Positions 1 to 18,493 of a stretch of 18,493 nt of DNA are shown piece after piece. The translations under genes were made by a program, and so were the position numbers. Below the pieces are notes generated by a model, which saw nothing but the letters and a program-made list of their open reading frames with translations, made no database searches and was not told where the DNA came from. How positions within the stretch are numbered: the first letter of the stretch is position 1; each line of letters begins with the position of its first letter. Origin of the DNA: Promethearchaeota archaeon (GTDB lineage: Archaea; Asgardarchaeota; Lokiarchaeia; Sigyniarchaeales; SOKP01); the NCBI GenBank assembly GCA_018238625.1, contig JABCSY010000081.1, positions 1 through 18,493 of the forward strand. Reading direction: 5' to 3'.

Positions 1-1090
1 CTAAAATCTTAGCCCATTTCTCAAATTGTTTTTTACCGGCCGCAAATGGACCAGGCGTGTTCATTCCTGCCATATTTGCTTCGTCAATTACTTTAAAGCC
101 TGTTACAACTTTCTCTTCTAATAAGCGGCAACCTTCGTTTAACATAATTGCCATTGAAGTTTCAACGTTAAATAGACCTGCTTTTTGAGATTTATCGACT
201 TTTGGTCTTCCTTTAGACCAATCATAAAAACCTTGAGCTGTTTTACGGCCAAGTTTCTTGTCTTCAACCATCTTAGTAAGAACTTTTCCGGGCCTAAAAT
301 TAGGAGATAATGTTTCTGTGTAATAATTACCTACATGGAACATGGTATCGAGCCCTACGTAATCCGTTAACTCACACGGTCCCATTGGCATCAAAGACCC
401 CGCATCACCGTCAATTTGTTCCCATGGAATTCCTTTTTCAGCTGCTTGATCAAATACCCAATTCATATAAATTTGGACTGGTGCATTCATTCTGTTAACA
501 ATGAATCCAGGTCTATCCTTCAATACTTTAGGAACAAATCTTTTTCCTCTTAAACAAGGTAAAGATTGACCTACTTGAACGCCTATATCCATTGCCTCAT
601 CAGAGCTTTTTTCACCGGCTATTATCTCAATTAATCTCATGAGTATCGGTGGATTAAAGAAATGCATTCCAATTACCTTATCTGGTCTATTTGTTGCCGT
701 AGCAATTTCAGTAATGCTCATCGTAGAAGTATTTGTGGCTAAAATACAATGAGCTGGTGCGTTTTCGTCGCAAGTTTTAAAAACTTGTTTTTTGATATCC
801 ATTAATTCAACAACAGCTTCTAACACAAAATCAGCGTCCTTTACTGCGCTTGCCGTATCTATAGATCTCTTTAAATTTCCCATAAGAGTAGCGGCAGAAA
901 CTCCCTCCCCTAACTTTCCTTTGGCTTCAAGTTTTTTTAACCCTTCATCTATTTTAGCAACTCCATTATCAACGAATTCATCTTTAATATCGACTAATGT
1001 TACGTTATATCCTCCCATTAGAAAGATTTGACCGGCATTATGGCCCATTAGACCAGCACCAATAATAACTATGTTTTTAACATCAACCAT
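1..1090 (-). CDS. 3-hydroxyacyl-CoA dehydrogenase, 3' end truncated by the window edge (absent from the ORF track)
   Basis: Manual translation from ATG at 1090: MVDVKNIVIIGAGLMGHNAGQ (GxGxxG), VLEAVVELMDIKKQVF, ILATNTSTMSI, GMHFFNPP (catalytic His motif), DRPGFIVNR, PMGPCELTDYVGLD, GRKTAQGFYDW. The frame stays open to position 1. Confidence 0.95.
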   Translation of the reverse strand, partial: MVDVKNIVIIGAGLMGHNAGQIFLMGGYNVTLVDIKDEFVDNGVAKIDEGLKKLEAKGKLGEGVSAATLMGNLKRSIDTASAVKDADFVLEAVVELMDIKKQVFKTCDENAPAHCILATNTSTMSITEIATATNRPDKVIGMHFFNPPILMRLIEIIAGEKSSDEAMDIGVQVGQSLPCLRGKRFVPKVLKDRPGFIVNRMNAPVQIYMNWVFDQAAEKGIPWEQIDGDAGSLMPMGPCELTDYVGLDTMFHVGNYYTETLSPNFRPGKVLTKMVEDKKLGRKTAQGFYDWSKGRPKVDKSQKAGLFNVETSMAIMLNEGCRLLEEKVVTGFKVIDEANMAGMNTPGPFAAGKKQFEKWAKIL

Positions 1091-1220
1091 TTTTGTTTTT
1101 CAACCTTTTATTTTTAATTATATTCTTATTTTAATATTTTTCATAAACAGATTGTAATATGTAAACTAATTCGATTTTTTTTTTAACTTTTGACATTTTG
1201 TTTTTCAAAAAGTACAAATA

Positions 1221-1274
1221 AATGATCAATAAGATCATTCGAATTAATCATTGATCTAAAATAAATTATTGATC
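1221..1274. promoter_or_regulatory. Candidate operator cluster: AATGATC-N5-GATCATT inverted repeat plus repeated ATTGATC boxes
   Basis: The inverted repeat spans 1221-1239. ATTGATC occurs at 1250-1256 and 1268-1274, and in reverse at 1224-1230, upstream of the dehydrogenase start. Confidence 0.35.
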
Positions 1275-1403
1275 TTACGGAAGAGAAGGAAGAAAGACCT
1301 ATGGTTGAGGTTAAAATTCAGCGAATAATTGATCCCGAAACAAAGAGAGACATAACTAGGAATTAGTCAATCAGAGGATGAAAGAGAAATTGTATTTCCA
1401 TTA

Positions 1404-1961
1404 TTATTTATCAGAGTTGTGATAAAAAATCAGTTCTTCTACACACACATTTTTTTCAGGATCGTCGTGAAGAAAGTTAATCTCTATTTTTTTAATTTTA
1501 TTTCCTAATAATTTTCGGAATGCCGTTTCAAAATAACCTTTATTAACTCGGCAAAACGCTTTCCCGGGTTGCAGTTTCTCTCTACGTTTACTTGACTCTC
1601 TTAAAAAGCAGAAGTTTTCAATAACTACTCTGGTTTGCTCTGAATTTAATTGAACTTCTCTAATTTGCATCGAATAAAATTCTTTCAATTCGGTCATTAA
1701 GATTTCTAAAGCTTCAAAAATTCCAAATTCCTCCTTATTATGCTCTTTTTTTATTCTATTAGCAATTATCTCTCCCGGTCCTGATCCTGTCTGATACAAC
1801 ATTGAAAGCAAACTATTTTTACCGAAAATGTCAAGGATTTTATAAACCATTGATTCACAGATGATTTCAAACCCTTTTAGCGACTTAACGTTAGAACTAT
1901 CGTTTTGAATATTTTTATTTATTTCATTTAAAAAATCTTCATTTATTTCATCTATTTCCAA
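1404..1961 (-). CDS. V4R (vinyl-4-reductase)/MetOD1-like small-ligand-binding domain protein
   Basis: Shows the V4R pattern: LYQTG..G..IA helix, VVIENFCFLRE, AFCRVNKGYFETAF..LLG, and a C-terminal E...C.(E)L strand with three conserved-type Cys. Confidence 0.7.
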   Translation of the reverse strand: MEIDEINEDFLNEINKNIQNDSSNVKSLKGFEIICESMVYKILDIFGKNSLLSMLYQTGSGPGEIIANRIKKEHNKEEFGIFEALEILMTELKEFYSMQIREVQLNSEQTRVVIENFCFLRESSKRREKLQPGKAFCRVNKGYFETAFRKLLGNKIKKIEINFLHDDPEKNVCVEELIFYHNSDK

Positions 1962-2133
1962 AAAACAAACCCCTAAACTACTATTCTACGAAATTAATTT
2001 TATTTGTTACTATTCTTAATTAATAAATTAAGCATGAAACTAAATAAATGTTTAATTTCAATTATAAGATTAAGTATGGTTTTATAAATTTACATTTTCT
2101 AAAGAAATTTCTTATTTAAGTAACAAAATACTA

Positions 2134-2682
2134 TTATGTCATAATATTAGGAACTTCAGCTATATTATTTAACGCATTTTCAAAATCCTTATAATCAGGT
2201 AACGATTCAAGGCAAACTGAGATGTTTCCCAAATTGTTATTTCTTTCCAAAACGAACTTCTTAATTGTTGGAATAATTATATTTGCACATATCTTTGCGT
2301 TAAATCCGATTACTTCTTTCGATATTGGAGGATATGCTATTGAACGTATCCCTTCTTTATCTGCTAATTTTAGCGAATTCCAGATTGCTAACATCAATTT
2401 TTTTTGATCGTGACCTGCTCTTACATGGATAATAAATTTAGCATTTAATTTGCCGCCAGAAGTAATTACAGCATCCCCAATTGGAACGTTTGATATCTCA
2501 CTAATAATACGATTACATTCTACTTGTACTGTATGACCCGCTCCTTTCAATACTCGACATCTTAAGGTACCACTAGGCAAAAGCCGACTATTTGTAGGAA
2601 TGGCAATTGCATCGTAATCAGCATTAATCATGTCTCCGACAAAGATCTCTATAACCGTGTTATTGATCGTTAATTGATTCAT
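2134..2682 (-). CDS. Macrodomain protein (Appr-1''-p/MacroD-like fold) with degenerate catalytic loops
   Basis: IEIFVGDM..DYDAIA, GAG..VQ.EC, GDAVITSGGKLNAKFIIH and GIRSIAYPPIS match the macrodomain. NAAN and GGGV are replaced by IPTN and PSGTL. Confidence 0.88.
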   Translation of the reverse strand: MNQLTINNTVIEIFVGDMINADYDAIAIPTNSRLLPSGTLRCRVLKGAGHTVQVECNRIISEISNVPIGDAVITSGGKLNAKFIIHVRAGHDQKKLMLAIWNSLKLADKEGIRSIAYPPISKEVIGFNAKICANIIIPTIKKFVLERNNNLGNISVCLESLPDYKDFENALNNIAEVPNIMT

Positions 2683-3041
2683 TAAAAGCTTTCTTAATAT
2701 TCTTATATAATTTTTCTAATAGTATCAGTTATTTTTAACATTATCTATAATTTATATAGGCTGACTGCGAAGGCTTATACAAAAATGTAATTATTTAAAA
2801 ACAGTCTAAATAAGTTTAAATTATTAATTTATAAAAAGTAGAAATAATCGCTAAGAACGATTTATCTTTAAATAATTTAGATTATATCGATTATAAGGTA
2901 GAGTGGAAAGGGCTAGTACCTTAAAATAAAAAAAACTCTTTATTATTATAGAAAATTCTAACATTTTAAGTATACTACAAATAAATTTAATTTCTAAAAG
3001 TTCTTTTAGTAATATAAGAAGGAAAAAACAAAATGATATAA

Positions 3042-3257
3042 ATGAAAACCGAGAATAAGCTACAAAAACTCAAGTTTGAAGAAATACAGGAACCAGAAGA
3101 TTTCTATATTATCTCTGATAATGATGATCTTGTCTTAAATTCGAAAGAGGCTGTGGAATTATTGCTAGATGAATTAGAGTCAGCAGAATATGATGAAAAT
3201 TTAGCTAATTTTTATTCAAATTTTCATAATGAGATTGATGATCGTACAAAAGAATAG
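3042..3257 (+). CDS. Small acidic protein, putative antitoxin for the downstream GNAT
   Basis: 71 aa, very D/E-rich, ending 24 bp before the GNAT gene. LVLNSKEAVELLLDELE resembles the toxin-binding C-terminal helix of DUF1778-type antitoxins (by eye). Confidence 0.5.
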   Translation: MKTENKLQKLKFEEIQEPEDFYIISDNDDLVLNSKEAVELLLDELESAEYDENLANFYSNFHNEIDDRTKE

Positions 3258-3281
3258 GAAATGAAAATTATTCCTAGTTAA

Positions 3282-3836
3282 ATGACTGCTAGTAAACTTA
3301 TTTTTGAAAAAATTGAATTAGATTTTAGTTTTAGAGAATTCACATTTCAATCTGGAATTAATAAGCTGGATCGATTTTTCTATGAATATTCAAGCAAATT
3401 TATTAAATATGGTTATTCTCAAGTTTATATTCTAAGGGATGCTGAGACTCCCGATGTAATGGGGTTTTTTTCTCTCTCAAGTTCTACAATTCGATGGGAA
3501 GAGTCTTTAGAAATTGAGAAAATCACTAGATATGTTCCAGGTATTTTATTAGGAATGTTTGCTATTGATGAAAGATTTCGAAGAAAGAAATTTGGTTCGG
3601 ACTTAATAAAAAAAGTAATGAATATTGCTTTAAAATTCTCAAAAGAAATCGGATGTCGATGTGTATTTGTTGATTCATTGACAAAACCAGAGACGATAAA
3701 CTTTTATTTGAATATGGGCTTTAAATTTGTAGATATACCTCTTGGAAAAAGGATCATTAAAAATTTAGCAAATAACGAGAAAATAAAGAGAAGAACTATT
3801 AAAATGTATTTTGACTTGTATAAAATACAAAAATAA
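3282..3836 (+). CDS. GNAT acetyltransferase of the TacT/AtaT toxin-like type
   Basis: F.SG...LD.FF, VMGFFSLS, PGILLGMFAIDERFR...FGSDL, GCRCVFVDS and FY..MGF follow the layout of tRNA-acetylating GNAT toxins. Confidence 0.8.
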   Translation: MTASKLIFEKIELDFSFREFTFQSGINKLDRFFYEYSSKFIKYGYSQVYILRDAETPDVMGFFSLSSSTIRWEESLEIEKITRYVPGILLGMFAIDERFRRKKFGSDLIKKVMNIALKFSKEIGCRCVFVDSLTKPETINFYLNMGFKFVDIPLGKRIIKNLANNEKIKRRTIKMYFDLYKIQK

Positions 3837-3858
3837 ACAATCTTTGATTTTATAGAAA

Positions 3859-3879
3859 GTATATACAATGTATATACAA
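3859..3879. repeat. Tandem GTATATACAA x2 containing the palindrome TGTATATACA
   Basis: Copies lie at 3859-3868 and 3870-3879, and the palindrome spans 3869-3878. It sits between the GNAT stop and the end of the pseudogene. Confidence 0.6.
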
Positions 3880-3880
3880 C

Positions 3881-4108
3881 TTATAGTAATACGAAGGTAA
3901 TAATAATTTCCAACTTTTCTATTAATGATCGAGTAATAGTTTCAGGTCTAAAGCTTTTCATTTTAATTCCTTTTAATGTAATGCAATCGATAATTCCTAA
4001 TTGAGCATGATCGAAAGTAATGGGCTAACCTACAAAATCTAATGAAATTTCTTTTAGATCATATGTGTTTGCGTAACATACGAACAGAATTCGTTTTATT
4101 TTCGTTAT
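3881..4108 (-). pseudogene. Degraded low-molecular-weight protein phosphatase paralog
   Basis: Translation from ATA at 4108: ITKIKRILFVCYANTY-DLKEISLDFVG*PITFDHAQLGIIDCITLKGIKMKSFRPETITRSLIEKLEIIITFVLL*. It aligns to 8796-9290 (KIKNILFLCSGNT...ELKNIAFDSAG) and to 4128-4613 (GIKHSDFRPQIIDRKLLEKQDLIIT). Internal TAG at 4027-4025; AGGAG lies just upstream. Confidence 0.85.
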
Positions 4109-4127
4109 TCTTGCTCCTACTAAGTAG

Positions 4128-4613
4128 TTAGAATTCGGTTTTATTTATCCGAATTATTTTTTTAATCATGTTATCAATATTCTCATCAATTATTTTAAGA
4201 ATTTTCTGATAAATCTTATAACTGGCGTAATACGGATCTATAATATCTAAATCTTCAGTTTCTCCGTTAAATTCTTTTAAAGTAAACAATTTTTTACTGA
4301 TGTCGTTAACCCCTTGATAATTTTCTCTAATATCGATAACATGTGACTTTTCCATCGTTATAATTAAGTCTTGTTTTTCCAGCAATTTTCGATCGATTAT
4401 TTGAGGTCGAAAATCAGAGTGTTTGATGCCCCTTGAATTTAAATATTCTTGAGATTCGGGTTGCATGTAAGAAAATGCATTTATAAAACCAGCGCTCTCA
4501 AAAGTTAAATTAACATCATATTTCTTGGCGTAATCTCGTGCTAAGTATTCAGCAGCAGGAGATCTTGCTGTATTGCCTAAACAAATTATTAATATCTTTG
4601 AAATGTCATTCAT
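4128..4613 (-). CDS. Low-molecular-weight protein phosphatase (LMW-PTP/YwlE/ArsC fold)
   Basis: P-loop ICLGNTARSPAAE (CX5R), ESAG, DLIITME and general-acid loop DIIDPYY. Confidence 0.92.
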   Translation of the reverse strand: MNDISKILIICLGNTARSPAAEYLARDYAKKYDVNLTFESAGFINAFSYMQPESQEYLNSRGIKHSDFRPQIIDRKLLEKQDLIITMEKSHVIDIRENYQGVNDISKKLFTLKEFNGETEDLDIIDPYYASYKIYQKILKIIDENIDNMIKKIIRINKTEF

Positions 4614-4704
4614 TATTTTTCAAATATTTAAATTAATTGACCCAAAAAAGCTTTCTTTTATTTTAATGGTTGATCTTAAATCTTTTTATAATTATTAAAA
4701 ATAT

Positions 4705-5421
4705 TCATTCATTAGTTTTGCTTAGATTTTTCTTTGTTTCTATGTACATTTTTTTACATAGATAAATATAAAATATTAATTGTATTGTGAAAAGAACAAA
4801 GACAAGGATAATTATTATTATTTTTCCATTTGGTCCATATAAGAGTCCTATAGAATAGATACTAACTATTCCATAAACAATTATCAAAATATTTAGCCAT
4901 TGAATAATGGATCTATATCTTTTATTTATTTTCTGTCCTTCAATAAGAATTTTTTTAGGGTCTTCAACTAATAATTCAAGATGTTGTTCACAAATTGGAA
5001 TTCTAAAAATAATAAAGAAAATAGGCATTCCCAAAAAGATCTTAATTAATTTAGTAATTGCCTTCTTTTTGCAAAAGAAACAGTCTAATTTTTGGAATTC
5101 AATCTTTTTTTTAAAAACATAACGTTCATAACAGGAGAAAAGAATTAAGAGAGAAACCCACCAAATAAAGAAATATGAAGTAAAATCCGTAAAGGTTATA
5201 AAAACAATTAAAAATAAAAAAAAACCAATCGTAACTCTATTAATAAATTGGTAATTAAAATATGTTATAAATCTTAATATTTCTACGCCAAATATTAATA
5301 GGATTGGTAAATAGAAAGCTTGTCTTAGAAGAACTGTAAAAAAAGAGAAATTATTAATTATCTTTTTTTCTGAACTTTTATATGAACCATTTTTTTTATT
5401 GATTTTCATGTCTTTACTCAT
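4705..5421 (-). CDS. Hypothetical multi-pass membrane protein with a CxxC...CxxH putative Zn-binding motif
   Basis: Hydrophobic segments at both ends flank a region containing CFFCKKKA...IPICEQH. Confidence 0.65.
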   Translation of the reverse strand: MSKDMKINKKNGSYKSSEKKIINNFSFFTVLLRQAFYLPILLIFGVEILRFITYFNYQFINRVTIGFFLFLIVFITFTDFTSYFFIWWVSLLILFSCYERYVFKKKIEFQKLDCFFCKKKAITKLIKIFLGMPIFFIIFRIPICEQHLELLVEDPKKILIEGQKINKRYRSIIQWLNILIIVYGIVSIYSIGLLYGPNGKIIIIILVFVLFTIQLIFYIYLCKKMYIETKKNLSKTNE

Positions 5422-5460
5422 CAGCTAGTCGAATTTCACAAGCAAAATAAAATTTGTTGT

Positions 5461-5682
5461 TTATTTTTTTAACGATTTCTTTAGCTCATCTATTTGTAAT
5501 TCTAATTTAGAATTTTCTATTTGACAAGCATTTAATTGATTCTGGAGTTTCTGTAATTCTCCTACAACCTTATTTGAATTCAAAAGAGTATCATATAACT
5601 GAGTCTTTAATTTTTTCACATCTAGTTCAAGGTTTTTTATATATTGCTCATCTTTTGGTTCATATGGCCATTCTTCTGACAT
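5461..5682 (-). CDS. Small coiled-coil protein
   Basis: 73 aa with heptad-like L/I/V periodicity (IKNLELDVKKLKTQL...LQKLQNQL...LELQIDELKKSL). Co-oriented with its neighbours. Confidence 0.7.
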   Translation of the reverse strand: MSEEWPYEPKDEQYIKNLELDVKKLKTQLYDTLLNSNKVVGELQKLQNQLNACQIENSKLELQIDELKKSLKK

Positions 5683-5740
5683 GCTTTATCACATAGTTCT
5701 ATTTTTAATTTAATTATTACAACGATTTATTAGAGAATTT

Positions 5741-6427
5741 TTATTTGAGAGAGACCTCTTGCGTTTCTGGATTTCGCACAAAATACCCGGTTGTGCCACA
5801 TTCTTGACAAACTTGAGTATTATCATCAAGAAATAGCATAGATTTCTTGAAACATGTGGGACAGATGAAGTGAATAAGTTCTTGTTCATTTTTCGAGAAC
5901 TCTTTTATCATTTCAATCTTGGGCGTTATGGGAGTCTGAATACAAAACATACAAAAACAGCGTTTTTTCGTGTCTTCAAGGATATCGTTCAATTCGTTTA
6001 GATTTGCATCGCATTCCACCGTTAATTCTAACTTAAAGTTTTCCACCGCATCAATTCCATCCTCAATCCCAAATCCAGTTGTTAGGTCAATGTCCGCAAT
6101 AATTCTTATATCAAGTCGTTTTAATTCTATTTTTCGCATTGCTGCCCATTTGGCAAAAGCAGCAGAGAAACAACCAGCAAAACCGGCTAAACAATAGTGC
6201 ACTGGATGAACGGCAGTACCCCCACCCCCAAGAATAATAGTTTCGTCTGTTTGCACTGTTATTTCACCCGCTCTTTCTGTTCTTAATTTTACTTCGAATT
6301 GTGGGCCATAATCTACTTCTAATCTCCATCTACCATTAATTTCTAAAGATTTTTTACAATTTGATCGATCTTTACGATATGTATCTTGTACTTTCTTAAA
6401 TCCTACTACATCAATTCTGTTTAGCAT
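5741..6427 (-). CDS. OsmC/Ohr-family protein with a C-terminal zinc-ribbon extension
   Basis: TDE..ILGGGGTAVHPVHYCLAGFAGCF, IELKRLDIRI.ADIDL..GFG and distal KRCFCMFC match the OsmC family. The extra tail is CPTC...CQECG. Confidence 0.85.
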   Translation of the reverse strand: MLNRIDVVGFKKVQDTYRKDRSNCKKSLEINGRWRLEVDYGPQFEVKLRTERAGEITVQTDETIILGGGGTAVHPVHYCLAGFAGCFSAAFAKWAAMRKIELKRLDIRIIADIDLTTGFGIEDGIDAVENFKLELTVECDANLNELNDILEDTKKRCFCMFCIQTPITPKIEMIKEFSKNEQELIHFICPTCFKKSMLFLDDNTQVCQECGTTGYFVRNPETQEVSLK

Positions 6428-6439
6428 AGATTTCCCTCT

Positions 6440-6973
6440 TTATAAGATTTCTTTATGCATAGTGTATAATTTTTCTATTATCATCTTAAATCCATTATCT
6501 ACTCCATTTCCTGATTTTGCAGATGTTCTGTGTACTCCTAAATAATTTTCTGTCTCACTTAATTCTTCAAAATTACTTTCATCTATTTCTATATTTCCAA
6601 CTAAATCTATTTTATTTGCAAAAATTATAATCGGAATGTCTTTGCAATACTGATTGATTTCATTATACCATTTCATAACGTTTTTTAAGCTTTCGCTTCC
6701 CTTATCATTTCGTTCTAATGAATAAACTATTATTACTGCTTTACTATCCTCATAGAACGAGGAGCGAATGATTTGGAAATCATCTTGACCGGCTAGATCC
6801 CAGAAGAAAAGCTTAACGTCATCTCCATTTATCTTTTGTTCATAAATAGAAAATTGAGCTCCGATTGTAGAGATATAATCTTCTTGAAATTCTCCTTGAG
6901 TATACTTTTTAATAAGGGAGGTTTTTCCTACTCCACCATCACCTATTACCGTGATCTTAAAAACAAATCTCAT
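6440..6973 (-). CDS. Rab-like small GTPase (Ras superfamily; eukaryotic signature protein)
   Basis: G1 GDGGVGKTS, G2 YISTIG, G3 WDLAGQ, G4 NKID and G5 SAK are present. There is no C-terminal prenylation Cys motif. Confidence 0.95.
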   Translation of the reverse strand: MRFVFKITVIGDGGVGKTSLIKKYTQGEFQEDYISTIGAQFSIYEQKINGDDVKLFFWDLAGQDDFQIIRSSFYEDSKAVIIVYSLERNDKGSESLKNVMKWYNEINQYCKDIPIIIFANKIDLVGNIEIDESNFEELSETENYLGVHRTSAKSGNGVDNGFKMIIEKLYTMHKEIL

Positions 6974-7046
6974 AAAATTCTCTCAATAAATATGATTTAA
7001 ATGTTATTTTATCCATATTATGCTTAAATTCTATATAAAAGTATCC

Positions 7047-7095
7047 ACATAATAGTCAAATTAAATAAAAATTATTTACATAATAGTCAAATTAA
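7047..7095. repeat. Perfect 18-bp direct repeat ACATAATAGTCAAATTAA in the divergent promoter region
   Basis: Copies lie at 7047-7064 and 7078-7095 (31-bp period), next to the TATA-like CTATATAAAA at 7031-7040. Confidence 0.85.
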
Positions 7096-7145
7096 TAAAC
7101 TATACAATTAAATTTTAATCAATGTAATCCTAATGTTGATATATT

Positions 7146-8792
7146 ATGAAAAAGAAATCAGTCAAAGCGAGATTTATCAATACATTCGTTAGAGATGTTG
7201 ATATCTCTAAAGATTCATTTTTTTATTTATTTTTAACGCTATTTGCATTAATTTTAATGGTGGAAGTAACTGTACTCAGATATGTCTTACTAAATGAAAT
7301 AAATGTTATGTTAGAATTTGAAATAATCCTAGCCCTCTTTATAATAGCATTTGGTTTTATTATATCAGGATATTTAGTCGACCGAATAAAGAATAAAACT
7401 AAGAATTTTAACATTATATTCATTGTGTGCATAGTTGGTCTATTTTTAAGTACTTTTAAAAACACTTTCTTTGATCATTTTGGAATATTGATTGTTATAC
7501 TTGGATTAACTCAATTAACTTCTCTGTGGTTTTCTACATTAATTCATAACACAACGATATTAAATAGAGGGCGTATAACTGCATACTTATTAATCCTTTG
7601 CATCGGATCAAGCGTAATTAGCATATTTTTCACTTATTTTGATCTTTTATACAATTTTTTTTTTGTATTTATGGCTATTATTTTATTTTTTATTTATAAA
7701 ATTTCAAAAAAAAATCAATATTTAGAAAACGAAGAACGCTTAGAATCAACAACCAAATTTAAGGAAATAATATTTGAAAAACATTTTTTTAGGTATTCTT
7801 CTAGTTTCTTCGTTTTAAGTTTTATTTTGGGTGATTTAGTAGCAAGATTTACGCTTCAGATAAATTTAATTATTTTTTCAATAGCAACTATACTCTACCT
7901 TGTAGCTGCTGGCTACTTTTTAGATAACATCGGGAGAAAAATATCAATTGTCCTAGGTATACTTCTTCTTTCATTTTTTCTTATCACTTATGGTTCATAT
8001 ATAGAATCGCCAACTATTTTTGGATTACCTCGCGAAGTTTTCCTTTCAATACATTATGCTTTTTCGTTAGCACCACTACTATTAGCCATCTTCACGATCT
8101 CCGGAGATTTTTCGACTGAAAGAGAGAATTTAAGATATAGGGGTCGGATTAATGGACTTTTCATTTCTTTAGTATTTTTTGGTGTCATTTTTGGATTTTT
8201 CTTCAGTCGCACATTAAACCTTTTATATTTATTATATCCTGAATTAAATATTATTATTCCAGATTTTCCAAATAGGTTGAACTCCTTTTTACTGGTAATT
8301 TTACTTGTATGGATGATGGCAATGAAAGAAATTTTAATTTCTAAAGAAAAAAATTGGTCATCAGCAATAATAAATCTTTATGTTTTTAGCGTTAGTGGGG
8401 TTGGGCTTTACAATCATAATTTCAAGAAAAGTGCCCAAGGGGAAGAAAAAGAGAAGAAGAGAGAGATGGATGAAGATATTATTTCTGGTGCATTGACAGG
8501 CGTTGTAGCAATCATTTCTGAAATTACTCAAAGCAAAAAACAGCTAAGGAAAATTGACAAGGAAGGTTATGATCTTCTATTCTCTTTTGGAAAATACCAT
8601 ATTGCCTGCTTAATAACAAAAATAGATTTACCAGTGTTATTAAAGAAACTTGATGAGTTTTCAAAAGATTTTGAAGTAAAGTTCGGGAAGTATCTTAAAA
8701 AGTTTGCTGGAAATGTGTCCCCCTTTGAAGATACTAAGTATTTAGTTGAAAAATACTTCAATCAGAAATATTCTGCTTTATTTGGGGCATAA
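7146..8792 (+). CDS. MFS-type transporter fused to a C-terminal longin/roadblock-like domain
   Basis: About 12 hydrophobic helices, with MFS motif A-like GYLVDRIKNK (from 7368) and GYFLDNIGRK (from 7911) and RGR motifs in both halves. The soluble tail from about 8355 (IINLYVFSVSGVGLY..F, DEDIISGALTGV..IISEI, LLFSFGKYHIACLIT, LLKKLDEFSKDFE.KF...L..F.GNV..F) matches the longin-like domain common in Lokiarchaeia. Confidence 0.78.
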   Translation: MKKKSVKARFINTFVRDVDISKDSFFYLFLTLFALILMVEVTVLRYVLLNEINVMLEFEIILALFIIAFGFIISGYLVDRIKNKTKNFNIIFIVCIVGLFLSTFKNTFFDHFGILIVILGLTQLTSLWFSTLIHNTTILNRGRITAYLLILCIGSSVISIFFTYFDLLYNFFFVFMAIILFFIYKISKKNQYLENEERLESTTKFKEIIFEKHFFRYSSSFFVLSFILGDLVARFTLQINLIIFSIATILYLVAAGYFLDNIGRKISIVLGILLLSFFLITYGSYIESPTIFGLPREVFLSIHYAFSLAPLLLAIFTISGDFSTERENLRYRGRINGLFISLVFFGVIFGFFFSRTLNLLYLLYPELNIIIPDFPNRLNSFLLVILLVWMMAMKEILISKEKNWSSAIINLYVFSVSGVGLYNHNFKKSAQGEEKEKKREMDEDIISGALTGVVAIISEITQSKKQLRKIDKEGYDLLFSFGKYHIACLITKIDLPVLLKKLDEFSKDFEVKFGKYLKKFAGNVSPFEDTKYLVEKYFNQKYSALFGA

Positions 8793-8795
8793 ATG

Positions 8796-9290
8796 TCATT
8801 TTTTATTTAGTTCGATAATTTTATCAATGGATTTAATTATTGCATCTTCGATTCTTTTAAGAACTTTATTATATTCATTTTCCTCCAAATAGAAAGGATC
8901 TTCTATTTCTATATTTTCAATTTCACCAGCAAATTCTAATAGTAAAAAGACCTTTTCATCCAGATCCTTTAAATGCTTAAATTTTCTTTTCAGTTTTCGA
9001 ACATGATATTTCTCTTCAAAACATAGAATAAGGTCTTGATTGATTATCAATACATCATCGACATCCTTGGCTTGAAAATCGTCCATTTCAACACCTTTAG
9101 ATTTAAGATATTTAAGCGTGCCATCTTGAGGTTGCTCATAATAGTGATATATTCCTGCCGAATCAAACGCTATATTTTTTAATTCGTCTTTATATATCGT
9201 TTGTTGCAACCATTTTGCATAATATTCAGCAAATGGTGACCTGCAGGTATTACCACTACATAAAAAAAGGATGTTTTTAATTTTAGGCAT
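8796..9290 (-). CDS. Low-molecular-weight protein phosphatase, YwlE (arginine phosphatase)-like
   Basis: ILFLCSGNTCRSPFAE, FDSAG, DLILCFE and IEDPF. Confidence 0.92.
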   Translation of the reverse strand: MPKIKNILFLCSGNTCRSPFAEYYAKWLQQTIYKDELKNIAFDSAGIYHYYEQPQDGTLKYLKSKGVEMDDFQAKDVDDVLIINQDLILCFEEKYHVRKLKRKFKHLKDLDEKVFLLLEFAGEIENIEIEDPFYLEENEYNKVLKRIEDAIIKSIDKIIELNKK

Positions 9291-9400
9291 AATCTAAACC
9301 AAAAAATGTAGACAACCAAAAAAAAATTATTATTCTGTTCGATTAATTTTAACTTCCCTTCATTTATCAATTCCTTAAAATCCCTTTAAATTATCTGTAA

Positions 9401-10710
9401 ATTTACACCCTCTCCTTTATTTTAAGTGTAAATGTCTATTGAAACACATAGGAATGAGACTTACCGAACAAATCCAGATAAAAAAGACAGCAAACCTCTC
9501 GTGCTTATGCCATTTATCCAAAAATCTCTATAATGTGGCAAATTATTACGTGAGGCAAGAATTGTTTTATTTAGGAAACTGGTTAAGATATTACGATTTG
9601 TGGTATATATTAAAAGATAAAGAGGCTTACAAGAAACTTCCCTCGCAAACAGCTCAACAGATATTAAGGTTAATTGATAAGAATTGGAAATCGTTTTTTA
9701 ATTCCCTTAAAAATTGGAAGGTACAACCAAGAAATTATCAAAATCGCCCTAAACCTCCAAAGTATAAGAAGAAGAACGGAGAATTCTTACTTATTTTCAC
9801 TAATCAACAATGTCGAATCAAGGAGGGTTATTTATATTTTCCTGAAAAAGTAGCCATATCTCAAATAAAAACGCGCATTAAAAGTCAATTGCGTCAGGTA
9901 AGGCTCGTTCCTAAGGGATTATATTACATTGTAGAGATTATATACGAGGAAGATGTAAAAAATCTAAAGTTAGATAAAAAAAGAATTTTAGGGATTGATT
10001 TAGGCTTAGCCAATATCGTAACTATGGTAAATAATGTCGGACTACAACCTGCAATTATTAAAGGCGGTATTGCGAAGTCCACTAATCAATTCTACAACAA
10101 ACAATTAGCAAGGTATAAAAGCGTTAAAGATAAGAGTGGGATCGCGTTTGAAACGAGAAGAATTCAGAAGCTAACTAAAAAGCGAAATAACAAAATTAAC
10201 GACCAATTTCACAAAATTTCAAGAAGAATTATTAATTATTGTGTCTATAATAATCTTGGAACGATAATTATCGGGTATAATCAATTCTGGAAACAAGAAG
10301 TAAACATGGGTCGTATAAATAACCAAAAATTTGTTCAACTTCCTTATTTCAAATTGATTTTTCAAATTCAATACAAAGCCAAATTAGTAGGAATCGATGT
10401 TATCTTAGAAAAGGAATCTTACACTTCTAAATGCAGTTTTTTAGATAACGAATCCATTCAAAAACACAAAAATTATGCCGGAAAGAGAATTAACAGAGGG
10501 CTATTTCGAAGTAAGAAAGGAATTATCTTAAACGCCGATGTCAACGCGGGGTATAATATAATTAAGAAGGTAATCCCAAATGCCGTATTGGTTGATGGGA
10601 TAGAGGGTGTAGGGTTATATCCGTATTCTATTGCTGTTTCATAGTTAAAAAATTTAATAGAATAAAATTTTAATTCCATGAAGGAAAATTAAAAATAACC
10701 TTCCGTTCAA
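9401..10710 (+). mobile_element. Solo tnpB (IS1341-like) element of the IS200/IS605-IS607 superfamily; ends approximate
   Basis: tnpB has no tnpA next to it. The inverted repeat ATTTACAC/GTGTAAAT (9401-9408/9426-9433) lies upstream. The hairpin GAAGG/CCTTC (10680-10703) followed by TTCAA (10706-10710) lies downstream. Confidence 0.55.
9439..10644 (+). CDS. tnpB: TnpB RNA-guided endonuclease (ATG at 9454 is an alternative start)
   Basis: SKNLYN.ANY, LPSQTAQQ, RuvC-I GIDLG, HKISR.II, IIIGYN..WKQ, YKAKL.GI, ESYTSK, RGLF, RuvC-III NADVNAGYNI and the C-terminal DGIEGVG..P. Confidence 0.95.
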   Translation: MKHIGMRLTEQIQIKKTANLSCLCHLSKNLYNVANYYVRQELFYLGNWLRYYDLWYILKDKEAYKKLPSQTAQQILRLIDKNWKSFFNSLKNWKVQPRNYQNRPKPPKYKKKNGEFLLIFTNQQCRIKEGYLYFPEKVAISQIKTRIKSQLRQVRLVPKGLYYIVEIIYEEDVKNLKLDKKRILGIDLGLANIVTMVNNVGLQPAIIKGGIAKSTNQFYNKQLARYKSVKDKSGIAFETRRIQKLTKKRNNKINDQFHKISRRIINYCVYNNLGTIIIGYNQFWKQEVNMGRINNQKFVQLPYFKLIFQIQYKAKLVGIDVILEKESYTSKCSFLDNESIQKHKNYAGKRINRGLFRSKKGIILNADVNAGYNIIKKVIPNAVLVDGIEGVGLYPYSIAVS

Positions 10711-10808
10711 AAAGATATATAAAAATAATTTCATTTTGCTATTTTAAGATATTTTGGTAAAAACATGGGGTTTGAAAAAATATTTCGCTAAAACTTAAAA
10801 CGGGGTTC

Positions 10809-12359
10809 TTGATAATCGGAGGAGGCATTTCTGGCCTATCTTTAGCCATTAACTTAGCAGATATGGTTCCTGAGGAGGATATATTATTAATTACCAAAGA
10901 AAAATTATCAGAATGCAACACTTTTTATGCCCAAGGTGGAATCGCATGCGTGCGGGGCAAGAATGATAATTTTGAGAAACACATTCAAGACACATTGATC
11001 GCAGGGGATGGGCTTTGTGATGAAGAGGTTGTAAGGTTAATTGTATCAAAAGCGCCTGAAAGAATTGATCAATTAATTGAGATGGGAGTTGAATTCTCAA
11101 GGAATAACGAGGGGGAATATGATCTTGGAAAAGAAGGTGGTCACTCTGAAAGAAGAGTTCTTCACGTAAATGATTTAACAGGGCAGAATATAGAGCTTAA
11201 GCTTATCGAAAGAGTAAAAAAAATTCCAAATCTTCAAATTAAAGAAAATTGGTGTGCGATCAATTTATTCTGTAATAATTTTAGATGTGATGGCGCTTAC
11301 GTATTGGATCAAGAGAGCGAAGAGATTTACAATATTTCTGCTAAATCTACAATATTAGCAACTGGTGGTGCCGGTAAAATTTATCTTTATACCACAAATC
11401 CAGATGTCGCTTCTGGAGATGGGATTGCAATGGCATATCGTGCTGGAGCGATAATTGCTAATATGGAGTTTTATCAATTTCATCCAACTTGCCTTTATCA
11501 CCCATTTGCTAAATCGTTCTTGATAACAGAAGCCATGAGAGGTGAAGGTGCTGTTTTAAAAGATATTAAAGGCGATGAATTTATGGAAAAATATCATCCT
11601 TTAAAGGAATTAGCACCACGAGATATTGTATCACGGGCAATTGATAGAGAACTTAAACGAACTGGAGATGACCACGTAGTATTAGATTTTGCATCGTATA
11701 GAAGTCCCGACTTTATTAAAAGTCATTTTCCAGGTGTTTACGAACAATGTAAATTGTTTAATATCGACATTACTAAAGACCCAATACCCGTTGTCCCAGC
11801 GGCTCATTATAGTTGTGGAGGCGTGCTTGTCAAAGTAAATGGTTCTACAAAAGTTAAAAACCTCTACACAATTGGAGAATCATCTTGTACGGGATTACAT
11901 GGAGCTAATCGATTAGCAAGTAATTCTTTATTAGAAGGATTAGTATGCGCGTATGAATGTGCTAAAACACTTGCAAAAAAGTCGAAAGATCTGAAAATCA
12001 CCGTATTTAAAGAATGGGAACCTGGTCATGCCGTACCCTCTACAGAAGCGGTTATAATAACACAGAATTGGGACGAAATAAGAAGATTCATGTGGAATTA
12101 CGTTGGAATTGTCCGAACGGATAAGCGTCTTCAAAGAGCTAAAAAAAGAATTAATATGCTTCTGGACGAGATCAATCAATATTATTGGGATTTTAAAATA
12201 GAAAAAAATCTTGTTGAACTTAGAAATTTGGCTACTGTCGCAAAAATAATAATAGTGAGTGGAATAAGCAGGAAGGAGAGCAGGGGAATCCATTACAATT
12301 TAGATCATCCAAACAAATCTGAAATGAGTAGAGCTACTACAATAAGAAGACCTTGGTAA
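10809..12359 (+). CDS. nadB: L-aspartate oxidase (NAD biosynthesis); the true start is probably further upstream
   Basis: IIGGGISG, TFYAQGGI, EGGHS.RR.LH, QFHPT, LITEA.RGEG, ELAPRDIV, PAAHYSCGG, GLHGANRLASNSLLE and RKESRG.H. Confidence 0.95.
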   Translation: MIIGGGISGLSLAINLADMVPEEDILLITKEKLSECNTFYAQGGIACVRGKNDNFEKHIQDTLIAGDGLCDEEVVRLIVSKAPERIDQLIEMGVEFSRNNEGEYDLGKEGGHSERRVLHVNDLTGQNIELKLIERVKKIPNLQIKENWCAINLFCNNFRCDGAYVLDQESEEIYNISAKSTILATGGAGKIYLYTTNPDVASGDGIAMAYRAGAIIANMEFYQFHPTCLYHPFAKSFLITEAMRGEGAVLKDIKGDEFMEKYHPLKELAPRDIVSRAIDRELKRTGDDHVVLDFASYRSPDFIKSHFPGVYEQCKLFNIDITKDPIPVVPAAHYSCGGVLVKVNGSTKVKNLYTIGESSCTGLHGANRLASNSLLEGLVCAYECAKTLAKKSKDLKITVFKEWEPGHAVPSTEAVIITQNWDEIRRFMWNYVGIVRTDKRLQRAKKRINMLLDEINQYYWDFKIEKNLVELRNLATVAKIIIVSGISRKESRGIHYNLDHPNKSEMSRATTIRRPW

Positions 12360-12398
12360 TTTAAATCCAAATATAAGTATGAAAAGTTTTATTTATTA

Positions 12399-12417
12399 TT
12401 TTTTTCGAAAAAAAAAA
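12399..12417. terminator. T7-CG-A10 tract, possible (bidirectional) terminator after nadB
   Basis: TTTTTTTCGAAAAAAAAAA lies about 40 bp after the nadB stop. Archaeal terminators are typically oligo-T. Confidence 0.35.
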
Positions 12418-12582
12418 GATATTTTCTTTACTTCTGATTTTTTGATAACTACTCTTTAATTTTAGATTTCTTTTATATTGATCTAATATCGATAATCTTA
12501 TTAGCTGTTTTAATAGGTTTATATTTTGGGATAAATAAATATAAGAAAGAAAACACAGCCATATAATTAGGAATTAAAAATC

Positions 12583-14289
12583 ATGATTGAAGAAATAATT
12601 AGAAATACAACAAGTATTTGTCCAGAATGCCTACAACCAATTCCTGCCGAGATTTATGTTGATACAAACACGGATTGGGTTATGATGCGAAAGCATTGTG
12701 AGGAGCATGGAGATTTTAAAGATAAAATTTCGGTTAGCCCAGAGGAATACAAATGGAACCAGAGTTTCACTAATGAAATTGGATCAACTATAGATAACTC
12801 TTCAAAATCTACTGAAGTATCATCTGGCATTAGAGAAATCATTAATGGCTGCCCATATGATTGTGGACTTTGCGAGAATCACCAATCGGCACCTTGTATT
12901 GCCGTAATTGATCCTACAAATCGATGTAATTTAACTTGCCCAATATGTTTCGCTAATGCTAGTGCTAAAGGTTATGTTGTAGAACCTACTTTCGCTGAAA
13001 TTGTTCAAATTCTAAAGCATTTCAGATCTATCAAGCCTGTCCCTCCTATTTTGCTACAATATGCAGGGGGGGAACCAACATTAAGAAATGATCTACATGA
13101 TATCACCCGTAAAGCAAAAAAATTAGGATTTATAGAAGTTATGGTATCAACTAATGGTGTCAGAATGAGTAAATCAGTTGAATATTGTAGAGAATTAAAG
13201 GAATCTGGAATAGATGCTATTTATTTGCAATTTGACGCTACTGATGCTCCAGAGGTTTGGAAAAAAATGAGAGGCGTTAATTTATGGCCCATAAAACAAA
13301 GGGTCATTAAAAATTGCCGCACAGTCGGGTTAAAAGGTGTTATTTTGGTTCCAACTATTGCTAAGGGCGTAAATGACGATCAAATTGAAAACATTTTAGA
13401 ATTCGCTAAGCAAAATAATGATGTAGTTGCGGGCATCGTTTTTCAACCCGTTTCATTATGTGGTCGAATTAATTACGAAGAACTAATGGAATTGAGATAT
13501 ACTACATCTGATTTAAAGATAGCTATTAATAAAATAACTAATAACGCAATTAAAAAGTTTTATCCAATTGCTACATCTTCCAAATTCACTAGATTACTAG
13601 CTTGGTTCGACGACGTACCTTCTTTTTCAATGACAACCCATCCAGACTGTGGCTTCGGTACTATTGTAACAATTGATGATAACAATGAATGGAAAGCCCT
13701 AGAGACATATTTTGATGCCGAGGGGTTAGTTATATGGGCAAATCAAGTATGGGACATGGTTCGTAATAGAGAAATCCCAAAACCAACAGACTTTTTAAAG
13801 GGCATTAATCTAGAGAATTATGGTGGTGTAGCAAGCAGGATTGGTGATTTCTTCAATGATATGACTAACTTAGGGTATAGACAGATAATGAAGTCATATT
13901 TCTTCGCAGGTGCTTTAAAATATATTAAAAATCCATCACAAATCTTAACTAGCAAAATTTTTCAATCATTTACTAGGCTAATTTTATCGCCTAACTTAAA
14001 TTCAGCAAGTAACTTTTTACTTTCAAAAAACTTGTTAATATCATCCATGCATTTTCAAGATGTTTATAATTTTGATTTAGATCGAGTTAAAAACTGCATT
14101 GTACATTATGGAGTGATTGATCCAGATGACCCTAGCAAGGTTCTTCAAATACCGTTTTGCACAATGAATACTTTACATAGAGAAAAATTAGAGCTCAGAC
14201 ATAAACTGGCCAATCAAAGCACAATTAAACCTGAAATAATCCAGAACCAAATTAAAACTTATATTAAATCAATTGAAAAAGAAATATAA
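12583..14289 (+). CDS. tes: Radical SAM tetraether lipid synthase (Tes/GDGT-MAS family)
   Basis: N-terminal T.SICPEC...K.C.EHG.F, GCPYDCGLC..H, TNRCNLTCPICFANA (CxxxCxxC), GGEPT, YLQFD, FQPVS..GR, HPDCG, MHFQD.YNFD..RV..C and IPFC..N. Confidence 0.88.
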   Translation: MIEEIIRNTTSICPECLQPIPAEIYVDTNTDWVMMRKHCEEHGDFKDKISVSPEEYKWNQSFTNEIGSTIDNSSKSTEVSSGIREIINGCPYDCGLCENHQSAPCIAVIDPTNRCNLTCPICFANASAKGYVVEPTFAEIVQILKHFRSIKPVPPILLQYAGGEPTLRNDLHDITRKAKKLGFIEVMVSTNGVRMSKSVEYCRELKESGIDAIYLQFDATDAPEVWKKMRGVNLWPIKQRVIKNCRTVGLKGVILVPTIAKGVNDDQIENILEFAKQNNDVVAGIVFQPVSLCGRINYEELMELRYTTSDLKIAINKITNNAIKKFYPIATSSKFTRLLAWFDDVPSFSMTTHPDCGFGTIVTIDDNNEWKALETYFDAEGLVIWANQVWDMVRNREIPKPTDFLKGINLENYGGVASRIGDFFNDMTNLGYRQIMKSYFFAGALKYIKNPSQILTSKIFQSFTRLILSPNLNSASNFLLSKNLLISSMHFQDVYNFDLDRVKNCIVHYGVIDPDDPSKVLQIPFCTMNTLHREKLELRHKLANQSTIKPEIIQNQIKTYIKSIEKEI

Positions 14290-14403
14290 CATTATTTTTT
14301 TATTCTAATCTTTTAAGTTACAAATCATAATAATATAATATTATATTTCTACTCTCATTTATTAGCAATAATTTGATTAGAATTAAAAAATTGTGAAATA
14401 AGA

Positions 14404-15204
14404 TTGAGTCTTGGAAAGGGCATTAGAATTGAACGTTTGTTCGATCGAAAAAGCAAAAGAACGATAATTGTACCAATGGACCATGGTCTCACTGTTGGAA
14501 CGATTAAAGGATTAGAAAATTTGGCCGATATTGTCGATAAGGTGGCAATAGGTGGCGCAAACGCGGTTTTAATGCATTCAGGTATGGTTGGGGCGGGGCA
14601 TAGGCAGTACGGGCAAGATATAGGGTTAATTATTCACCTTTCGGGAGCAACAAGTTTAACTCCAGACCCTGATAGAAAAGTATTGGTGTGTTCCGTAGAG
14701 CGAGCCTTGAAAATGGGTGCAGATGGAGTTTCAATTCATATTAATATAGGGGCTGATGAGGAACCAGAAATGCTTCGAGACGCTCATAGTGTCGTCGAGT
14801 CATCAAGAGAATGGGGCTTACCCCTAATCGCTATGATGTATCCTAGAGGTAAAAAAATAAAAGATGAGAATGCTCCTGAAGTAGTTAATATTGCTGTAAG
14901 AGCTGGTGCTGAATTAGGGGCAGATATAGTTAAAACAAATTACACGGGAGATATTGACTCTTTTAAATATATCGTAAAAAGCGTTCATGTTCCAGTTATT
15001 ATAGCTGGCGGTCCAAAAACTGATACGATTCAAGATTTGTTCCAGCTAGTTTACGATTCTATCCAAGCAGGAGGTAAAGGAGTTGCGTTTGGAAGAAATG
15101 TTTTTCAAGCGGAGGATCCAACAAAAATTGTTAAAGCTCTATCTAAAATTGTACATCATGACTACACCGTAGAAGAAGTTCTAAAAGAATACCAAATTAA
15201 ATAG
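14404..15204 (+). CDS. aroA': 2-amino-3,7-dideoxy-D-threo-hept-6-ulosonate synthase (DhnA-type class I aldolase family)
   Basis: [27 protein letters not shown]...GAD.VSIH.N.G, AMMYPRG, GADIVKT.YTGD (Schiff-base Lys), IAGGPK and GRNVFQ. A class I FBP aldolase function cannot be excluded. Confidence 0.8.
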
Positions 15205-15376
15205 ACGAGTTAAAGAAAATTATGAAACAAGATAAAATAGTTTCTTACCCTTATTTAATAAAGAGAGCGACAAAAGTTTCAATTGAATTTGTAATAATTT
15301 TGATATTACTTTTCTACTTGCCAGAAATACTTAACTTTTTTCGGTTTTTATACGGAATTTAAACGAGACGATAAAT

Positions 15377-15886
15377 ATGTTTCCGATTTTTCACATTGCT
15401 GTTCCGTTAATTCTCTTTGAATTACCACTGGTTAAGAAGAGATTTGAATTTAATAGATTTGCGTTAATAATTGGCTCGTTATTTCCAGATATTATTGACA
15501 AATTTCTACTCTTTACAAATTTAGGTTCAGGGAGGGGGATCTCACACACAATTTTGTTTATTATAATTAGTTTTGTTATTTTACACTTTATTACAAAAAG
15601 AAGAAAACCTATATCAATACCATTTTTAGTGGGAATGATTGTTCACTTAATTTTAGATCTACCAGAAGTACCACTTTTTTATCCATTTATCATGTATGAA
15701 TTTATTATAATTGAGGATCCTCTCGGATTATGGCTTTATACATTATTTAACAATCCCGTAGTTTATTTAACAGAGATAGCAGGGATTCTAATTATCATTT
15801 TTGTTTTATTAAATAACAAATTATACAATATAAAAGAAATTACAAATTATCTAAAGCGCAATGTTAATCTAGAACCTCAAAAATAG
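15377..15886 (+). CDS. Membrane-bound metal-dependent hydrolase (YdjM/DUF457-like)
   Basis: N-terminal His, GSLFPDIIDK, RGISHT and HLILD, with hydrophobic helices. Confidence 0.8.
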   Translation: MFPIFHIAVPLILFELPLVKKRFEFNRFALIIGSLFPDIIDKFLLFTNLGSGRGISHTILFIIISFVILHFITKRRKPISIPFLVGMIVHLILDLPEVPLFYPFIMYEFIIIEDPLGLWLYTLFNNPVVYLTEIAGILIIIFVLLNNKLYNIKEITNYLKRNVNLEPQK

Positions 15887-16015
15887 AACAAAAACATATC
15901 ATTTAACTTTTAATAGCAATACTACAATTTTTTATTTTTATAGCTTAGATTATTTTAATTAACATAATTGATTTTAAAATAACAATTACAAATTCGATTA
16001 CCACGAAAAATAAAA

Positions 16016-16747
16016 ATGAATCAAACCACCGACCTCAAGGTCATTATTGATAATAGAGAAAGGAAGTTAATAAAACTATTAGAAGAGAAGTACCCTAATA
16101 TCGAGTTCGAAACTAAACAATTAGATATTGCGGATATAGTGATTTCTGAAGATGTAGCAATTGAAAGAAAAGAAGGGTTTGATTTCGTTGCTTCTATTAT
16201 GGATAATCGTTTATTTGAACAGTGTTTTCGCTTAAAGGAAACCTACACAACGCCTATATTAATTTTAGAGGGTTTAAATGATAATGTGTTTAAAAATACT
16301 GGAATGAAAATTGCCTCTATTTACGGAGCGCTTTCTAAAATCGCTTATAAATTAGGAATATCTGTAATTCCCACTCGTAATTTGGATGATACGGCGATTG
16401 TAATCGAAAGAATTGCTTATCGCGAACAAATAAAGGACGGAACGTCCATTCTCTCCCGAAAGGCACCAAAAAGTATGAGCATTGAAGAAAGAAGAACATT
16501 TATTGTGGAAGGATTCGTAGATATCGGTCCGAAAAAGGCTAAATCTTTAGTAGATAAATACAAAACGCCCTATCGCGTGTTAAAGGCAATTCAACAAACA
16601 GAAATCACATTTACTCGGACAGGAAATCCAAAAGGAATTAAAGGCCCCTTAAGCGAACTTTCTGGGTTTGGATGGAAATTTGTAGAAAAGAATAAAGAAA
16701 TGCTTTTTGGGAAAATAAAGGACCCTCAAAAAAAAATTAATGGATAG
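16016..16747 (+). CDS. xpf: Short XPF/Mus81-type ERCC4 structure-specific endonuclease with HhH
   Basis: IIDNRE, LDIADIVIS..VAIERK...DF..SI.D.RL..Q (ERKx3D), ILEG and the HhH IGPKKAKSL. There is no helicase domain. Confidence 0.88.
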   Translation: MNQTTDLKVIIDNRERKLIKLLEEKYPNIEFETKQLDIADIVISEDVAIERKEGFDFVASIMDNRLFEQCFRLKETYTTPILILEGLNDNVFKNTGMKIASIYGALSKIAYKLGISVIPTRNLDDTAIVIERIAYREQIKDGTSILSRKAPKSMSIEERRTFIVEGFVDIGPKKAKSLVDKYKTPYRVLKAIQQTEITFTRTGNPKGIKGPLSELSGFGWKFVEKNKEMLFGKIKDPQKKING

Positions 16748-16760
16748 AGATTAAAGATTT

Positions 16761-17528
16761 ATGATTATACTTATATCACTAATAGCAATTTTCTTCTCGA
16801 GTACAGTCTATGGGATTATAGGGTTCGGCGACGCGTTGATATTAATCCCTATTTTAGCTCCAATAATAGGAATTAAGGATGCGGTAATATTAGTAAATAT
16901 TTGGGGCACATTTCCCGCTTTACTCAATTATATTAAATATAAAGAATTTTTAGATAGGGGTTATTTTCTCCGAATTGTATCGCTAGGCATTCCCGCTACA
17001 ATTCTAGGTACTTACTTAATTATAAGTATTCGATTGGAATGGATCGAGTTAATTTTAGGCGTTTTTATTCTGATATATTCTTCTTTAAAACTCGTTAATT
17101 ACATTAAGAGGCAATCTCAAATTGAAATGGAAAAGGAATTAAACACGACTTCTCCCCTAATTTTGTTCGGGGGATTCTCTTATGGCTTGTTAACTGGTTT
17201 AATTGGCGCGGCAGGACCCATTAATGTAGCTTTATTAGAAAAAACGGGGCACTATAAAGAAAGTTTTATCGGAAATTTTGCTGCTATTGGAACAGTACTT
17301 TCCGTTTCAAGAATTCCATTTTATTTAGTTGAAGGATTGTTCCCAAGCGAACTACTATTAGTATTTTTATTCGCTTTTCCAATTATATTCCTCGGGACTA
17401 AACTTGGTCATAAGATTACCCCTAAAATTCCTATAAAGAAATTTCAGATCATTATATTTTGTTTCCTTTTGGGAATTAGCTTAAAATCAATTATTTCATC
17501 AAGTATTAGCTTGATGAGTTTATTGTAA
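16761..17528 (+). CDS. Sulfite exporter TauE/SafE (TSUP) family permease
   Basis: GIIGFGDALILIP, G.P.TILG, GLLTGLIGAAGP and LGTKLG, with about 8 TM helices in an internal repeat. Confidence 0.88.
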   Translation: MIILISLIAIFFSSTVYGIIGFGDALILIPILAPIIGIKDAVILVNIWGTFPALLNYIKYKEFLDRGYFLRIVSLGIPATILGTYLIISIRLEWIELILGVFILIYSSLKLVNYIKRQSQIEMEKELNTTSPLILFGGFSYGLLTGLIGAAGPINVALLEKTGHYKESFIGNFAAIGTVLSVSRIPFYLVEGLFPSELLLVFLFAFPIIFLGTKLGHKITPKIPIKKFQIIIFCFLLGISLKSIISSSISLMSLL

Positions 17529-17610
17529 TTAAGTAAAAGGAAAAATTTAAAGATAATAAAGTTCCTAACCTGCCAAACACTTATAAGTTTTTCTTTCCTA
17601 AAAATTCAAT

Positions 17611-18117
17611 GTGAGATTCAAAAATTATTTTTATATCATTATCATCTTTTTAACACTTACCTTCATTTTTATACCAAATATACGAGCTTTTAAAGGAATA
17701 CGATATGAAGAAATCCCAATTTTTATAATTATGAATTTAATGGGTGCGGTTCTTATAAATGTCATCGTTGAATTTTGTATAGTTTATGTTTTTCTTAGAT
17801 CTCACTATAACGTTAAAAAGGAGTTATTTTTATCTGTTATATTAGTTAATCTTGTTATATTTCCTCCTACCTACACGATTGCTTATTTTATTTTAATATT
17901 TTTTTTAGAACTTTTTGTGTTGTATATAATTGTAATTGAAATAATAATGATGTTAATTGAATGGTTATTGTATCGTTTAGAATTTCAGAAACTTGTAAAT
18001 AAAAAATCAATACAGATGACTTTATCATTAAAAAAGACAATTCTAATTTCAACTTTGGCAAATTTTGCTTCTTTTAGTGTATTATATTTAAATATTGTTA
18101 TTGCATTAATACTATAA
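17611..18117 (+). CDS. Hypothetical membrane protein
   Basis: 168 aa hydrophobic ORF with GTG start, intramembrane E residues (IVEF, VIEI, LIEW) and AN.ASF. TTATAA sits about 25-30 bp upstream. Confidence 0.7.
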   Translation: MRFKNYFYIIIIFLTLTFIFIPNIRAFKGIRYEEIPIFIIMNLMGAVLINVIVEFCIVYVFLRSHYNVKKELFLSVILVNLVIFPPTYTIAYFILIFFLELFVLYIIVIEIIMMLIEWLLYRLEFQKLVNKKSIQMTLSLKKTILISTLANFASFSVLYLNIVIALIL

Positions 18118-18301
18118 TCTACAATCTTTCAATAACTCTATGATTTCTTCTTACCAGGCATTAAAACACTTATAATTTCTTGAAATTTTACCCATTCTTT
18201 GTTTTAGAATAAAGTATAATGAGATTACAGAAATGAAGCAACAAATTCCAAAAAGAGTTAAATAGAAGTTCCAAACATTTGTTCTATAAAGTGATTTACC
18301 A

Positions 18302-18493
18302 TTACTTATTGGATTTCTTTCGATACCCAAAGGGTTTTTGCGGGGTTAACTTATCAATAAGAGGAGTGGCAATATTCATGATAAGAATTGAATATGAGAC
18401 GCCTTCGGGATAACCTCCCCATGTGCGGATCACGACTGTAAGTAGTCCACACCCAATATCGAATATAAGCCGTCCTTTTTTTGTAACAGGAGA
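18302..18493 (-). CDS. rnfD: RnfD (Rnf electron transport complex subunit D), C-terminal part; the start lies beyond the window (absent from the ORF track)
   Basis: Manual translation: [63 protein letters not shown], which carries the RnfD C-terminal signature SP.T..G..I...G.G....IR..GGYPEGV...IL.MN...PLID. Confidence 0.9.

Follow-up and report, generated by a model that had tools for sequence, protein, structure and literature searches.

How, or whether, the small GTPases of Asgard archaea act at membranes is a question in eukaryogenesis; eukaryotic Rabs and Arfs are held at membranes by lipid anchors, which to our knowledge the Asgard proteins do not have. The stretch of DNA analyzed here (18,493 nucleotides from a Promethearchaeota archaeon, hereafter the window) places a gene for an MFS-type membrane protein with a longin-like tail (P0001) head-to-head with the gene for a Rab-like GTPase (P0002), and a first-pass annotation had read the two as a candidate signalling system. 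Do the two genes belong together, and what might the longin tail do?

Organization of the locus

The features that bear on this question are as follows:

4128..4613, minus strand: LMW phosphotyrosine phosphatase (LMW-PTP) with CX5R-S loop and DP motif, the gene that in relatives lies divergently upstream of MFS-longin (Pfam LMWPc, 2.6e-24)
4705..5421, minus strand: hyp238, a small hydrophobic protein of 238 aa, lineage-specific insert
5741..6427, minus strand: OsmC-like protein, 228 aa, with two C-terminal CxxC pairs (Pfam OsmC, 5.8e-15)
6440..6973, minus strand: Rab-like small GTPase P0002, 177 aa (Pfam Ras, 139.5 bits against a cut-off of 21.6 bits, 9.7e-41)
6974..7145, no strand: divergent spacer of 172 bp between P0002 and the MFS-longin gene
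7146..8792, plus strand: MFS-longin fusion gene P0001, an ORF of 548 aa (128 homologues; 12 TM helices plus longin in the AF2 model)
7146..8330, plus strand: MFS-fold membrane domain, residues 1-395, 12 TM (AF2 helices, Foldseek)
8340..8789, plus strand: cytoplasmic C-terminal tail, residues 399-548 (AF2 topology, Foldseek, VIA-align)
8367-8780, plus strand: longin core, residues ~408-545 (AF2, Foldseek, VIA-align)
8796..9290, minus strand: LMW-PTP, convergent downstream neighbor (Pfam LMWPc, 1.3e-22)
9439..10644, plus strand: TnpB/OrfB_IS605-type gene between the LMW-PTP gene and nadB (Pfam OrfB_IS605 and Cas12f1-like TNB)
10809..12359, plus strand: L-aspartate oxidase NadB (NCBIfam NF006567, 708 bits against a cut-off of 629)

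The GTPase is intact, as had been claimed: its G1-G5 motifs (GDGGVGKT, T36, WDLAGQ, NKID and SAK) are all present and are kept in nine relatives. It consists of a single Ras/Rab-like domain without a C-terminal roadblock domain, and it ends in ...TMHKEIL with no Cys among its last residues, so that the prenylation motif of eukaryotic Rabs is indeed absent. The OsmC-like gene begins 12 bp past the P0002 stop codon and is probably co-transcribed with P0002. The 172-bp spacer, whose coordinates we confirmed, contains a 28-nt direct repeat (7037-7064 and 7068-7095) and is conserved in loci L001, L004 and L050; its 86% conservation across the four loci of the GTPase type would suit a co-regulated pair of recent origin. 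On the other side of P0001, only 3 bp separate its stop codon from that of the convergent LMW-PTP gene. Both flanking LMWPc genes encode a CX5R(S) loop and a DP motif; an identity as arsenate reductase (ArsC) was considered for them and rejected, given the DP motif in both, a single Cys in one, and NCBIfam ArsC scores (~29 bits) below the cut-off of 174.

An MFS-fold membrane protein with a longin tail

Structural models show P0001, with medium confidence, as a 12-helix MFS-fold membrane protein ending in a TRAPP/sybindin-like cytoplasmic longin domain. In the full-length AF2 model (pLDDT 78.5, pTM 0.69), 12 long helices, in two halves of six, span residues 22-391 with a central loop at 190-211, and the last helix leads through a short conserved linker into the longin domain; a hydropathy scan of the membrane part gives 11 segments. 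The model has 248 Foldseek matches to solved MFS carriers at E<=1e-3, and the matches listed are all MFS carriers (SV2A, NorA, VMAT1/2, LmrP, YajR, MCT8 and URAT1), VMAT2 among them with a target-normalised TM-score of 0.70. The MFS-like membrane domain is complete, as first annotated. Pfam MFS_1 (PF07690) scores 22.5 bits on the whole protein and 24.8 bits on residues 1-399, both under the gathering cut-off of 33.4; precomputed PF07690 matches are present on many P0001 homologues.

A mark of MFS carriers is motif A (G-x-x-x-D-[RK]-x-G-R-[RK]), which sits in loop 2-3 and again in loop 8-9. P0001 had been credited with this motif in both halves, which holds in full only for the C-terminal one: loop 8-9 carries the canonical form, G256..D260-N-I-G263-R264-K265, with G256, D260, G263, R264 and K265 invariant in 34 sequences, whereas loop 2-3 carries a partial form, G75..D79-R-I-K-N-K, in which D79 is invariant and the G-R-K part is degenerate. 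Conservation is uneven across the protein, the mean top-residue frequency in the family being 0.84 in the cytoplasmic loops, 0.61 in the TM helices, 0.45 in the outer loops and 0.66 in the longin domain, where helix alpha-1 reaches 0.82 and so ranks with the cytoplasmic loops as the most conserved segments. No acidic or Lys residue in the TM helices is conserved at 80% or more, and the sole conserved TM residues that are charged or titratable are R216, where TM7 starts on the cytoplasmic side, and H303, in TM10. An MFS domain without conserved buried charges could be one that performs no transport at all.

The tail has the fold that its longin/roadblock-like sequence pattern had suggested. Modeled in isolation (pLDDT 72, pTM 0.72; its confidence is lower still inside the full-length model), it follows the order beta-beta-alpha-beta-beta-beta-alpha-alpha, with DSSP elements E10-17, E22-27, H45-63, E71-74, E77-83, E87-93, H98-120 and H129-140, an order that the full-length model repeats. 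Foldseek returned 50 matches to solved structures at E<=1e-3 with Trs23 and Bet5 on top (Trs23 3cue_A, E 3.6e-5; 3cue_C, TM 0.60-0.63), and the best 50 VIA-align matches are all longin, roadblock, SRX, AP-sigma/mu or profilin folds, with Z-scores of 11.8 for Fuzzy, 11.3 for Sec22, 10.8 for both TRAPPC1 and VAMP7, and 10.6 for both Bet5 and Mon1-Ccz1. At the sequence level the signal is faint: Pfam Sybindin (PF04099) scores 19.6 bits (E 1e-3) on the tail alone, under its cut-off of 25, and a PDB profile search gave weak matches to Trs23 (E 0.0098) and TRAPPC1 (E 0.21). Matches in the ESM Atlas (0.85-0.90) are to unnamed archaeal clusters and one "Roadblock/LAMTOR2" cluster, and serve as a lead only.

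Among known systems, the TRAPP subunits Bet5/TRAPPC1 and Trs23/TRAPPC4 (Sybindin PF04099; 3CUE, 2J3T, 7B6D, 7E2C) share the longin topology of the tail, and are both its best Foldseek matches (VIA-align Z 10.6-10.8) and its sole, weak, sequence-level matches. However, TRAPP longins are soluble and are built into a Rab GEF of several subunits, where those of the Bet3 type flank them, whereas the longin of P0001 forms the C-terminus of a polytopic membrane protein and scores under the family cut-offs. P0001 resembles E. coli YajR (3WDO) in layout: there, too, a 12-TM MFS core contains motif A and leads into a small alpha/beta domain on the cytoplasmic side. The Foldseek alignment to YajR has 12% identity. 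The YAM domain of YajR has a ferredoxin-like fold, which differs from a longin, and we know of no link between it and GTPases. The likeness to SLC38A9-Ragulator-Rag is conceptual only and lies in the idea of a membrane transporter physically joined to a roadblock/longin platform through which a small GTPase is controlled. The fold of SLC38A9 is of the APC/LeuT type, and its N-terminal tail binds separate Ragulator and Rag proteins; P0001, by contrast, has an MFS fold with the platform fold fused to it, and its neighbor is a single-domain Rab-like protein rather than a Rag heterodimer.

Longin and roadblock proteins of Asgard archaea, and fusions of GTPases with either domain, are on record in the accessible text of earlier work (Klinger 2016, as cited in PMC4917890; Tran 2024, PMC10933270). 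They share superfamily and taxon with the P0001 tail, which aligns to the Lokiarchaeial longin 8yqg_B at Z 9.4 and to the roadblocks 9jue and 7f8m at Z 10.2 and 9.8 (VIA-align; PDB 8YQG, 9JUE, 7F8M). Unlike membrane-fused P0001, the forms covered in the available portions of PMC4917890 and PMC10933270 are soluble proteins or GTPase fusions, and a term search of the PMC10933270 main text finds neither "transmembrane" nor "membrane protein" nor "transporter." A literature search, over the text accessible to it, found no description of an MFS-longin fusion; the asCOG supplementary tables may list one.

Gene order across the family

The fusion is no accident of one genome. Among the 128 homologues of P0001, the 120 listed are mostly ~533-558 aa long and cover 98-100% of the query, and both the ORF and its N-terminus are conserved; the fusion recurs at 49 genome loci, all of them Asgard except one record with a bacterial title. 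These counts show an MFS-longin family conserved in Asgard archaea and centered on Promethearchaeia/Lokiarchaeia.

The GTPase does not share this conservation. Taking the nearest gene at the 41 related loci with readable upstream DNA, the upstream neighbor is an LMW-PTP gene at 33, a GTPase gene at 2 and none of the window's genes at 6; downstream, an LMW-PTP gene follows at 35 of 44 loci. One further genome (G005) has the GTPase/MFS-longin pair beyond these two loci, and besides the window, L001, L004/L051 and L050 are the sole loci where a P0002-type GTPase adjoins the MFS-longin gene. A profile search over 465 kb found a small GTPase within ~5 kb of the family at 4 of 49 loci, against ~9.5 expected from the GTPase density of this genome (74 Ras-family matches, or 88 GTPases among 3850 called ORFs). 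Synteny across relatives, which the first-pass annotation had named as one check of its proposal, is therefore not conserved, and the claim that the two genes form one system is not supported, the pair being co-located at so few of the related loci. The annotation had itself cautioned that the adjacency might be due to chance, and the genome bears this out: among its 16 proteins with a tail-like domain, P0001 alone has an immediate GTPase neighbor, where ~0.7 would be expected. P0001 and P0002 do lie side by side, yet chance alone would account for it. Within four genes, 6 of the 16 have a GTPase against ~2.7 expected, a weak and informal excess.

The conserved setting of the family is a collinear block, 3HCDH - hyp185 - Macro - LMW-PTP - [MFS-longin x1-2] - LMW-PTP - NadB - DeoC, to which NadB (31 of 49 loci) belongs. 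Tandem paralogue pairs of the MFS-longin gene occur in 13 loci, with the LMW-PTP genes remaining outermost. Comparison of the loci shows the GTPase-OsmC unit, with P0002 as its first gene, to be an insertion into this block in one shallow sublineage, comprising this genome and three close relatives. Several observations lead to this reading: a GTPase lies upstream at 2 loci against 33 with LMW-PTP, GTPases are not enriched near the family, the next relatives of P0002 lie beside OsmC, and the MFS promoter region looks the same where LMW-PTP is upstream. The closest P0002 orthologues (78-79% identity) occur only in genomes that also carry the insertion, and relatives at 58-60% identity have an OsmC orthologue nearby in four of six contexts (L052, L053, L054 and L057), none of which, over 6-10 kb each, includes an MFS-longin gene. 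Likewise, the ~100 bp before the MFS start align with L005, where the upstream gene is an LMW-PTP and not a GTPase; the alignment shows this MFS-proximal part of the spacer to be the MFS gene's own promoter region, retained despite the insertion. By the same evidence, the GTPase next to the MFS-longin gene is shown to be a recent arrival that stands outside the conserved context of the family.

Further genes of the window, namely GNAT, TnpB and hyp238, are by their distribution also lineage-specific inserts in the block: TnpB and GNAT are each found at 0 of 49 related loci and hyp238 at 1 of 49 (L011), there at another position. The hyp238 product has no Pfam or NCBIfam match. A theme of NAD/ADP-ribose transport, which the Macro and NadB neighbors might have suggested, was set aside, both genes being part of the long collinear block.

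Spread of the longin module

A profile search with the tail returned 1520 clusters at 50% identity. Among the 149 listed, 53 are proteins of 450-700 aa with at least 9 TM segments, 48 are proteins of 250-450 aa with 4-8, and one, P0263, is a Ras-family GTPase with a P0001-type longin module at its C-terminus; the module is also found on unrelated 6-7-TM proteins and single-pass giants. When 12-TM longin-tailed proteins were sampled, 24 of 30 matched MFS_1 and 7 of 30 exceeded its cut-off. The 6-7-TM class was considered as half-MFS versions of the P0001 family and discarded: the TM profile matched 3 of 53, in fragment-like fashion. With these numbers, and with the 74 Ras-family matches, the first-pass caveat proved sound: Loki membrane proteins often bear longin tails, and GTPases are numerous. 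To judge from sequence, the longin module is a general membrane-protein appendage with a link to GTPase biology, which ends hundreds of polytopic clusters and one Ras-GTPase fusion, and this breadth makes possible a generic role as a membrane-anchored GTPase or roadblock platform.

Possible roles of the longin tail

The proposal with which the locus was first annotated, that the MFS-longin protein and the divergently encoded Rab-like GTPase form a dedicated transceptor/GTPase module in which the tail binds and anchors the GTPase and couples solute occupancy to nucleotide state, now appears very improbable. According to the available text of PMC10933270, GTPase genes of MK-D1 do not as a rule share operons with genes for roadblock or longin proteins. 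At our loci, the head-to-head order and its spacer of 172 bp persist in three related genomes (L001, L004/L051 and L050), but 39 of 41 evaluable loci have no adjacent GTPase, the count near the family falls below expectation (4 of 49 loci against ~9.5), P0002 relatives accompany OsmC rather than MFS-longin genes, and the MFS promoter region is older than the insertion. What speaks for a module beyond gene order is a tail fold that TRAPP, Mon1-Ccz1 and MglB use for GTPase binding, the lack of a lipid-anchor cysteine in P0002, and the existence of P0263, in which a Ras GTPase is fused to a P0001-type longin module. The tail could instead be a purely intramolecular or oligomerization regulator of an ordinary MFS carrier, docking on its cytoplasmic loops or dimerizing carriers to gate transport with no GTPase involved, which we regard as possible, if still unlikely. 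Such a role would be comparable to that of the YAM domain at the C-terminus of E. coli YajR. YajR (3wdo) is also among the structural matches of P0001, the peaks of conservation in the cytoplasmic loops and longin alpha-1 are as for an intramolecular interface, and GTPase synteny is absent; the tandem paralogue pairs in 13 loci would fit too, longin domains being known to dimerize (PMC10933270, in the part available). The occurrence of the same module on unrelated 6-7-TM proteins, single-pass giants and a Ras GTPase, however, points away from a gate specific to carriers and towards a portable module for binding partners.

The flanking phosphatases have also to be weighed as partners, which might dephosphorylate the carrier or its tail, or act on a phosphorylated substrate moved by the carrier. 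Their frequency on both sides (33 of 41 loci upstream, 35 of 44 downstream), their outermost position around duplicated carrier genes and their CX5R(S) loops and DP motifs all suit such a role, but 3HCDH, hyp185, Macro, NadB and DeoC are collinear in many of the same genomes, and six or seven sister-subfamily loci have no flanking phosphatases. Because the whole region is collinear, the adjacency may be inherited gene order, and because the LMW-PTP genes are divergent or convergent to the carrier gene, they would not be co-transcribed with it; we therefore hold this partnership to be improbable. The candidate sites under it would be the invariant Tyr192 and Tyr217 in the central loop of the carrier. 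The conserved LMW-PTP flanks may carry a function, inseparable here from the general collinearity.

The best explanation overall, to which we assign a probability of about 0.6, is that P0001 belongs to a conserved MFS-longin family, that the GTPase-OsmC unit was inserted beside its gene in one sublineage, and that the longin domain serves as a platform for docking or regulation. The MFS domain, seated in the cytoplasmic membrane, would be a carrier or a carrier-derived anchor, and the functional center would be the cytoplasmic face, with its five very highly conserved loops and the longin domain. As a platform, the longin might keep at the membrane a soluble binding partner whose gene lies elsewhere, be it a small GTPase or a protein of the roadblock or longin kind, or it might dimerize and gate the carrier. 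The adjacent GTPase P0002 is most likely not the specific partner of the P0001 tail. The locus is in this respect a cautionary case, its eye-catching head-to-head GTPase being, by comparison of gene order, a recent insertion, and this fits the remark in the available text of PMC10933270 that Asgard GTPase-regulator pairs are not readable from gene order.

Longin and roadblock dimers are established GTPase platforms (PMC10933270, as far as its text is available), and a broader and more speculative extension, which we think rather unlikely, is that longin-ending polytopic proteins, MFS-longin proteins included, are Asgard membrane GTPase platforms, in which a tail dimer recruits a GTPase without an anchor of its own and couples its nucleotide state to carrier conformation. 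Such a platform, if it existed, would combine in one archaeal chain a forerunner of signalling of the transporter-Ragulator-Rag or the membrane-bound TRAPP type, and a large conserved class of membrane proteins with a cytoplasmic GTPase-platform fold is a concrete candidate answer to how Asgard GTPases might act at membranes. Within the sublineage of the window, the Rab-like GTPase might have become a client of this kind after its recent insertion. The tail dimer would be a homodimer, a heterodimer of tandem paralogues, or a heterodimer with a roadblock protein. Among the relatives of the family, a metagenome scan added only one member (L058) to the 37%-identity subfamily, and in the sister subfamilies a roadblock orthologue lies 0.2-3.5 kb away in all seven loci where one was sought.

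A membrane carrier with a longin tail

The window is AT-rich, and the first-pass annotation had described one of its genes as encoding an MFS membrane domain with a longin-like tail, reading it together with the head-to-head Rab-like GTPase gene as a candidate transceptor/GTPase signalling system. The features that bear on this proposal are:

3282-3836, + strand, GNAT acetyltransferase gene, a lineage-specific insert in the collinear block
4705-5421, - strand, hyp238, a hydrophobic protein of 238 aa that belongs to no known family, also a lineage-specific insert in the block
5741-6973, - strand, GTPase-OsmC unit, in the order GTPase then OsmC
6440-6973, - strand, Rab-like GTPase gene (P0002), an ORF of 177 aa
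6974-7145, 172-bp spacer between the P0001 and P0002 genes
7146-8792, + strand, MFS-longin gene (P0001), an ORF of 548 aa
9439-10644, + strand, TnpB/OrfB_IS605-type gene with a Cas12f1-like TNB domain, between an LMW-PTP gene and nadB

P0001 matches Pfam MFS_1 at 22.5 bits (cut-off 33.4) and its last 149 residues match Sybindin at 19.6 bits (cut-off 25), both sub-threshold. In the full-length model (pLDDT 78.5, pTM 0.69), residues 22-391 hold 12 long helices, followed by a short linker and then by a longin domain as in the model of the tail alone. This model had 248 matches at E<=1e-3 to solved MFS carriers, including SV2A, NorA, VMAT2 (target-normalised TM 0.70), LmrP and YajR, and motif A has its canonical form in loop 8-9 and a degenerate one in loop 2-3. 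Modelled alone with AlphaFold2 (pLDDT 72.1, pTM 0.72), the tail has the order beta-beta-alpha-beta-beta-beta-alpha-alpha of the longin topology, and the Foldseek check of its fold returned 50 PDB matches at E<=1e-3, led by yeast Trs23 (3cue_A, E 3.6e-5) and also including Bet5, TRAPPC1, AP sigma subunits, MglB, Mon1/Ccz1, Fuzzy and LAMTOR. In VIA-align, a structure search independent of Foldseek, all of the best 50 rows fell in the longin/roadblock/profilin group (Z: Fuzzy 11.8, Sec22 11.3, TRAPPC1 and VAMP7 10.8, Bet5 and Mon1-Ccz1 10.6), and the solved Lokiarchaeial longin 8yqg_B reached Z 9.4. A profile search of PDB sequences with the tail gave meaningful matches only to Trs23 (E 0.0098) and TRAPPC1 (E 0.21). 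The folds found, a 12-helix MFS-type domain and a longin tail, therefore bear out the earlier description of the protein: P0001 is a real, conserved and unusual protein that joins an MFS carrier to a longin tail of TRAPP-like kind.

Conservation of the family

A word-indexed search recovered 128 homologues of P0001, with identities from 86% down to 37%; nearly all of the 120 listed are 533-558 aa long, with query coverage of 98-100%. Their source names are Promethearchaeota, Promethearchaeia (a class within the Asgard kingdom Promethearchaeati) or Lokiarchaeia, and some are labelled Thor-, Hod-, Hermod- or Odinarchaeota. The genome collection yielded 49 related loci, the closest of which, from a Promethearchaeia MAG, is 95% identical. 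One locus (L027, DATKTW010000003.1) bears the record title Candidatus Nanopelagicaceae bacterium yet carries the full Asgard-type block of LMW-PTP, MFS-longin, LMW-PTP and NadB; a mistake in binning or labelling is the probable source of the bacterial title.

Two alignments were built, one of 34 full-length sequences (A1) and one of 30 tail sequences from related loci (A2), and conservation was measured in A1.

Mean top-residue frequency by region of the MFS-longin protein (A1)
Cytoplasmic loops (68 positions): 0.84
Loop 4-5 alone: 0.94
Loop 10-11 alone: 0.93
TM helices: 0.61
Outer loops: 0.45
Longin domain: 0.66
Helix alpha-1 of the longin domain: 0.82

The cytoplasmic face is thus the most constrained part of the protein. 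Within the TM helices of A1 there was no acidic or Lys residue with conservation of at least 80%; among charged or titratable residues, only R216, where TM7 begins on the cytoplasmic side, and H303, within TM10, were conserved. We infer that the longin tail would most likely act as a membrane-held docking or regulatory platform, which would serve a partner encoded elsewhere, or dimerisation.

The adjacent GTPase

P0002 clearly belongs to the Ras family of GTPases (Pfam Ras, E 9.7e-41, 139.5 bits); it has all five G motifs and no C-terminal cysteine. We searched the 49 loci with the window genes by tblastn and tallied the nearest gene on each side, counting an upstream side as evaluable if at least 800 bp were available and leaving out L049 (match <60 aa).

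Nearest gene to the MFS-longin gene
Upstream, 41 evaluable loci: LMWPc 33; GTPase 2 (L001, L004); none of the window's genes 6
Downstream, 44 evaluable loci: LMWPc 35; none of the window's genes 7; hyp238 1; NadB 1

The usual neighbour is therefore a low-molecular-weight phosphotyrosine phosphatase (LMWPc, or LMW-PTP), upstream in 33 of 41 loci as against 2 of 41 for the GTPase, and the proposed pairing of P0001 with P0002 fails this comparison, synteny having been named beforehand as grounds for its refutation. Each of the two LMWPc proteins flanking P0001 shows the CX5R(S) loop and the DP motif that mark phosphotyrosine phosphatases, and neither shows the ArsC cysteine pattern. A profile built from the GTPases of the window's own genome found a GTPase ORF in 4 of the 49 loci (464,648 bases), against about 9.5 expected if GTPases were as dense there as in that genome (88 in 4.29 Mb).

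Among 31 related genomes, copies of P0002 at 78-79% identity occurred only in G005 and G015, after which identity drops to 58-61%. Both genomes (loci L050 and L051, the latter on the same contig as L004) have the window's order of OsmC, GTPase, MFS-longin, LMWPc and NadB. The 58-60% copies in G002, G016, G014 and G030 (L052, L053, L054 and L057) have an OsmC orthologue nearby (56-72% identity), and the 6-10 kb examined around each contain no MFS-longin gene; the orders differ, OsmC being followed by a further gene or a gap of ~1.2 kb and then the GTPase in G002, G016 and G014, and directly by the GTPase in G030. The regions around P0002 relatives in G017 and G018 had neither an OsmC nor an MFS-longin gene. 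In the window, the gene for the OsmC-like protein, an OsmC domain with two C-terminal CxxC pairs, begins 12 bp past the P0002 stop codon, and this adjacency, together with OsmC near relatives that lack the carrier, indicates that the GTPase travels with OsmC and not with the carrier. The most plausible reading of its position beside the MFS-longin gene is that the GTPase-OsmC unit was inserted there recently; the recurrence of this unit suggests a redox-related functional pair.

The rest of the block is shared more widely (3HCDH in 18, hyp185 in 25, Macro in 23, NadB in 31 and DeoC in 13 of 49 loci). GNAT and TnpB occur in none of the 49 and hyp238 in one (L011, on the opposite side of the MFS-longin gene from that in the window), so the window's block took up several inserts, GTPase-OsmC among them, and the absence of TnpB from all related loci marks it as a recent mobile-element insertion. 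The ~100 bp 5' of the MFS start in the GTPase-type loci can be aligned with those of L005, in which LMWPc is the gene upstream; the promoter region that belongs to the carrier gene is therefore older than the insertion. The divergent spacer contains a 28-nt direct repeat (89% identity) within 7037-7095, and at the corresponding site in relatives (spacers of L001, L004, L050 and L005 compared) a conserved inverted repeat, TTTACAGAAnTGTAAA, lies 5' of a TATA-like ATTAAATTT; its right arm is changed in the window. This inverted repeat may be a binding site for a regulator.

Other links to GTPases and roadblock proteins

The window's genome encodes 74-88 small GTPases and about nine roadblock proteins. 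The tail profile found 17 places in this genome, corresponding to 16 called proteins, none of which also contains a GTPase domain. By raw counts, a GTPase lies within four genes of six of the 16 (~2.7 expected) and is the immediate neighbour of P0001 only (~0.7 expected). One natural fusion does tie this longin subfamily to small GTPases, and it is the sole Rosetta-stone link and sole Ras-GTPase fusion with a C-terminal longin module among 149 clusters listed in the survey described below: P0263 (557 aa), with a Ras-family GTPase domain at 5-171, a second, degenerate GTPase-like stretch at 254-350 and the longin module at 427-556.

The loci that lack LMWPc come from sister subfamilies, at 57% and 37% identity, with HAD, SDR and M29 genes among their neighbours. 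In all seven such loci searched, the MFS-longin gene is followed 0.2-3.5 kb downstream by a Roadblock/LC7 orthologue (64-94% identity), in two different arrangements:

L046, 6985-7356, Roadblock/LC7 gene
L047, 6758-7120, Roadblock/LC7 gene
L058, 1934-2239, Roadblock/LC7 gene
L037, 5946-6317, Roadblock/LC7 gene
L025, 9688-10053, Roadblock/LC7 gene
L008, 7087-7452, Roadblock/LC7 gene
L007, 9713-10078, Roadblock/LC7 gene

The window genome's orthologue (72% identity) is on a different contig (C136), beside Rpb7-like, DUF359, S24e and Kae1 genes. These loci hint at, rather than prove, an older link between the MFS-longin family and a roadblock protein.

For Lokiarchaeum, 41 longin-like and 38 roadblock domains, some fused to GTPases, are quoted (PMC4917890), and the roadblock superfamily comprises 130 asCOGs, with domain shuffling stressed (asCOG preprint). 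Asgard roadblock and longin proteins dimerise as their eukaryotic counterparts do, and the GTPase genes of MK-D1 generally share no operon with genes for roadblock, longin or TRAPPC3 proteins (PMC10933270); the words transmembrane, membrane protein and transporter are absent from the main text of that paper. We found no description of an MFS-longin fusion in the passages of the Asgard longin/roadblock literature that were examined.

The longin module in other membrane proteins

Searched against a set of 1.84 billion cluster representatives, the profile of the tail matched 1520 clusters at E<=1e-3, of which 494 reached E<=1e-10. Size and TM classes were taken from 149 of the 1520 (the 150th listed being a known family member): 53 are 450-700 aa with at least nine hydrophobic segments and 48 are 250-450 aa with 4-8, while one to three segments occur in 21 of 28 proteins <250 aa and 9 of 11 >700 aa. 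Of 30 sampled 12-TM proteins, 24 match MFS_1 (7 above the cut-off), as do 2 of the 26 that were sampled in the 250-450-aa class; the TM profile of the window family matches 36 of the 57 proteins with lengths of 450-700 aa and 3 of the 53 with lengths of 250-450 aa. MFS-longin proteins are therefore one large branch of a wider theme, a polytopic membrane protein with a C-terminal longin domain.

Half of the 16 tail-module proteins of the window's genome have at least five hydrophobic segments. The MFS-longin gene is single-copy there; tandem paralogue pairs, ~46-55% identical to the window protein and set between the same two LMW-PTP genes, occur at 13 related loci (L010, L012, L013, L014, L016, L017, L018, L020, L022, L029, L030, L034 and L036). 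The window's genome also carries tandem genes for 6-7-TM longin-tailed proteins, on contigs C175 and C109.
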